Assembly (NCBI GenBank): GCA_016215455.1
Contig: JACRJP010000003.1
Span: forward strand, 124 to 64,123
From: Candidatus Tayloriibacteriota bacterium
GTDB taxonomy: Bacteria; Patescibacteriota; Minisyncoccia; Phycocordibacterales; PALSA-1337
Reading direction: 5' to 3'
Length of the DNA: 64,000 nucleotides
Every line of letters starts with the position of its first letter. The first letter of the stretch is position 1. A model generated the notes under the pieces. It was not told where the DNA came from and made no database searches. It worked only from the letters and a program-made list of their open reading frames with translations. Positions 1 to 64,000 of the stretch are shown piece by piece. The position numbers were made by a program, and so were the translations under genes.

Positions 1-741
1 GGTACTTGCGTAGGGGAAAGTGTTGAGTGCTGTTGTTGTAGCAGTGAAGTTTGCTCCGACGACTTGGCCAACGACTGAGAGAGCTGCGTATGGTGAGGTG
101 GTACCGATACCAATTTTCCCTGTAGAAAGAGCTGTAAATACATTAGCACTTCCCTGTCCTAACAAATTAAGAATACTACCAGCACCAGCCTGACTGAATG
201 TTACAAAGTTAGATGCTGTACTTGTTGAATTTGTTGCATCTGAACGAAGGAATTGTGCTGAATCATACCCTTCGAGTGTTTTTGCTACAAAAGCAGCTGG
301 AACAGCTCCCAACAATTTACGTGGAGTCATTTCTCCATCCCATGACGGTGTATTTCCTGAACCTCCAATATTAATACCGAGATAGAGTGTCTGATTGAAA
401 TCAACACCAGTAAATGCTGTTGTACTTCCGAGCAATGTACTAAACAAACCACTTGTTATCGGAATACGATTATCAGTTCCTGTTCCACTACATGCTGTAC
501 CTTTACACCATGTTTCAGTCCACAAAGGTGAACCACCTGTTGGTGTTGTATAGAGTTTAAATTCAATATTGTAACTTCCATCAGATACCGCAACGTTACT
601 ACTATTAGTAAGTTTACCTTGATAATTAATTTGCTGATTAAATGCTGCACGAGCAACATTTGTAGTACCTAATCCAAATGGCAATACCATAACGCCACAA
701 ACGACACTCAGAATAAGTGTCCTTTGTGCTACATATTTCAT
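1..741 (-). CDS. Secreted surface protein, N-terminal part only (gene continues beyond window start)
   Basis: Manually translated from ATG at complement of 739-741: MKYVAQRTLILSVVCGVMVLPFGLG... signal peptide, then a beta-rich Thr/Gly/Ser-rich region with the motif NYQGKL...DGSYNIEFKLY...GGSPLWTETW recurrent in large uncharacterised surface proteins. Open to the window edge; not in the ORF track because it is truncated. Confidence 0.5.
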   Translation of the reverse strand, partial: MKYVAQRTLILSVVCGVMVLPFGLGTTNVARAAFNQQINYQGKLTNSSNVAVSDGSYNIEFKLYTTPTGGSPLWTETWCKGTACSGTGTDNRIPITSGLFSTLLGSTTAFTGVDFNQTLYLGINIGGSGNTPSWDGEMTPRKLLGAVPAAFVAKTLEGYDSAQFLRSDATNSTSTASNFVTFSQAGAGSILNLLGQGSANVFTALSTGKIGIGTTSPYAALSVVGQVVGANFTATTTALNTFPYAST

Positions 742-758
742 TATAGAAATATAGTTTT

Positions 759-2183
759 TCACGTTATGTAATGTTTAATCTTCCGCACAACAAGTCGCAC
801 AAGCAGGAGAAGAGCAATGATAATAAGAATGAAGATCACGATTGGGATAATGAAATCAACAACATCGTATCGAGGTTCTGGATTCTTGGTTGATGTCTCT
901 GATATATCGTGTGGCACGATAAATGCTCCCTCGAGTTTTTTGAGAGATCTCTGTTTATAATCGAGAATTGTGATACTAAAATTATACGTCCCTGCTCGTT
1001 CGAAATTATCGAGAGTTGTTTCATACGCTGTCTTTTCTTTATTTAAATGAAGAAGATATGCATACTTTTTATTATTATTAGTAGGATCTTGAATAGTAAC
1101 TGCTACTGTTTTGAGGTTTTCAGGCAACTTATCATACGCGATCGATAATGTGACATTATCTCGTTCATCAAGTTGAATTGAACTCTGTGTAAATGATATT
1201 TTTTCTCCACGTTGTTTGAAATCAAAATCAACAAGATTAACTGTAGTAGAAGCTTTTGTTCCAACAACAGGCACTAAAGGAAATTGAGAAAAAGGATCAG
1301 GTACAACAGGAATGATAATTACTGACGAAGTCGCATCAGGTGCTTGAGTAATCTTTGTAGGAACAATAATTTTTACAACAGCACCTGATGAGTAATTCCC
1401 TGCATAATCACGAGCGAATGCTGCATAATAATATGTTGCACCAGATTTAATACTTGAGTCAGTTGTATATGATCCTCGTCCTTCATATACCACCTTTCCA
1501 TCAAATGGATCTTTTGGAAAGAATGTCTCGGAACGCAAAACTCGAACAACATCGAAATCGTTGTCACTTGGATTTCTCCATGTAAGTTGGATTGCATCGC
1601 CTCTGATCGTACCTTCAAGTCGAGAAATATTTGCAGGAGCTGAAGAGTCAGGGATAGCAAGAGTGATGAATGCGAGACCCTTTACACTTGTTACTACCTG
1701 ACGAGTATCTTGACCATCAATACGGAAGTAATATGTTTGATTTGGAAATAGGTTTTCTATTTTAACACTGTGATTATTCGCATAGTTAATCTCAGATACG
1801 GTGCCGAGTTCATAATCATTCGTAAGTCCCCATGCCAAAGTTCCGATAGAAACACGATTTGTTTTCCATGTAATAACAACTGAAGTAGCCCCTGGACGAA
1901 CTTCAACATCAGACAATATGAGATTTGCGTACGAAGGAGTACTACCGCCACTCGATCCACTTGGTGTAGGAGTGATACAGTCATTTGAACAATTTGAAGT
2001 ATTCTCTCCAAGAGAGCTCTCACATATATTATTGTTATTACAACCCTGTACATTAAGCTCCACTTCAACATTTGAGGCCTGTCCTGAATATGGCAACACA
2101 ACACCAACCACGCAGAATGTAACCGCTATGAGCGTTGCAAATCGGTGGAGGAGTTGGTTTGTTGATAAAGAAGAGCTTCGCAT
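759..2183 (-). CDS. Membrane-anchored surface protein with Fn3-like (purple-acid-phosphatase N-like) beta-sandwich repeats; signal peptide plus C-terminal TM anchor
   Basis: 474 aa. N-terminal hydrophobic segment, Cys/Asn-rich stalk, repeated W-K/R-N-P and YYF/YYY beta-sandwich motifs (ITWKT..., LTWRNPSDNDFD..., YYFRI, TYYYAAFA). C-terminal IIPIVIFILIIIALLLLV followed by a basic tail. Confidence 0.55.
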   Translation of the reverse strand: MRSSSLSTNQLLHRFATLIAVTFCVVGVVLPYSGQASNVEVELNVQGCNNNNICESSLGENTSNCSNDCITPTPSGSSGGSTPSYANLILSDVEVRPGATSVVITWKTNRVSIGTLAWGLTNDYELGTVSEINYANNHSVKIENLFPNQTYYFRIDGQDTRQVVTSVKGLAFITLAIPDSSAPANISRLEGTIRGDAIQLTWRNPSDNDFDVVRVLRSETFFPKDPFDGKVVYEGRGSYTTDSSIKSGATYYYAAFARDYAGNYSSGAVVKIIVPTKITQAPDATSSVIIIPVVPDPFSQFPLVPVVGTKASTTVNLVDFDFKQRGEKISFTQSSIQLDERDNVTLSIAYDKLPENLKTVAVTIQDPTNNNKKYAYLLHLNKEKTAYETTLDNFERAGTYNFSITILDYKQRSLKKLEGAFIVPHDISETSTKNPEPRYDVVDFIIPIVIFILIIIALLLLVRLVVRKIKHYIT

Positions 2184-2191
2184 AATGTTTT

Positions 2192-2932
2192 CTATAATGT
2201 CGTTGCGGTGACAATAACCGTTGTACTATAACTTCCTGCATCCTGAATCTTCGAAGTACCTATAGCTGCTCGATACTTAATGGTGGTAGTTGCTCCGTTT
2301 GGATGGTTTGAAGATGCTCCTGTTGCAACAATTTTATTTACCGTAGAGAGACCGTCCCAACACTTATCAACCGTGTCTAAACCTCCTGCATTACAAATTG
2401 ATCCATTGTCACGAAAACGTGCATCGACATCGACTCCTTCAGGAGTGAAACCGAACCTCGATTCGGTTGCTGCATAGGTGTAATCGTAATCAGGATCAGC
2501 TCCACTTGGTGCATAGTCATCAAAACTTGCACCACCTGGACCTTGCAATGCAGGACTTGTTACCGAACGAACTGAAAGTGTATACCCTGCCGCATTGTCA
2601 GTAAGAACTGTCCATGTACTTGAAGCAGTACTAAAACCTCCAGCCAAACCATTCAAACTTGGAAGAGCGTCATCATTTGGAGAAGTAATCGAAATATATG
2701 AAGATTGCATTTGTTGATATCCTGCATACATTGAGTACGATGTACTTGAAGAAAAACCAGTACCAATTTCTCCCATCGTCGCATCATCTTTATAGTTCGT
2801 ACTCTGACTTGGTGCTCCACCGAAATTAACTGAATCTGAATTCATACGATAGCTTGAACTTCCCATAACAAAAGCTTTGAGACTTACCGGCACTATGAGT
2901 GTGAGTATTGTTATAAGAAGAATAAGTCGCAT
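2192..2932 (-). CDS. Secreted beta-rich protein, WxL-domain-like (paralog of 3961-4629)
   Basis: 246 aa. Signal peptide. Shares with the 3961..4629 product the motifs TW(T/N)V.T(D/N)N..GYTL(S/T)V and (T/L)KYR near a Thr-rich C-terminus (...TTVIVTATTL vs ...TATITATATTI). Confidence 0.5.
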   Translation of the reverse strand: MRLILLITILTLIVPVSLKAFVMGSSSYRMNSDSVNFGGAPSQSTNYKDDATMGEIGTGFSSSTSYSMYAGYQQMQSSYISITSPNDDALPSLNGLAGGFSTASSTWTVLTDNAAGYTLSVRSVTSPALQGPGGASFDDYAPSGADPDYDYTYAATESRFGFTPEGVDVDARFRDNGSICNAGGLDTVDKCWDGLSTVNKIVATGASSNHPNGATTTIKYRAAIGTSKIQDAGSYSTTVIVTATTL

Positions 2933-2940
2933 ATGTAATG

Positions 2941-3948
2941 TTATACTTTTCTCTTAAATTCAAATCGACTTGCAATGTAGTATCCCAAACCAACAACGAA
3001 CACGATCACACCAAAGAGAGCTGCGAGGATTTTCCATGGAATTACCCAGAATGTGACAACTCGTTCATCAACGATATTGCCGTAGCCTCGATTCAAGTGA
3101 AGCGTTGCTTTGTAACGTCCAATGAGATACACCTTATCCCATTCAACACTACGATAGCGGAGAGAGTTAGGAAGTGAGAAGTAAGCATCGACTGGAAGTG
3201 TCGTGACTTTCCGGCCGAATGTATTGGTAATATCAACAGTACCAAATGGTACAAGGTGGATAGAACCACTGTTATTGTAGAGAATTTCAAAGGTTGTAGG
3301 TCCTTGCTGTCGGATAAATGAAGTACTTGGCTGGACTCGAAATTCTTCAACTGATCCAGATTCATTTGCATCTCCATTTACTCGAACAAAGAAAAGAACT
3401 CCCAATCGAGAAATTATCTTATTTTGAGCAACTGTTTGAGAATTCTGTGCAGACTGTTCATCTTTATCTGGTTCATTCGAGATAAGAACTGATGAATAGA
3501 ATCCTCCTGGCTGTGCGTCTTGTGGAACATTGATCGATATAGGAATATTGATTCGCTGTCCAAATTCAAGAGTAAACTCACGTACCTCAGGAACAAGGTT
3601 GTCCTTGAATGAGTACGGACTCTTATCATTTCCAAGAAGCACGACCGGCTTATCAATATCTCGTGAACCCACGAAGTCTTCCACTTCTATCTTAAAGTGT
3701 ACCTTTCGTTTAATACGATTTGTAATACTGATACTTCGTGTCACCGATTCTCCAGGATTAAGGAACACCTCTACCTTACCCGGTTCAAGAACAAAGTCGT
3801 TTTGTTCAGTCACAGCTACAGGAGCAAGTGTAACCGCGTGAACATACTGAGGTATCGCAACAACACCGAAAGCAACCATGAGACTTATTCCCAATCCGGT
3901 CATATATGAAATTGTTCGAGAATGTGTAGTCATAATAATCTTCTTCAT
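2941..3948 (-). CDS. Cell-surface protein with DUF916/DUF3324-like architecture (CscA-like): signal peptide, two beta-sandwich regions, C-terminal TM anchor plus basic tail
   Basis: 335 aa. N-terminal signal/TM (GLGISLMVAFGVVAIPQYVHA). C-terminal WKILAALFGVIVFVVGLGYYIASRFEFKRKV anchor. Internal acidic/Gln-rich linker. Sits between the two WxL-like paralogs, as in Firmicutes csc loci. Family assignment is from pattern recall, not a search. Confidence 0.45.
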   Translation of the reverse strand: MKKIIMTTHSRTISYMTGLGISLMVAFGVVAIPQYVHAVTLAPVAVTEQNDFVLEPGKVEVFLNPGESVTRSISITNRIKRKVHFKIEVEDFVGSRDIDKPVVLLGNDKSPYSFKDNLVPEVREFTLEFGQRINIPISINVPQDAQPGGFYSSVLISNEPDKDEQSAQNSQTVAQNKIISRLGVLFFVRVNGDANESGSVEEFRVQPSTSFIRQQGPTTFEILYNNSGSIHLVPFGTVDITNTFGRKVTTLPVDAYFSLPNSLRYRSVEWDKVYLIGRYKATLHLNRGYGNIVDERVVTFWVIPWKILAALFGVIVFVVGLGYYIASRFEFKRKV

Positions 3949-3960
3949 ATGAAGAATTGA

Positions 3961-4629
3961 TTAGATTGTTGTTGCTGTTGCTGTGATTGTTGCAGTGTAG
4001 GTACCAGAGTCAATGTAAATACCTTTTTGTTCGACTGCATAACAAAGAGTTGTATCAACTCCTGATGTTGTTGTAGTAGAAGAACGAGTTGCAATTGTTG
4101 GACTTGCTGATGTAGTAAATCCTCGGTACTTCAATGTTGTTGATGGAGTACTTGTTGCACCACATGAGACACCTCCTGTAGCTGTACCGTATGTACTTGT
4201 GTTTACATCAGTTCCAAAAGCACTGTAACCAAATTCTGCTCGACCTGTTGGAATCGTACTCCACAATTCCGGTGTAGTTGTTGTTGCAAAGTCATTCACA
4301 TACTGTGAACCACTAACACGCATTGCTGGGTTTGTTGAAGCCGCAACAGTGAGTGTGTATCCAAGTACATTATTTGTCTTCACGTTCCATGTAGTAGTTG
4401 CAATTGCTGTGTTCACCGCAGCACCCAATGCTGTACTCATTGTAGTATCAGCTGGACTGGTGATCGTAATACCTGTATCAACTTGCAATGTAACGACAAC
4501 ACTATCAGTTGCTGTCGCCGCATCAACAAGATTTGGTTCAAGATATATACCACTTGCAATAAGCACTAATGTAACAATGAGAGACATTCCCAAAGTCTTC
4601 TTTAATGTTGTTATTGTAAATTGTTTCAT
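3961..4629 (-). CDS. Secreted beta-rich protein, WxL-domain-like (paralog of 2192-2932)
   Basis: 222 aa. Signal peptide. Conserved TTWNVKTNNVLGYTLTV and TLKYRGF motifs. Extremely Thr/Ala/Ser-rich. Confidence 0.5.
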   Translation of the reverse strand: MKQFTITTLKKTLGMSLIVTLVLIASGIYLEPNLVDAATATDSVVVTLQVDTGITITSPADTTMSTALGAAVNTAIATTTWNVKTNNVLGYTLTVAASTNPAMRVSGSQYVNDFATTTTPELWSTIPTGRAEFGYSAFGTDVNTSTYGTATGGVSCGATSTPSTTLKYRGFTTSASPTIATRSSTTTTSGVDTTLCYAVEQKGIYIDSGTYTATITATATTI

Positions 4630-4732
4630 GTTGATAATTTTTATTCCTAACTACTGAATGATGAGAGCACGACCTCTCTTCACATTCATGTGTCGTGAAC
4701 CAACTCTTGGTCCACCACACATGAACACGAAG

Positions 4733-5620
4733 CTACTTTTTCACAGGCACAACAACATACATATATTTGTCATTCGTTTCTTTTTTAAATACTGGCTGAA
4801 TAACACCTGATACTCCTGTATCATCTGACCAGATTTTTACTTCATCAGAAAAATTTTCCTGAACTGTTGTCTTTACCTGTGTATCAGTAACAACATCTCC
4901 TGATGAGGCAACAACGACCATACCTTGATACGTACCGTTACTCATGCAGTAGTCATTAGCTGAATGACATACTGGCTCACCACCGAATAGTGGTGAGAGG
5001 GCTGCATACTCGATAAGAGCAAGACGATTGACGAGAGTTACAATTGGTACGACAACATTTGCAACAAGACCTACCTGAGATGAAGGAGTAACACCGGCAG
5101 GTGTTCGAATAACTTCAATATTTGATGTCGCAACTGTTGGTGTTGGAGATGTTCGTACTTCACTCAATGTTTGAGACTCTGATGAAGTTAGGTATGAAGG
5201 TAATGCCACGATCGAAAGAAGGACAAAAGTAAAAACACCGACAGCAACCATAAGTGCCGCAGGAGAGATTTTTGGAATTGGAAATGAAATATGATGTGAT
5301 GAAGATTTCTCTTGAATAGTATTTGTAGTAGGTGGAGTTGTTTTCTCTGAATCAATTTTTCGAACCATTACTTCATGAACATTGAGAGGTTGTGCTACGG
5401 GCTGACTAGGCACTGAAATCTTTTGATCGAGTGTTCGAACATTCTTCTCGTAATTGAGGATGTCTTGTTCAGCAACAAACCACACTCGACCAACTCGGCG
5501 AGAATCAATTTTTGATCCTCGACAAAGCTGACCGATGTAGTCAGATGTATATCCTGTGAGAAGCGACGCGCTCTTCGCAGAAATATATTTCTTGCCTTCG
5601 AAAATAAATTCCGGGTGCAT
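4733..5620 (-). CDS. Bitopic membrane protein with N-terminal cytoplasmic HTH (excisionase/MerR-like HTH_17) and extracytoplasmic Thr/Val-rich domain; putative membrane-tethered transcriptional regulator
   Basis: N-terminus KYISAKSASLLTGYTSDYIGQLCRGSKIDSRRVGRVWFVAEQDI resembles HTH_17. Single TM (ISPAALMVAVGVFTFVLLSIVALP). Large C-terminal periplasmic/extracellular part. Confidence 0.45.
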   Translation of the reverse strand: MHPEFIFEGKKYISAKSASLLTGYTSDYIGQLCRGSKIDSRRVGRVWFVAEQDILNYEKNVRTLDQKISVPSQPVAQPLNVHEVMVRKIDSEKTTPPTTNTIQEKSSSHHISFPIPKISPAALMVAVGVFTFVLLSIVALPSYLTSSESQTLSEVRTSPTPTVATSNIEVIRTPAGVTPSSQVGLVANVVVPIVTLVNRLALIEYAALSPLFGGEPVCHSANDYCMSNGTYQGMVVVASSGDVVTDTQVKTTVQENFSDEVKIWSDDTGVSGVIQPVFKKETNDKYMYVVVPVKK

Positions 5621-5650
5621 AGTGGTAGTGCAATTATTATACGGCAGAGA

Positions 5651-5895
5651 TATCGAACCGAGATTATTAAATCTCGGAAAAGCTGGGGATAAGTTCGGAT
5701 AGCCGAGAACAAAATATTTTAAGCCATATACTTCCGATATCTCGGACGAGATTATTACGTAAATATTTTTGTATCTCGGATAGTTTTTTATAGTAATTTT
5801 GTATATAAAAATTATTTACATTACTACACCTTATTTAGAAATATAGTGTGTATAAAAACGCTAAATAAAAAATATCTCGGCTACCCGAGATATCC
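5651..5895. promoter_or_regulatory. Array of ATCTCGG / CCGAGAT heptamer repeats including a perfect palindrome ATATCTCGG-CTAC-CCGAGATAT (5872-5893); putative operator region upstream of the HTH-TM regulator gene
   Basis: Motif copies at 5658-5664 (CCGAGAT), 5671-5677, 5738-5745, 5772-5779, 5872-5880 plus inverted copy 5885-5893, within a 308-nt AT-rich intergenic region immediately 5' of the minus-strand gene 4733..5620. Confidence 0.4.
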
Positions 5896-5928
5896 TTATA
5901 TTATTTAGTTCTTTTTCAAAAAAACTCA

Positions 5929-6813
5929 TTAATTACCAAGCAGCTTCATAAAGGTTATTGGATCGATAGAAACTCCTTGAACCTTAACCGAGATATGCAA
6001 ATGAGCACCTTCAGCGTATCCAGTTTTACCTGACAATCCAATTTCCTGACCTCGCACAACTCTCTCTCCTTCTCTAACTTTTATCTTTGAAAGATGTAAA
6101 TAGAGGGTCACAATTCCTTGCCCATGGTCAATAGCTATTAAATTACCGTACGCTCGAAATTCACGTGCCAATCGAACAACTCCATCATTCATCGCAATCA
6201 CAGAAGTTCCTTCTGCTGCACGAAAATCTGTACCCTTGTGAGCAATGAGTGACGTACCAGTTACTCGTGAATATCCATACGTATCAGTAACAAAAATATC
6301 TTTAATAGGATATATAAAATTTTTACTCCACAAACGAGTAGAGGTACTGATAATATTTCGTAAAACTTCAGCTTCAGTATTGAGTGACTGAATAAGTTTC
6401 TTTTCTGCTTCTTTAGTATTACCTCCAAGTTGTTGTGGTATACCGAGAGGTGCCTCTACCTTTTTACGAGCAATAATTTTGAGTGTAGTTGAGGTGGCTG
6501 TACCATCAACAAAAAATACTGTCACCGGATAGTTCCCTGTCTTAGCTGCAAGATCAATACCTCCAATAGCGGTAGATTGGTCTTTGTATAGGAAAGTAGC
6601 AAGAGTCTTATTTTGAAATACAACCTTCTTTATATTCTCACTACTTGTCCCAGTTACAGCAACAAGAAAAGGTTCCCCTTGTAAAGATTGTTCTGGTTCA
6701 AGTCTTACAGCAAATACAACCGGACTTGAAGAGGTTGCTACATGTACCGGTACCTGATGTTGCTGATTAAGACCAAATAACGAGGCAAGAAAAATTATGA
6801 TAGATGAGAACAT
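5929..6813 (-). CDS. M23 family (LytM-like) peptidoglycan endopeptidase, secreted
   Basis: N-terminal signal peptide. C-terminal HKGTDFRAAEGTSV...DHGQGIVTLYLHLSKIKV...GKTGYAEGAHLHISV, matching the HxxxD / HxH zinc motifs of peptidase M23. Confidence 0.8.
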   Translation of the reverse strand: MFSSIIIFLASLFGLNQQHQVPVHVATSSSPVVFAVRLEPEQSLQGEPFLVAVTGTSSENIKKVVFQNKTLATFLYKDQSTAIGGIDLAAKTGNYPVTVFFVDGTATSTTLKIIARKKVEAPLGIPQQLGGNTKEAEKKLIQSLNTEAEVLRNIISTSTRLWSKNFIYPIKDIFVTDTYGYSRVTGTSLIAHKGTDFRAAEGTSVIAMNDGVVRLAREFRAYGNLIAIDHGQGIVTLYLHLSKIKVREGERVVRGQEIGLSGKTGYAEGAHLHISVKVQGVSIDPITFMKLLGN

Positions 6814-6862
6814 ATATCACAGTATACTCTGTTTCTCTATCTATGTTAAAATTTATTCACTT

Positions 6863-7876
6863 ATGACACACAAAAGATTTTTGAAAGGAAGTATCGCTCT
6901 TGTATTTAGTATTGCAATGACAATCCCCTCTGTAACCGAAGCTGCATCTGTTTGTATTAATATTCCTTTCAATCTTGCTGTTGGTGCAACAAACTCAGCA
7001 TCACAAAACAATGTAGGAATTCTTCAAAACTATCTCGTTAAAGAAGGCTATCTTGTAACAAAATCTTTTGGACGCTTTGGACCAGCTACCGAAGACGCTG
7101 TGAAAAAATTCCAACGAGCTCACAATATCAGTGCGAGCGGTTTCGTGGGACCTATTACTCGATCTGCACTCAAGTCTCTTACCTGCTCTACACCTTCCCC
7201 TGTCTCAACTCCAGTAACATCTCCACTACCCGCAACGACTACTCCTATATCAGTAAAACCAACAGGCACTCCTTTAGTCGTCACCTATCCTCAAACAAAT
7301 CGTTCATTTACTATCGCTGATCAATTATCAATTACCTGGACAGGACCAAAGAATGATTCAGTTGATATCATTCTCGAAGACAGCAATGGCGTAGCAGTTG
7401 GACACATTGCTTCAAATCTTTATAACGTCAATCATTTTTCATGGAAAGTTGGTGATATCTCAACAAACGGAAGCTCTCAAGATACTCTAAGTGAGCCAGG
7501 AGTATACAAGATTCGTGTTCGTAGTACTCTAAAAGGTCAACAAGCGGGAGACGCGACAAGTGCACTTATCACCATCAATGCGATACCTCTCTATATACGT
7601 TCAATATCTCCTGCTTCAGTTCCAGCTGATGGAAAAACAACCGCTATTATCCAAGGTAATGGCTTCAACAATCTTTCTTCTGTCCGACTCGGTGGAGATA
7701 GAGGAACACGAATAAGTGCAACATACATCTCTCCTGATGGAAAAATGATGTCATTCTATATTCCTACATATATAGAGCCGGGAGCTTACGATATTAGAGT
7801 ACGTAATAGTTACACTGTAGCAAGTACAACACTAAGTAATCCAGTATCACTCATCGTGACAGGAGCTTCTAATTAA
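6863..7876 (+). CDS. Secreted protein with N-terminal peptidoglycan-binding domain (PG_binding_1), Pro/Thr linker and IPT/TIG Ig-like domain
   Basis: Start chosen at MTHKRF (signal peptide ...TEAAS). LQNYLVKEGYL...GRFGPATEDAVKKFQRAHNISASGFVGPITRSALKSL is a PG_binding_1 signature. C-terminal ISPASVPADGKTTAIIQGNGF...IRVRNS fits IPT/TIG. Confidence 0.6.
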   Translation: MTHKRFLKGSIALVFSIAMTIPSVTEAASVCINIPFNLAVGATNSASQNNVGILQNYLVKEGYLVTKSFGRFGPATEDAVKKFQRAHNISASGFVGPITRSALKSLTCSTPSPVSTPVTSPLPATTTPISVKPTGTPLVVTYPQTNRSFTIADQLSITWTGPKNDSVDIILEDSNGVAVGHIASNLYNVNHFSWKVGDISTNGSSQDTLSEPGVYKIRVRSTLKGQQAGDATSALITINAIPLYIRSISPASVPADGKTTAIIQGNGFNNLSSVRLGGDRGTRISATYISPDGKMMSFYIPTYIEPGAYDIRVRNSYTVASTTLSNPVSLIVTGASN

Positions 7877-8349
7877 ATAGTTTGATTGAGTTTATATTTT
7901 TCTACTAACCAATCAGAAGCATATTCTTTGTACTGGGGACGGAGAGATTCTGGTATTAGAGAAAAGGCACCTATGATTTTTCGACATGATGCTGTATTAC
8001 ATAAACATTCCATTCTCCAATCACCATCTTCTGTCATTGCATAATCCCAAAGTAATTCATCTCCCTTCTTTACATCTTTTATAGTTACAAGAGTAAACAA
8101 TCCCTTGATACCACAATTTGGTTCACATGAATGATTGATATAACGAGCCATACTATTACTATCCCTCCATTTATGTTCTTCGAATTGAATTGCATGATCT
8201 CTAATATCTACAGGTAGGTCAGTACACTTTTCAGCTTCATATATAGGACCATCGAATACAGCCACGACTTCTCCCTTAGCAATATCAGAGTTTGCTATAA
8301 GACATTTACCAAATCGATTTGTTCCTACATTTACCTTAGGGTTATTCAT
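7873..8349 (-). CDS. SET-domain protein lysine methyltransferase (minimal SET plus post-SET)
   Basis: 158 aa. GEVVAVFDGPIYE (SET-N), RYINHSCEPNC (NHSCxPN), GDELLWDY (ELxFDY) and post-SET CLCNTASCR (CxCx4C). All hallmark SET motifs present. Confidence 0.8.
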   Translation of the reverse strand: MNNPKVNVGTNRFGKCLIANSDIAKGEVVAVFDGPIYEAEKCTDLPVDIRDHAIQFEEHKWRDSNSMARYINHSCEPNCGIKGLFTLVTIKDVKKGDELLWDYAMTEDGDWRMECLCNTASCRKIIGAFSLIPESLRPQYKEYASDWLVEKYKLNQTI

Positions 8350-8350
8350 A

Positions 8351-9628
8351 TTATGTACTTCTTAATATCCTCTCCGCAGTCTCTTTTCCATTCGCCAATG
8401 CTCCTTCTACGGTGGCGGTGTCTTTACCTGTATAGAGTGCTTCTCCAGCAAAAAATATCATATCATTAATTGGCTCAGCCAGCTTTTCATATGCAGTACC
8501 TGTATCAAATCGTGTATAGCTATATGCTCCTTGAGTAAAAGGGTCAGCTGGCCAGTTTGCAAATCGTGATACTACCACTTGTTGACGAATAGTTTCTTTA
8601 TCTATTTTAAATATATTTGAGAGTGAAATAAGTACTTCTTCAAAGATTTCAGTCTCAGAAGCTTTTGCTAAAGTCTGAGCAATCGGACCCGCAGACCATA
8701 CCGTAAGTGTCGGGTATGTTTCTGGATACTGTGTCCAGACTGTGCAGAATTTTTCATTTGAAAGAAGAAAGGAAAGTTTACTTAAATCCTTCCCTAAACC
8801 ATTAATCCACCATCGCTCTTTAAACTGAAGGATACCTTTAACCACAGATCCAAAACCAATCTTCGATGCAGCCTGTATTTTCTGAGTAATAGGTGGAGTA
8901 AATTGAATTGATGAGAGTGTTGGTATAGCAACAGTGACAACAATCTTTCGTGCTACATACTCTGTACCATTCGAAATAGTAACTTTAGTATTTTCAGTAT
9001 CGTACACCACTCTTTCAACTTTCTCATTGAGATGGATCTCAACTCCATACTTTAAACACTCTGATTTGAGAAAATTAAGGAGAGCTCCATATCCTTCTTT
9101 AATTACTCCTCCTTCAAGATCGTTATTACCTAACCATTCATTACGTAATTCAAGGGTGCTAATGAGGGTGCTATCAGCAGCATCATATCCTTCAACCACT
9201 TTAGTTATTTCATTTCTTAAAACATCATACTCTTTTCCAGAAAAATATTTCTGCAAAAAAGCAGCAACTGATATATCTTCGGTAAGTTGTTGAAGTCTTT
9301 CTCTAAATAATTTGTTACTAGGAACAAAACTCTGAGCTTTCATCAGTTCTCCTGAACGAACTGTCCATATTTCACCTGACTCTGGAATAAACGTGAGTCC
9401 TGCCTCTTTCATCAATGCTTTAGTAACTTTAGCTTCACCGTGTACAAATTCAGCTCCAAGCTGTGCTTCGTAGCCAAAAACATCCTTTGGTATAGGATGT
9501 ATTCGTCCACCAATTCTATCCCGAGCTTCGACTATAATTACCTTCTTTCCAGCTTTTGCCAGTTCCCGAGCGGTCATGAGACCTGTTGCTCCTGCACCTA
9601 TGATGAGAATATCGACAATTTGAGTCAT
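8351..9628 (-). CDS. Flavin-containing amine oxidase family oxidoreductase (FAD-dependent)
   Basis: Start at MTQIVDILIIGAGATGL (dinucleotide-binding GxGxxG) followed by VEARDRIGGRI, typical of amine-oxidase/PAO/MAO/LSD1-fold flavoenzymes. 1-nt gap to the SET gene, 7-nt gap to the upstream ABC gene. Confidence 0.7.
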   Translation of the reverse strand: MTQIVDILIIGAGATGLMTARELAKAGKKVIIVEARDRIGGRIHPIPKDVFGYEAQLGAEFVHGEAKVTKALMKEAGLTFIPESGEIWTVRSGELMKAQSFVPSNKLFRERLQQLTEDISVAAFLQKYFSGKEYDVLRNEITKVVEGYDAADSTLISTLELRNEWLGNNDLEGGVIKEGYGALLNFLKSECLKYGVEIHLNEKVERVVYDTENTKVTISNGTEYVARKIVVTVAIPTLSSIQFTPPITQKIQAASKIGFGSVVKGILQFKERWWINGLGKDLSKLSFLLSNEKFCTVWTQYPETYPTLTVWSAGPIAQTLAKASETEIFEEVLISLSNIFKIDKETIRQQVVVSRFANWPADPFTQGAYSYTRFDTGTAYEKLAEPINDMIFFAGEALYTGKDTATVEGALANGKETAERILRST

Positions 9629-9635
9629 ATATTGA

Positions 9636-11390
9636 TTATAACTTCTGTTTCTCCCATAACTCGTAAAATCTTCCTTTTTGACCATAGAGTTCAGCGAAGT
9701 TACCTGATTCAATAAGCTTACCGCCTTCAAGAACAAGAATACGATCCATTTCCTTAATAGTAGTAAGACGGTGAGCAATAACAATAGCTGTTACCGTCTG
9801 GAAGAATTGATGGAGTGAATCACGAATCTTTTCTTCAGACTCAATATCAAGATGTGAAGTCGCTTCGTCAAGCAGAAGGATTTGGGGACTCTTAAATACT
9901 GCACGTGCAATACCTACTCGTTGTTTTTCACCACCTGACAAACGAACACCCTTCTCACCGATTGGAGTATCGAGACCTTTAGGAAGATTCTTAGCAAAAT
10001 CAGCCACATGAGCAATATCGAGAGACTTTTCAAACAACTCAGTATTTTGAGCCTGATCATAGTTTGAAATCGTTACATTATCCTTTAATGAGAAGTTGAA
10101 TACCTCTGTCTCCTGAAGCACAACAGCAACATATTCAAAGTAACTACTCTTCTTAATATTTCTCAAAGAAACACCATCAATCAAAACTTCTCCTTCATAG
10201 TCTTCGTATTCTTTTAGAAGAAGTTTGAGAATGGTTGATTTACCTGCTCCTGAAAGACCGATGATACCTGTTCGTTCTCCACGATTAATTTCAAATGAAA
10301 TACCATCAAGTACCTTTTTATTTCCATACGAAAATGAAAGATTTGAAACAGTAATCTTTTTCCAATCTTTTGGAAAAGAAGACTTTCCTTCTTCAGCATC
10401 AATTGTAATAGGTTGTTCGAGCATATCTGTCATACGACCAATTCCATACTTTGCTACAGCAAAATCCTGTGATCGATCAGCAAGTTCTCCAACAGACTGC
10501 CAGATACTCGAGAAATAGCTATAGAACAAAATAAGAAAGCCAATCTCATAACGACCCTGAGCAATACCAATTGCAATAAAGGTAAGAATACCAATACGAA
10601 ATATCTGACCCCAGGCATTTTTGATAGCATTCCCTGACTGGAACCAGAAGATTCTCTTTTTTACCTTGATATACAATTCATGACTCATCACCGCAAGTTT
10701 GTGATACAAAGGCTCTATCATTGACATCACTTTTGCACTGCGAATATTATTAACTGATTCAAACAGAAGTCCGTGTACTTCCTCTTCTTGAATATTAGCA
10801 ATTTGAGATGCTCCGGTTCCCTTGCGAGTGTAGTAATACGATATACAAAAATACGTAATGAGGAATATAGCGGTAAGGATTGATATGAGCCTATCGAATC
10901 GAGAGATAATGAATATTGCACCGATGAGATTTACTCCAATTTCAATAAAGTTACCAATCCACATACGAACAATTTGATCCAAACCGTTTGCTCCTCGATC
11001 AATTTTCTTAAGCTTATTACCAGCATTCTCCTGTTCGTGCCAATTAATATCAAGAAAAAATAGATGACGTATGGTCTTAAGCTGAGCATCAAGAGAAATT
11101 CTCTCCCCTAATTCAAAACCCCACGACTTACCAAAATACATTGCAATAAAACGCCAAAGAGAAGCAAGGCTCCATAAGATAAAGACATTCCAGAGCGGTT
11201 GAAGTGATTGATCAGGAGTATAGTTCGTCAAAAAAGTAACTATCTCAGCAAATGCATATGCAGGATACAACCAAACAAGATCGCCGGAAAGACGAAAAAG
11301 AGATGCTGCTATGAATTTAACCTTATACGGCCGTAGTAAACCTAAAAGAGTACGTATAAGGCCTAAAGTGGGATAAGTAACTCTTTCCAT
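9636..11390 (-). CDS. ABC transporter, fused permease/ATPase type I exporter (MsbA-like)
   Basis: 584 aa. Six predicted TM helices. Walker A GLSGAGKST, signature LSGGEKQRVGIARA, Walker B ILLLDEATSHLD. Confidence 0.85.
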   Translation of the reverse strand: MERVTYPTLGLIRTLLGLLRPYKVKFIAASLFRLSGDLVWLYPAYAFAEIVTFLTNYTPDQSLQPLWNVFILWSLASLWRFIAMYFGKSWGFELGERISLDAQLKTIRHLFFLDINWHEQENAGNKLKKIDRGANGLDQIVRMWIGNFIEIGVNLIGAIFIISRFDRLISILTAIFLITYFCISYYYTRKGTGASQIANIQEEEVHGLLFESVNNIRSAKVMSMIEPLYHKLAVMSHELYIKVKKRIFWFQSGNAIKNAWGQIFRIGILTFIAIGIAQGRYEIGFLILFYSYFSSIWQSVGELADRSQDFAVAKYGIGRMTDMLEQPITIDAEEGKSSFPKDWKKITVSNLSFSYGNKKVLDGISFEINRGERTGIIGLSGAGKSTILKLLLKEYEDYEGEVLIDGVSLRNIKKSSYFEYVAVVLQETEVFNFSLKDNVTISNYDQAQNTELFEKSLDIAHVADFAKNLPKGLDTPIGEKGVRLSGGEKQRVGIARAVFKSPQILLLDEATSHLDIESEEKIRDSLHQFFQTVTAIVIAHRLTTIKEMDRILVLEGGKLIESGNFAELYGQKGRFYELWEKQKL

Positions 11391-11440
11391 AAACTATATA
11401 ATCCATTATTAAACCACGAATCACCCACAAACACTATTAC

Positions 11441-12412
11441 CTACTCAATCTGACGAGCTGCAGCATATACTTCCGTGGTAACGCTTGTATCTTGTTTACT
11501 CTCCATCAATAAACGAGCATGTGGACTATACTGGGCAGCTAAATCAAGACATAATCTATACTTTTCAGAAAACTTAGTATTCAGTGCAGAAGGAGTATAT
11601 AAATGAATTACTTTGAGATAATCACCAAGACCTTTAAACCATGTTTCAAGAATGGTTTGGTAGTCAGGAACATTTACTTCATACAAAGCATGGTTCACAT
11701 CAAGAGTCGCTCCAACATATTCATGTGCAGCAATCGGATCAACACCTTGTGCTATCAGTTCTTTTTCTATCTTTTGTATAAGGAATAAAATATCTTCTAC
11801 CTTCTGTCCCCATGCACCCTCTTCACCTTGAGCTGACATATTTTCAATAGCGACACTGAATTTCTTGCCTTGTGCATAGGCAGCTGTAATAGCTCCACAG
11901 AAGATAGCTGCATAACGATCAATCACAGTTGCTCGTACTTCTGGCGATAGACTTTCAAACAGTTTTGATTGAACTGATGGTGGGTGTACTGTGTATGATT
12001 CTCCAATAAGTTCTTGTACTATTTTCAATTCTTCAAGTAAACGATCATGGTTTTGAATAGAAATATCCGTTTCATCTATTTTAGGAGTATCCCCATGAAT
12101 CGAGATAACAACATCAGGGTGCGCAGATCGATATTGTAATAGTGCTTCAAGTCCTTCTTGAATCTCTTCTATAGTTCTATTTCTAAAATCAAACTGTATT
12201 GCAGGTATTTCCATAGTAGATGCTACTTCTACTTGGTCAGACAATGACATTGTTCCACCATCTTTCTGAAGGGTTGATATAGCGACACCAAACATTTCTC
12301 GAATTTTTTCACGAGATTGAACGATATATTGTTCAGGAGTTCCTTCATTCGGATTCATACACTCATTGTAGCTCATTATGAAGAAATAAAAAGTGACGAG
12401 TGTCCTCGCCAC
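11441..12412 (-). CDS. Xylose-isomerase-like TIM-barrel protein (sugar phosphate isomerase/epimerase / AP-endonuclease-2 family), probable
   Basis: Motifs SVAIENMS and GATLDVNHA resemble metal-binding E and D-x-x-H motifs of the AP_endonuc_2 TIM-barrel family. The real start may be an internal Met (MSYNEC / MNPNEG). Confidence 0.45.
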   Translation of the reverse strand: MARTLVTFYFFIMSYNECMNPNEGTPEQYIVQSREKIREMFGVAISTLQKDGGTMSLSDQVEVASTMEIPAIQFDFRNRTIEEIQEGLEALLQYRSAHPDVVISIHGDTPKIDETDISIQNHDRLLEELKIVQELIGESYTVHPPSVQSKLFESLSPEVRATVIDRYAAIFCGAITAAYAQGKKFSVAIENMSAQGEEGAWGQKVEDILFLIQKIEKELIAQGVDPIAAHEYVGATLDVNHALYEVNVPDYQTILETWFKGLGDYLKVIHLYTPSALNTKFSEKYRLCLDLAAQYSPHARLLMESKQDTSVTTEVYAAARQIE

Positions 12413-12430
12413 AAAATCTTGCTACCTCTC

Positions 12431-13267
12431 CTATTTCTTAAACAACTCAGAAAATTCCGCAAATGACATAGCGTAATTGAAACCTGGTGGTTTCTCCTGA
12501 AGACGACCGTGGCGATCTTTGTCATACACCGGAGTATTCTTGAGTTTCACAAAACAGACTGCAGAGAATCTTCCTGTCTGAGCTGTTTCGGGAGTTGCAA
12601 TAACTCGATGACATAGAGCACGCAATTTACCATGTGAACGTAACTGCATTTGTGTGGAGTTAATAATTACCGTCTCTCCTTCTGATACTGGCATATCCGT
12701 CCACACACCATCATATGTCATACATTGTAATCCTGGTGCACTCTCATATAGATGGAGAGTAAAACCACTCTGATCAATATGGGCTGATGCAGTTTCATCA
12801 CCTAATTGACGATCACCAAAGTAATGAATGAAACGAACAAAGAAACCAGGTTCACTCTCCTCAACTTCTCGAGCAAATCCCTCGAGACCAAAAGCCTCTT
12901 CAGTCTGTCGAGCAAATTCGAGGACAGTAGGCTTCATGAGGCCAACGAGATTCGTGGCGTGTTGAATGAAATTCAGAGCAATAGTATCCTCGACTTGAGC
13001 AGCGTTCTGTTCGAGCCATGTAAGACCTGCTGTTGTAACATCAAAGTTTTCCTTATGATCAGCGTTCTTACCGACACCACTCTTGTATTCATAGCCAACA
13101 CCGGTTCCACCATCACTATATGGTAGACCTTGTTTAGTCGAAAGAGGTAATGCAGTAAATTGTTTCCAAAGTTTAACCGTCTCATTAACACCTGCTCGCA
13201 AATCAGCAGGATAAATTAACCTGACAAGACCCTCTGTTTCCAAATCTTTTATAGGAAGCTTTTTCAT
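12431..13267 (-). CDS. Fe(II)/2-oxoglutarate-dependent dioxygenase (isopenicillin-N-synthase-like)
   Basis: HIDQSGFTLH ... H (HxD...H facial triad) and downstream RxS (RFSAVCF) 2OG-binding motif. Confidence 0.7.
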   Translation of the reverse strand: MKKLPIKDLETEGLVRLIYPADLRAGVNETVKLWKQFTALPLSTKQGLPYSDGGTGVGYEYKSGVGKNADHKENFDVTTAGLTWLEQNAAQVEDTIALNFIQHATNLVGLMKPTVLEFARQTEEAFGLEGFAREVEESEPGFFVRFIHYFGDRQLGDETASAHIDQSGFTLHLYESAPGLQCMTYDGVWTDMPVSEGETVIINSTQMQLRSHGKLRALCHRVIATPETAQTGRFSAVCFVKLKNTPVYDKDRHGRLQEKPPGFNYAMSFAEFSELFKK

Positions 13268-13362
13268 GTTATTTCTTATTACCTGGTTAATAATCTGTAA
13301 TAAGAATAACTCTGTGTAAAAAATAAAAAAGCGAGGACCTCTTCGGTAAATTAAACCTTATA

Positions 13363-14088
13363 TTATTTAGTTATCTTATCACTCTTAATCTCTTCGGTGA
13401 AGAAAAAGGGTAGTGTATCTATCTTTCCATTTTTAATTGCCTTTAAAACAGTGGTAATGCCTGTAATAGAATCAAATTCATCAGACTCATTCTTGATTGC
13501 CTGATTGATTGGTACCCACATGTTATGACCAAAATCGGTATCACTGATCAATGTACCCTTAGCTGTATGAGCGTATGCTATAGGAAACATGAGGTCAGAA
13601 AAAAGTTCTCCTCCTTTATACATAATTCTTCGTTCACAACCAACCAATCGAAATTGAGCATCGAGTCCTGTCTCTTGTTTTAGTTTTCTCGTTGCGGCCG
13701 GTTCAATCAATTCTCCCTTCAACACAACACCTCCCATGACACCAACTTTTCCGTATGACGGATTTGATGTTCTGACTTGATTAAGAATTTCTATCTTTCC
13801 CTTTACCACTCTCGAAACAATGGTAATGACATTAATTTTAAAAAGACTCGTAATCGCACTATTACTCGGATACGGATCAGCAACATGCTTAATACCCTTG
13901 TCTGAAAGAGTGTATCCTGTGCGAGATTTTATAATAAAGTCCTTTTTAACGAGATACTGAAGATGATAGTTAAACAGATCATTAGGAACCTTCATTGTAT
14001 CAGGTTGAAGTTCACTATACCGAAGAAACTTGGCGTTCTTCAGTTTTGAAAGAATATGGTTCTGTAGTGGTGAGAAATTCGGCAGCAT
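13363..14088 (-). CDS. Winged-HTH / NUDIX hydrolase fusion protein
   Basis: N-terminal LQNHILSKLKNAKFLRYSELQ... wHTH-like. C-terminal Nudix box GGVVLKGELIEPAATRKLKQETGL (Gx5Ex7REuxEExGu). Confidence 0.6.
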   Translation of the reverse strand: MLPNFSPLQNHILSKLKNAKFLRYSELQPDTMKVPNDLFNYHLQYLVKKDFIIKSRTGYTLSDKGIKHVADPYPSNSAITSLFKINVITIVSRVVKGKIEILNQVRTSNPSYGKVGVMGGVVLKGELIEPAATRKLKQETGLDAQFRLVGCERRIMYKGGELFSDLMFPIAYAHTAKGTLISDTDFGHNMWVPINQAIKNESDEFDSITGITTVLKAIKNGKIDTLPFFFTEEIKSDKITK

Positions 14089-14132
14089 TCTGCTACATTA
14101 CCCCACACTAACAGCTTATTCAAGTCTAAAAG

Positions 14133-15584
14133 CTACTTATCCAAATCTAAGATCTCATCAATTCGAATCTTTTCAACGAATTCAGGAACGTGAGATACAA
14201 GAATCATCGCCCCTTTGTATGCATTAAGTGCTTCAGCGATAAGTGGCAAATGACGGAAGTTAATATGGTTTGTTGGTTCATCAAGAATGAGAAGTCCTGG
14301 ACGTTCAAGTACGAGACGTGCAAAAGCAACAAGTCCCTTCTGTCCTTCTGAAAGACTACCGATTTTAGTATTGATTACATCACTTGTAATGAGAAAGCCC
14401 GCAGCTACCCCACGTACCTCAGACTCACTAACATGACGTCCTGGAATACTCATGAGGGACTCGTAGACCGTATGATCAAAGTTGAGTGTAGAAAAGTCTT
14501 GACGGTAATACCCCACTCGTACACCATCAGCGATAATAGAACCATCACCACCAGAAGCAATAGTCTGGAGAAGTGTACTCTTACCAATACCATTAGGTCC
14601 CTTCAACAAAAGATGATTATTCTTACGAAGCTTCACGAGAGTCTTTCGTGTTACTGCTTTATGATTACGAATCACCTTATATGAATTGATAGTAAGGATA
14701 TCTCCTACAATCTCCGGTTGTGCAGGGATTTCAAAAGGTCGAATTGTTCGGTCTTCTTTACGTACATCAACTTTCTCTTCCTCGAGCTCTTCAGCCTTTT
14801 CACGCATACGCTTTGCGACAAGACGCATCTGACCTCCTTTATTCGCAAAAAAGTTTGCCTTATCCTTATTCTCCTGAATCTCCTTAGCAAGCTGAGCATT
14901 CTTCATGTTCTCCTTTTCAATACGAGCAGAGATCTGTTTCACTACATCAAAATAGTTTCCAAAATATTGTTCAATCTTTCGTGTATAGACATCGAGATAG
15001 AGAACACCATCACTAAACGAGTTTAGAAAATCAGCATCATGGGAAATCACCATAACTGTCTTTGGATAGTTCTTGAGAAAGTTTGTAAGGTGTTCAATTC
15101 CCGCCTTATCGAGATTGTTTGTTGGTTCATCAAGAAGGAGGAGGTCAGGATTCTGAATGATTGCAGAAGCAAGAAGGAGTCGTGCCTGTTGTCCTCCAGA
15201 GAATGATCGAATAATACGATCGTGTGGAGCATGGAAGTTAACCACCTCCAACACTTCATCAATCTTTACATCAATATCGTATATTTTTTCATCAAAACAC
15301 TTTTCAAAGAATTGACGCATTGTGAGATCAAGATCAGCACGAGGGATAACTTGCTTTGAGATAGCAATTGAGACACCATTTGAAATATTAATATCTCCTG
15401 ATTCAGGTTTTGATTGTCCTGTAATGAGACTAAAGATGGTACTTTTACCAGCACCATTTTGACCCATGAGTGTTACTTTCATTCCTCGACGCAATGAAAA
15501 AGAGACCTCTTCCAAGATAGGTTTATTATGCCCGTATTCAAATGACACTTCGTCAAAGCTTAAAACTGTATCACCTTTCGACAT
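14133..15584 (-). CDS. ABC-F family ATPase (two tandem ABC domains, no TM; EttA/Uup-like translation factor)
   Basis: Two Walker A sites (GQNGAGKST, GPNGIGKST) and two signature motifs (LSGGQQARLLLA, LSEGQKGLVAFARL) with a charged linker. Confidence 0.85.
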   Translation of the reverse strand: MSKGDTVLSFDEVSFEYGHNKPILEEVSFSLRRGMKVTLMGQNGAGKSTIFSLITGQSKPESGDINISNGVSIAISKQVIPRADLDLTMRQFFEKCFDEKIYDIDVKIDEVLEVVNFHAPHDRIIRSFSGGQQARLLLASAIIQNPDLLLLDEPTNNLDKAGIEHLTNFLKNYPKTVMVISHDADFLNSFSDGVLYLDVYTRKIEQYFGNYFDVVKQISARIEKENMKNAQLAKEIQENKDKANFFANKGGQMRLVAKRMREKAEELEEEKVDVRKEDRTIRPFEIPAQPEIVGDILTINSYKVIRNHKAVTRKTLVKLRKNNHLLLKGPNGIGKSTLLQTIASGGDGSIIADGVRVGYYRQDFSTLNFDHTVYESLMSIPGRHVSESEVRGVAAGFLITSDVINTKIGSLSEGQKGLVAFARLVLERPGLLILDEPTNHINFRHLPLIAEALNAYKGAMILVSHVPEFVEKIRIDEILDLDK

Positions 15585-15669
15585 GGTCTAGACAATAACA
15601 TTAGTTGGGAGTAATCACAACGTAATAAAAAATCAAACTCGTGAGTGCTCCATGAGCACGTCACACTCA

Positions 15670-15996
15670 CTAGGCTTTCACCTCTTCGAAGGTGTGCCAG
15701 TGAAATGCCGGCACTGCTTGCGAAGGATGTAAGACTGTTGAAAATTGAATCCCCTTCTCGATGAGGTTCTGTGCGGCGGCAACAAAGTCCGTAATGACGG
15801 TTGCCGAGGGCACACCTTCGTCCGGAGCTTTATCGCGAGCGAGCAACACCACGTGAGGTGTCGCCATATTCGCCTCGAGAGATTTTGTCCCTTTGAGGCG
15901 ATACTCTCGACCGTTGACACAAATGACGGCTCCCGCAATGAGGGTTGCGACATAGTGGGCGGCCAAAACGGCCGATATAGAACAATGGTTGTTCAT
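15670..15996 (-). CDS. Small HIT-like protein with degenerate triad, in a GC-rich (foreign-looking) segment
   Basis: 108 aa. C-terminal ...HPSQAVPAFHWHTFEE resembles the HIT motif with H-W-H. Local GC is much higher than flanking genes. Multiple overlapping ORFs on both strands are typical of GC-rich DNA. Confidence 0.3.
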   Translation of the reverse strand: MNNHCSISAVLAAHYVATLIAGAVICVNGREYRLKGTKSLEANMATPHVVLLARDKAPDEGVPSATVITDFVAAAQNLIEKGIQFSTVLHPSQAVPAFHWHTFEEVKA

Positions 15997-16092
15997 GGAC
16001 AGAGGATAGTATAGGGGGTGCAGATAGGTCCAGTAACAAATTACACAACATTGTGTGTTGTGTCAAATGTTCTTCTATTGCGTTTTTTCTGC

Positions 16093-16197
16093 TTACTTCT
16101 TCTTTTTTGCTGCTAATCGAGCGTACTTGATTGCAAGACGCTTTGCTGTTTTGCGTGAACGTGTACCCTTTCGTGTACGTGTTTTTCTTTTTGCCAT
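16093..16197 (-). CDS. Small very basic peptide (34 aa, MAKRKTRTRKGTRSRKTAKRLAIKYARLAAKKKK), ribosomal-protein-like
   Basis: Manually translated. Below the ORF-track size cutoff. About 50% Lys/Arg. Confidence 0.3.
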   Translation of the reverse strand: MAKRKTRTRKGTRSRKTAKRLAIKYARLAAKKKK

Positions 16198-16229
16198 ATA
16201 CAGATAGTATACACTATTTGTGTATTTTT

Positions 16230-16790
16230 CTAAAACCGATACTTCTTCAACTCCTTCCGTCGCTCCTTATGATCCGGAATAGTTTGAGCAACAAGATTCC
16301 AGAATTGAGCTGAGTGATTAAATTGACCGAGGTGACACAATTCATGCACAACAATATAATCCACTAATTTTTCAGGTAGATGAATGATCTTATAATTAAA
16401 ACTGAGATTACCTTTAGTCGAACAACTTCCCCAACGACTTTTTTGATTACGGATTGTAATATGTCGAAAAGTAAAACCATACGCAATATTAAGTTCAGCA
16501 ACTTTCTTTTGAGCGAGTACGTATGCTTGTTCTCGATATGCACGATACTCTGTCGTGCTACTTCTCAAATGAATCATAGGACCTCGAGCAACAAATTGTT
16601 CTATCTTTCGAAGTACCCAATCAGATTTTTGTACAATAAATCGCTCAATCGTTCCCTGACCTACCCATCGTGGAGCAGTCACTCGTATATCCCTCTCACC
16701 ATGTACAGCAAGTCTCACGGTACGAGACCTGAGACTTGTCTTGAGAGTGTATTCAATCGTTCGAGTAGGCAAGGTTATCTGGTGCTTCAT
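16230..16790 (-). CDS. YgjP-like metal-dependent hydrolase (DUF45/WLM-like, HExxH)
   Basis: SRWGSCSTKGNLSFNYKIIHLPEKLVDYIVVHELCHLGQFNHSAQFW matches the DUF45/YgjP core including the HExxH motif. Confidence 0.75.
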   Translation of the reverse strand: MKHQITLPTRTIEYTLKTSLRSRTVRLAVHGERDIRVTAPRWVGQGTIERFIVQKSDWVLRKIEQFVARGPMIHLRSSTTEYRAYREQAYVLAQKKVAELNIAYGFTFRHITIRNQKSRWGSCSTKGNLSFNYKIIHLPEKLVDYIVVHELCHLGQFNHSAQFWNLVAQTIPDHKERRKELKKYRF

Positions 16791-16793
16791 TGC

Positions 16794-17168
16794 TTACAAT
16801 GTATTCTTACCTCTATACCTTTCCACATTCTGAGCAACACAAAATTTCACCATCTTAGTAATGAGTGCTAATGGAAGTGGTGTATCAAGTTGAAACTGAA
16901 CCGTACCTTTCGATGTTGGATACTTTGCTAACTCTTTTTTAAATACAGCAATCCCCGCGGCCCCAGGATAGAAACCAATATGATGTTTATATGCAGCAAA
17001 GTGAACAAGATGATGATTATTCAGATCAAATGTAGGAATACCGTAACTAATTGTCTCTGTAGCCTTCGGTACAATCTTATGAATAGCTATACGAAGTTCC
17101 TTAAGAAGTTTTTGAGTCTCCTTTGGATAGTTAGCTATATATGAATCAATATCTTTGTAGGATTTCAA
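16794..17168 (-). CDS. DUF1801 (YdhG-like) domain protein
   Basis: 124 aa. Overall similarity to the YdhG/DUF1801 fold signature (..ISYGIPTF.......HFAAYKHHIGFYPG...). Confidence 0.5.
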   Translation of the reverse strand: MKSYKDIDSYIANYPKETQKLLKELRIAIHKIVPKATETISYGIPTFDLNNHHLVHFAAYKHHIGFYPGAAGIAVFKKELAKYPTSKGTVQFQLDTPLPLALITKMVKFCVAQNVERYRGKNTL

Positions 17169-17175
17169 GAATGTT

Positions 17176-20100
17176 TTAATACGTAACTGATCGTAGTATC
17201 ATCTTGCGTGTAATTGGACCGAAATAACCAACAGCGGGTGTAATATTGTTAGCCTTCTGATAACGCACAAGTGCCGCGCGGGTAGCTGGACCAAAATAGA
17301 AAGTTTCATTCCCTGGTGAACCATACCCGGTAGTACTCACAACAAATCCTTGTGAATTCAAAAACTGCTGCAGTATACGTACATCAGCACCAGAAGAATT
17401 CAAAGTAAGACTACGCACAAAGGTAGTAGGTTTAATAGATGGTGAAACAATTTTAGCAGTAGCAACTACTTGAGGTATAGAACTAGTAACCTCTATTGTT
17501 TTGGTCGCTGTAGAATTAACCCGCTCACCTGCTCTACCTCCACCAGAACGTGACGGGGATACAGTTGGTGTTGAAACTGGAGCAGCAGCTGATACTGTAA
17601 GAGTAAATTCTTGAGTATGGTAGAAAGTTTGAGCAGCAGAGAGTGTATCAATGATTTTCACCCGGATCGTTGAAGAAGTGGCAGAAGTTGGAGTACCGGT
17701 AATGCTACCTGTACTCGTATTAAGAGAAAGACCTTCAGGAAGCGTTCCTGAGACGAGTTCGTATGTAACCGTTCCTTGAGAGGAGGTGGCAGTGAAACCT
17801 CCGGAATATGCGGTACCTACAGTACCCGAAGAAAGAGTATCTGAAGCGAAATCAATCATATTAAAGAGAAGGATGCGGCCATAACTATCACTTACAAAGA
17901 GTGTACGGGTAGTTGACGCAAAACTAATGGAACGATTACCATCAAATGAACTGGCTGAGAGCGTACTTTGACCCGTCTGAGTGAAATTTGGTTTACCAAT
18001 AACTGCTACAGCATTTTCTCCATTACTTATCGAATTCACATCAAAAACCATAATGCGATAGTTCCCATTACTACCTGTTGAATCCGATACGTACAGAATT
18101 TTATTCTCATTATCAAATGCCAGATCTTCAACCAACTCAAACTTACTCTGTGTGGTACCTATCGTTGCAGTAGTAAAATTACTTTGTCCCAAAACATACG
18201 ACGCAGACATACCGGTGCTGATACCCGAACTTAAATCGTATACCATAACACGATTCGAATCTCCAATATACAAATAATGAGAGTCCGGATCATACACTGC
18301 ACCATTTGTATTACTCAATGTATCAGCTGTCGGATATCCTCCGGTACCAGCTCCCGTAAGACTTCCTTCACCGAGAACAAAGGAAGCGGGCATATCAGTA
18401 CTCACTCCATCTGAAATATCAAATACGAGCACACCTCGACCCTGATTGTGATCGAAAACGTACAGATAATCATTGTAGTCATCCACTACTACATTATAGG
18501 GATAAAACCGAGTAGCACTCTCTCCTCCACCATATGTATTGAAACTACTTGCCCCAAGTATGTAGGAAGCATTCATGCCGGTGGTAATCCCTGAAGAAAG
18601 ATCGAAGACTCGTATACCGTACTGATTGCCTCCTTCTTGAACAAATAGTAATTTCTGTTTTGAGCTATAGGCAATGTGTTGAGCGTTCGACAAGTGATCT
18701 GGAGTCGTGCTTCCTATTCCTTCTCTATATATAGAGTCAGAACCGAGCACATAATCCGCAACTTTATTAAGGAGTCTGTTATTCGTATCAAGGTTAAAAA
18801 CAAGGACTCGAGCCTGACCATCAAGTACGAATAGACGGTGATCAACCTCATCAATAATTAACTGAGCAGTATCAAGAAAACCCAAACTTAAATTTGCATC
18901 ATTCTCTGCTGGTTTGGTGAAAGAATCTACACCGTTTTCTTTTTGGCCCAATACATCAACAGCATCTTCCCCATTAGTAATTGATGCTACGTCAAAAACA
19001 AGAACTCTGTTGCTTCCTGAATCAGTAACAAAAAGTTTACTTCCATAATAATGCAAATATGGCTGACCTATTGTCGAAGCATCAGTATTGTACGAATCAA
19101 TACTCAGGACATCGTTCTTCTTATCAATATTGCTCACAAAATCATCTTGACCCAATACATTAACCGCTGGTTCACCATCGCTCAAGGTAGCGATATCAAA
19201 GACTAAAACACGATTCACCGTCCCGACATAGAGTCTTTGTCCTATCAAATCAAGAGCAAGTGAATATACCGAACTTGAAAGTGTCGAACTATTGACCGTA
19301 GTACTTGTTGCAGCAAAATTCGCCTGACCGAGCACATAGATTGCATCAGGATTATTCGATATAATGCCAGGATTAACATCGAATACAGTAACTCGACCAC
19401 CATCACCTGCATAGCTTCCTACGTAGAGATAATCTGTATCTGTGTCGTATACGATACCTTGTGCCTGAAGGGTTGAACTGGCATTAAGAGAATCAAAATC
19501 TCCACCTTCAGTATCAAAATCGGGCTGTCCTATTACAAATGAAGCATCCATTCCATCAGTAATTCCCACCGACAGATCAAATACTGAAATTCTTCCAAAG
19601 CTATTATCAGCATAAAAAAGGCGATCATTATTTGGGTCATATGCCATTCCACCTGTATATGAAGTATTTGAAGCTGAAATCGTACCCTCTCCTGCTGTAG
19701 TAAGGTTTGGTGCACCAAGCACATGTATAGCATTTTCACCATTTGTAATGGTAGCGACATCAAATATCAGAACTCTATAGTTACCACTATCGCTCACAAA
19801 AAGTCTTTGACCTGATTCATCAAGTGCTAATTGTGTCGAAGCACCATTTTGGTAAAAATTTGCAGCAGTAACATCTTCAGAACAAAAATTTGAAACAAGA
19901 TTTGACCCACCAAGAACATAGTCAGCGGTATCATCTTCAAGTTCATTGCTTGTATTAAGACTGAAGATCAATATTCTACAGTTTTGTCCATCAGCGATAT
20001 AGAGACGATGATTTGTTCCGTCAAGAACAATACCACCAGGATCACTAAATCCAACCGCATTGGGTCCTTTACCATATGAATATTGATTTGTGAAATTCGG

Positions 20101-20214
20101 ACTTCCGTCTGAATTAAATTGCCCAAGTACATCAGAAGCTTGAAAATCAGCACGGGATTCTATGGGTAAAACGGACACAAACAACAGAATTAAAAAGATA
20201 AACAATCTGTACAT
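17176..20214 (-). CDS. Large secreted NHL-repeat beta-propeller protein with He_PIG Ig-like domain and C-terminal peptidoglycan-binding domain
   Basis: 1012 aa. Signal peptide. About 10 or more NHL-like repeats (NHRLYIADGQNCRILIFSL, GQRLFVSDSGNYRVLIFDV, DRLFYADNSFGRISVFDL...). SGTLPEGLSLNTSTGSITGTPT (He_PIG). Ser/Thr/Pro linker. C-terminal ADVRILQQFLNSQGF...GPATRAALVRYQKANNITPAVGYFGPITRKMI = PG_binding_1. Confidence 0.7.
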   Translation of the reverse strand: MYRLFIFLILLFVSVLPIESRADFQASDVLGQFNSDGSPNFTNQYSYGKGPNAVGFSDPGGIVLDGTNHRLYIADGQNCRILIFSLNTSNELEDDTADYVLGGSNLVSNFCSEDVTAANFYQNGASTQLALDESGQRLFVSDSGNYRVLIFDVATITNGENAIHVLGAPNLTTAGEGTISASNTSYTGGMAYDPNNDRLFYADNSFGRISVFDLSVGITDGMDASFVIGQPDFDTEGGDFDSLNASSTLQAQGIVYDTDTDYLYVGSYAGDGGRVTVFDVNPGIISNNPDAIYVLGQANFAATSTTVNSSTLSSSVYSLALDLIGQRLYVGTVNRVLVFDIATLSDGEPAVNVLGQDDFVSNIDKKNDVLSIDSYNTDASTIGQPYLHYYGSKLFVTDSGSNRVLVFDVASITNGEDAVDVLGQKENGVDSFTKPAENDANLSLGFLDTAQLIIDEVDHRLFVLDGQARVLVFNLDTNNRLLNKVADYVLGSDSIYREGIGSTTPDHLSNAQHIAYSSKQKLLFVQEGGNQYGIRVFDLSSGITTGMNASYILGASSFNTYGGGESATRFYPYNVVVDDYNDYLYVFDHNQGRGVLVFDISDGVSTDMPASFVLGEGSLTGAGTGGYPTADTLSNTNGAVYDPDSHYLYIGDSNRVMVYDLSSGISTGMSASYVLGQSNFTTATIGTTQSKFELVEDLAFDNENKILYVSDSTGSNGNYRIMVFDVNSISNGENAVAVIGKPNFTQTGQSTLSASSFDGNRSISFASTTRTLFVSDSYGRILLFNMIDFASDTLSSGTVGTAYSGGFTATSSQGTVTYELVSGTLPEGLSLNTSTGSITGTPTSATSSTIRVKIIDTLSAAQTFYHTQEFTLTVSAAAPVSTPTVSPSRSGGGRAGERVNSTATKTIEVTSSIPQVVATAKIVSPSIKPTTFVRSLTLNSSGADVRILQQFLNSQGFVVSTTGYGSPGNETFYFGPATRAALVRYQKANNITPAVGYFGPITRKMILRSVTY

Positions 20215-20265
20215 TTATATCCTAAATATACCACGTGATCGTAACAAAAAACAAACTAATTAACT

Positions 20266-21366
20266 CTACTCCATCGGTACGAGTTCACCATTCTTAACAT
20301 GTGTAATCACCATTGGCTGAATTCGTATACCATTATCATCGAATGATATTGCACCAGAAACTCCATCAGGGTTGTTTGTTGCCTGAATATTCTGTAACCA
20401 TTGTTCCGTATTAGTACTATATGTCTGAAGTCCAACATTAATCATATCGAATGCAAAGTCTGCCAAGAAACCTGGCTCAGAATTATATTTCTCTTTAAAC
20501 AACTTAATAAACTCACTTGTCTTTCCTGACTTAAACCACATCGACTTTGCACCATTGATCTTATTTGCATCACCGAGGATTCGTTGATAGTCTGCAAAAC
20601 CTGTCTGAAGTTGTGCATCATATGCGAATATAGGGGCTTTCTTAGCAATGGTAAGAATTTCTTTGGTAAGGATTGCTCCGTTTTCAGGACTTTCAATAAC
20701 CATCACAGCATCATAATTTCCTCCAGCTATCTTGATAGCAATTCCACGAAGATCTGTTCTGTTATTAACAACAAACGGTGTAAAGTCATGACCATAGTTT
20801 TTCTTAAACACATTGAAGAAATCGATTTGTGCAGCACCATTGTCATATACCACAGCAACTTTCTTGGTAATAAAATCTGACTGCTGACCAAGATATGTAG
20901 CAAGATAACCTATAGGAGCATCTGCCGTAGGGCTAAACTGAAAAATATTATCACGAGCAACACCTACTGTTTGGACACCGAGTTGAATCACAGGGATACC
21001 AGTCTTTACCACATCTTCATGAATAGCATCGATAACTGGAGTAGAAAGCATGAAGATAATATCGACGTTATCAATACCGACAAGCTTCTTGTATGCACTC
21101 ACACCTTTCTTTACCTCATATCCATCATCTTCGGTAATTACCTTAAGAGTTACCGTAGGATGCTCTTTCTTATACTGATCAATAGCAAGATTCATACCTT
21201 TAAGCATGTTTTGACCAGCAGCTCCATAATCACCAGTCAATGGCAACATGAGACCGATAGTGATATTTTGGGCTGTATTGGGTCCTGATGTGCGTGTAAC
21301 TGCAAATACTCCAAGTACAATCACAAGCACAATTCCTAAAATGATTATAATTTTATTTGTTTTCAT
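20266..21366 (-). CDS. ABC transporter substrate-binding protein, branched-chain amino-acid (LivJ/Peripla_BP_6) type; no cognate permease genes nearby
   Basis: 366 aa. Signal anchor. IGLMLPLTGDYGAAGQNMLKGMNLAI... is typical of the type-I periplasmic binding fold. Confidence 0.7.
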   Translation of the reverse strand: MKTNKIIIILGIVLVIVLGVFAVTRTSGPNTAQNITIGLMLPLTGDYGAAGQNMLKGMNLAIDQYKKEHPTVTLKVITEDDGYEVKKGVSAYKKLVGIDNVDIIFMLSTPVIDAIHEDVVKTGIPVIQLGVQTVGVARDNIFQFSPTADAPIGYLATYLGQQSDFITKKVAVVYDNGAAQIDFFNVFKKNYGHDFTPFVVNNRTDLRGIAIKIAGGNYDAVMVIESPENGAILTKEILTIAKKAPIFAYDAQLQTGFADYQRILGDANKINGAKSMWFKSGKTSEFIKLFKEKYNSEPGFLADFAFDMINVGLQTYSTNTEQWLQNIQATNNPDGVSGAISFDDNGIRIQPMVITHVKNGELVPME

Positions 21367-21522
21367 ATGTTTGTATATTCACGTATGCGTACAGTATAAC
21401 AATCACGTAGTTGACAGACAATTATTTTAATTAGATAGTTTATTTCACCATTCTAGCCTTATTTAGGGCTATATTTGTGATACTACTTTGACTAATTTTT
21501 CGACATAATCTATACTATATCC

Positions 21523-22344
21523 ATGGAATTTACGACAAAGAATGCCCTACTGTGGGGTTTAGACAAGTACGATATCACCATACTCAAACACCTTTCATCT
21601 CATGAAGGAACTATTGTACATATTGCCCAAGCTACAGGTATACCTCGTACTTCCCTCTACTACATGCTTCCCAAGCTCGAACAGCGAGGTTTTGTGACTT
21701 CATGGAAGAAAGAAAAGAAAACGTTCTGGAAATTAGCGAATATAGACGATATTCAGAAAAAATATCATGACAGTATGAATATTGCTATGGTACCAACAGA
21801 AACAATCATGCCGGTATCTGATACCACTTCCCTTGAGATATATAGGGGTAAGAAAAATGTTCTCCATGCATGGAAACAAATCGCTAACCTACCTCCTAAA
21901 AGTCGTGTTCTTGGTATTCAACCAGAACAATCACTCCTCATGGCTGTTACCAAGAACAACATACAAGATGTTGTTACGTTCAATGAAACAGTCAAAAGAA
22001 AGCAGATCATCGTTGAAGGAATCATTCATAAGCGAGGGACTGATTCAATGTATAAAGTTCTCTCGAAGAAAGACGGACTACTTCTTCTCAAGAGTTTTGC
22101 TGGACGAACAGCAGATACTTCAGAACTCCCTGACCAACTTCTAACTAACACCACCGCTGAGATGTATTTGTATGGTGACAAAATTGCGATTGTAAATTGG
22201 AAAGAAGAACTATGTGTCATCATTAGAAATAAAGACGTCAATGAACTTATGAAGACAATGTTTGCTTCAACCAAATACCTCCTCAAGAAATACGATCAAA
22301 ATGAAAAGATTGCTCAGAGGTTGGTAGATTTTGGGATGAGATAG
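21523..22344 (+). CDS. TrmB-like winged-HTH transcriptional regulator family protein
   Basis: N-terminal ITILKHLSSHEGTIVHIAQATGIPRTSLYYMLPKLEQRGFVT matches the TrmB N-terminal wHTH pattern. Confidence 0.45.
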   Translation: MEFTTKNALLWGLDKYDITILKHLSSHEGTIVHIAQATGIPRTSLYYMLPKLEQRGFVTSWKKEKKTFWKLANIDDIQKKYHDSMNIAMVPTETIMPVSDTTSLEIYRGKKNVLHAWKQIANLPPKSRVLGIQPEQSLLMAVTKNNIQDVVTFNETVKRKQIIVEGIIHKRGTDSMYKVLSKKDGLLLLKSFAGRTADTSELPDQLLTNTTAEMYLYGDKIAIVNWKEELCVIIRNKDVNELMKTMFASTKYLLKKYDQNEKIAQRLVDFGMR

Positions 22345-22362
22345 TATGTCAAAATATTTTAG

Positions 22363-23265
22363 TTAAATCCCAAGTAACACCTCGTATTTCGCAACCAATT
22401 TTTCAGCAGCACTTCGGTTATCTCCTCCCTTCTGGTAATCCTCGACGATTTCAGCGAAACCTGAGAGCAGAGCATTACTGACGAGTCGTTGGTACGAGAG
22501 TTTATGTCCTGACTCTTTTTCATACTCAGAGACAATATACTGAAAATAATCTGGATAATCTCGAATGTAACGAGAAAATTCTTTAGCTATTTCTCCATAT
22601 TCAGCATTACCAAAATCAATAATCCCTGAAATCTTTGTATCTTTAACAATTACATTTTCATGATGGGCGTCATTGTGAATAAACTGAAATACACCACCAC
22701 TCAAAGTCTCATCAAATATAGCCTTGGCTTTTTGTACAAGAATCCTAAACTTTTCAGGCACAGTAGCGTCAACCACCAATCGATTATATTCCTCTTGCAC
22801 TTCTGGATGTAGCCCCATCGACATGTCGATCTTTATTCCAATATCTCGTGCCATCTCTTTGGTAAACTTTTTACCTATTTCTGCGTGAAATATCCCAAGT
22901 GTCCGACAAAGTGCGGTCTTTTCATCTTCTGAAAATGACCCCCAAACAGTCCTCATCATGTCCCCTTCAACATACTCATATCCATACACAACAGGATTTT
23001 CTGAGATAAAGACAACGCGCGGGGTTGGAGTCGCTAGGCCAAGATTGCATAAGTGCTGTGCAACGGTAGCCTCTACCCCCAAACTATTTTGGGGTTCAAA
23101 TTCCTTAATCTCCCTTTCTTGTTTAACAACATATTTCTTACCATCACCTGTTTCAACATAATATGCATAATTTACGGCACCTTTTCCCTTGAGCACAAAG
23201 CGAGTGATTTCCTTACCCAAGAGTGTTTGAATGTGGGTTTTTAAGATCTCGAGATTAGTATTCAT
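22363..23265 (-). CDS. Phosphotransferase enzyme family kinase (APH/ChoK-like)
   Basis: Catalytic loop FIHNDAHHENVIV (HxDxxxxN) and IIDFGNAEYG (DFG). N-terminal kinase lobe with conserved Lys (YVVKQ). Confidence 0.75.
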   Translation of the reverse strand: MNTNLEILKTHIQTLLGKEITRFVLKGKGAVNYAYYVETGDGKKYVVKQEREIKEFEPQNSLGVEATVAQHLCNLGLATPTPRVVFISENPVVYGYEYVEGDMMRTVWGSFSEDEKTALCRTLGIFHAEIGKKFTKEMARDIGIKIDMSMGLHPEVQEEYNRLVVDATVPEKFRILVQKAKAIFDETLSGGVFQFIHNDAHHENVIVKDTKISGIIDFGNAEYGEIAKEFSRYIRDYPDYFQYIVSEYEKESGHKLSYQRLVSNALLSGFAEIVEDYQKGGDNRSAAEKLVAKYEVLLGI

Positions 23266-23277
23266 AGATATCAGATC

Positions 23278-23646
23278 TTAAAGAAGTTGAGAACCCGACA
23301 CTAAATGAAAATGTAGATGTTTAGAATCCTGAAATTCTCCTCCGTTTGTGATTATTTTATAGTTAGAACTATTTAGATTGTACTTATTGATCAGATCTTT
23401 TGCAATAGAAAATATTTCTTCAATTACAGACAAGCTATTCATATCAGAAATAGAAACCACATGTTGCTTTGGTACAATCACAATATGTAATGTCCAACTC
23501 GGTCGAGTATGCCGAAATGCTAATACTGTGGCGGTTTCAGCTTCTTTGATTACCGAGATCTTGTTATTTAAAACAAAATCACAGTAGAAATCTTTTGTGT
23601 CCATAGATATATTATACTCGATTATTGATCTTCTGACTGTATTCAA
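23278..23646 (-). CDS. HIT family (histidine triad) nucleotide hydrolase
   Basis: C-terminal GGEFQDSKHLHFHLVSG contains the HxHxHxx triad. Confidence 0.8.
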   Translation of the reverse strand: MNTVRRSIIEYNISMDTKDFYCDFVLNNKISVIKEAETATVLAFRHTRPSWTLHIVIVPKQHVVSISDMNSLSVIEEIFSIAKDLINKYNLNSSNYKIITNGGEFQDSKHLHFHLVSGSQLL

Positions 23647-23687
23647 AACCTGTTGAATACTCCTTTAATTTGCTACTATGACATCAT

Positions 23688-24167
23688 ATGAAATCAACTA
23701 TTCGCTTTAGTGCTAAGTTTTTAGACAACCGTATACTTCTACCTAAGAATATAAGTGCAGTACTTCCATCACAAAGTACAATAAACATTGAGGGGATCAT
23801 TAATAGTTATGCTTTTCGAGCTCATATCGAAACGAATAGTAAAAGGGATCATTGTATTAAAATCACCACAACCATACAAAAGACCACGGGAATAGACGAG
23901 GAAAAACCCGTACTCGTAGAAATCACACGTATCGCAGATGAATCAGAAACTCGAGTTCCAGCAGATCTACGAAAAGCCCTTGCCACCGTTCCACGAGCAC
24001 AGGCACTATGGAATGACATCACCCCGCTCGCCCGTCGAGATTGGATTTTCTGGATGATCTCAGGTAAAAAAGAAGAAACTCGCACAATCCGTATCAAAAA
24101 AATGATTGACATGCTCTCATCAGGAAAGCGTCGAGTATGCTGCTTTGCAGGGATACAGTGGTTGTAA
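23688..24167 (+). CDS. DUF1905 / YdeI-OmpD-associated family protein
   Basis: C-terminal PADLRKALATVPRAQALWNDITPLARRDWIFWMISGKKEETRTIRIKKMIDMLSSGKR matches the YdeI/DUF1801-associated pattern. Confidence 0.5.
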   Translation: MKSTIRFSAKFLDNRILLPKNISAVLPSQSTINIEGIINSYAFRAHIETNSKRDHCIKITTTIQKTTGIDEEKPVLVEITRIADESETRVPADLRKALATVPRAQALWNDITPLARRDWIFWMISGKKEETRTIRIKKMIDMLSSGKRRVCCFAGIQWL

Positions 24168-24174
24168 AAAGTAT

Positions 24175-24693
24175 CTAGAAAAGAGTAATAACTCTTTGAA
24201 GTGTTTCGTCTACATCCCCATCCGCATTTACCACTACGGCACCCTCTTTCATCAAAGCCGTTTCAAATGGATTTTTTAACTCAAGTATCCAATCCTGCAT
24301 TTTTGGGTCTCGAGCAAAATCGTGGGTTGTCCTCGTAGAGAGACGATGTTTTATTATTTCAGGACTTGCTTGAAGTAGGATAACCTCATCAAACAAAGGA
24401 ACAATATCATGTATATTTGTTGCCGTACCACAGTAGAAAGCAATTTCATTTGTTTCGTGTGCAATCAATTCTGATAATTTTTCCTTATTACATGAAAAAA
24501 TAAGATATTTGATCTGATCAAGATTGTTCGTATCCCATTCCGTAAGTATTTCACCCGTTCTCGAATCTATTGTAGTAAACATGCCAGGAATATCTTCGAT
24601 ATCATGTACTACATAGCCAGAAGCCCGCAACTTCTTTCCCAAAGTTGATTTACCTGACCCGGACATTCCTGTAATAAGAATTGATTTTTTCAT
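24175..24693 (-). CDS. P-loop NTPase / small nucleotide-kinase-like protein
   Basis: Walker A ITGMSGSGKSTLGKKL at the N-terminus. 172 aa, the size of NMP/nucleoside kinase folds. Confidence 0.55.
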   Translation of the reverse strand: MKKSILITGMSGSGKSTLGKKLRASGYVVHDIEDIPGMFTTIDSRTGEILTEWDTNNLDQIKYLIFSCNKEKLSELIAHETNEIAFYCGTATNIHDIVPLFDEVILLQASPEIIKHRLSTRTTHDFARDPKMQDWILELKNPFETALMKEGAVVVNADGDVDETLQRVITLF

Positions 24694-24705
24694 TTTTAGA
24701 GGTGT

Positions 24706-25266
24706 CTAAAGATTAAAGACTGTCCAATTATCAGGATTCTCTGATTCAGAAAGGGTTTTCTCTTTTACAATCGCCAGAACCAGGTCTGTAATATTCCCTT
24801 CCAAACCATTCATCTCTGGAATATATTTTAGAGTATCTTCTTTGGTATTTGAATCAATCCCATTAGCAACAGTTAGGTGTGGTCTAAAGTTTAACTCATA
24901 CTCTCTTGTTGTTTCGCTACAATACGTATCAAATTCTCTCAATACATCCACCAAAGCTTTCTGTAATTTGAATACTGATTGATTTTCCCTAATAAACGAC
25001 ATAAGAATATACTCTGTATCATCTTCATCCCATTCTAATTTTGTTACATCAAAAAAGATCTTCTTATCCTCTACCTTAAATATATTTTCACCTAAAACTT
25101 TAGTAATTCGATCTTTTACATCCTGAATTTTACTTTCGTCTATATATCGAGGTTGTATCAGCGTTATATGTAAGATAGATGTTGACGAATGCTTACTTCG
25201 AAAATCATCAAACCATTCTGGTTTAGTAGTTAAATTTAATCTCAGATAAATTGCAAAAATCTTCAT
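24706..25266 (-). CDS. 2H phosphoesterase superfamily protein (LigT-like 2',3'-cyclic phosphodiesterase / 2'-5' RNA ligase family)
   Basis: Two H-x-T-x motifs: HITLIQ and HLTVAN about 85 residues apart. Confidence 0.65.
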   Translation of the reverse strand: MKIFAIYLRLNLTTKPEWFDDFRSKHSSTSILHITLIQPRYIDESKIQDVKDRITKVLGENIFKVEDKKIFFDVTKLEWDEDDTEYILMSFIRENQSVFKLQKALVDVLREFDTYCSETTREYELNFRPHLTVANGIDSNTKEDTLKYIPEMNGLEGNITDLVLAIVKEKTLSESENPDNWTVFNL

Positions 25267-25284
25267 ATAGCGATTATATCAGTT

Positions 25285-25788
25285 TCATTCTACACCAGCA
25301 TCCGTCTCTGCCTTTACTTCTAAGGCCCGAGCAATTATATGCTCCCCTATCTCACCCCAATCGAAATATTTCTTATAATCTTTCGGATCAATCAATTCTA
25401 TTTTTGTAATATCTCCATCAGGATCAGTGATAAATGGTCCGTACGGTTCAACAATACACACCGATCGAGTCTGTGACTTAATTCCCTGCGGTTCACTAAT
25501 ATCTTGATACCCGATCAGTCGTTGTTGAAGAACCTTCATATTTGTTTCCTCTTTTACTTCTCTTGAAACAGCTTCACAAATAGTTTCACCTTCTTCAACA
25601 CCACCTCCTGGTGGAGTCCAGTACCCTTTATTTTCTGCATATACAACTACGAGTTTGTCTTTATAAAAGCAATACGCATGAACTCCTTGTATCTTCTTAT
25701 CACCAAGATCACGTTCATCATTGATATCGTTATATATCACACCCACGGTCTGCCCTAATTGATTTATGAAGTGTGATTGTATTTGCAT
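25285..25788 (-). CDS. NUDIX hydrolase
   Basis: Nudix box PGGGVEEGETICEAVSREVKEETNM. Confidence 0.85.
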   Translation of the reverse strand: MQIQSHFINQLGQTVGVIYNDINDERDLGDKKIQGVHAYCFYKDKLVVVYAENKGYWTPPGGGVEEGETICEAVSREVKEETNMKVLQQRLIGYQDISEPQGIKSQTRSVCIVEPYGPFITDPDGDITKIELIDPKDYKKYFDWGEIGEHIIARALEVKAETDAGVE

Positions 25789-25813
25789 TGAATGGATGTT
25801 AGAAAACCAGAAC

Positions 25814-26518
25814 TTATTTCGAACAAACTTTAATAAAATTATCTAGAAAATCCTTCCATACCGAAATTGAAGTAAGTTCCTCAGGATGCCATTGTACTCC
25901 GATCGCATAGGGATACCCAGTCATCTCAACAGCTTCAATAAGTCCATCGGGAGAATGTCCTGTAGCCACAAGATCTTTTCCTAATGTCTTAATCCCTTGA
26001 TGATGTAAACTATTAACTTCGATAGTATCTTTTCCAACCAAACTATGGATTTTTGAATTTCCTTCCAAAGATACATTATGAACGAGTAATGATCGAGGTA
26101 GTAGTTGAAGATTTTCTTCATGCCAATCATGTCGTGCACCACCATTCATCTCTTGTTCAATATCCTGATATAGGGTTCCTCCTAATTTAACGTTTAAAAT
26201 TTGTAGACCTCTGCAAATACCAAGAATTGGTAATTTTCTCTCCATTGCCTTATCAATCAAATACATCTCGAGTATATCTCGTTCATCATGAGGAGGTTGA
26301 GTATGGCTTTTTCTTTCCTCACCATAGAGCATTGGATTGACATCATTACCGCCTGGTAACAACACACCATCAGCCTGATCTATATATGTATCAACATCTT
26401 GATTAGACTCAAGCATCTGAAGGATTCCCCCAGCATGTTCAATTGCCTCCTGATATTTTGTATTCACCTCACCAGTTTTCTTGAGAGTTTTATATGAAAG
26501 GATAAGCGGTTTTTTCAT
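25814..26518 (-). CDS. Class-I glutamine amidotransferase-like gamma-glutamyl hydrolase (peptidase C26, PuuD-like)
   Basis: PILGICRGLQILNV (catalytic Cys) and IGVQWHPE (His) motifs. Confidence 0.8.
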   Translation of the reverse strand: MKKPLILSYKTLKKTGEVNTKYQEAIEHAGGILQMLESNQDVDTYIDQADGVLLPGGNDVNPMLYGEERKSHTQPPHDERDILEMYLIDKAMERKLPILGICRGLQILNVKLGGTLYQDIEQEMNGGARHDWHEENLQLLPRSLLVHNVSLEGNSKIHSLVGKDTIEVNSLHHQGIKTLGKDLVATGHSPDGLIEAVEMTGYPYAIGVQWHPEELTSISVWKDFLDNFIKVCSK

Positions 26519-26546
26519 GTTCTTATACTATCATATGCTGGCTTCT

Positions 26547-27086
26547 TTATTTTTGTATAAGCTTAAGAGTTGGAAGTACAGTACTTTCTTCAATATTTCC
26601 AGGAACAATTAAACTAAATACTTTCTTTTCTTTCTTATACACTATCGTGTAAATATATCCCCATGGAGCATGCTCGAGATTTTCCATATTATGTTTAATA
26701 ACAATCGCTCCTGGAATTAAGTCTGTATATACTTTCTCTTTTGTTGTCGCTAATTCTTTTTCGTAATCATAATATGCATTGGCATATGTTGTATAAATTC
26801 CAAATGAAGACCCTCCCTCTACGTTGTCACAATTGTACATACGAGGATCATTATCATCTGTGGGTGCAACATACCAACCCTTAGGAATCTCTATAGAATA
26901 ACCAAGTTTGGTGTTTATATATGTGTATGCTGTTTCAGTCTTTGTATAGTCTTCAAAATAAGGACATTTTGGTTTAGAACTTACAAATGTTCTTTCTGTT
27001 TCATGATCTGAAAAGATATACGGTCCTGAGGAGATCGCAATGAGAACGATGATAAGAAAAGTGAGTGTTGTGATTTCTTTCTTCAT
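26547..27086 (-). CDS. Hypothetical secreted/membrane-anchored protein
   Basis: N-terminal TM/signal (TLTFLIIVLIAISSG). Tyr-rich. No recognisable domain. Confidence 0.4.
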   Translation of the reverse strand: MKKEITTLTFLIIVLIAISSGPYIFSDHETERTFVSSKPKCPYFEDYTKTETAYTYINTKLGYSIEIPKGWYVAPTDDNDPRMYNCDNVEGGSSFGIYTTYANAYYDYEKELATTKEKVYTDLIPGAIVIKHNMENLEHAPWGYIYTIVYKKEKKVFSLIVPGNIEESTVLPTLKLIQK

Positions 27087-27101
27087 AGTGTCTTTAATCT
27101 T

Positions 27102-27722
27102 CTACAAAATAACATTTTCTAATTCCCCTGGAGTATGCGCAACATAATCGGGATTTCTTGATCTTAATTTTTGCTCACTAGTAAACCCCCACGTAACTGC
27201 AACGCTTTTGATTCCTACCTGCTTAGCCACATCTATTTCATGGTTACTGTCTCCAACAAAAAATGTATCTTCCAGATGCAAATTATTTTCTTTAATTATT
27301 GTTTGAACTGGTTCCAATTTATCATTTGCATCGGTGACAATTTTACTAAAGACATTTTCTAATCCATACCCTTTCACCTCAGGAAGCAGTGTTTCCGGGA
27401 AATCAGAACTTACCACAGTAAGAAAATAACCTTTGTCCTTACATTTATGTATAAGTTGTACTACTTCAGGAAATTGAGTTGCAGCTGGACAATCTTTGTC
27501 TAATTGTAATTCCTGAAATAACTTTGAACGTTCAGCCTCGTCATAACCTTCAGGTAGATACTTTTGGTAGAAAAGAGCAGGTGGTTGTCTCCAATTTTCT
27601 CTAAATTCTTCCGTAGTTATCTCCTTTACTCCATATTTCTTAAATATGTGATTAACAATCCACATCTGGTTCGTTACTGTATCTCTCACTACACCTGACC
27701 AATCAAAAATTATATTTTTCAT
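27102..27722 (-). CDS. HAD-superfamily hydrolase (phosphatase)
   Basis: Motif I IIFDWSGVV, motif III/IV ...VGDSNHEIDVAKQVGI. Confidence 0.75.
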   Translation of the reverse strand: MKNIIFDWSGVVRDTVTNQMWIVNHIFKKYGVKEITTEEFRENWRQPPALFYQKYLPEGYDEAERSKLFQELQLDKDCPAATQFPEVVQLIHKCKDKGYFLTVVSSDFPETLLPEVKGYGLENVFSKIVTDANDKLEPVQTIIKENNLHLEDTFFVGDSNHEIDVAKQVGIKSVAVTWGFTSEQKLRSRNPDYVAHTPGELENVIL

Positions 27723-27726
27723 GTTG

Positions 27727-27797
27727 CTGCCAGACTTGGAATCGAACCAAGATTAGAAGCTTCAAAGGCTCCTGTCCTACCATTAGACGATCTGGCA
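27727..27797 (-). tRNA. tRNA-Gln (anticodon UUG)
   Basis: Hand-folded cloverleaf on minus strand: acceptor TGCCAGA/TCTGGCA, anticodon stem GGAGC/GCTTC, loop CTTTGAA, T-loop TTCGATT. Confidence 0.8.
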
Positions 27798-27848
27798 ATA
27801 AGGGCACACTTACTTCCGAAGGAAGGCTCTTCGGGCATCACTACAATA

Positions 27849-28496
27849 CTATATTACTCGCTCATCGCCAAGGTGAGCGAAGTCATTCCAAGTCATAACG
27901 ATCCATTTACCATTTTGGACAGTACAGTACGTGAGTCCGGTATGACTCGTCTTAAATGAATTCTGTAGAGCCAAAAGAGTTTTATAATCATAGTTTTCAT
28001 GACCAAACACCATCTCAGCGAGCATAGTTCGGAGAAAATATCCGTGTGTTGCAACAATGATTTTCTCTTCTTCACGAGCTTCAATCGTTTCAAGCGCAGT
28101 TTTAGCACGTGTCGTAATATCATGGAAATTCTCTTCCCCTCCAAGATGCCAATCTTTATCCTTCCATTTTTCCTTAATGAGCTCCTCGTACTCAATCACC
28201 TTAGGATCTGTTTTTGAAACTCCTCGAAGTGATGTTGGTCGAAGAATTTCTTTGAGACATTCATACTCCACAAGACCCAGTTTCTTGATCGTCGCAATCT
28301 TCTCTGCTGTTTGATACGCACGCTTCATGGTACTTGAAAGTACAATATCTGCTTCAAGATCAAGACAACGTTGAGCAATAAAATCTGCTTGCTGTTCCCC
28401 TTTTTTTGATAAAGGAGACTCAGGAAACTGAAACATCTGTTCAGCTCCTAAATCTGTCACTCCATGTCGCACAAAAAATATATGTTTTTTTGACAT
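27849..28496 (-). CDS. Histidine phosphatase family protein (phosphoglycerate-mutase-like)
   Basis: Start at MSKKHIFFVRHGVTD (RHG catalytic motif). Later HGYFLRTM. Confidence 0.75.
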   Translation of the reverse strand: MSKKHIFFVRHGVTDLGAEQMFQFPESPLSKKGEQQADFIAQRCLDLEADIVLSSTMKRAYQTAEKIATIKKLGLVEYECLKEILRPTSLRGVSKTDPKVIEYEELIKEKWKDKDWHLGGEENFHDITTRAKTALETIEAREEEKIIVATHGYFLRTMLAEMVFGHENYDYKTLLALQNSFKTSHTGLTYCTVQNGKWIVMTWNDFAHLGDERVI

Positions 28497-28500
28497 GATG

Positions 28501-29538
28501 TTATGAGCAAATATCGATAACGGCGAGTTCAAGTGGTAATGACTCAATTGATGCACTATTCATTTGTTGAGTAGCTTGGAGAAGCTTTATAAGAAGTTGT
28601 GGCTGTAAAGCTGCCTTCTGACTTGTTGCGAGTTTTTCAAGGAATTCAAAATCTCCTTCCGATACTGTTGCTGCAAGTGCTGATTTCATCGAAGGTGCGT
28701 GTGCGAGCAAAAAGAGAGCTCGGGTCTTTTCAAGAACTAATCGAATAAAGACTATACTTGATACTCCACTTTCACTCACCGTTGCAATAGTCGACAATGC
28801 CGCATCTTTGTTCTTCATTACCAATGCTTCAATGAAAGAATTAACCAATTGTGACTTTGGTACTCCCAATACCACTTCAATCTCAGCAAGACTAATCTTG
28901 TCGTCCTTTGAAGCTGCTACAGCCTTCTGGAGAGTTCCTAATGTGTCACGGAATGATCCATCACCAAAGATTGCAATGAGGTCTGCAACTCCTTTTTCAA
29001 TGGTCACACCCTCTTTTTTAGCGACAGAAGTCACAAGTTCACGCAATACCTCAAGTGACGGCTTCTTGAAAGCAAAAACCTGACAGCGGGATACGATAGT
29101 TTCAGGAATCTTCTCTGTTTCAGTCGTCGCGAGGATGAAGATAGCGTGCTCTGGTGGTTCTTCAAGAGTTTTGAGAAGTGCATTGAAAGCTTCCTTGGTG
29201 AGCATGTGCACCTCATCAATGATATACACCTTGTATTTCGACTCAAATGGCAACACGTTGACGGCATCACGTATTTCACGAATATCATCAATACCACGAT
29301 TCGATGCTGCATCTATTTCATAGATATCATTGTCTGATGTACCGATAGCATGAGCGAAAATTCGAGCAATACTTGTCTTTCCTGTTCCTCGACTTCCTGC
29401 AAAGAGATACGCATGAGAAATGTTATCGGCCTTAATCGCACCTTCGAGAACTTTGACGATGGTGTCTTGCCCTTTAACTTCCTTAAAAGACTGTGGGCGG
29501 TATTTACGATACAGAGCTACGAAATTTTCCTTTGACAT
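28501..29538 (-). CDS. dnaX: DNA polymerase III subunit gamma/tau, short (345 aa; domains I-III only)
   Basis: KYRPQSFKEVKGQDTIVKVLEGAIKADNISHAYLFAGSRGTGKTSIARIFAHAI; DEVHML box; sensor motifs. Confidence 0.9.
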   Translation of the reverse strand: MSKENFVALYRKYRPQSFKEVKGQDTIVKVLEGAIKADNISHAYLFAGSRGTGKTSIARIFAHAIGTSDNDIYEIDAASNRGIDDIREIRDAVNVLPFESKYKVYIIDEVHMLTKEAFNALLKTLEEPPEHAIFILATTETEKIPETIVSRCQVFAFKKPSLEVLRELVTSVAKKEGVTIEKGVADLIAIFGDGSFRDTLGTLQKAVAASKDDKISLAEIEVVLGVPKSQLVNSFIEALVMKNKDAALSTIATVSESGVSSIVFIRLVLEKTRALFLLAHAPSMKSALAATVSEGDFEFLEKLATSQKAALQPQLLIKLLQATQQMNSASIESLPLELAVIDICS

Positions 29539-29625
29539 ATGGTCAGTATAGCAAATTTTATGAGAAAACTCTCAGAAACAAAAAACTAAGTGCGGTGAAA
29601 ATAAAAAAGTAATTCTATAAATAAA

Positions 29626-29920
29626 ATGGCCAGCGAAGTCTCCGGGAGGGATACACTTCGCTGGCAAACGCCGGAACTGACGGATTACTTGCGGGCGGCA
29701 GCTTCTTGGCCCGGGGAACCGATCGCGGCGACGGCAGCGCAGGAGGCATGGACGGCATCTTCAGGAGCGATGTGGCCGGCGATGATCGCGGAATTCACAG
29801 CGGAGTGAGCGGCGAACGAACAGGGACGTGGATTGGTCTTCATAGCGGGAACAATGTGGAACCGTTGATGAACTGCTGGAGTCACCCTGAGCAATGTAAG
29901 TTTCTACTCAGGTCCAGACG
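29626..29920 (-). ncRNA. Candidate structured ncRNA (~300 nt, GC-rich, ORF-free) with own promoter and intrinsic terminator, immediately upstream of dnaX; possibly long-form SRP RNA (ffs/scr) by synteny
   Basis: GC about 60% in a roughly 40% genome. No ORF over 73 aa on either strand. On the minus strand -35 TTGACG (29949-29954) / -10 TATATT (29927-29932) with 16-nt spacing. 10-bp GC stem CCAGCGAAGT...ACTTCGCTGG (29630-29664) followed on the minus strand by a U-tract. I could not locate the canonical domain-IV motif by eye. Confidence 0.35.
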
Positions 29921-29950
29921 CTTATAAATATACACCTATTATTGTAAGCG

Positions 29951-30979
29951 TCAATATGCTGCAAGGTAGTTATCCACAGTCACTGACACCTCTGCTGCAG
30001 AGGTAGTTTCCATGAGTTTGAGACGTAATTCTTTTGAACCTTCCCAACCATGCACGTAGGCTTTGTAGTGTTTCTTCATGATGGCAAAGTTTTTGTAGTC
30101 CCCCAATAGTTTTTCAAAAAGTTGTGTATGCTCAACCATCACTCGTAATTTTTCTGCAACGTACTCTCGTACTTTTGGATCAGAAAGTTTTGCATCAGCA
30201 GACAAAGCATGTCGCATCGGTGATGTCATATCAAAAAACCATGGATTACCAAAAATTCCTCGACCGACCATTGCTCCATCAGCACCAGACGTTTCAATCT
30301 TTGCATATGCATCTTCAAGACTTGTTACATCACCATTACCAATGATCTTAGTCGAGAGCCCCATTCGATCTCGAATCGCAACCACTTCCTTAACATGTTC
30401 CCATCGTGCTGGGACATCAGACATTTCTTTACGAGTACGAGCGTGGATGGTCAAAGCAGCAATTCCCTCTTCTAAAATCGCTGGAATCCATGTATCTATT
30501 TCAACCTTGTTATATCCCACACGAGTTTTAACTGAAACAGGAAGACCTCCGGCACCACGTTTAGCTGCACGAATCACTTCTTTTGCAGTCGCTGGGTCCT
30601 TGATATGAGCAGCTCCAGCACCCTGCTTCTCAATACTCCGATCAGGACACCCCATATTAATATCGATACCATCAAAACCGAGTTTTGCGGCAAGAGCAGC
30701 GGCTTGTTCCATTTTTTCAGGATGGGCAGTAAAAAGTTGAGCGACGATAGGGCGTTCAGTTTCAGAATATGCGAGATCTCGTTCGAGTGTCTTTCGCCCA
30801 GGAGAACAAAGTCCATCTGCAGAGACAAACTCAGTCCACATGACTGCAGGACCACCATCCTTTGATCCCATACGACTGTATTTCGCTATGATCTGACGAA
30901 AAGCAGGATCAGTAACATCCGCCATCGGAGCAATGACGACAAAGGGTTTCGTAAGTTGTGACCAGAAATCTGAATTCAT
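29951..30979 (-). CDS. dus: tRNA-dihydrouridine synthase
   Basis: VIAPMADVTDPAFRQI, DINMGCP (catalytic Cys), FMN-binding TIM-barrel motifs. Confidence 0.85.
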   Translation of the reverse strand: MNSDFWSQLTKPFVVIAPMADVTDPAFRQIIAKYSRMGSKDGGPAVMWTEFVSADGLCSPGRKTLERDLAYSETERPIVAQLFTAHPEKMEQAAALAAKLGFDGIDINMGCPDRSIEKQGAGAAHIKDPATAKEVIRAAKRGAGGLPVSVKTRVGYNKVEIDTWIPAILEEGIAALTIHARTRKEMSDVPARWEHVKEVVAIRDRMGLSTKIIGNGDVTSLEDAYAKIETSGADGAMVGRGIFGNPWFFDMTSPMRHALSADAKLSDPKVREYVAEKLRVMVEHTQLFEKLLGDYKNFAIMKKHYKAYVHGWEGSKELRLKLMETTSAAEVSVTVDNYLAAY

Positions 30980-30999
30980 AAGGGAACACTACCATAAAC

Positions 31000-31926
31000 C
31001 TATGACTGCTTGCCACCCGATACGTATTTGAGAAGTCCGAGCACATCCTTATCACGATTCTTACTCAAAAGAACAATGAAGATATGTGGTTCAAGCGTAC
31101 CCTCCTCATTTGGAAGCAAGAAGATCGATGCAGCTGTGCGCTCTGCTTCATCAGTGAAACCATTTTTACCACCAGCGTATGATGCGAGATTAAGATAGTG
31201 TGTTGTATTTGTCCAAGTATGTCCTCGAATTGATTTCGTCTTAAGTTTTGTAATATCAATAATTTCAGGATGTTGAATATACAACCAACCAAGAAAACGT
31301 GAGAGTTCACGTGCTGTTGAAACATTAAACTGCGAGAGTCCTGATGGATCAGCAAAACGTGTTCCTGTTGCCCCAATTGAAGCTGCGAGATTGTTCATGG
31401 CAGCAACAAAAGCAGTTCGTCCCGCTGATGCCGCCAATGCTTCTGCTGCATCATTACTCGAAACCATCAATAGCGGGTACAGTAGGTTTGCAACACTTAT
31501 TTTTTCATCTTTCTTAAAACCCGCTGTTGCCCCTTCAGTTGCAAGAATATCTGCATCAATCGTAACTACTTTTCGACTATCAAGACTTTCTCTGGTTACC
31601 ACTGCAGTATAGAGCTTGGAGATAGATGCGATCGGTAGAACCTTATCAGCATTCTTCTGTACAAGAACCTTCCCTGTTGTGAGATTTGTCACTATATACG
31701 CACCGGCAGTAACTTCAGGAATCTTTGGACCAATTTCCATCTCACCTGATGGAACCTCAGAAACCTCATTATTGGTATATGTGGTTGTTCTTTCCGAAGA
31801 AACAAACTCACGTACCACAAAACGAAAAGTTCCAATTACCACAGCAACGATAAAGACTCCGACAAGCAGTGCTCCTGCCACCGAACTAAATGTTGTGAAG
31901 AAAGTTTTAAAGAGTCCTTGTCGCAT
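31000..31926 (-). CDS. D-alanyl-D-alanine carboxypeptidase (peptidase S11, PBP5/6-like)
   Basis: SxxK (ASISKLYTA), SxN (VSSND) and KTG-like (GFKKDE/GTG) motifs. N-terminal TM. Confidence 0.8.
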   Translation of the reverse strand: MRQGLFKTFFTTFSSVAGALLVGVFIVAVVIGTFRFVVREFVSSERTTTYTNNEVSEVPSGEMEIGPKIPEVTAGAYIVTNLTTGKVLVQKNADKVLPIASISKLYTAVVTRESLDSRKVVTIDADILATEGATAGFKKDEKISVANLLYPLLMVSSNDAAEALAASAGRTAFVAAMNNLAASIGATGTRFADPSGLSQFNVSTARELSRFLGWLYIQHPEIIDITKLKTKSIRGHTWTNTTHYLNLASYAGGKNGFTDEAERTAASIFLLPNEEGTLEPHIFIVLLSKNRDKDVLGLLKYVSGGKQS

Positions 31927-31927
31927 A

Positions 31928-32785
31928 CTATTTCATTTTGGAAAAAATCGTCGTTCCATACCGTGCATCAATGTAGTCAAGAGATGTTGTACCGTGACGC
32001 AACAGTACCCCCTTCTTATTCCCCACAAATTCCATTAAGTTATCAAGTGTTTTTGAAAGTGGCATCCTTTCGTTGAAATATATCGTAGCATACTCAGTAC
32101 TCGTAGCAATTGAGGTAAGTACGTACAACTCATGATCTCCTGTATTACCAACAGAAACTCCTAAAACAGGTAGTTTGAGACGAATGATACCTGTTACGAA
32201 GTCATCAAATTGACGAAAACGTGCACCATCAAAAAGATTACTTCCCATAAGTGGTGTTGTAGTACTTAGACCGTAATACCTCACATAGCTACGATCATCA
32301 GTTGGTTGTGCTTTAGCATAGAGATACCCTTCACTTGTTAGATAGTAACAGGGTGTTTCGCCAAACGTGTGGTACAAGAATTCACCTTCACACCACAAGG
32401 CCGATGGAGTATATTCATCAACTTCAACAAGTAACTTGGAACTGCCGTCATGAGAAATTTCTATATTTTTTAGAATAGGAAATGTTTTCTTGAGAGTGTG
32501 CTCGATGGTAGAACGTGGATACAAAATAGTATTCGAATATGGAATAAGACCAAGATACTCATGATCAAGAAGTTGCATCACCTCAAGAGCAACAACATCT
32601 GGAGATAGTGTTGAAGTTCCTTTTACATCAACTGAGGTAATTTGCAAAAAGGAAGCAGAGAGTAGTCGATACAAAAGATACAAAAAACTGAGAAAAATGA
32701 TAAGACTTAGGATCCAAATACTCCGCCGGGCACGACGTTTCTTATCCTTGAGTCGCGGAGAATGAATCGCTCTCCCTCGCACCAT
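31928..32785 (-). CDS. Cell-division protein FtsQ/DivIB-like (N-terminal TM plus POTRA-like domain)
   Basis: Basic N-terminus, single TM (IWILSLIIFLSFLYLLY), then ITSVDVKGTSTLSPDVVALEV... resembling the POTRA start of FtsQ. Sits among division/cell-wall genes. Confidence 0.45.
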   Translation of the reverse strand: MVRGRAIHSPRLKDKKRRARRSIWILSLIIFLSFLYLLYRLLSASFLQITSVDVKGTSTLSPDVVALEVMQLLDHEYLGLIPYSNTILYPRSTIEHTLKKTFPILKNIEISHDGSSKLLVEVDEYTPSALWCEGEFLYHTFGETPCYYLTSEGYLYAKAQPTDDRSYVRYYGLSTTTPLMGSNLFDGARFRQFDDFVTGIIRLKLPVLGVSVGNTGDHELYVLTSIATSTEYATIYFNERMPLSKTLDNLMEFVGNKKGVLLRHGTTSLDYIDARYGTTIFSKMK

Positions 32786-32786
32786 A

Positions 32787-34055
32787 CTATTGTTGACCGC
32801 CGATTACAGACTTTCCGAAATATTTCTGGAGTGCTTCAGGGATTTTAATACTACCATCTGCTTGTTGATAGTTTTCGACAAGTGATACAAGAATACGTGG
32901 AGTTGGAATAGCAGTACAGTTCAATGAGTGAGCGTAGCGAAGCTTACCTTCAGTATCTCGATATCGAATATTGAAACGACGTGTTTGGAAATCATGGAAA
33001 TACGAAGCCGATGAAATTTCTCGATACGTATTTTCTTTTGGAACCCAAAGTTCGATATCGTATTTCTTTACCTGACCGAGTCCGAGATCACCTCCACAGT
33101 TAATGACGGTGTGATATGGAATTCCGAGTGATTCGATAAACTCCTCAGTATTACGATTGAGTTCATCATGCAACTTCACTGACATTTCATGACTTGCTTC
33201 ACTCAAAATCACCTGTTCCATCTTATAGAATTCATGAACACGGATAAGTCCCTTCACATCTTTACCGTGACTTCCCGCTTCACGTCGAAAACATGGAGAA
33301 AAACCAAGATACTTGATCGGAAATTGTGAAGCTTCCAACACTTCATCAGAATGATACGCCATGATTGGCACTTCAGCAGTTCCTGCAAGAACCTCACCAT
33401 CTTGAGTTTGATAGAAATCTTCAACATCCCCTGGAAGATGTGCAGTACCATACAAATGCTGCTTACGAACAACAACAGGAGGAATCATTGGTACAAAACC
33501 TCTCTTTGAGAAGAAATCGAGAGCGTAATTCCAGATAGCAAAAGTAAGTCGAGCACCTTCACCAGTGAGAAAATATCCTCGAAAACCATGGGTCTTTGCT
33601 CCACGTTCGAAATCAACCATCTTGAGGGTAGTCATGAGTTCGAGATGATCTTTTGGTTCAAAAGAAAAATTCGGTTTCTCCCCCCATGTCTTAATTTCGA
33701 GATTTTGAGCATCAGAGTCTCCTTCTGGAACTGACATATCAGGAACCTGTGGTACTTGGAGCATGAGAGTGTGCCACTCTTTCATGATTTCTTTAAGACT
33801 TTCTTCTTCCTTTCCAAGAGATTCTTTCACTACCTTCATCTCTTCGATCATTGTTGCTCGATCAGCAGGAGTTGCTTTTTGAATCTTATCGCTCACAACA
33901 TTTTGTTCAGCGCGCTTCTTTTCGATCGATGCAGTGAGATCACGACGTTTATCATCAAGAACGATAAGGGCATCAATATCAATTTTGACGTGCTTTTTCT
34001 TAGCACCTTGAGCAACTATATCTTTATTTTCTCTGATAAATTTAATGTCGAGCAT
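32787..34055 (-). CDS. serS: Seryl-tRNA synthetase
   Basis: N-terminal coiled-coil MLDIKFIRENKD...; class II motifs (FRREAGSHGKD..GLIRVHEF; GGDLGLGQVKKYDIELW). Confidence 0.9.
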   Translation of the reverse strand: MLDIKFIRENKDIVAQGAKKKHVKIDIDALIVLDDKRRDLTASIEKKRAEQNVVSDKIQKATPADRATMIEEMKVVKESLGKEEESLKEIMKEWHTLMLQVPQVPDMSVPEGDSDAQNLEIKTWGEKPNFSFEPKDHLELMTTLKMVDFERGAKTHGFRGYFLTGEGARLTFAIWNYALDFFSKRGFVPMIPPVVVRKQHLYGTAHLPGDVEDFYQTQDGEVLAGTAEVPIMAYHSDEVLEASQFPIKYLGFSPCFRREAGSHGKDVKGLIRVHEFYKMEQVILSEASHEMSVKLHDELNRNTEEFIESLGIPYHTVINCGGDLGLGQVKKYDIELWVPKENTYREISSASYFHDFQTRRFNIRYRDTEGKLRYAHSLNCTAIPTPRILVSLVENYQQADGSIKIPEALQKYFGKSVIGGQQ

Positions 34056-34092
34056 ATTTGTGGGATTTTCTTAATGAAAATTTTATTCTTTC

Positions 34093-34845
34093 TTGAGCGT
34101 TCCTTCATGGTACAAAGACTATACTTTGTCCATGCTTGAATACAGATATCGTACCATAAAACCTTCAGATTTTCACTCTCACTTTAGTGAGATGGCTGAT
34201 CCACCAAAAAATCTTTGGATAGCCGGAGATATCCCACCAAAAGACTACAAAATGTTGTGTGTGGTAGGGGCTCGTTCGTATAGTGCTTACGGGCATGAAG
34301 TATGTACTTCACTTATTAATGGTCTTGAAGGGTATCCTATTTGTATAGTTTCAGGCCTAGCGTTAGGTATTGATACAATCGCACACGAAGCTGCTCTCGA
34401 AGCTAGTTTACCAACTGTCGCATTCCCTGGTTCTGGTCTTGAACAAAAAGTTTTGTATCCTGTCCGCAATCGAGGTTTAGCCGAAAGAATTATAGAAAAT
34501 AAAGGGTGTCTTATTTCAGAATTTCCTCCCGATCTCGCGGCACAGGAATGGACATTCCCCAAGCGGAACCGATTGATGGCTGGTTGTGCTGATCTTGTTC
34601 TTATTATAGAAGGCGGTCAAAGATCTGGGACTAATATCACTGCCCGACTTGCACTTGATTATAATAGAACGATCGGCGCTGTTCCTGGATCAATATTTTC
34701 ACCTCTTTCATATACTCCACACGAATTACTTCGCGAGGGGGCTTTCCCTATCACCTCATCTCACGACATACTGAATTTACTCAATATAGCAGAACACTCT
34801 GACACACCTTCTACCACCAGCCTTATGATTGAAGATCCTCCATGA
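34093..34845 (+). CDS. dprA: DNA processing protein DprA (Smf family, Rossmann-like core only)
   Basis: GARSYSAYGHEV...VSGLALGIDTIAHEAAL...GCLISEFPP......RNRLMAGCADLVLIIEGGQRSGTNITARLALDYNR. Confidence 0.8.
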   Translation: MSVPSWYKDYTLSMLEYRYRTIKPSDFHSHFSEMADPPKNLWIAGDIPPKDYKMLCVVGARSYSAYGHEVCTSLINGLEGYPICIVSGLALGIDTIAHEAALEASLPTVAFPGSGLEQKVLYPVRNRGLAERIIENKGCLISEFPPDLAAQEWTFPKRNRLMAGCADLVLIIEGGQRSGTNITARLALDYNRTIGAVPGSIFSPLSYTPHELLREGAFPITSSHDILNLLNIAEHSDTPSTTSLMIEDPP

Positions 34846-35707
34846 GAGCACGGAGAGCGGGTTCGAGCACGACAGCATGTCCAGATCCATATACAACAAA
34901 AATACGATCTTGCCGTTCAAGTGCTTTTGTAATTCGCTCAAGAATATACTCATCTCGAAATCGAGAAGATTTACTTGCTATATCATTCGTAAGAGTCCAG
35001 TTTTTATCTGGCCATGGAATCGGGTCAACAAGACTAGCGTAACGATTCTCAGTTAAATTAATATTAGCATCCATGTTATCAAGATACCGTGCGCATTCCA
35101 TCTCATCCCAACCTGAGTCAGTTTTAAAATGTTCGATATAAGGAGCAAGATACTCAACCAAAGATTCATGGGTTCGCTGAATATGAGTTCTAAAATACTG
35201 ATCAATATCTCGATAATAGTAATATTTAAAGATATCTTCTCGTTCAAATCCTAAATCTTCCAAATAATTAAGCTCATCGGATAATTTTGGCTCCGGAGAT
35301 TCAAAATCAACATCTTCACCCAACGCAACATGTTCTGCTCCCAGTTTGAGAGTATACATTGGCTCACCTAATGCCTGAGCTTCTTCGCGGGTCATATGTT
35401 CAAGATGATCAAGAACTCGTTCTCGATTATGAAGAGCATGCATACCCTCAACCATAACTCTCTGTGGTTGAACTTCTTCGAAGGCTTCAGTAATCTCATT
35501 AAACACTCCATTTCCAACATCGTTAACATGAGGTGATCCAAAAAAATACACCACCTTATCACCCGCTTCGATACGATACTGATGAATCAGGTTACCACTC
35601 TCAACAAATGCAGAAGCAGCATATTGCTCCCCTGACAAAATCGACTTCTTTACTGCAAGAAGTCTCTCATGTTCACCCGGGTGTTGGGCAGGAATTGATT
35701 CAATCAT
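34823..35707 (-). CDS. Hypothetical protein, possibly TraB/GumN/Tiki superfamily
   Basis: N-terminal VVYFFGSPHV and C-terminal RIFVVYGSGHA resemble the paired GxxH motifs of the TraB/GumN/Tiki fold. Weak. Confidence 0.3.
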   Translation of the reverse strand: MIESIPAQHPGEHERLLAVKKSILSGEQYAASAFVESGNLIHQYRIEAGDKVVYFFGSPHVNDVGNGVFNEITEAFEEVQPQRVMVEGMHALHNRERVLDHLEHMTREEAQALGEPMYTLKLGAEHVALGEDVDFESPEPKLSDELNYLEDLGFEREDIFKYYYYRDIDQYFRTHIQRTHESLVEYLAPYIEHFKTDSGWDEMECARYLDNMDANINLTENRYASLVDPIPWPDKNWTLTNDIASKSSRFRDEYILERITKALERQDRIFVVYGSGHAVVLEPALRALMEDLQS

Positions 35708-35724
35708 ATATACACAAAGATATT

Positions 35725-36078
35725 TTATTTATCCCCCTTATCACCATCGACGAGCGATGACAAAATTCCTCGAACAAATGTGAGAATTACTGCAAAGATA
35801 AGGGCAGGGAGAAAACCTTCAACATTGAAACCAGTAACTATTGAATCAGCAAGAAGTACGAGTAGTGCATTAATGATAAGTGTAAACAATCCAAGTGTTA
35901 TAACATTGATCGGTAGTGTAAGGAGAAGAAGCATAGGGCGCAAGATTGCGTTAATAAGACCAAGGACAACAGCAAGAATAAGTGCGGCACCTAAACCAGA
36001 CACAGAAACCCCTGGCAAAATATATGCAGTGATAACAATCGCTATAGCTGAAACTAACCAGTGAATGAGTATATTCAT
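35725..36078 (-). CDS. DUF360 / phage-holin-4-like small membrane protein
   Basis: 117 aa. 3-4 TM helices. ILPGVSVSGLGAALILAVVLGLINAILRP pattern typical of PF04020. Confidence 0.55.
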   Translation of the reverse strand: MNILIHWLVSAIAIVITAYILPGVSVSGLGAALILAVVLGLINAILRPMLLLLTLPINVITLGLFTLIINALLVLLADSIVTGFNVEGFLPALIFAVILTFVRGILSSLVDGDKGDK

Positions 36079-36132
36079 ACCTACTATTATATACCCTTCT
36101 TCAAGAATAAAAAATCTACCACCAAAAAACCT

Positions 36133-36708
36133 TTAAAAACGACGTGGTCGATGAACCTCTCGTGGTGTATACACAGGAAGTCTGCGACACGAAAGTGATC
36201 GTAAACCAACCTGTCTCAACCATGAAGGATCATCTAGTAGGCTTTTCTCTACAATCTTTGGTCGAGCAATCATACCCGCTTGCATCCAAGAAAAGGTAGG
36301 TCCCCAACCAGGAGTATGACCATAGGTCCCACTTGCGATATAAGCATGGAGGAATTTTTCCTTTTCCCGATGATGGGTTGAAACCTCAAACAGAGGTATC
36401 GAACAAACAATGATTGGAATATACGGCAAACAGAATATGGCCCGAATGATCTTCGGTAAACATTTCCGACCAAGCAACCTAGTTCTTGTTATACGCCACA
36501 CCACAAGAGTTAAGGTTCCTATACTCGCTACCACAGCGAGCCTGAGGAGTGAGCTTGACCAAGGATTTTCTCTTGGCATCCACCAAGTCACCGATATAAC
36601 CCAAAGCAACCACACATCAATCGTGGCAAGCAGGCATCCAAAAATGAATCCCATAGGAAAAAGGTTTGGGGTGAAATTACGAGGTGCGCTTTCATAATAT
36701 AAACACAA
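36133..36708 (-). CDS. Hypothetical membrane protein
   Basis: 191 aa. Trp-rich TM helices. No recognisable domain. A competing plus-strand ORF (36410..36697) exists, so the call is uncertain. Confidence 0.3.
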   Translation of the reverse strand: MCLYYESAPRNFTPNLFPMGFIFGCLLATIDVWLLWVISVTWWMPRENPWSSSLLRLAVVASIGTLTLVVWRITRTRLLGRKCLPKIIRAIFCLPYIPIIVCSIPLFEVSTHHREKEKFLHAYIASGTYGHTPGWGPTFSWMQAGMIARPKIVEKSLLDDPSWLRQVGLRSLSCRRLPVYTPREVHRPRRF

Positions 36709-36755
36709 AAGACCCTCCGTTACCAGAAGGTCTTTTGTTGTAAAAAATATTTTAA

Positions 36756-38201
36756 TTATCGTCCCTCTACGAATGTGAGAGCCTTACCCATTTGTCCTGC
36801 ACGACCAGTTCGGCCGATGCGATGGATATAGTCTTCGTATGTTCCTGGCACATCGTAGTTCACAACGTGAGTAACATTTCGAATATCAAGACCTCGAGCA
36901 GCAACGTCCGTTGCACAGAGAACTTGTACAGAACCAGCCTTGAATGATTCAAGAGCTCGCTTTCGCTGTCCTAGACTCTTATCACCGTGAATAGATTCTG
37001 CCTTGATACCTTCTGCAGTAAGCTGACGAGAAATTCGTTCAACTCCATGCTTTGTTCGTCCGAAGACCAGCACCTTATTCCATTCCGGATCCTTAAGAAT
37101 TTTCACAAGGTGACTAAATTTCTGAGCAGGATCACTAATACGGACAATATCCTGATCAACATTCGCTGATGTATCACGTGTCTTTACTGAAACCTTTACT
37201 GGATCCTTAAGGAATTCTCCGATAAGAGCTGTAATTTCTGGTGACATCGTTGCTGAGAAGAAAAGAGTATGTCGAGGAGTTGGCATTCGTGACATGACAT
37301 ATTTCATATCATGGATGAATCCCATATCGAGCATTCGATCTGCTTCATCGAGAACAATTGTTCCATACTTTGAGAGATCAAGTGTCTTTCGTTCAACGAG
37401 ATCCTTCAATCGTCCTGGTGTACCAATGACAAAATTGTGACTTCGGCGAAGCTTATCTACCTGCATACCAAGATGTGCACCACCGATACATGTAACCGCA
37501 TGAATACCAAGGCCTCGTGAAAAGCCACGAAACTCTTCTTCAATCTGAAGTGCAAGTTCACGTGTTGGTACAATAATGAGAACACGGTGATGATAATCAC
37601 TCATGATCTTATTAATCAAAGGAATGAGAAACGCCGCTGTCTTACCTGTTCCAGTGTTTGCAATACCAACAATGTCTTTACCGACAATAATATGAGGGAT
37701 TGAAGTGTCTTGAATAGGTGTCGGAGTGATGTAACCCTTTGTTGCAATATTTCGCTTCAAAGCGTCAGCAATCGTAAAATCCGCGAACTTGTGCACTGGC
37801 ACGTATTCTGGAATTTCTTCAACAACAGAAGCTGCTGTATTGATTTTATTAATAAAACGAGTTGGGTCGATATACGCACCAGAGAAGCGCTTTCCGCCTC
37901 CACGACTTCCTCCACGTGAACCGCCACCAAATCCTCCTCGAGATGAACTTGAGTGAGAAGAGTGACCTCGGTAACCACCTGAATGACTCGCTGGACGAGC
38001 ACTTCCAGAATAACTACCACTTGGGCGACTAGCGCCAAAACCACCACGTGAATGACCTGGTGTACTACTTCGGGTACCAAAACTTCCACTTCGCGCTGGC
38101 GAAGATGAAGGTGTTGATGAACCACGAACAAACGAACGTCGCGGACGAGGTGAAAAACTTCCACCTGACGAATGCGAACCTGACTGAGATGATGAATGCA
38201 T
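36756..38201 (-). CDS. DEAD-box ATP-dependent RNA helicase with N-terminal Ser/Gly/Arg-rich low-complexity extension
   Basis: Motifs: Q-motif, ANTGTGKTAAF (I), PTRELA (Ia), VLDEADRMLDMGF (II, DEAD), FSATMSP (III), HRIGRTGRAG (VI). Start taken at MHSSSQ. Residues 1 to about 110 are S/G/R-rich (RGG/SR-like). Confidence 0.85.
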   Translation of the reverse strand: MHSSSQSGSHSSGGSFSPRPRRSFVRGSSTPSSSPARSGSFGTRSSTPGHSRGGFGASRPSGSYSGSARPASHSGGYRGHSSHSSSSRGGFGGGSRGGSRGGGKRFSGAYIDPTRFINKINTAASVVEEIPEYVPVHKFADFTIADALKRNIATKGYITPTPIQDTSIPHIIVGKDIVGIANTGTGKTAAFLIPLINKIMSDYHHRVLIIVPTRELALQIEEEFRGFSRGLGIHAVTCIGGAHLGMQVDKLRRSHNFVIGTPGRLKDLVERKTLDLSKYGTIVLDEADRMLDMGFIHDMKYVMSRMPTPRHTLFFSATMSPEITALIGEFLKDPVKVSVKTRDTSANVDQDIVRISDPAQKFSHLVKILKDPEWNKVLVFGRTKHGVERISRQLTAEGIKAESIHGDKSLGQRKRALESFKAGSVQVLCATDVAARGLDIRNVTHVVNYDVPGTYEDYIHRIGRTGRAGQMGKALTFVEGR

Positions 38202-38386
38202 AAAACTAAATGAGCACAAAAATATGGAGAAAAATAAGATGAGCTCTCCGTTTAACTCATAAATACACACAGAGAGCTCCGCCCAAAAGATACAACGCAC
38301 ATTGGAGGCCTGCAGGTACTTGCACACCACAATATCAAATATGTTATTACTTGTCAAGATGTAAGGTTTGTGGCATTATAAACTTC

Positions 38387-39700
38387 ATGAAAAATCCTGT
38401 GAGTTCTACATACTATGACGTCGCTGTTATCGGAGGAGGCCCTGCGGGTATGATGGCAGCAGGCACCGCTGCTGCACGTGGTCTTCGCGTGATACTTATA
38501 GAAAAAAATGAAACTCTCGGAAAAAAACTTCTCATCACTGGAGGAGGTCGTTGTAATGTTACTAATGCAACATTTGATATTCGAACAATTCTTACTCGCT
38601 ATGCCGAGGCAGAACCTTTTTTGTATTCAACATTTAGTCAGCACGACGTACAAGCAACGCTCGATTTCTTTAATTCTCGCAACATGCCAACTACGATTGA
38701 AAAAGAGCGACGTGTCTTCCCTTCGAGCAATCAAGCTCAATCAGTATGGGATGTTTTAGTACACTACATGCGCGAAGGAAATGTAACAGTGCTTTCGAAT
38801 TCTCCTGTGACCGACATTGTGGAACATAATGGAAACATTACAAAAGTCATAGTAAAAGCATCAGCGAAGAATGGAAATATCTCAGAGGTGAGCGCCAATT
38901 CTTTTATTCTCGCTACCGGCGGAGTATCACGTCCTGAAACAGGATCCACAGGCGATGGTTTTACATGGCTCAAGAAACTCGGACATACTATACACGCTCC
39001 GATCGCATCACTCGTACCTCTGATTACCAAAGAAGAATGGGTTCACAAACTTCATGGCATTACTCTTCCTGATGTAGCTCTTTCTCTTTTTCAGAATAAC
39101 GAGCGACAACCTTTATCAGGAGTCAGTGCGTCAAAAAATAAAAAATCTCGAGGTAAACTTCTTTTTACTCACGTTGGAGTCAGTGGTCCGACTATTCTTA
39201 ATATGAGTAGTGATGCTGCAGAACTTCTGGGTTATGAAGGTGATGTAGAACTCTCAATTGATCTTCTTCCTGATCACGACACCGGGACTCTTAACACAGC
39301 TCTTCAGGAACTTTTTAAAACACACCATACAAAGAAAATTAAAAATTCTCTTGGTGAACTTATCCCGAATGCAATTGTTGAAGCAGTTCTTGATGCAGCT
39401 CACATCAAACATGACACCATGACAAATAGTGTGACACGTGAGGAGCGCATTCAACTCGTTAATACACTCAAAGATCTCCGTACCACCATCACTGACCTCT
39501 ATGAAAAGAAGGCTGTTGTTTCATCAGGAGGTCTTGAACTCTCTGAAGTAGACTTCAAAACAATGCAGTCACGTAAGTATCCCAATCTATATATAGTAGG
39601 TGACGTACTCAATATCAATCGACCTTCAGGTGGATACAGTTTGCAGATTTGTTGGACAACGGGATTTGTTGCTGGTAATTCAGTGGGGATCTCAAAATAG
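38387..39700 (+). CDS. HI0933/YhiN-family FAD-dependent oxidoreductase (aminoacetone-oxidase-like flavoprotein)
   Basis: YDVAVIGGGPAGMMAAGTAA (GxGxxG) and the family-specific LLITGGGRCNVTN motif. Confidence 0.8.
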   Translation: MKNPVSSTYYDVAVIGGGPAGMMAAGTAAARGLRVILIEKNETLGKKLLITGGGRCNVTNATFDIRTILTRYAEAEPFLYSTFSQHDVQATLDFFNSRNMPTTIEKERRVFPSSNQAQSVWDVLVHYMREGNVTVLSNSPVTDIVEHNGNITKVIVKASAKNGNISEVSANSFILATGGVSRPETGSTGDGFTWLKKLGHTIHAPIASLVPLITKEEWVHKLHGITLPDVALSLFQNNERQPLSGVSASKNKKSRGKLLFTHVGVSGPTILNMSSDAAELLGYEGDVELSIDLLPDHDTGTLNTALQELFKTHHTKKIKNSLGELIPNAIVEAVLDAAHIKHDTMTNSVTREERIQLVNTLKDLRTTITDLYEKKAVVSSGGLELSEVDFKTMQSRKYPNLYIVGDVLNINRPSGGYSLQICWTTGFVAGNSVGISK

Positions 39701-39724
39701 CCCAACTATTGGTTTCCCAATACA

Positions 39725-39753
39725 TTGACTTATACTACATTTCGTAGTATAAT
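39725..39753 (+). promoter_or_regulatory. Sigma70-like promoter (TTGACT-N17-TATAAT) upstream of GC-rich membrane-protein gene
   Basis: Exact hexamers with 17-nt spacer. Confidence 0.45.
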
Positions 39754-39807
39754 ATGTGAGGAAATTAAAAAGACTTCTCAACCACAACCAGTTACGAAAG
39801 ACACGTC

Positions 39808-40248
39808 ATGAACCTCCCTTTGTTCCTCAAATTTGCATTAATCGGCGGCATCCTTTATGGCATCGCAAATCCGTTTATGGGCAAAGCCCAGGCGGGTGGC
39901 TTGAATGCTGCCGCTACGGTAGTAATGGCTGCGATCGGCCAGCTGATCATCGGGATTGTGTTTGGAGGATTGAAAAGCTCCATCGCACACCCAGGCGGCT
40001 CAGCCGTCGCGATTGCGGTTGGAATTGCCTGGGGCTTCGGAGCCTTATGTATCAACCAGGCCATGAATCCTGCCCTAAAACCAGTCTATAGCCTAGCAGG
40101 CTTCGGTCTTAGTCTCATCCCTTTTATCAGCGCCATCGTTGCGATGGTCATGTTCAAAGAATGGGACAAGATTGTCTGGACCAAGTTCATTGGAGGAGGT
40201 TCTCTCCTCCTAACGGGACTTTGGCTCATCAGCAACTGCAAAAAGTAG
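39808..40248 (+). CDS. Small 4-TM membrane protein (EamA/DMT-half-like), GC-rich
   Basis: 146 aa. Four hydrophobic helices. Codon usage is GC-rich compared with neighbours. Followed by an intrinsic terminator. Confidence 0.5.
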   Translation: MNLPLFLKFALIGGILYGIANPFMGKAQAGGLNAAATVVMAAIGQLIIGIVFGGLKSSIAHPGGSAVAIAVGIAWGFGALCINQAMNPALKPVYSLAGFGLSLIPFISAIVAMVMFKEWDKIVWTKFIGGGSLLLTGLWLISNCKK

Positions 40249-40266
40249 TTCGCCTACAAAGCGAAC

Positions 40267-40304
40267 CAGCGTCAGGATCTTCGGAACCTGACGCTTTTGC
40301 TTTT
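40267..40304 (+). terminator. Rho-independent terminator
   Basis: GCGTCAGG-ATCTTCGGAA-CCTGACGC followed by TTTTGCTTTT. Confidence 0.6.
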
Positions 40305-40368
40305 ATGTAACATTGACTTATACAAATAAGTATTGTAATTTATATTTGGACAACATCTTAGCTGAATT

Positions 40369-40992
40369 GTGAGCAAACTCTTAATCGTTCACGGGTACGA
40401 AGTGTATCCCGACCACACGATGTCCCCTCAAGCGACAGCGGTATGCAATAAAGTATTCGCTTTGAAGGACAACTACGACATCTTTCTCCTCATCGGAGGC
40501 TGGCACAATCCAACCCTTGGAATCAGAACAACTCTTGGTTGTGTCATGGCTGAACAACTTGTCAAAAAAGGTCTCGATCGTCACAGGATCTTTACCCACT
40601 TCAAACCTCCTGGTCACAACAAAAATATTCCACATCTTGTTCCACCTCGTGACACAATGGTGGAAGTGGATTGCCTCCCCTGGTATTTCAGGGCTCTTGG
40701 TCACCCTAATCCCAAGAAGGTAAAGTTTGACGCTGTGTGTGGAGGAATCTATTGGCCACGAACTCGATTCCTGTATGCTCTACGAGGTGCCAACCTTGGT
40801 AAACTCCATCCAGCATGGAGTTTGAGCCAAGAAGATCATCAGTATGCGCTTCAGCAAATTCCAGGTATACTCCTTACCGCAATGGATCCTCGAGGAGAAG
40901 GTAGGTTCTTTACGAAGCTTCGTCAGAAACGAACACCGGCAGGTTCGGAGAAGTGTCACTTTGCTCACGCTACTCCAATTGGCTGGACATAA
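40369..40992 (+). CDS. Hypothetical protein (possibly DUF218/YdcF-like)
   Basis: LLIVHG...FLLIGGWHNP is loosely reminiscent of DUF218. Weak. Confidence 0.3.
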   Translation: MSKLLIVHGYEVYPDHTMSPQATAVCNKVFALKDNYDIFLLIGGWHNPTLGIRTTLGCVMAEQLVKKGLDRHRIFTHFKPPGHNKNIPHLVPPRDTMVEVDCLPWYFRALGHPNPKKVKFDAVCGGIYWPRTRFLYALRGANLGKLHPAWSLSQEDHQYALQQIPGILLTAMDPRGEGRFFTKLRQKRTPAGSEKCHFAHATPIGWT

Positions 40993-41070
40993 TTTTCTGA
41001 AATTTTTTATTTTTTCTTCACATTTCAGTTGCTAATAATTTTATTTCCGTGTAATACTGTACTCACACCT

Positions 41071-43347
41071 ATGAAATTACTCATCGTCGAATCCCCCGCA
41101 AAAGCAAAAACAATTTCAAAATATCTTGAAGGTGCTTATACCGTAAAAGCGAGTGTTGGTCATGTTCGTGATCTTCCAAAAAGTAACAAAAAAGCAATCG
41201 ATATTGAGGCCGGCTTCGTTCCTCACTATGAAGTTTCTCCTGGTAAAGATGCAGTACTCAATGAGATCATGCAGCTTGCTGATAAGGCAGATGAAGTCCT
41301 TCTTGCAACCGACCCCGACCGTGAAGGTGAAGCTATTGCATGGCACATTGCTCAAGCGGCAAAGCTCAAGAAACCACAACGTGTTGTCTTCTATGAAATT
41401 ACCAAAGATGCTGTTCGAGAAGCGATTCTTCATCCTCGTGCTATTGATCAAAATCTCCGCAAAGCTCAAGAAGCTCGGCGTGTGCTTGATCGACTCGTAG
41501 GCTACGATCTTTCGGGTCTCATTTGGAAAAAAGTTCGCTACGGACTTTCAGCAGGTCGCGTACAGTCTCCTGCCCTTCGCATCATCATGGAACGAGAGCG
41601 AGAAATCCGTGCCTTCATTTCTCATAAGTTTTGGGTGATATCAGCAGATGTCGAGACAAAGAAAAAAGAAAAAATCACTGTCACATGTGTCGAAGAGCCA
41701 CTCGATTTTAAAAAAGTTGAAGACATCATTGCTATTGGAAAAAAGCAACCATGGAATGTTGTATCTGTTGACGAAACGGAAGCATCACGATCTCCAAAAG
41801 CTCCTTTCATCACTTCAACTCTCCAACAAACAGCAAGTACACGTTTGGGATACGCCCCATCACGAACAATGTCAGTCGCTCAACGATTATATGAAGCGGG
41901 TCTCATCACCTATATGCGTACGGACAGTACCAACTTGAGTCAGGTTGCTCTTGGTCAAATTGCAGGACTTGTAGAACGTGAATATGGTAAGCAGTATCAT
42001 CAATTCCGCACATTTGCAGCAAAAAGTAAAAATGCTCAAGAAGCCCACGAAGCAGTACGTCCAACTGACGTAAGTGTCATGAGTGCAGGAGCAAACGATG
42101 AACAAAAAAAGCTCTACGAACTCATTTGGCAACGAACTGTTGCCTCACAGATGTCAGATGCGAAGATTCTCCGTACAAAAGTAACAGCAAATATTAAAGC
42201 TGGCAGTATAACGATTCCTGACTTTACAGCAAATGGCAGTCGAGTACTCTTTGATGGTTGGCTCAAAGCTGATCCTGATGCTCGAGGTGAAGATGTTGAA
42301 CTTCCCAAGGTTGAAGCTGGTTCACCACTCGATCTCATCAACATCACATCACTCGAGAAAGAAACTCAACCACCATCACGTTACACCGAAGCCGGTCTCA
42401 TTAAAGAACTTGAAAAGCGAGGTATCGGTCGTCCTTCAACCTATGCTTCTATTATTCGAACCATCGAAACACGTGGATATGTCGAAAAAGAAAATCGAAC
42501 TCTCAAACCAACTGACACTGGAGATGTTGTATCAAGTTTCCTTGAAGCAAACTTTGCTGACTATATCAGTGATACCTTCACAGCAGAAATGGAAGATAAG
42601 CTCGACTCTATAGCCGAAGGAAAACTCGAATATGAAAAAACTCTCAAAGATTTCTATGGTCCTTTTACCAAAGATGTAAAATCAAAAGATAAACTCGCTA
42701 AAGCGACTGACCTCGGTGCCGCTGACACAAAATATATATGTCCAAAATGTGGTACTGGAGACATGACCATAAAGCTTGGTCGTGGAGGTAAATTCATTTC
42801 ATGTAATCGCTATCCTGATTGCGATGGAGCTCTAACTATTGATGGGAAAGAAATAAAGAAAGATGAACCAATTGGTAACGATCCTGCAACTGGTCTCCCT
42901 ATTTTCGTAAACGTCGGACGATTTGGTCCATATGTTCAACTTGGAGAGAAAACTAAAGAAAACAAAAAACCACGTATGGCGAGTATTCCAAAAACAGCTG
43001 ATATTGAAAATGTCAGTGTGGCAGATGCTGTAAAGTATCTCAGTCTCCCTCGTGAACTTGGAGTACATCCAGAAACACAACAAAAAATTACGGCAAGTGT
43101 TGGACGATTTGGTCCCTACATTGTTCATGAAAAAGATTTTCGATCACTCAAAACCGATGATGTGTATACCATCGGACTTGATCGAGCACTCGAAATCCTT
43201 AAACAACCAAAAGCTATACGACGAGGTCGTTTTGCAAAAAAGACAACTGAAACTACAACGTCTCCAGAAGTAGCAAAAGAAACTCAAACTAAAGTAAAGA
43301 AACCTCGAACAAAGAAAGCGACTAAAGCGATACAGGAAGAGTTTTAA
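41071..43347 (+). CDS. topA: DNA topoisomerase I
   Basis: Start MKLLIVESPAKAKTISKYL (TOPRIM). Catalytic Tyr region. C-terminal zinc ribbon CPKCGTGDMTIKLGRGGKFISCNRYPDCDG and Lys-rich tail. Confidence 0.9.
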   Translation: MKLLIVESPAKAKTISKYLEGAYTVKASVGHVRDLPKSNKKAIDIEAGFVPHYEVSPGKDAVLNEIMQLADKADEVLLATDPDREGEAIAWHIAQAAKLKKPQRVVFYEITKDAVREAILHPRAIDQNLRKAQEARRVLDRLVGYDLSGLIWKKVRYGLSAGRVQSPALRIIMEREREIRAFISHKFWVISADVETKKKEKITVTCVEEPLDFKKVEDIIAIGKKQPWNVVSVDETEASRSPKAPFITSTLQQTASTRLGYAPSRTMSVAQRLYEAGLITYMRTDSTNLSQVALGQIAGLVEREYGKQYHQFRTFAAKSKNAQEAHEAVRPTDVSVMSAGANDEQKKLYELIWQRTVASQMSDAKILRTKVTANIKAGSITIPDFTANGSRVLFDGWLKADPDARGEDVELPKVEAGSPLDLINITSLEKETQPPSRYTEAGLIKELEKRGIGRPSTYASIIRTIETRGYVEKENRTLKPTDTGDVVSSFLEANFADYISDTFTAEMEDKLDSIAEGKLEYEKTLKDFYGPFTKDVKSKDKLAKATDLGAADTKYICPKCGTGDMTIKLGRGGKFISCNRYPDCDGALTIDGKEIKKDEPIGNDPATGLPIFVNVGRFGPYVQLGEKTKENKKPRMASIPKTADIENVSVADAVKYLSLPRELGVHPETQQKITASVGRFGPYIVHEKDFRSLKTDDVYTIGLDRALEILKQPKAIRRGRFAKKTTETTTSPEVAKETQTKVKKPRTKKATKAIQEEF

Positions 43348-43364
43348 ATAAAAAGCAAACAAGA

Positions 43365-43649
43365 TCAATTGAGCAAGGCTCGGCGACGAGCACGTCGCGT
43401 CAGATGCGTCGCTACCTCAAACCGTTGATCGCCCGACCGGACAGGATCGGCACTGAGCCCTTCAAGCACAAAGCTGTTTCTCGGGGTAAATGGCAGATGA
43501 TCGATGATCACATCCAACCGCAACCAATCAGGATAGTCATCAGAAGGTGCGTGAGCGGCACGTTCAGCGAGAACCGCAGAATCGGCTAACGTCTTCATAG
43601 AATGAAATGAACGTATAAGATTGTGGTCTAAGAGCAGCATACCATGCAT
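43365..43649 (-). other. GC-rich 285-nt segment between convergent topA and parB: either a small foreign ORF (94 aa, no recognisable domain) or an ncRNA
   Basis: About 55% GC. The ORF exactly fills the segment. No similarity recognised. Contains GCAGAAUCGGCUAAC on the plus strand, faintly resembling the RNase P P4 3'-strand, but other RNase P motifs were not found. Confidence 0.2.
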
Positions 43650-43694
43650 CTGATATTCGTCAATACACCCTTCTCACAAGGTGTACGGGGAATC

Positions 43695-44729
43695 CTAAAT
43701 ACCAAAATTCTTAACCGAATAGAGATCTTCGGTGTTTTCATCTTGAACTTTTTCTTCTTTTGGACGATCATCGACAGGAGTCTCAGTTTCAGATCCTTCT
43801 ACAGGGGCAATATCAAGTGGAGTAGCTTGCGAGATCGTCGAACTCGCCGATTGGGCGATATGAGAATTAAGCATTGCATTTGGATCTCGTTGAGTATTTG
43901 AATTCATGAGACCAAGAATAAAGCGGAGATCATCAGCTGAGAAAAAGTCGATCAAGATTTTACCTCCCTCATCCTTTTGTTCGATTTTTACACGAGTACC
44001 AAGAGATTCCTTAAACTTTTCTTCAAGCTCTACGATAGCAGGATCATATGCTCGTTCCTTTTTTCGAACACGATCATATGCAATACGACGTGCAATAGCT
44101 TCAGCCTCACGTACCGTGAGTTTTTTAAATATAATTTCCTTAAACAAAGTTGTTTGTTCTTCAGGATGGTCTGCAAGCATGAGTAATGGTCGAGTATGCC
44201 CTTCAGAAATCTTACCCTCACCTAAAGCTGTCAGAATTTCATCCGGCAACAACAAAATACGCATTGTATTTGAAACATACTCACGACTCTTCCCTACTTT
44301 TTCTGCAATTTGAATATGCTTAAGACCGAATTCTTTTGCCAAACGATCAAATGATCGAGCTCGATCAACAGCATTAAGATCTTCACGTTGAAGGTTTTCG
44401 ATGATAGCAAGTTCAAGTTTCACACGAGCATCATCTTCACCAATACTTGTACGAATGAGAGCTGGTACCTGAGAGAGTCCAGCAATCTTTGAAGCACGAA
44501 GACGTCGTTCACCTGAAATGAGTTCGTACTCAACAGAAAGTCCACCATCTTCTTTATATACTTCATTACGTGTTACGACAAGCGGCTGAAGAATTCCATA
44601 CATACGAATCGACTCAGCGAGATCTTTGAGTCGCGCATCATCAAACTCTCGACGAGGTTGATATGGGTTTGGCTTAATCTTTCCAATATCAATCCAAAAA
44701 ATTGAATCTCCGTACAGTTGAGGGGGCAT
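43695..44729 (-). CDS. parB: Chromosome-partitioning protein ParB (Spo0J) with acidic C-terminal tail; no adjacent parA
   Basis: ISGERRLRASKIAGLSQVPALIR (ParB box), N-terminal KPNPYQPRREFDD. Confidence 0.85.
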   Translation of the reverse strand: MPPQLYGDSIFWIDIGKIKPNPYQPRREFDDARLKDLAESIRMYGILQPLVVTRNEVYKEDGGLSVEYELISGERRLRASKIAGLSQVPALIRTSIGEDDARVKLELAIIENLQREDLNAVDRARSFDRLAKEFGLKHIQIAEKVGKSREYVSNTMRILLLPDEILTALGEGKISEGHTRPLLMLADHPEEQTTLFKEIIFKKLTVREAEAIARRIAYDRVRKKERAYDPAIVELEEKFKESLGTRVKIEQKDEGGKILIDFFSADDLRFILGLMNSNTQRDPNAMLNSHIAQSASSTISQATPLDIAPVEGSETETPVDDRPKEEKVQDENTEDLYSVKNFGI

Positions 44730-44835
44730 GTAAATAGTTAATTACAAGAACAATTTTATCATATTCCCCGCACGGTTGAAATGGGTATAAAATTGATTTT
44801 TGATGCTTTTTGGCGTACCATGAACTCGTTCACTC

Positions 44836-44916
44836 GCCGGAGTGGCGGAATGGCATACGCACACGACTCAAAATCGTGCGCCGCAAGGCTTGTGGGTTCA
44901 AGTCCCACCTCCGGCA
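44836..44916 (+). tRNA. tRNA-Leu (anticodon CAA), type II with long variable arm
   Basis: Acceptor GCCGGAG/CTCCGGC, anticodon stem CACGA/TCGTG, loop CTCAAAA, T-loop TTCAAGT. Confidence 0.8.
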
Positions 44917-44933
44917 CAAACATACGTACTGAA

Positions 44934-45824
44934 ATGACTACAAAGATCATCGTCATCTTAGGTCCTACTGCTTCTGGTAAAAGCAATCTTGCTGTTGATA
45001 TTGCCTTACAACATAATGGTGAAGTTATTTCTGCTGACTCACGACAGATATACAAAGGACTCGATATTGGTACTGGGAAGATTACACATGAAGAAATGAA
45101 AGGAATCACCCATCACCTTCTTGATATTCGTAATCCAAATGAAACATATTCTGTTGCTGAATGGGTACACGATGCAACTGAAGCAATTAACAGCATCGCG
45201 AGTCGAGGAAAAATACCCATCATCTGTGGTGGTACAGGATTCTATATATCAGCACTCGTCGATGGTATTTCCCTTCCTGATGTTCCTCGTAATGAAGAGT
45301 TACGAAAAGAATTAGAAAAACTATCTCCAGAAGTTTTATTTCAAAAACTTACAGCCCTTGATCCACAACGTGCAGCCATCATTGATCCTCAGAACAAACG
45401 ACGACTCGAACGTGCGATTGAAATAGCGACAGAGATAGGAAAAGTACCTGAAATTTCAGCTCGACCGAATCCTGAATTTGAATTCTTGCAAATTGGTATC
45501 ACAACACCTGACACTGAACTTCGCCAAAGAATCAACACTAGACTTGTTACACGTATTCAACAAGGTCTCATTGATGAAGCTCGTGAGCTCCATACAAATG
45601 GTTTGAGTTTTGAACGAATGCGTGCTCTCGGACTTGAATATCGCTACCTTGCCGATTTACTCGAAGGAATTCTAACTGAATCACAATTTCAAGAAATTCT
45701 TGCAACAAAGATTTGGCAATATGCCCGTCGACAAAAAGCGTGGTTTAAAAGAGATTCAAGAATTCAGTGGATACGTAAAAGCGACACCAAAGATATCGAC
45801 ATGATGATTAAAAAGTTTCTATAG
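44934..45824 (+). CDS. miaA: tRNA dimethylallyltransferase
   Basis: Start MTTKIIVILGPTASGKSNLAVDIA (P-loop). DSRQIYKGLDIGT. Confidence 0.85.
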   Translation: MTTKIIVILGPTASGKSNLAVDIALQHNGEVISADSRQIYKGLDIGTGKITHEEMKGITHHLLDIRNPNETYSVAEWVHDATEAINSIASRGKIPIICGGTGFYISALVDGISLPDVPRNEELRKELEKLSPEVLFQKLTALDPQRAAIIDPQNKRRLERAIEIATEIGKVPEISARPNPEFEFLQIGITTPDTELRQRINTRLVTRIQQGLIDEARELHTNGLSFERMRALGLEYRYLADLLEGILTESQFQEILATKIWQYARRQKAWFKRDSRIQWIRKSDTKDIDMMIKKFL

Positions 45825-46466
45825 TACTTCTCTGAATGGCTTTCTTGCTAAAATTCCAGTTTTTATATTAAACATAGGACTTCCATCGGATCTTGTCGCT
45901 GTAGCCATGCTCTTGTTTTCTACAAAACTTATTATTTCCCAATCTGAATACAATTCTCTCATCTCCCCTAATTCTGGATAGAATCTTCCCTTTGCGTCCG
46001 GTAATTTTGAAAAATCACCTTCAGATGTAAAAGTCTCTATAGCATTAACTCCACCTTCTTTTGTGTGTTCTTTAATCTTCAAAATAAATTCTTCCGCTTC
46101 TACTCTCGTTAGATGATGAAGCATTAATATTGATACCACTGAATCATATTCTCCTTCTAGGTTTTCTCTTGCGTCACCGATCCTTGCTTCAAAATTTTGT
46201 AATGATCGTTCTTTTGCAATTCTATTCATAGAATTTACCCCTACTTCTGATAGTTCTATAGCTGTCACCGAAAAACCTTGCTCTGCTAGGACGAGAGAGT
46301 TTCTCCCTTGTCCTGCGCCAAATTCAATCACCTTTCCACCTTCGGGAATAAACTTACCGACTTCTAAAATCAAAGGACTCACTTTACCCGAGTTAAATGC
46401 AGCCTCTCTTTCGGAATATATTTTATCGTACTGTGCTGCCACAGGATTTTCAGGATTTTTTTCCAT
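45819..46466 (-). CDS. Class I SAM-dependent methyltransferase
   Basis: Motif I VIEFGAGQGRNSL, motif II/post-I acidic residues. Confidence 0.7.
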   Translation of the reverse strand: MEKNPENPVAAQYDKIYSEREAAFNSGKVSPLILEVGKFIPEGGKVIEFGAGQGRNSLVLAEQGFSVTAIELSEVGVNSMNRIAKERSLQNFEARIGDARENLEGEYDSVVSILMLHHLTRVEAEEFILKIKEHTKEGGVNAIETFTSEGDFSKLPDAKGRFYPELGEMRELYSDWEIISFVENKSMATATRSDGSPMFNIKTGILARKPFREVL

Positions 46467-46486
46467 GTCTTCGTTGTATTAATTTG

Positions 46487-46557
46487 CGGGGGATGAAGGA
46501 ATCGAACCCTCACTTACGCGTTTGGAGTGCGTAGTTCTACCATTAAACTAATCCCCC
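46487..46557 (-). tRNA. tRNA-Trp (anticodon CCA)
   Basis: Acceptor GGGGGAT/ATCCCCC, anticodon loop CTCCAAA, T-loop TTCGATT. Confidence 0.8.
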
Positions 46558-46624
46558 TTTCATTGAACGTGCAAACTATAGCACATTGACTTGGTTTTGA
46601 TAAGAAATAAAAATCCTCCTGCCG

Positions 46625-47596
46625 TTACTTACCGGGAGGCGGCGTGGCGTAATTCAATTGAATCCACCGATAGAAATTGGCTCGCTCAGTATCGCTTTGA
46701 CCGTGTGCCGAACACCATTCCGTCGCAAGGTCCGTAAGAATACTGAGGAACAAGGTGTCGCGATCTATACGACTAAGGCGACGCCCTAAATGCGTATCCA
46801 CAGTTTGAATGTCAGCTGGTTGAATCTGTTGCAACAATCGTTCAATCGAAGAAGCTGGGTATTTCTTGACCATCTTCCTAATCAAATCATAGTAGCCTGG
46901 ATGAGCAAACTCTATGACCGACGAGGTTACTCGATGCATATCCATTTCCTCAAGCCACCGATTAGGTGAATCGGGACCAGGGACAGCAATTCCATTTTCA
47001 CGATTATGTCGCAAGGCATGCCCGAGCTCATGGAAAAGAGTCCCTGCAAAAATTACTTCATCAAAATTGCGAGCAGGACATACCACAGCACTAAGATCGG
47101 TACGCCACATTGGCGTATCAATCCGTGCTACCACACCAAGATCTGCTTTGGTAAAAAAGAAGAAACGAACAAGTCCATTACTCCTTACCATATCAACATT
47201 CTCGTGAGGAGCAATGAGATCAGATCCTTGATTACCCTGTGCGACTCCAACACGAAAATCTTTGAAACGCTCGTATATCTTTTCCGTCTCAGGAGTAGCT
47301 TTGGCATACTTCGCCAAGAGTTGCTGAATTTCAACTTTCTTCGAGGTGTAGAGATCGAACGAAGCTTTGTTGGCAGGTGGCATATTTTCAAGCCACCACG
47401 TTCCATACTGCCCCATATCGACATATCCACGATAGAGCATTTCCACGTGTGCAGCCGTTTTTTGCGTTGCACGATACTGATACATTCGCCATACAGGCCG
47501 AAAGAACAGTGATCCAATAATCAAAGTCATCAATCCACCCCACACCCACCAAGACATATACCAAGGTGTCGGGTACTGAGCTGCTTTCTTTCTCAT
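46625..47596 (-). CDS. Membrane-anchored HExxH zinc metallopeptidase-like protein
   Basis: N-terminal TM (WWVWGGLMTLIIGSLFF). GTLFHELGHAL zincin motif. Confidence 0.5.
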   Translation of the reverse strand: MRKKAAQYPTPWYMSWWVWGGLMTLIIGSLFFRPVWRMYQYRATQKTAAHVEMLYRGYVDMGQYGTWWLENMPPANKASFDLYTSKKVEIQQLLAKYAKATPETEKIYERFKDFRVGVAQGNQGSDLIAPHENVDMVRSNGLVRFFFFTKADLGVVARIDTPMWRTDLSAVVCPARNFDEVIFAGTLFHELGHALRHNRENGIAVPGPDSPNRWLEEMDMHRVTSSVIEFAHPGYYDLIRKMVKKYPASSIERLLQQIQPADIQTVDTHLGRRLSRIDRDTLFLSILTDLATEWCSAHGQSDTERANFYRWIQLNYATPPPGK

Positions 47597-47678
47597 ACGA
47601 CATTCATCAAAACTGTAAAGGAGATCCTGTGTGAATATACAATATAAATTACATAAGTCAAATATGTATCAGGTAAAG

Positions 47679-47708
47679 AAAAACCACTCCGTGAGTGGTT
47701 TTTCCGTT
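47679..47708 (-). terminator. Rho-independent terminator downstream of rpmG
   Basis: AAAAACCACTC-CGTG-AGTGGTTTTT palindrome with flanking T/A tracts (bidirectional). Confidence 0.6.
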
Positions 47709-47709
47709 A

Positions 47710-47865
47710 TTATTTCTTCGCTTCCTTAAAGGTAACGTGCTTTCGAAGAGTTTTACTGAACTTTTTGAGCTCGATTTTGCGCTCAACTTTGCGCTTGTTC
47801 TTGCTTGTCCAATAAACTTCTCCTGTTTCCTTGTTTTTGAGTTGTATAAGTCGATCCTGTGACAT
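47710..47865 (-). CDS. rpmG: 50S ribosomal protein L33
   Basis: Manually translated 51 aa: MSQDRLIQLKNKETGEVYWTSKNKRKVERKIELKKFSKTLRKHVTFKEAKK, matching the bL33 consensus (...KLELKKFDP..RKHV.YKE.K). Below the ORF-track cutoff. Confidence 0.8.
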   Translation of the reverse strand: MSQDRLIQLKNKETGEVYWTSKNKRKVERKIELKKFSKTLRKHVTFKEAKK

Positions 47866-47921
47866 GCGAGCTATATTACCCTAAGAGCGTTCATAAATCA
47901 AGAGTATGCTAGAATAATCCC

Positions 47922-49067
47922 ATGAATTTCATTCGAAATTGGCTTACCAAGGCACGAAACCCCCATAATCCCCTCATTACCGTAGCATTATCAAAAGCTG
48001 CCCTTCTTCACAATCTTAAGGAGTTTCAACAACTTTCTCCTGCGGTAGCACCGGTGCTCAAAGGCAATGCATACGGACATGGCCTTATCGAAATAGCTTC
48101 TATTCTTGAAAAAGAACATCTCCCTCTTTTTATTGTTGATTCATACACTGAGGCACGTTCTCTTCGTGCGGCGGGAATTACAACCCCCCTTCTTATTATT
48201 GGTTTTACCAAAACAGAAACAATTCGAAAATCAAAACTCCCTCACACATCATTTGTTGTCACAAGTTATGAAGCCCTAGAAGAATACGCACAACTTCTTA
48301 AAAAGCCGACAAAAATTCATCTTAAAATAGATACAGGGATGTGTCGCCAAGGAATTACTCTTGATCAAACACAGCAAGCAATTGACCTTATTAAAAAATC
48401 TCCTCATCTTATTCTTGAAGGAATATGTTCACACTTTGCTGATGCTGATAATCTTGATACAAGTTTCACTCAAAATCAGATCGATGTCTGGAATGACTGC
48501 GTCGACCTCTTCATGAAACATTTTTTAACGCTATCGTACTATCACACCAGCAACACAGCAGGACATGCGTATATCCGCCAAGCACGATCAAATATAAGTC
48601 GACTTGGAATTGGACTCTATGGTCTTACAGGAAATGGCGCGATAGATACCATGATTTCTTTACAACCCGTCATGAAAGTTACTACAAGTATTACAGGAAC
48701 GAAAAATATTCCAACAAATTCTAAAGTAGGTTATAACGGAACGTTCACTACAACCTCTCCAACCAAACTTGCAACGATTCCCATGGGATACTTTGAGGGT
48801 GTCGACCGACGACTTTCAAATAAAGGAATGGTGATGATTGGGGATACAGCAGCAAAGATAGCTGGGCGCGTTAGTATGAATATTACTATTCTCGATATTA
48901 CCAACATTCCTGATGTCGATAACATCAAACTCGGTACCGAAGTTACAGTTATAAGTTCACGTGAAAGTGACCCTAACTCAATCGTTAATATAGCAAAAAC
49001 ATGCGGTACTATTCCGTACGAAATAGCAGTACATGTTAATGCTGCGTTACAGCGTATAGTTATCTAA
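47922..49067 (+). CDS. alr: Alanine racemase
   Basis: PLP-lysine motif VLKGNAYGHG. C-terminal beta-domain. Confidence 0.85.
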   Translation: MNFIRNWLTKARNPHNPLITVALSKAALLHNLKEFQQLSPAVAPVLKGNAYGHGLIEIASILEKEHLPLFIVDSYTEARSLRAAGITTPLLIIGFTKTETIRKSKLPHTSFVVTSYEALEEYAQLLKKPTKIHLKIDTGMCRQGITLDQTQQAIDLIKKSPHLILEGICSHFADADNLDTSFTQNQIDVWNDCVDLFMKHFLTLSYYHTSNTAGHAYIRQARSNISRLGIGLYGLTGNGAIDTMISLQPVMKVTTSITGTKNIPTNSKVGYNGTFTTTSPTKLATIPMGYFEGVDRRLSNKGMVMIGDTAAKIAGRVSMNITILDITNIPDVDNIKLGTEVTVISSRESDPNSIVNIAKTCGTIPYEIAVHVNAALQRIVI

Positions 49068-49081
49068 TTCACCCAAATTTG

Positions 49082-49165
49082 TGCGCAGAGTAGGATTTGA
49101 ACCTACGTAGCCCATAGGGCGACAGATTTACAGTCTGTTGCGATTGACCACTCCGCCATCTGCGC
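49082..49165 (-). tRNA. tRNA-Tyr (anticodon GUA), type II
   Basis: Acceptor GCGCAGA/TCTGCGC, anticodon loop TGTAAAT, long variable arm, T-loop TTCAAAT. Confidence 0.8.
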
Positions 49166-49248
49166 ATTTCAAGAACCCTGACATCATATCTTAAATAGAG
49201 CCTTATTTCAAGACAAATACCAAGATATACATCTAAGGGTTCTTGAGA

Positions 49249-51957
49249 TTACCCTAATACCCCTTCAATTTCTCGTTCTTTCACTCCTGAAGTTATATTT
49301 TTTCTTCCTCCTTTTTTCACATCAAATGTAAATTCATCAGTCACCTTCCCTGTTTTGTCAGTCTTAATATCCACATTGATTGTGCCTCCTTTCATCACTC
49401 CTTGAGAAATAATAAGTGAAGCAACTGGTGTGAGTATCTTATTTTGAATAATACGTCGAAGAGGTCGAGCACCGTACTGAGGATTGTATCCTTCCTTTGC
49501 AAGATATGTAAGCACTGCATCAGAAACAGAAAGTGTAATTTCTTTTGCCTTAAGTCGTGCAACAATCTGATCAACTTGAATCTTCACAATTGAGATAATT
49601 GATTCCTTACTCAAAATATCGAAGAGAATAATATCATCAACTCGGTTCAAGAATTCTGGTCGGAAATAGTCCTTGAGACTTCCCATCACTTTTGTTTTAG
49701 CTTCAGTATAGTTATCAGTATCAGATGCACTTACATCCTTAGCGAAGCCGAGTTTCTCCATCTTTTCAATATATTGAGCACCAATGTTTGATGTCATGAT
49801 AATAACTGTATTCTTGAAGTTTACGACACGACCCTTTGAGTCAGTAAGTCGTCCATTATCAAGAACCTGAAGAAGAATGTTGAATACTTCAGGATGTGCC
49901 TTCTCGATTTCATCAAAGAGAATGACTGAATATGGTCGATGACGAACTCGTTCAGTAAGTCCACCTCCCTCATCATATCCGACATAACCTGGAGGAGCAC
50001 CGATGAGTTTTGCAACTGAATGTTTCTCCATGAACTCTGACATGTCAACACGAATGAGAGCCTTATCATCATCAAACAAGAATTCAGCAAGCGCTCGTGT
50101 TAATTCTGTTTTACCAACTCCTGTTGGACCAAGGAAAATAAATGAACCGATTGGACGATTAGGATCAGCGATACCTGCGCGTGATCGCTTGATAGTATCT
50201 GCAATCTTTTTAACTGCTTCATTTTGACCAACAATACGTTTCTTAAGCTCATCTTCCATACGTGTAAGCTTTGACGCCTCCTCTTCAAGCATGCGTGATA
50301 CAGGAATACCTGTCCATCGTGAGACAACGTCAGCAATATCTTGTTCAGTAATCTCTTCTTTAAGAATTCGACGAGACGCTTGAAGTTTTTTCAAACGCTT
50401 ACTCTTCAATTCAAGATCCTTTTCAAGGGTTGGGATTTTGCCATAACGAATTTCTGCAGCCTTTGCAAGATCAGCATGTGCTTCAGCAGCTTCAGCTTCA
50501 AGACGAAGAACCTCAAGATCTTTTTTGATCTGTTTGATATGTACGATAGTTTCTTTCTCATTCTTCCACTTAAGTTCGAGTTCAGATGTACTTTCTTTAA
50601 GATTCGCAATATCCTCATCAATCTTTTCTTTACGAACCTTAGCATTCTTATTGTGTTCCTTTTTAAGGGCTTCACGTTCAATTTCAAGACGCATAATCTT
50701 ACGACGAGTTTCCTCGAGTTCTGGAGGCATGTTTTCAAGAGAAATCTTAAGTGCAGAAGCAGCTTCGTCAATGAGATCAACTGTCTTATCAGGCAAGAAA
50801 CGATCACTAATATATCGTGATGAGAGATTTACCGCAGCGATAATAGCATCATCAGTGATACGAACACCATGATATAACTCGTACTTTTCCTTAAGACCTC
50901 GAAGAATTGCAATCGCATCTTCTTCAGATGGTTCATTTACGTACACAGGTTGGAATCGACGAGTGAGCGCTGGATCTTTCTCAATATGTTTCTGATACTC
51001 GCGAATAGTTGTTGCACCGATCGCACGGAGCTCTCCTCGAGAAAGAGCTGGCTTCAACATATTTGAAGCATCCATTGAACCTTCAGATGCACCAGCACCA
51101 ACAAGTGTATGGATTTCATCGATAAAAAGAATAATCTTACCTTCTGAGCGCTCAATTTCTTTCAAAATATTCTTGAGACGCTCTTCAAATTCTCCACGAT
51201 ACTTTGTACCTGCAATAAGAGAACCAAGATCAAGTGAAACAAGCTCCTTATCCTTCAGAGACTCAGGAACATCACCTGCTGCAATACGAATAGCAAGACC
51301 TTCAGCAATAGCTGTCTTACCTACTCCAGCTTCACCGATTAAAATCGGATTGTTTTTTGTACGACGTGAGAGGATTTGGATGACACGAAGAATTTCTGTA
51401 TCACGACCAATGACGGGGTCGAGCTTATTTTCCCGAGCAAGTTTAGTAAGACTTCGTGCATATTTTGCAAGAGTACGAAACTGCTTTGGTTTTGTACCAT
51501 CACCAACTTGTGATGTACGAAGTTCTTCGATAATCCCAAGAACAGCATCCTTCTCAATCTTAAATTTAGAAAGGAGTTCTTTTGCAGGACCTGATATTTC
51601 AAGAGCAGCAACAAAGAGATGTTCTGTTGAAATAAATTCATCTTTAAGAGTTGTCGCGACCTTACCAGCACCTTCAAGAATCTGTGCGAGATCAGGAGTT
51701 AAATAAATTTGGTATGAAGGTGAAAGTGTCGTATTTGATTGAGGCGCTTCAATTGTCTCAAGAATCATATCTGTCAGTGCAGTAACATCGACTTCAAGTC
51801 GTTCAAGGATCGATGTCACCATACTCTCATCCTGAAGAATGAGAGCCGAGAGAAGATGAAGTGGGTTTACATGATTTTGACCACGCTCTATGGCAAATTC
51901 ATGAGCGCGTCGTATAGCTTCCTTAGCTTTAGTTGTGAAATTTTGAAATGGAGGCAT
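49249..51957 (-). CDS. clpB: ATP-dependent chaperone ClpB
   Basis: Two AAA+ modules ([15 protein letters not shown]; [15 protein letters not shown]), long coiled-coil M-domain, Clp N-domain. No ClpP-binding IGF loop was sought. Confidence 0.9.
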
Positions 51958-52018
51958 ATATAAAAATAATAATGATTATTTTATAAACTGTCAATACACT
52001 CGGTAGCTTCCCTCACCT

Positions 52019-52879
52019 TTACTGAACTGCAGCCGATGATGTGGCGGTCTTTGGAACATTTAACGCACTGACAACCTGAAGAACACGAGGAGCGGGAAGA
52101 AATTCATTTGATACCTCCGAATTAACTGACTGTGTCTTCATGCCCACGAATTCTCCTGAGAGAGAAAACAATGAACTTCCCATCGAAAGAGCATGATTGT
52201 TATTACTAAACGAAATACTCTTAGGAATCATTGCTACTGTCGAAGTTCCCTCTGATCCTTGCTGAACGTTCTGAATTATACCCTGATAGACTGAGATTTC
52301 CTTAGTTCCTCCTAATAAGAGTAGTGTGGCACCAAGCTTTATGTTTGCACTGGTTACAAAAGTGACGGGAGTAAATACAGTGGTCTTCTTTTGTGCTTCA
52401 GTGAGAGATGGTGTGAGGAACGCAATATCACTTCCTTGAGATGCATTGATAACTTCTGCAGGATAACGAACTCCATCTGAAGTCACAATGAAATACGATC
52501 CTGGTACTGCTGTCACAATTCTATCAGTAGCAACTTTTCCATCTTTTGCTACGATCACTCCATACCCTTCAATAATTTCTCCAGCATTTGCAAGTGTTCG
52601 AATAATTTTAACAGTACTCTTCATTGCTTTTTGAGTTGCTGCGGCCGTAACATCTTCATAAGTAAAGACGGGTGCCTTTACCACTGCGGCGGGTGCAGGT
52701 TCAGCGGGAACGACACGTTCAACTGTTCGTTCAACCACTCGGTTGATAGTTTGAGTAACCCCTTGTGGTGCCTGATCCATGAGAGACACTGTAAAAATAC
52801 CCGTTGCCATTGAGGTAACAAAACTCACGAAGAGTGTGAGAAGTACAATTTGTTGTTTCGTGAGATTTTCCATGCCCAC
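52019..52879 (-). CDS. Membrane-anchored trypsin-like (S1C/HtrA-fold) protein, possibly catalytically degenerate
   Basis: N-terminal TM. GSDIAFL (Asp-box-like) and MGSSLFSLSGEFVGM (GNSGGPL-like), but no clear catalytic His recognised. Confidence 0.35.
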   Translation of the reverse strand: MGMENLTKQQIVLLTLFVSFVTSMATGIFTVSLMDQAPQGVTQTINRVVERTVERVVPAEPAPAAVVKAPVFTYEDVTAAATQKAMKSTVKIIRTLANAGEIIEGYGVIVAKDGKVATDRIVTAVPGSYFIVTSDGVRYPAEVINASQGSDIAFLTPSLTEAQKKTTVFTPVTFVTSANIKLGATLLLLGGTKEISVYQGIIQNVQQGSEGTSTVAMIPKSISFSNNNHALSMGSSLFSLSGEFVGMKTQSVNSEVSNEFLPAPRVLQVVSALNVPKTATSSAAVQ

Positions 52880-52899
52880 ATCATAGCAAACTGCGCTAC

Positions 52900-54081
52900 T
52901 TATTCAAGTTTTGCGAGAGGTAGAACTTTTTTCAAAACTTTTGCAAACTTTTTAATATCACCACGTGTTGTTATTCGGCCAAACGAGAGACGAATTGATG
53001 ACATGGTTGCTGCGCCAATTGCTTTCATAACATACGATTCATCACTATCACGTAGACATGAACTTTTAGTTGAGCAAGCAATTCCATGAGCATCAAGTCG
53101 AAGCATGAGAGACTCGGCATCATAGCCTGGAAATTCAATATTCAGTATATGTGGAGACACAAGAGCTGCGGCTCCATGAGCGTGTGCTGTAGGAAGAATT
53201 TGTACACATTGATCACTAGCAAATTTTCGAAGGTCTGTAAGACGAGCTATTTCAACAACTCTTTCCTTTTGAGCAATTTCTAATGCGTATACAAATCCCA
53301 TGATTGATGGAACATTTTCGGTTCCCGAACGCAGTCCTTTTTCTTGTCCTCCTCCGTATATAGTAGGTGCACACACTACACCTCGACGAATATAGAGCAT
53401 TCCAATTCCCTTTGGACCATATACTTTATGAGCATCAAGCGTAAGAAGATCAGCTCCTAGTTTTTCGAGATTAACTTCATTACACAAAAATGCTTGGCTC
53501 GCGTCAGTATGAAAATATGGAAAAGCTTTTCCAGATTCCTTGCGAACATGTCGAATGGTTCGAATAATTTCTTCAAGAGGCTGTACTGTTCCTATTTCAT
53601 TATTCACATACTGTACTGAAACAAGAGTTGTGGTTGGAGAAAGTTTCTTTTTAAATTCTTCGATATCGAGTACACCTTCATGTGTTACACCAATAACATC
53701 AAGCTTCGCACCTCGTCGCTCCAATTCATAGAAACATTCGAGTACTGATGTATGTTCAATCGAAGAAGTAATAATATGAATATCTGAGATAGAGATTCCT
53801 GCATTCAAACACGCCTGCACGACTCCCATGATGCCAATATTATTTGCTTCAGTTCCAGTTCCTGTAAAAATAATTTCATCTGCATGAGCACGAAGAAGTT
53901 CTGCAACTTTTTTCTTTGCTGTATCAAGTGCAGCATGAGCAGCGACACCTTCACGATGTAGTGAAGATGGATTACCTATCTCATTTCGATACCATTTCTT
54001 CATGTGAGAAAGCACCCGAGGGTCAGTCGGAGTCAATGAAGCGTGGTCAAGATATACTCTGCTATTGAAAAAATGAAACAT
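52900..54081 (-). CDS. Cysteine desulfurase (aminotransferase class V, NifS/IscS-like)
   Basis: SSIEHTSVL, LDAHKVYGPKGIGMLYIRRG (PLP-Lys), C-terminal SSCL active-site Cys loop (CSTKSSCL). Confidence 0.8.
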   Translation of the reverse strand: MFHFFNSRVYLDHASLTPTDPRVLSHMKKWYRNEIGNPSSLHREGVAAHAALDTAKKKVAELLRAHADEIIFTGTGTEANNIGIMGVVQACLNAGISISDIHIITSSIEHTSVLECFYELERRGAKLDVIGVTHEGVLDIEEFKKKLSPTTTLVSVQYVNNEIGTVQPLEEIIRTIRHVRKESGKAFPYFHTDASQAFLCNEVNLEKLGADLLTLDAHKVYGPKGIGMLYIRRGVVCAPTIYGGGQEKGLRSGTENVPSIMGFVYALEIAQKERVVEIARLTDLRKFASDQCVQILPTAHAHGAAALVSPHILNIEFPGYDAESLMLRLDAHGIACSTKSSCLRDSDESYVMKAIGAATMSSIRLSFGRITTRGDIKKFAKVLKKVLPLAKLE

Positions 54082-54151
54082 ATGTGTGATGTAACGAGTA
54101 TATCCACAAATTCCTTTGCTGGCAAAAGCATATCACGTATATACTGTACAC

Positions 54152-54619
54152 ATGCCTACAGACATCACATCCATTCTTATCGGTGCTCTCATACTATGTG
54201 TCATCATTCTTGCGACACTCGTCATTCGACTTGAAATCAAACTCAAGCGCTTTTTAGTTGCAAAAGGTGCAGTATCAATCGATGACTCTCTCACCAAACT
54301 CTCTAGTGACACAAAAGAATTACAAACCTTCCGTACCGAACTCGAAAGCTATCTCAAGACTGTCGAAAAGCGTCTACGACGAAGTGTTCAATCAATTCAT
54401 ACTATTCGTTTCAATCCATTCAAAGGAACAGGAAGTGGTGGTAACCAAAGTTTTGCGACTGCATTTATGAATGAAGATGGTGACGGTGTTGTTATTTCAA
54501 GTCTCTACTCACGAGAACATGTGAGTGTCTTCTCAAAACCTGTTAAAAAGTCTGCATCTGAATACGAACTCACTGTTGAGGAAAAAACAGCGCTCACGGA
54601 AGCAAAAAAGACTCTCTAG
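54152..54619 (+). CDS. DUF4446-like membrane-anchored protein
   Basis: N-terminal TM then RFNPFKGTGSGGNQSFATAFMNEDGDGVVISSLYSREH matches my recollection of DUF4446. Confidence 0.45.
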   Translation: MPTDITSILIGALILCVIILATLVIRLEIKLKRFLVAKGAVSIDDSLTKLSSDTKELQTFRTELESYLKTVEKRLRRSVQSIHTIRFNPFKGTGSGGNQSFATAFMNEDGDGVVISSLYSREHVSVFSKPVKKSASEYELTVEEKTALTEAKKTL

Positions 54620-54627
54620 CAGCAACA

Positions 54628-54656
54628 TTGACAACTAGTCAAATATATGCTATTAT
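54628..54656 (+). promoter_or_regulatory. Sigma70-like promoter (TTGACA-N17-TATTAT) at the start of a GC-rich islet
   Basis: Exact -35, near-consensus -10. Confidence 0.4.
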
Positions 54657-54777
54657 GGCTTCGAATAGCCCTTTTACAACACGTATGGAAATACGTTGCA
54701 TTGCCGTGTGGCTGTGCATTGTTTGGGCTTTCTTTGTTAGTGAAAAGGACCTCTGAATCTACTCCCGCCATGACTCC

Positions 54778-54958
54778 CCAAAAACTTCTCATTACCCTTT
54801 GTGTGTTGGGTGCCGCAATCATCACTGTGATGGTCGTCACTCCGAAGCGTCAGGTTGTCGCAGGACAACCCGCTGTCACAGAAACCAACATCATCAATCT
54901 CAAGGCTCACGCGACTGTGAGCTTTGGAACACCAACAACGAACAACATCAATAAGTAG
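54778..54958 (+). CDS. Small signal-anchored protein (60 aa), uncertain
   Basis: MTPQKLLITLCVLGAAIITVMVV... Start chosen downstream of the promoter. The track ORF 54647..54958 begins inside the promoter. Confidence 0.25.
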
Positions 54959-55005
54959 TCCTCAACAAGCATCACAAGCAACGCAACCTCTCAACAAATC
55001 CCACA

Positions 55006-56130
55006 ATGAAACTCAATACCGTCCTGGCCAAGCTTGCCTTGGCACTCGCCCTCATCACCATGTCCGCCACGACTCGCTCCCTCGCGATCGAGTCTGTCGA
55101 GTCCTCATCGCGCCCAGCTGTGGAAGCCATCCCGCTTCCCACGCATCTGGCACCCTTCCTCCGCACGGAGGAAGACCTGATCGCGTTTCTCAGCCTGATG
55201 CAGCGGTCGGTCAGTTACGGGCTTTCAGCCAATAGCGGACAGACCTGGGAGAACAGTTCGGGTCGCAAGGTCTGGACTCAAGCTCCCTCGCAACAGGAAA
55301 TCATCGATACCATCGAGGCATCGAACCTCAACATCGGCGTGTTGAACCCGAACGATCGTGTGTCCTTCTGGACCTACACCTACGACGGACAGGGACGTCC
55401 TTTGTTCAGCGCCGGCGACTCAAAGTTGCCATTCAACGACAAAGGTGGTTGGAGTTTGCCCGAGTTCCATCTGAACTTCCGGCCCTACTACCAGTTCCCC
55501 CTGCCGCGCTACGAAGGCGTTTATGCGGCCGAGATCCTGGCAACCGACGCCCAAGGCCGCACCCGCGACCAGGAATGGTTCAACCAAGACGACGACGGCG
55601 TGATCCTGATGGACAGCTACCTCGCCAGGAAAAACCTCACTGGGTTCCTCGTCTTCCACATGGAGGACGGTTCCTCGCGGAGCTATGACCTCACAACGGG
55701 CAACGAAGTGTCCCAGACCAATCTGACGGCCGGAGCGAAGGCTTCGTTCGACGGCTCGGTCTCCTTCAAGGACGAAAACATCGTGCTCAAGCTCGACAGC
55801 GAGAACGGAATTGGCGAAAAGAAAAACGTTCAACTCCGCACGACGGTCAAAGGGACCTACAAAATCAAAGTCAGCACCGCGGAGGGCAAGTATCCCTTGC
55901 ACTACCGCGTGTATGCCGAAGAGAATGGCGTCATTGCAGCTGACAACATCCACTACGGCGAGAACGAAAACGGACAGACCGGAATCGAACTCGACTTCCC
56001 GATCGGCCTCTTTACCTTTGTGCCGGTCTGGAACGTGGCCGATTTCCGCGAACCGGGCGACTGCCCGCCGGGCTACACATGCTCGGGCGACGGTTACGGC
56101 AAGGGTGTGGTGGAACCCGCCACCAAGTAA
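55006..56130 (+). CDS. GC-rich secreted hypothetical protein (signal peptide; no recognisable domain), likely horizontally acquired
   Basis: 374 aa. Signal peptide MKLNTVLAKLALALALITMSATTRSLA. About 58% GC with GC3-rich codons, unlike flanking genes. Followed by an intrinsic terminator. Confidence 0.6.
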   Translation: MKLNTVLAKLALALALITMSATTRSLAIESVESSSRPAVEAIPLPTHLAPFLRTEEDLIAFLSLMQRSVSYGLSANSGQTWENSSGRKVWTQAPSQQEIIDTIEASNLNIGVLNPNDRVSFWTYTYDGQGRPLFSAGDSKLPFNDKGGWSLPEFHLNFRPYYQFPLPRYEGVYAAEILATDAQGRTRDQEWFNQDDDGVILMDSYLARKNLTGFLVFHMEDGSSRSYDLTTGNEVSQTNLTAGAKASFDGSVSFKDENIVLKLDSENGIGEKKNVQLRTTVKGTYKIKVSTAEGKYPLHYRVYAEENGVIAADNIHYGENENGQTGIELDFPIGLFTFVPVWNVADFREPGDCPPGYTCSGDGYGKGVVEPATK

Positions 56131-56184
56131 CGGGTGGATCCATACGTGAAGAAGTGAAGACCATCCTTCGGGATGAGTCTGCGA

Positions 56185-56225
56185 AGCGCCGCGGAGACAA
56201 TACATCCACGGCGCCTTTTATTTTC
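56185..56225 (+). terminator. Rho-independent terminator
   Basis: GCGCCG-CGGAGACAATACATCCA-CGGCGC followed by CTTTTATTTT. Confidence 0.6.
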
Positions 56226-56281
56226 ATAATCTATAGATTAAACTTCTAAAAAGTTGATAAAAAGCCATTTTTCTGGTACTG

Positions 56282-57832
56282 TTGTACCCACGTATGGCTC
56301 AATCTCCTACTCCAAAAAACAAAGCAAATAAGTCCGTGGTGACAGGAAGCACCATACCTCGTCCACCGGTGGTTGTTGTCATGGGTCACATCGACCACGG
56401 CAAATCTACCCTTCTCGACTTTATCCGCAAAGCAAACGTTGTTGCAGGTGAAGCAGGTGGAATTACACAACACCTCGGTGCATATGAAGTTCACCACACA
56501 ACAGCTGAAGGCAAGGCTGGTGTTATTACTTTTCTTGATACTCCTGGCCACGAAGCATTTTGTGATATTCGAACTCGAGGATCACAAGTCGCAGATATCG
56601 CTGTGCTTGTTGTCTCTGCAGAAGATGGTGTGAAGCCACAAACACTTGAAGCTCTCTCATGCATCAAAGCAGAAGAACTTCCGTACGTTGTTGCGATTAA
56701 TAAAATCGACAAACCCGGAGCAAATATTGAACGAACAAAACAAAATCTCGCAGAACATGAAATATATGTTGAAGGTTACGGAGGAGATATCCCTGTTGTT
56801 CCAATTTCAGCCCTTACAGGTCAAGGTGTTCCTGAGCTTCTCGACATGCTCATTCTCGTTGCAGAACTCGAAAATCTTTCAGGAGATCCTACAGCGGTAG
56901 CATCAGGTGCTGTGATCGAAGGTAGTCTTCATCCAAAGAAAGGTATCTCTGCCTCCCTTCTCATCAAGAATGGAACTCTTCGTGTCGGAACTTTCGTTGT
57001 TGCACACGACGCAATTTCTCCAGTTCGTATTCTTGAAGATCATCTTGGTAAGGCAGTTAAGGAAGCAACATTCTCAAGTCCTGTAAAAGTCATTGGCTGG
57101 GACAAACTTCCTCTTGCTGGTACACCATTCATTGTTGTCGAAAATAAAAAAGAAGCAGAAGAAATTGCTGCAAAGAATGCACAACAAAATCCTATTACAA
57201 CTGACAACACTGTCTATGCTGAAGGCACTATCGTAATTCCTATTATCATCAAAGCCGATGTTGTTGGAAGTCTCGAAGGTATTCAATTTGAACTCAAGAA
57301 AATCAAGCATGACAAGGTAAAGATCAAGATCATCGCAGCAGGTATTGGTGAAATTAGTGAACGTGATGTTAAGGTTGCTCAAAGTACTCCCGATACTATC
57401 CTCATTGCATTCAACGTAAAGCCTGACGCAAAAGCAAAATCTCTCCTTGAACGAACCCCGATCAATGTTCAGTCATTTAATGTAATCTACAACATCACTG
57501 AATATCTCCAAAAGCTCGCTACTTCAAAAATTCCAAAGGAATACATCGACCAGTCTATTGGTAAAGCCAAAATTCTTCAGGTATTTAGTAAAAATAAGGA
57601 CAAACAGATTGTTGGAGGTAAAGTGCAAGAAGGAGAAATTCGACTTGGTGGTGAAGTAAAGATTCTCCGACGTGATATTGAAATTGGTCGTGGTCGTATT
57701 AAGGAACTTCAGCAACAAAAAGTTAAAGCACAAGAAGTTCGTGAAGGCTATGAATTCGGTACTCTCATCGAATCAAAAATTGAGATAGCTCAGGGCGATA
57801 AAGTGGAATGTTTTGAAACTGTAGAAAAATAA
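56282..57832 (+). CDS. infB: Translation initiation factor IF-2 (short form, G-domain onward)
   Basis: [16 protein letters not shown] (G1), DTPGHEAF (G3), NKID (G4). C-terminal beta-barrel domains. 516 aa, lacking long N-terminal domains. Confidence 0.9.
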
Positions 57833-57845
57833 GTATAATAACCCC

Positions 57846-58178
57846 ATGTCAGAGAAAGATGAACGATTAAAGGATGTATTGAAGACTCTTGCCGCTGAAT
57901 TTGTTCAGCGAGAGTCGAATGGTATCTCCCTTATCACTATCACTGACGTTGCAATCGCAGATCGTGGAGGTCGTGCAACTATTTACTTTACCGTACTACC
58001 TGAAGACAAAGTAAAAGGTGTACTCGACTTCTTGAAGCGTAAGCGTGCTGAATTTCGTGACTATGTCACTGAAAAATCACGCATTGGTCGTATTCCTTTT
58101 TTCGATTTCGCACTGGATATCGGAGAAAAGAATCGACAGCGCATCGACGAGATTTCAGGTACCATCGCAGCAAATTGA
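57846..58178 (+). CDS. rbfA: Ribosome-binding factor A
   Basis: 110 aa. RLKDVLKTLAAEFVQRE...ITITDVAIADRGGRATIYFTVL. KH-like RbfA pattern. Follows infB as in the nusA-infB-rbfA operon. Confidence 0.75.
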   Translation: MSEKDERLKDVLKTLAAEFVQRESNGISLITITDVAIADRGGRATIYFTVLPEDKVKGVLDFLKRKRAEFRDYVTEKSRIGRIPFFDFALDIGEKNRQRIDEISGTIAAN

Positions 58179-58250
58179 CGTAGTGGCGAAGTTGGTTAAC
58201 GCGACAGTCTGCAAAACTGTTATGCGCCGGTTCGATCCCGGCCTACGTCT
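58177..58250 (+). tRNA. tRNA-Cys (anticodon GCA); overlaps rbfA stop codon by 2 nt
   Basis: Acceptor GACGTAG/CTACGTC, anticodon stem ACAGT/ACTGT, loop CTGCAAA, T-arm GCCGG-TTCGATC-CCGGC, discriminator U. Confidence 0.7.
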
Positions 58251-58269
58251 CACTTCTAACTAAAAGAAT

Positions 58270-58893
58270 CTATATCTGAAAATCATCAGGTGGTACCAAC
58301 TTAAATGTCGCACTATCTCTCTTTGCTTGATTGTATTCTGCAATACTCTTACACCCAATCTGACGAAGTGCACGAAGAAGATATCCGTATGCCTGAGCAG
58401 TACCTTCTATAAAATCTTTTATCGACAAATCTTCGAGTTCAGGATTCTGTTCAAGCATATACGAAATATTCTGTGCATAAGAAAATATTTTTAATTTAGG
58501 AAATACAGAGAATGTCTTACTATCAAGTAAGTTTTTAACAGTTCGAGGAACCGTTAAATCAATTTCTTGTGGATCTTTTGCAGAAAATTCTTCTTTTAAT
58601 ATCCAAGGCTGTTCTGATTTCATCAATGAATGGTGTGCTCGGAGAAAAGGCTCAAAAGAAAAATCATCTTTCATGAGAGTCGCACCCGGTGTTTCAAAAT
58701 TATTATTAATATAATCGACGTAATTTTGAGCGCAGATCTTTGTTAATCGCTCGTGATATTGAGAGCTATACTCTTGATGTGAATCCTGTGTACTACCAGG
58801 ACGTATTTCACCCGATACAGTTGTTTCAAATTGACCAGATCTTACTGGGTCAGGGTTAAGAGGATCAAAACCTTCATTAAATTTCGATATCAT
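58270..58893 (-). CDS. Hypothetical cytoplasmic protein
   Basis: 207 aa. AT-rich native-like composition. No recognisable domain. Confidence 0.45.
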   Translation of the reverse strand: MISKFNEGFDPLNPDPVRSGQFETTVSGEIRPGSTQDSHQEYSSQYHERLTKICAQNYVDYINNNFETPGATLMKDDFSFEPFLRAHHSLMKSEQPWILKEEFSAKDPQEIDLTVPRTVKNLLDSKTFSVFPKLKIFSYAQNISYMLEQNPELEDLSIKDFIEGTAQAYGYLLRALRQIGCKSIAEYNQAKRDSATFKLVPPDDFQI

Positions 58894-58932
58894 GTTTATA
58901 TTTTATCACAAGTATAGTATAACTATATACAA

Positions 58933-59020
58933 GCCCGGGTGGTGGAATGGTATACACGAGAGACTTAAAATCTCTTGCCTCTTATACGGCTTGTGGGTTC
59001 GAGTCCCACCCCGGGCACCA
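58933..59020 (+). tRNA. tRNA-Leu (anticodon UAA), type II, CCA encoded
   Basis: Acceptor GCCCGGG/CCCGGGC, anticodon stem AGAGA/TCTCT, loop CTTAAAA, long variable arm, 3' ACCA. Confidence 0.8.
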
Positions 59021-59121
59021 TTTCAAAATACTATATAGTTGCATCTGTATTAAAATTATTGCATACTTTTCCAAGACCAGTTTCTTGACCTTCCTGACCT
59101 CACACTCAACACACCGTCTGC

Positions 59122-59751
59122 ATGAAACCTGCATCACCTCTCTGTGTCCAGGCCTTTACAAAACCTGGTCAGTCTCGTCGGATCCGCAATGCAGCAGCTG
59201 CTCAAATGAGCCCTCTCAGGCGAGCCCTGCACAAGCAACACCTCGGGTATTTTAACCCGGCGACACTCCATGATCACAAGTGCGCTCAATACGCGCGACT
59301 TCTCAACGAATACATTCGTGCGAAAGTGCCCCTCATCAAAGGTTTTGGTGATTGGATCTTTTTGGGAACCCTTCTGGTCTGCAGCCTGACGTTGGGGTAT
59401 AACGGGTATTTTCTTTGGTCGCTTGGTTTTCTTTCAATCATGACGTTGACTCTTTGGAGCTCTTACACTTCTCGCCAAAAAGCGGCCTATCGAGAATTTG
59501 TTCGGTTGTATAACTGGCAAGAAGCATCTCTCTACCGATCGAGATGCTTCGCCTGCCCTAGGGTTGACGAATTGATCGAATCTCTCGAAAACTACTTCGA
59601 GGTCCACTGTCCAACAGCTGTGATGCGTATCGAGTTTCTTGGGCCCGACCCGATTCTCTGGGTCATGGACCACGAAACTCACGAAAAATACGCGATTGCG
59701 GCATGGAAAGATCCTAACGATCCTACCCCGATCATTGCTCGGGTGTGGTAA
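59122..59751 (+). CDS. GC-rich hypothetical protein with two TM helices, between tRNA genes (start uncertain)
   Basis: About 55% GC. Hydrophobic helices (DWIFLGTLLVCSLTLGY, FLWSLGFLSIMTLTLW). No known domain. Confidence 0.35.
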   Translation: MKPASPLCVQAFTKPGQSRRIRNAAAAQMSPLRRALHKQHLGYFNPATLHDHKCAQYARLLNEYIRAKVPLIKGFGDWIFLGTLLVCSLTLGYNGYFLWSLGFLSIMTLTLWSSYTSRQKAAYREFVRLYNWQEASLYRSRCFACPRVDELIESLENYFEVHCPTAVMRIEFLGPDPILWVMDHETHEKYAIAAWKDPNDPTPIIARVW

Positions 59752-59879
59752 AGAGACTTCTCATGAATTCAGATGTTTGCTTTTTTATTAACACTATTCT
59801 CATAATCTTATTGCGCACATTGGTTTTTTTTGGTATATTCCACCAAGCTATTTAACAATTTGGTTTCCAAATAAAATAT

Positions 59880-59955
59880 GCACCCATAGCTCAGTTGGTA
59901 GAGCATCCGCCTCTTAAGCGGTTGGTCGTAGGTTCGAATCCTACTGGGTGCACCA
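59880..59955 (+). tRNA. tRNA-Lys (anticodon CUU), CCA encoded
   Basis: Acceptor GCACCCA/TGGGTGC, D-arm GCTC-AGTTGGTA-GAGC, anticodon loop CTCTTAA, T-loop TTCGAAT, 3' ACCA. Confidence 0.8.
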
Positions 59956-60002
59956 GGTTGTAAGAAAAGATCGGTCCGTGTTTCTAAAGTTACTACATTC
60001 AT

Positions 60003-60084
60003 ATGCCGGGATGGCGAAATTGGCAGACGCACTTGCCTTAGGAGCAAGCGGGGTAACCCATGGAGGTTCAAGTCCTCTTCCCGG
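60003..60084 (+). tRNA. tRNA-Leu (anticodon UAG), type II
   Basis: Acceptor GCCGGGA/TCCCGGC, anticodon stem CTTGC/GCAAG, loop CTTAGGA, long variable arm, T-loop TTCAAGT. Confidence 0.8.
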
Positions 60085-60172
60085 CACAATCAAGATACTC
60101 AACACTTAAAAATGGCTTCAATAAGCCATAAATTTACCTTACAACATCCATAGACATCCGCCAATAGATCTA

Positions 60173-60202
60173 TTGACATGTACCAATGTTATATGCTATA
60201 AT
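60173..60202 (+). promoter_or_regulatory. Sigma70-like promoter (TTGACA-N18-TATAAT-AGTA) followed by a hairpin-rich ~140-nt leader
   Basis: Exact hexamers. The leader 60205-60343 contains nested inverted repeats (GGTTCTCT...AGAGATCC; GAGC-ATTA-GGCTC; TCGCT-TGT-AGCGA). Confidence 0.45.
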
Positions 60203-60343
60203 AGTACCAGAAGATTGGATTAGGGGTTCTCTGAGCATTAGGCTCAGATGAGCCTACAGAGATCCTTGAAACATTCGACCTTCGACTAGTGCGTCGCTTG
60301 TAGCGATGTTAGTCAACCAAAAATTCGGTTAGCTCGACATACC

Positions 60344-61402
60344 ATGCCTACTCCTGCCGCTCCCGCCTCCCCTGCCTCGACCCCTGTCACTGGTCCGAAG
60401 TATACGGCCGCCCAAATGGCGGATAGCAACTTCCATCCGGACCAACTGAATGACAAGTCAGGGAAAAAGTTAACAGGTGGCGCTCTTGCCGCCCGTAAGG
60501 TTGCTCTCCTGGATTTCCAGGAAGCTGCACTTTCTTTTCCATCCGCTCCTGCTGCAAGCGCTGCTCCGGCAGTTCCTGCTGGAACGCCTGCCGCTACTCC
60601 TACCCTGCCGGCTACGCCCTCAGGGGGAGTTTCGCGGACCCACATCATGTGGGCGATCGTGATTCTCCTCTTGGCGTTGCTTGGACTGACTGGCTGGCTC
60701 GCAAAGTCCTACCTGGACAAGCGCACGCCTGCCGCCTCTTCACCCGTCGGTGGAGCAAGTGGTGGTCAACCTGTTGCGTCGGAAAGCAATGGGATTACTG
60801 GAATCATCCCCGCCGGCTCCGTCACGAACGTGACGGAAGACGTTGAAAAACGTCGAATCACCCTCACTGGCGACGTTCTCGTGACCAACGTCACGAAGCG
60901 GATTCACACCACTACGGTCACAAGCCCTGGTGGTGCTGGAAATCCTGGAGGGTTCATCCTGAACCAGACGATCCAGCAGTTCAACGGTAGTGGTCAATCG
61001 ACCCTTCCCACCAATGACTGTCGGACAAATCGGTTCGGCGGCGTGAATCCCAGGATGTCGCCCGAGGTTGCTCGGCTGGCCCAACAAGGCAAGCTGAAGA
61101 CCTACGAAGCATCCGAAGACGGCACCTTGCCCCAGTGTATTCATGTGCCGAGTGGTGAGGCTGCGGTGATCCTCATGCCGGAACACATGGACCTCGTCAC
61201 TCGCCAGCTCAACCGGCGCAACATTGCTGTCTACTTCGACGAGCGCACGCTCGAAGAGGAAAAGCAGCGAATCGCGAGTGGTGTTCCCTCAATCTCGGAA
61301 CGAGTCTACCTCGTCAACCGAGACCAAGGACTCACACCTGCGCAAGTCGCACTGCTGTGGAGCAACGAAGGTTCGAATGAGGGTTTGGTTGCTGCTCGAT
61401 GA
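60344..61402 (+). CDS. GC-rich Pro/Ala-rich bitopic membrane protein (cytoplasmic PA-rich N-terminus, one TM, extracytoplasmic domain)
   Basis: About 60% GC. PAAPASPASTP / APAASAAPAVPAGTPAATPTLPATP low complexity. TM IMWAIVILLLALLGLTGWLA. No known domain. Confidence 0.5.
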   Translation: MPTPAAPASPASTPVTGPKYTAAQMADSNFHPDQLNDKSGKKLTGGALAARKVALLDFQEAALSFPSAPAASAAPAVPAGTPAATPTLPATPSGGVSRTHIMWAIVILLLALLGLTGWLAKSYLDKRTPAASSPVGGASGGQPVASESNGITGIIPAGSVTNVTEDVEKRRITLTGDVLVTNVTKRIHTTTVTSPGGAGNPGGFILNQTIQQFNGSGQSTLPTNDCRTNRFGGVNPRMSPEVARLAQQGKLKTYEASEDGTLPQCIHVPSGEAAVILMPEHMDLVTRQLNRRNIAVYFDERTLEEEKQRIASGVPSISERVYLVNRDQGLTPAQVALLWSNEGSNEGLVAAR

Positions 61403-61497
61403 GCACACCTACCCTCGCAGAGGCCGCGGACAAAGTACTAGCAATAGCTACGATGTCCCCGGTCTTTTTATTTATATACAGAGCCATAGATATACTA

Positions 61498-61528
61498 TTG
61501 ACTATACAGCTCATATTATGGTATAATA
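61498..61528 (+). promoter_or_regulatory. Sigma70-like promoter (TTGACT-N19-TATAAT-AGTA)
   Basis: Same TATAATAGTA extended -10 context as the promoter at 60173. Confidence 0.35.
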
Positions 61529-61587
61529 GTATAGGAAAACAACCGAAATCAAGGCCGTGTGGTCTTTGATAACCCCATAGCGATTTT

Positions 61588-62736
61588 ATGAACACACTCG
61601 AAAGATTAGTGGAGTATCTCTACTGTCTACTCAACGGTATACCCCAGACGGTCCCTGTAAATGGAACCGTCGACAACGGTGTCGAAATATTGACGCCGTT
61701 AAACAAGGTCAAAAAGCACCCCATGAATGCTTCGTGGGTATGCGTAATAGCTGGGTGGATCACCCTCTTCCTACACGTATGGGTGCCTAAAGCATTCATT
61801 ACAGGACTCATCTACCACAAGTTTCCCTCGACTGTAAATTACGGTTCGGTTGTGGAAACACTGGGCTGGATTATTGGAGGACTGTGTTTGATTGCAGCAC
61901 TCAAGACCTACCTGTTCGAAGCCATTTTTGTGGCAACCGAAACAGGAAAAGCTCGAATCGTTGAAGGGACTTTTCTGAGCAAGATCAATCCCAAACCCTT
62001 CACCTATCAAGACACCGGCGTTGCTGGTGAACGAGAATATGTTGGACCAGGACTGAAATTTAAGTGGTTCACCAACAAAGTTGATGACAAAAAGGTAGCA
62101 AACCTCGACGTTGTCGTTCTCGATCTGATATTTACTGATCTAGTCACCAAAGACAACTATGTGGTAGGTGAAATCACCACAAGAGTGACCTATCGGACCT
62201 TGTTAGGGTTTGGTCTTCTCAGCCGCTTCACGCGTGCAACAAAAGAAGATCGCGAAAAGCTCATTAGGGCGAAGATCGAACTGTTCTTGCGGCGGGAAGT
62301 AGGTCAGTATCCCTACCTCCAGTTCATGAACTTGGCATTCAAAGAAGGCTTTACCAGCCAACTTCGCGCGAAGATGAAACAAGTCTTCGGCGGTCAAGAC
62401 TATCTGTCTGAGCTCGAGCTGCAATTGGCAATTACAACCGACAACCTCGAAGTAATCGGGTTTGTTCTCACCAAGAGACAACTTGCTGCATTTGAGACAC
62501 AACGCATTGCAGGTCTCATTGCAGAAGTGACTGAAAGATTCTACCGTCTGTGTGGTCTCAGTGACACACAGATGCCTGCAAACCTCACTCCAGATCAAGC
62601 GGCACGAATCGCCCAACAACGACTTCAAGTCATTGTCATGGTCGAACGAATGTTCGCCGATCCCAAGAAACGCCAAGACGTCATCTTTTCGGGTGGCGCT
62701 GGTGGTGTGCGGGGTGGCGGACGGATTGCAGTCTAA
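61588..62736 (+). CDS. SPFH/band-7 (stomatin/prohibitin-like) domain membrane protein
   Basis: N-terminal TM helices, then ARIVEGTFLSKINPKPFTYQDTGVAGEREYVGPGLKFKWF...ANLDVVVLDLIFTDLVTKDNYVVGEITTRVTYR typical of the SPFH core, coiled-coil region, Gly-rich C-terminus. Confidence 0.55.
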   Translation: MNTLERLVEYLYCLLNGIPQTVPVNGTVDNGVEILTPLNKVKKHPMNASWVCVIAGWITLFLHVWVPKAFITGLIYHKFPSTVNYGSVVETLGWIIGGLCLIAALKTYLFEAIFVATETGKARIVEGTFLSKINPKPFTYQDTGVAGEREYVGPGLKFKWFTNKVDDKKVANLDVVVLDLIFTDLVTKDNYVVGEITTRVTYRTLLGFGLLSRFTRATKEDREKLIRAKIELFLRREVGQYPYLQFMNLAFKEGFTSQLRAKMKQVFGGQDYLSELELQLAITTDNLEVIGFVLTKRQLAAFETQRIAGLIAEVTERFYRLCGLSDTQMPANLTPDQAARIAQQRLQVIVMVERMFADPKKRQDVIFSGGAGGVRGGGRIAV

Positions 62737-62754
62737 CCTTCAACGACACACCTT

Positions 62755-63216
62755 ATGGCAGAGGAAAAAAACTACAGAGATGACCTCAAGTCATACTCCC
62801 CCGTAATTGACTGGCTCAAAAAGGCTGTCTACTGGGGAGGCGGCATCATTACCGTCGTAGTCCTGTGGGATCTATGGACAGCAACAAAGGCTCCAAAGAG
62901 CTTCGCGGAACGCCGAGAGGTTCGTTCGGCTATCGAAGCAGGATTACCTGAAACGGTTCAAGACTTCAGAGTCGACCGAAATTGGCAGCAGAAGATTCTG
63001 GTAGGCAAAATTGCCAACTACGAATTCAATATGCTCCAAACGGGTGTCATAGGACAAGTGGTTGTGAACAACGACTTCTCTCGTGCCTACGACTTCGCTA
63101 TCGGGACGGACATTGATCTTGGATCACAACAAGTAACCTCATTGTCGTTTCGGCTTCGGCCAGACCAGGAGGTTATAGCAGCGCCGATGTATTTGCGTGT
63201 TATACGGAGACAGTAA
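62755..63216 (+). CDS. Small membrane-anchored protein, possibly NfeD-like partner of the SPFH protein
   Basis: 153 aa. One TM (VYWGGGIITVVVLWDLW) plus about 100-aa beta-rich soluble domain. Immediately downstream (18-nt gap) of the SPFH gene as in SPFH-NfeD operons. Confidence 0.3.
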   Translation: MAEEKNYRDDLKSYSPVIDWLKKAVYWGGGIITVVVLWDLWTATKAPKSFAERREVRSAIEAGLPETVQDFRVDRNWQQKILVGKIANYEFNMLQTGVIGQVVVNNDFSRAYDFAIGTDIDLGSQQVTSLSFRLRPDQEVIAAPMYLRVIRRQ

Positions 63217-63243
63217 ATCCGAAATACACAACATCGGAAAGCA

Positions 63244-63285
63244 CGGGGGCCGGACGCTTACGCGACCGGCCCTCCTTTTATTTTA
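63244..63285 (+). terminator. Rho-independent terminator
   Basis: GGGGGCCGG-ACGCTTACGCGA-CCGGCCCTCC followed by TTTTATTTT. Confidence 0.65.
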
Positions 63286-63314
63286 TAAAGTCACATCTAA
63301 TACTCTCGATATTT

Positions 63315-63614
63315 TTAGAAATTTGCAGGTACTCCGATAGTTGAGAGTACAAAACGAATGATTCCCCATACCGAGACCATGATGAACATCCCTACAACTC
63401 CCCAGAGAATATGTTGTGCTCCCTCTGCCCGTTTTGCACCATCAGCTTCAGAAATAAAATACTGATAGAGCCCCCAAATGAAGATAACTGTAGCGAGAGC
63501 AAAGACAAGGTCAACAATAGGGTTCACCACATTATCAAGCACCTTAGACAAAATCCCCGCAACGGCGGGGTTTTGACTTGTTTGAGCGTATGCAGTTGCA
63601 ATAAAGCTCACCAT
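63315..63614 (-). CDS. Small two-helix membrane protein, VirB2/TrbC-pilin-like (paralog of 63621-63986)
   Basis: 99 aa. Hydrophobic helix - charged loop (SEADGAKRAEGAQ) - hydrophobic helix. Start immediately after the stop of the upstream paralog. Confidence 0.4.
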   Translation of the reverse strand: MVSFIATAYAQTSQNPAVAGILSKVLDNVVNPIVDLVFALATVIFIWGLYQYFISEADGAKRAEGAQHILWGVVGMFIMVSVWGIIRFVLSTIGVPANF

Positions 63615-63620
63615 ATAGAT

Positions 63621-63986
63621 TTAGCGAATACGAACGTCTGGAATTGTTGGGAACTCCTGGTAAGGAACCTGCTGGTTACTACCGAAGTTGAATGATCGTC
63701 GGAGAAGTCCTACAAGACCCCAGATAGAGAGGATGAGGAAGAGACCGATAATACCGTAGATAACCATAGTCTTTCCTTCTTTCTTCTTGTCTTCGTCACC
63801 TGCGATAATGTACACCACGATAGCATACACCAAATAGATAACAGCAAACGAAATGAAGATTGGAATAAGAGCATTACCAATACTTACAAGCTTCGCAAGC
63901 AAACTATTAACATCAGTAATTTGCTGAGCTGACGCAAGCACTGGAAACGCTGAGGCAAAAACTGCTAGACCTAAAATTTTTTTCAT
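63621..63986 (-). CDS. Small secreted two-helix membrane protein, VirB2/TrbC-pilin-like
   Basis: 121 aa. Signal peptide MKKILGLAVFASAFPVLASA, mature part starting QQ..., helix - loop (GDEDKKKEGK) - helix. Confidence 0.4.
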   Translation of the reverse strand: MKKILGLAVFASAFPVLASAQQITDVNSLLAKLVSIGNALIPIFISFAVIYLVYAIVVYIIAGDEDKKKEGKTMVIYGIIGLFLILSIWGLVGLLRRSFNFGSNQQVPYQEFPTIPDVRIR

Positions 63987-64000
63987 AATAATTTGTTACG

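Follow-up and report, generated by a model that had tools for sequence, protein, structure and literature searches.

A VirB2-like pilin gene array linked to a solute-binding protein gene in a Candidatus Taylorbacteria genome

VirB2-like pilin arrays and related systems

Tandem arrays of VirB2-like pilin genes have been catalogued across Patescibacteria (441 arrays in 383 assemblies, with 2-11 genes and a mean identity of 25%; PMC12102498), and the survey behind this catalogue (Quinonero-Coronel et al. 2025) reports them above all from Microgenomatia and Saccharimonadia. VirB4 was found in 2,417 of 3,035 Patescibacteria genomes, and a pilin gene lay near virB4 in only 1,135 of 1,948 assemblies (PMC12102498). 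In Southlakia epibionticum the pilin array is essential (PMC10633639; PMC12857230), and the T4SS locus SEML1_0006-0019 of strain ML1 holds this essential pilin series (Wang et al. 2023, PMC10633639). In cultured Paceibacterales, T4SS pilin genes rank near the top in expression among those of unknown function (PMC10936435), and the role of these pilins has been called completely unknown in the field (PMC11665869). With such arrays catalogued in 2025 and essential in one cultivated Saccharibacterium, a further array is as such an ordinary finding for CPR bacteria.

The array described here agrees with the published Patescibacteria arrays (including those of S. epibionticum and the 'Sec secreted array' of Nanosynbacter lyticus TM7x) in its family, PF18895 and for some genes PF04956, in the tandem arrangement of 2-11 genes with ~25% identity, and in its location on a CPR chromosome with no relaxase context. 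In contrast to the published examples, no virB4 cluster surrounds or adjoins it; it is tied instead to a methyltransferase and a solute-binding protein of the SBP_bac_1/8 type (SBP), which is fused to the first pilin in some genomes, and its paralogue order is conserved across many genomes. What is added here is this context, i.e. a large Paceibacteria lineage in which the array is detached from virB4 and locked to an SBP-fold protein, with each paralogue conserved in its place. It offers a concrete and testable handle on the function of the arrays, namely a binding module that would be displayed on, or docked to, the pilin assembly.

The pilins of the TrbC/VirB2 family (PF04956), represented by the T-pilin VirB2 of A. 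tumefaciens (PDB 8cue, 8fai, 8exh), are likewise small and consist of two hydrophobic helices with a short loop, their Sec leader ends in ...A-Q as does the predicted leader of gene 4, and gene 2 of our array (g2) passes PF04956. They differ from genes 4 and 5 (g4, g5), which have no PF04956 match and whose loop is longer and of mixed charge; moreover, our host is monoderm, no virB operon is adjacent, and five paralogues stand in place of one major pilin. The best NCBIfam match for g2-g5 was NF045849 (Mbov_0395 / MMCAP2_0565, pilin-like conjugal transfer proteins of Mycoplasma ICEs), with scores of 17-26 bits that lie under the 40-bit cut-off. They too are small, have two helices and belong to an MPF-FATA-type system of a monoderm, but their genes lie in mobile ICEs beside VirB4-like genes, whereas the pilin genes studied here do not.

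Two further systems are comparable by analogy only. The major and minor pilins of type II secretion systems and type IV pili, e.g. GspG-H-I-J-K, likewise form a fixed set of some five divergent paralogues whose gene order is conserved; one of them stands apart in its expression, and minor subunits bear an adhesin or hold it in place. Their fold and leader are unrelated to those found here: they are type IV prepilins, which have one N-terminal helix and are cut by PilD. PrgZ and TraC are SBPs from pheromone plasmids of enterococci, where their genes lie beside a Gram-positive T4SS, and thus resemble our locus in that an SBP-fold surface protein is encoded with conjugation-related genes in a monoderm. 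PrgZ is an SBP_bac_5 protein that binds a peptide pheromone and feeds the host Opp permease; unlike the SBP of our locus, it is neither next to nor fused with pilin genes.

The g4 and g5 proteins and their five-gene array

The window analysed here, a stretch of 64,000 nucleotides, derives from a Candidatus Taylorbacteria MAG (Paceibacteria, CPR). A preliminary description of the window had placed two adjacent minus-strand ORFs of 121 and 99 amino acids near its end, and both are present at exactly these positions (Table 1); GenBank lists them as 'hypothetical protein' (g4, MBI5126472.1 / HZA80_01785; g5, MBI5126471.1 / HZA80_01780). A contig identical to the window and reaching 9.1 kb past its edge places them as the last two genes of a five-gene pilin array (g1-g5). 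The same 9.1 kb hold the other three pilin genes, the SBP, a small methyltransferase and gyrA, the latter three upstream of the array, as well as a metallo-beta-lactamase-fold gene, another methyltransferase and an S1-domain gene. The array agrees with the published definition of Patescibacteria VirB2 arrays, i.e. 2-11 tandem PF18895/PF04956 genes of low mutual identity, its five genes being 17-23% identical to each other.

Table 1. Coordinates of g4, g5 and associated features in the window.
Feature	Position	Strand	Basis
g4 (array gene 4, VirB2-like pre-pilin, 121 aa)	63621..63986	-	ORF; PF18895 44.1 bits vs cut-off 26.6
g4 putative Sec-type signal peptide, residues 1-20, MKKILGLAVFASAFPVLASA	63927..63986	-	read from sequence
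g4 TM1, ~residues 39-62	63801..63872	-	hydrophobic stretch in sequence; AlphaFold2 helix 26-61, pLDDT 83-90 here
g4 charged loop GDEDKKKEGK	63771-63800	-	directly after TM1
g4 TM2, ~residues 73-95, contains W89-G90	63702..63770	-	AlphaFold2 helix 65-99
g4-g5 spacer, 6 nt, between g4 stop TAA and g5 ATG	63615..63620	-	sequence
g5 (array gene 5, VirB2-like hairpin protein, 99 aa)	63315..63614	-	ORF; PF18895 41.1 bits
G+C-rich hairpin GGGCCGG...CCGGCCC	63245..63275	.	RNA fold

Family membership was judged by the curated Pfam gathering thresholds, which are 26.6 bits for PF18895 (T4SS_pilin) and 27.9 bits for PF04956 (TrbC/VirB2). Like g4 and g5, g1 (32.2 bits) and g2 (38.1 bits) pass PF18895, while g3 scores 25.9 bits and thus falls just under the threshold. 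PF04956 is passed by g2 (28.9 bits; 32.2 bits for its orthologue in locus L006), and a search with this profile gave no match to g4 or g5 even at E <= 1. Profile-profile alignment with hhalign identified the g4 family and array gene 2 as homologous (98.4% probability, E = 1e-14). The assignment of both proteins to the VirB2/TrbC-type pilins, proposed in the preliminary description, is thus borne out by their membership in PF18895 and by their homology to g2. Against the single A. tumefaciens VirB2 sequence used (PDB 8cue/8fai), the g2 family (E = 0.0026, probability 11.7%) and the g4 family (E = 0.034, probability 1.5%) gave weak and insignificant matches, both in register from the leader site through TM1 to TM2. 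A sequence-profile search of the PDB with the g4 family returned no pilin, the best match being FliL at E = 0.1. The family comprises ~18,000 cluster representatives at 50% identity; we collected 31 homologues of g4, some of them called 'pilin' by NCBI, and orthologues occupy the same array position in more than 40 genomes. Among the 709 ORFs of the window, a family HMM built here matched only g4 (E = 8e-45) and g5 (E = 1e-30). The next-best ORF, an fn3-like one at 759-2183 with E = 0.36, was considered as a pilin fusion and rejected on this score and for its single C-terminal anchor helix.

The pro-pilin layout attributed earlier to both proteins (signal peptide, mature N-terminal Gln, and two hydrophobic helices flanking a charged loop) fits g4. 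Its leader is canonical, with MKK, a hydrophobic stretch and ASA before Q, and cleavage is predicted after ASA, which would leave Gln21 as the first mature residue. A leader of the form MKK...[FS]AQ is conserved in 29 of 32 aligned relatives, and in the hhalign comparison its AQ faces the AAAQ of the VirB2 precursor, albeit in a weak match. The layout of PF18895, a short polar loop between two hydrophobic helices, is kept in all 32 sequences, in which W89 and G90 are invariant; a tail of 26 residues follows TM2. The AlphaFold2 model of g4 contains helices at residues 3-22, 26-61 and 65-99 (mean pLDDT 77.6), a fold so simple that fold searches cannot discriminate it. For g5 the description is only partly right: the two hydrophobic helices and the charged loop are there, and the leader consists only of the 10 residues MVSFIATAYA, without a basic n-region, and is short or absent in orthologues. 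In many of them translation starts right at the pre-TM1 segment, and a stop 1-4 codons before it closes the reading frame. We found no published description of such a pilin with little or no signal peptide.

In most related arrays the gap equivalent to the g4-g5 spacer measures 2-9 nt, which is consistent with co-translation of the pair. In this genome g4 and g5 share a reading frame. Read-through of the g4 stop into g5 was considered and rejected, since orthologous pairs sit in different frames and read-through is thus not a conserved feature.

The order g1-g2-g3-g4-g5 is exact in 19 related arrays, and six more contain one extra g4-like copy. Positions were assigned with large score margins (e.g. 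88 vs 20 bits), and each has features of its own: g1 a Cys pair, g2 its likeness to TrbC, g3 a long tail rich in Gly/Ser/Thr/Pro, g4 the classical leader and g5 almost none. The position-specific orthologues are conserved even though the SBPs of the genomes compared share only 34-55% identity. There are also arrays of 4, 6 or 7 genes. Some g1-position genes carry fn3 or Ig domains, and genuine poly-pilin proteins exist in which one leader precedes 2-8 hairpin modules; both are evidence that modules pack together.

Gene neighbourhood and transcription signals

Wherever a related SBP (at least 34% identity) had downstream DNA, a pilin array followed directly (43 of 43 loci), and this linkage persists where gyrA is no longer found upstream. 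In P0135, P0146 and L023 the SBP is fused in frame to g1; g1 aligns with residues 456-554 of P0146 at 47% identity (E = 1e-25), and contigs from independent samples contain the fusion. The nearest solved relatives of the SBP are carbohydrate-binding SBPs of ABC importers. The module of methyltransferase, SBP and pilins is also carried on the 876-kb chromosome OY969557.1. In the literature we found no description of this invariant module with its preserved g1-g5 order, nor of the in-frame fusion of SBP and g1, and the SBP link is absent from the main text of the published array survey (PMC12102498).

VirB4, VirB6 and VirD4 genes had been suggested to lie just past coordinate 64000, where the flank holds pilins, the SBP, methyltransferases and gyrA instead. 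No VirB4, VirD4, VirB6 or other T4SS ATPase or channel family was detected among window ORFs of at least 200 aa, and no VirB4, VirD4 or VirB6 in the 9.1 kb beyond the edge, so that the search for these genes in this genome covered 73 kb. Of the large ORFs in the +/-10 kb flanks of ~45 related arrays, a sample of ten yielded no T4SS family either, and part of the others matched housekeeping genes of the window. The array is flanked by housekeeping genes without prophage context. Rather than part of a conjugative element, as suggested previously, the locus is a conserved chromosomal core locus; the suggested role in a host-interaction apparatus is plausible by analogy, as judged from other Patescibacteria only.

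Comparison of the spacers before g4 from many genomes uncovered a TG-extended -10 motif in 16 of 38 cases, 27-46 nt upstream of the g4 start codon, as against 1.0 +/- 1.0 in shuffles. The signal appeared only in this comparison, a scan of the array alone for consensus promoters and terminators having performed no better than shuffles. We found no published description of this conserved candidate promoter. A G+C-rich hairpin (Table 1), probably a shared bidirectional terminator, separates the array from the convergent gene at 62755-63216; folding of the RNA from 63225-63320 gave -35.9 kcal/mol (z = -5.0 vs 200 shuffles), and the long loop explains why the consensus scan missed it. The three convergent genes downstream of the array (60344-63216) form a variable region outside the module; a near-identical strain alone has similar-sized genes at these positions, the likeness being one of size and position. 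They were also considered as T4SS parts and rejected (no significant Pfam match; no homologues found by jackhmmer in 55 related loci).

Possible assembly and function of the array products

In the interpretation that we favour and consider somewhat more likely than not, the VirB2/TrbC superfamily is represented here by five old paralogues that cannot replace one another, of which g4 and g5 are the last two and serve as membrane-stored subunits of a heteromeric VirB2-type filament with an SBP-fold module. The methyltransferase, the SBP and then g1-g5 would be transcribed together, with g4-g5 under a promoter of their own and probably the most abundant subunits. The g4 protein would be exported by Sec and lose its 20-residue leader behind ASA. 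A store of the mature protein would then sit in the cytoplasmic membrane, each copy a hairpin of two helices whose termini face outwards and whose charged loop faces inwards. Insertion of g5 would proceed likewise without a real leader, as for the ATP-synthase c subunit via YidC. The five paralogues would be built jointly into a single heteromeric structure at the surface, for which a VirB2-type filament or stalk is the most likely form; a VirB4-type T4SS with genes at another place in the genome would drive membrane extraction and polymerisation. On the outside, g1 would carry the SBP-fold binding module and g3 its long tail: in the T-pilus the subunit termini are outside and the loop faces the lumen (10.1101/2022.09.25.509369), and with termini pointing outwards as in T-pili and F-pili, both the module and the tail could be external. 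With this structure the bacterium may contact a host cell or capture material from it.

The five hairpins might instead form a T4SS-independent membrane complex, i.e. a fixed hetero-oligomeric ring or bundle of VirB2 ancestry that makes no pilus and docks the SBP for uptake or sensing, which we regard as unlikely yet far from negligible. The invariant neighbour of the array is an SBP, sometimes covalently fused to g1, and not a T4SS ATPase; its nearest solved relatives belong to ABC importers, no T4SS gene was found in the ORFs sampled within 10 kb of ~45 arrays, and the fixed set and order of paralogues suggest a defined stoichiometry. The poly-hairpin proteins also count against a filament: fusions of up to eight modules are typical of ring-forming membrane hairpins, e.g. 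ATPase c subunits, and resemble fused c-ring subunits, whereas none are known among conjugative pilins. Furthermore, we found no report in the literature of a visualised filament of PF18895 proteins in any organism. The missing PF04956 match of g4 and g5, the weak alignment with A. tumefaciens VirB2 and the failure to find VirB4, VirD4 or VirB6 in the 73 kb searched count in the same direction. A membrane complex is at odds, on the other hand, with the lack of a conserved permease or ATPase partner beside the module and of any precedent for a transporter made of two-helix hairpins and an SBP. Homologous Saccharibacteria arrays lie inside a T4SS cluster and are essential together with it, and a structural polymer would account well for the very high expression seen in Paceibacterales (PMC10936435).

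For Patescibacteria arrays it has been proposed, by analogy with the VirB2 paralogues of Bartonella and Anaplasma, that the paralogues provide variation (PMC12102498), i.e. that they are interchangeable major pilins which diversify the surface for changing hosts or evasion of defence. The low paralogue identity and the extra g4-like copy in some genomes agree with this published interpretation, but each position has its own conserved orthologue and its own features, from the Cys pair of g1 to the almost missing leader of g5, which points to old, non-redundant roles and not to rapid turnover. The conservation of the paralogues in place thus weighs against 'antigenic variation', the published reading, in this lineage, where we consider it improbable. 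That unrelated small membrane proteins (holins, bacteriocin or immunity proteins, generic DUFs) mimic the pilin layout is very improbable and already largely refuted. Weak sub-threshold matches to assorted membrane families would fit such mimicry; yet PF18895 was passed by a wide margin, the best holin match in Pfam was Phage_holin_10 at E = 0.74, no PHROG family matched any of the five proteins at E <= 0.01, neither search returned a significant holin, bacteriocin or phage match, and the neighbourhood is a conserved housekeeping one without prophage.

The favoured filament may be taken further, to an undescribed surface organelle of Paceibacteria in which each paralogue has a fixed place in a heteromeric VirB2-type filament or stalk and g1 displays a carbohydrate-type SBP domain as adhesin or nutrient catcher. 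We consider this quite doubtful, although the SBP::g1 fusions, the gene order, the outward termini of known pili and the external domain fusions would fit. If true, T4SS-type pilins would be linked to substrate capture and not to DNA or effector transfer. Possibly, the five paralogues provide one subunit for each strand of the five-fold layer of T-pili and F-pili, with which the arrays of 4, 6 and 7 genes and the fusions of 2-8 modules sit less well.

Family and layout of the two genes at the window edge

The two minus-strand ORFs of 121 and 99 aa reported at the window edge in a preliminary description (here called g4 and g5) are both present as placed there, and were assigned by exact protein match to accessions from a Candidatus Taylorbacteria MAG (see table). 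A spacer of 6 nt separates the g4 stop codon, TAA, from the g5 ATG. Scored against the Pfam family T4SS_pilin (PF18895), g4 reached 44.1 bits and g5 41.1 bits at a curated threshold of 26.6, and a family HMM built in this analysis matched these two proteins only among the 709 window ORFs. The top NCBIfam model for both, under its cut-off, was the Mycoplasma-ICE 'Mbov_0395 family pilin-like conjugal transfer protein'. PF18895 was found in all relatives retrieved from a 5.8-billion-protein collection; relatives with NCBI names are called 'pilin' and belong to Candidatus Paceibacterota/Pacebacteria. The family is very large, with 17,984 members at E <= 0.001 among 1.84 billion cluster representatives searched by profile. 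No holin or phage family was matched (Phage_holin_10 E = 0.74; PHROGs none at E <= 0.01). A non-pilin identity is essentially excluded for both proteins.

The tie of g4 and g5 to VirB2/TrbC that was tested is one of sequence profiles and runs through g2, an upstream paralogue. Besides PF18895, g2 passes the classical TrbC/VirB2 family PF04956 (28.9 bits vs 27.9; 32.2 bits for a g2 orthologue), and profile-profile comparison found the g4 and g2 families homologous (probability 98.4%, E = 1e-14). Neither g4 nor g5 gives a PF04956 hit of its own, even at E <= 1. Direct comparison of the g4 and g2 families with the A. tumefaciens VirB2 sequence (PDB 8cue/8fai) aligned them in register at an insignificant score.

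The pro-pilin layout proposed for both proteins fits g4 completely and g5 only in part. In g4, a leader of canonical Sec type, MKKILGLAVFASAFPVLASA, is followed by Gln21, an amphipathic stretch, a first hydrophobic helix (about residues 39-62), the loop GDEDKKKEGK, a second hydrophobic helix with an invariant Trp-Gly (about residues 73-95) and a C-terminal tail of 26 residues; the AlphaFold2 model (alignment of 32 sequences, mean pLDDT 77.6) has three helices at 3-22, 26-61 and 65-99. The two-helix core is shared by g5, the leader of which, MVSFIATAYA (window 63585-63614), has 10 residues and lacks a basic n-region or any basic residue. Many g5 orthologues have no leader, starting with the segment that precedes helix 1, with an in-frame stop 1-4 codons upstream, so membrane insertion of g5 probably does not involve cleavage of a Sec signal peptide.

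The array, its order and its flanks

The Logan contig L001 (13,041 bp) matches window 60060-64000 at 100% identity and extends 9.1 kb further. It carries three more pilin genes upstream of g4, and the window therefore holds only the final two genes of a five-gene array, g1-g5. The array is preceded by a solute-binding protein gene (SBP) and a small methyltransferase gene (MTase), and the entire module occupies L001 5700-9786 (window-equivalent about 63315-67400).

Table. Genes of the array and its upstream neighbours, listed going away from g4, with related features
Feature	Location	Strand	Description
g5	window 63315-63614	minus	ORF, 99 aa; MBI5126471.1 / HZA80_01780, 'hypothetical protein'
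g4	window 63621-63986	minus	ORF, 121 aa; MBI5126472.1 / HZA80_01785, 'hypothetical protein'
TG-extended -10 motif TGATACAAT	L001 9068-9076 (window-equivalent 64025-64033, just outside the window)		38 nt before the g4 ATG
g3	L001, upstream of g4	as g4	PF18895-type; 211 aa; long Gly/Ser/Thr/Pro-rich tail
g2	L001, upstream of g3	as g4	PF18895; 142/131 aa
g1	L001, upstream of g2	as g4	PF18895; 156/134 aa
SBP	L001, upstream of g1	as g4	SBP_bac_1/SBP_bac_8; 426 aa; N-terminal hydrophobic anchor or leader
MTase	L001, upstream of SBP	as g4	class-I methyltransferase; 172 aa; stop overlaps SBP start
gyrA	L001, upstream of MTase	as g4	
Metallo-beta-lactamase-fold gene, second methyltransferase, S1-domain gene	L001, beyond gyrA	as g4	
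SBP::g1 fusion genes	L058 10001-11683; L059 650-2332; L023 9995-11788		
g1-position genes joining a pilin hairpin to extracellular domains	L004 7237-8370; L039 11243-13864		fn3 / purple-acid-phosphatase-N, or Ig-like (He_PIG, Big_9, cadherin-like)

The five paralogues are 17-23% identical in pairwise comparison. When each array protein was typed against the five reference paralogues, with large score margins, the order g1-g2-g3-g4-g5 was exact in 19 arrays, and six further arrays had one additional g4-like copy. The paralogues are old, each with its own conserved features: a Cys pair (CDG...C-D/N-F) ahead of helix 1 in g1, the TrbC-like character of g2, the long low-complexity tail of g3, the classical leader of g4 and the nearly leaderless g5. 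The gap between g3 and g4 is the longest of the array (70-110 nt in most genomes), that between g4 and g5 being 2-9 nt. In 16 of 38 distinct spacers (vs 1.0 +/- 1.0 in shuffles) the g4 ATG is preceded at 27-46 nt by a TG-extended -10 motif, TGnTAyAAT, and a plain -10-like hexamer is present in 33 of the 38 vs 13.1 +/- 2.8; this conservation suggests that g4-g5 probably have their own promoter, besides read-through from upstream genes. Between the array and the convergent gene at 62755-63216 lies a strong hairpin (63245-63275; folding energy over 96 nt -35.9 kcal/mol, z = -5.0). Inside the g5 CDS, 45 nt past its start, window 63555-63570 contains a perfect 6-bp G+C hairpin, CCCCGCCGTTGCGGGG, with a T-rich run behind it; the terminator scan overall did not rise above shuffles.

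The expectation that VirB4, VirB6 or VirD4 genes might lie just past coordinate 64000 did not hold: the L001 flank contains pilins, SBP, MTase and gyrA and no T4SS gene. Within the window, all ORFs of at least 200 aa were scanned against Pfam and none was VirB4, VirD4, VirB6 or TrbL; the ORFs with a match are housekeeping and envelope genes (ClpB, topoisomerase I, IF-2, RbfA, SerRS, DnaX, Dus, DprA, ParB, MiaA, alanine racemase, ABC transporters, peptidases and others). Six contigs with g4 orthologues (37-61% identity) share the layout gyrA, MTase, SBP, pilin array of up to six genes and convergent unknown genes, with one contig stopping within the array; no T4SS gene occurs within 10 kb in any of them. 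Of 3,035 Patescibacteria genomes surveyed, 2,417 encode VirB4; VirB2-like genes and virB4 are close to each other in only 1,135 of 1,948 assemblies, and in Paceibacteria virB4 tends toward the vicinity of dnaA (PMC12102498).

The g4-g5 tandem as flagged belongs to the already documented VirB2-like arrays of Patescibacteria, noted in TM7x, essential in Southlakia (PMC10633639) and reviewed in 2025; a survey counted 441 arrays of 2-11 divergent genes in 383 assemblies, with a mean identity of 25% (PMC12102498). Like g1-g5, these are tandem, divergent and multi-gene. In the papers available for this comparison we found no description of an invariant MTase-SBP-pilin module, SBP::g1 fusions, a conserved paralogue order, an internal promoter or a leaderless g5. 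These are modest extensions, with which the function of the arrays becomes easier to test.

Linkage to the solute-binding protein and proposed assembly

With the SBP as a probe and one genome per GTDB species, 48 loci were obtained. At all 43 loci with an SBP at least 34% identical and downstream DNA present, pilin-family genes follow within a few tens of bases, usually 4-7 and fewer at contig ends; downstream of two unrelated SBPs (25% identity) there are none. The MTase precedes the SBP in every case. Since gyrA is absent upstream in about ten loci, the MTase-SBP-pilin unit stays intact while its flanks vary. Ten large flanking ORFs sampled from these loci included no VirB4: they encode SBP_bac_5, RNase J, a chaperonin, RecJ, a TPR protein, an aminoacyl-tRNA synthetase, a vault-like protein and a histidine kinase, and two have neither a Pfam family nor a Walker A motif.

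At locus L023 and in two SBP clusters, P0146 and P0135 (560-568 aa; 3 and 8 member sequences), the SBP is fused in frame to a g1 module (P0146 residues 456-554 vs g1: 47% identity, E = 1e-25), with separate g2, g3, g4 and g5 downstream. The fusion recurs in contigs of independent samples and, as a Rosetta-stone case, argues that SBP and g1 act together physically. Further genes at the g1 position contain fn3 or Ig-like domains. The family also contains poly-pilins, with one leader ahead of 2-8 linker-joined hairpin modules and without internal leaders (P0155, P0164, P0190 and P0290 have 2, 3, 6 or 8 complete modules behind a single signal peptide).

VirB2-type pilins are exported by Sec and kept in the membrane as hairpins whose loop is cytoplasmic; a VirB4-containing machine extracts them and polymerises them with lipid into a filament, where the termini are on the outside and the loop lies in the lumen (10.1101/2022.09.25.509369). 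By analogy with these pilins, g4 would be cleaved after ASA and then kept in the membrane, and g5 would insert leaderless. Short N-tails can cross via YidC, as in the ATPase c subunit. The products of g1-g5 would co-assemble into a single heteromeric surface filament or stalk, displaying the SBP domain and other extensions on its exterior and assembled by a T4SS encoded elsewhere. On balance we lean towards such a T4SS-driven VirB2-type structure. The poly-pilins are compatible with external termini and side-by-side subunit packing. Two published findings speak for a structural role in host contact: Southlakia epibionticum requires its pilin series as an essential component (PMC10633639), and in cultured Paceibacterales the T4SS pilins rank among the function-unknown genes with the highest expression (PMC10936435).

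The main rival, a membrane complex which acts independently of a T4SS and to which the SBP docks, is in keeping with an invariant partner that is an SBP and not an ATPase, and with the ring-like habit of the multi-hairpin fusions; we regard it as possible, at a rather low probability. The published idea of a 'variation cassette' fits poorly with the positional orthology of g1-g5 and seems improbable. Within the heteromeric filament reading, the specific form in which the SBP is displayed and perhaps each paralogue supplies one strand of a five-fold layer is speculative, and we think it unlikely.

Other genes in the window and at related loci

Three plus-strand membrane-protein genes at 60344-63216 (352, 382 and 153 aa) converge on the array. 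No Pfam family matches them significantly, and a jackhmmer search of 55 related loci gave no homologue; the near-identical strain L057 has genes of comparable size at the matching positions. This is a variable region adjoining a conserved one. Between it and rbfA, window 58177-60087 holds four tRNA genes (Cys-GCA, Leu-TAA, Lys-CTT and Leu-TAG) and ORFs without a Pfam family, one of 207 aa and two overlapping ones of 102 and 209 aa; these may not all be genes, since the 102-aa ORF overlaps the Leu-TAA gene.

Two large surface proteins are predicted, one at 17176-20214 (1,012 aa; NHL repeats, He_PIG Ig domain, C-terminal peptidoglycan-binding domain) and one at 759-2183 (474 aa; fn3-like domain), the latter rejected as a pilin fusion because it has a single C-terminal anchor helix. 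Four consecutive genes without a Pfam family (2192-5620; 246, 335, 222 and 295 aa) adjoin genes for a peptidoglycan-binding protein and an M23 peptidase. L040 2288-5107, from a related CPR genome, encodes a 939-aa protein that matches the Major Vault Protein shoulder domain (2e-22) and the Vault_3 repeat, a eukaryote-type family not expected there.
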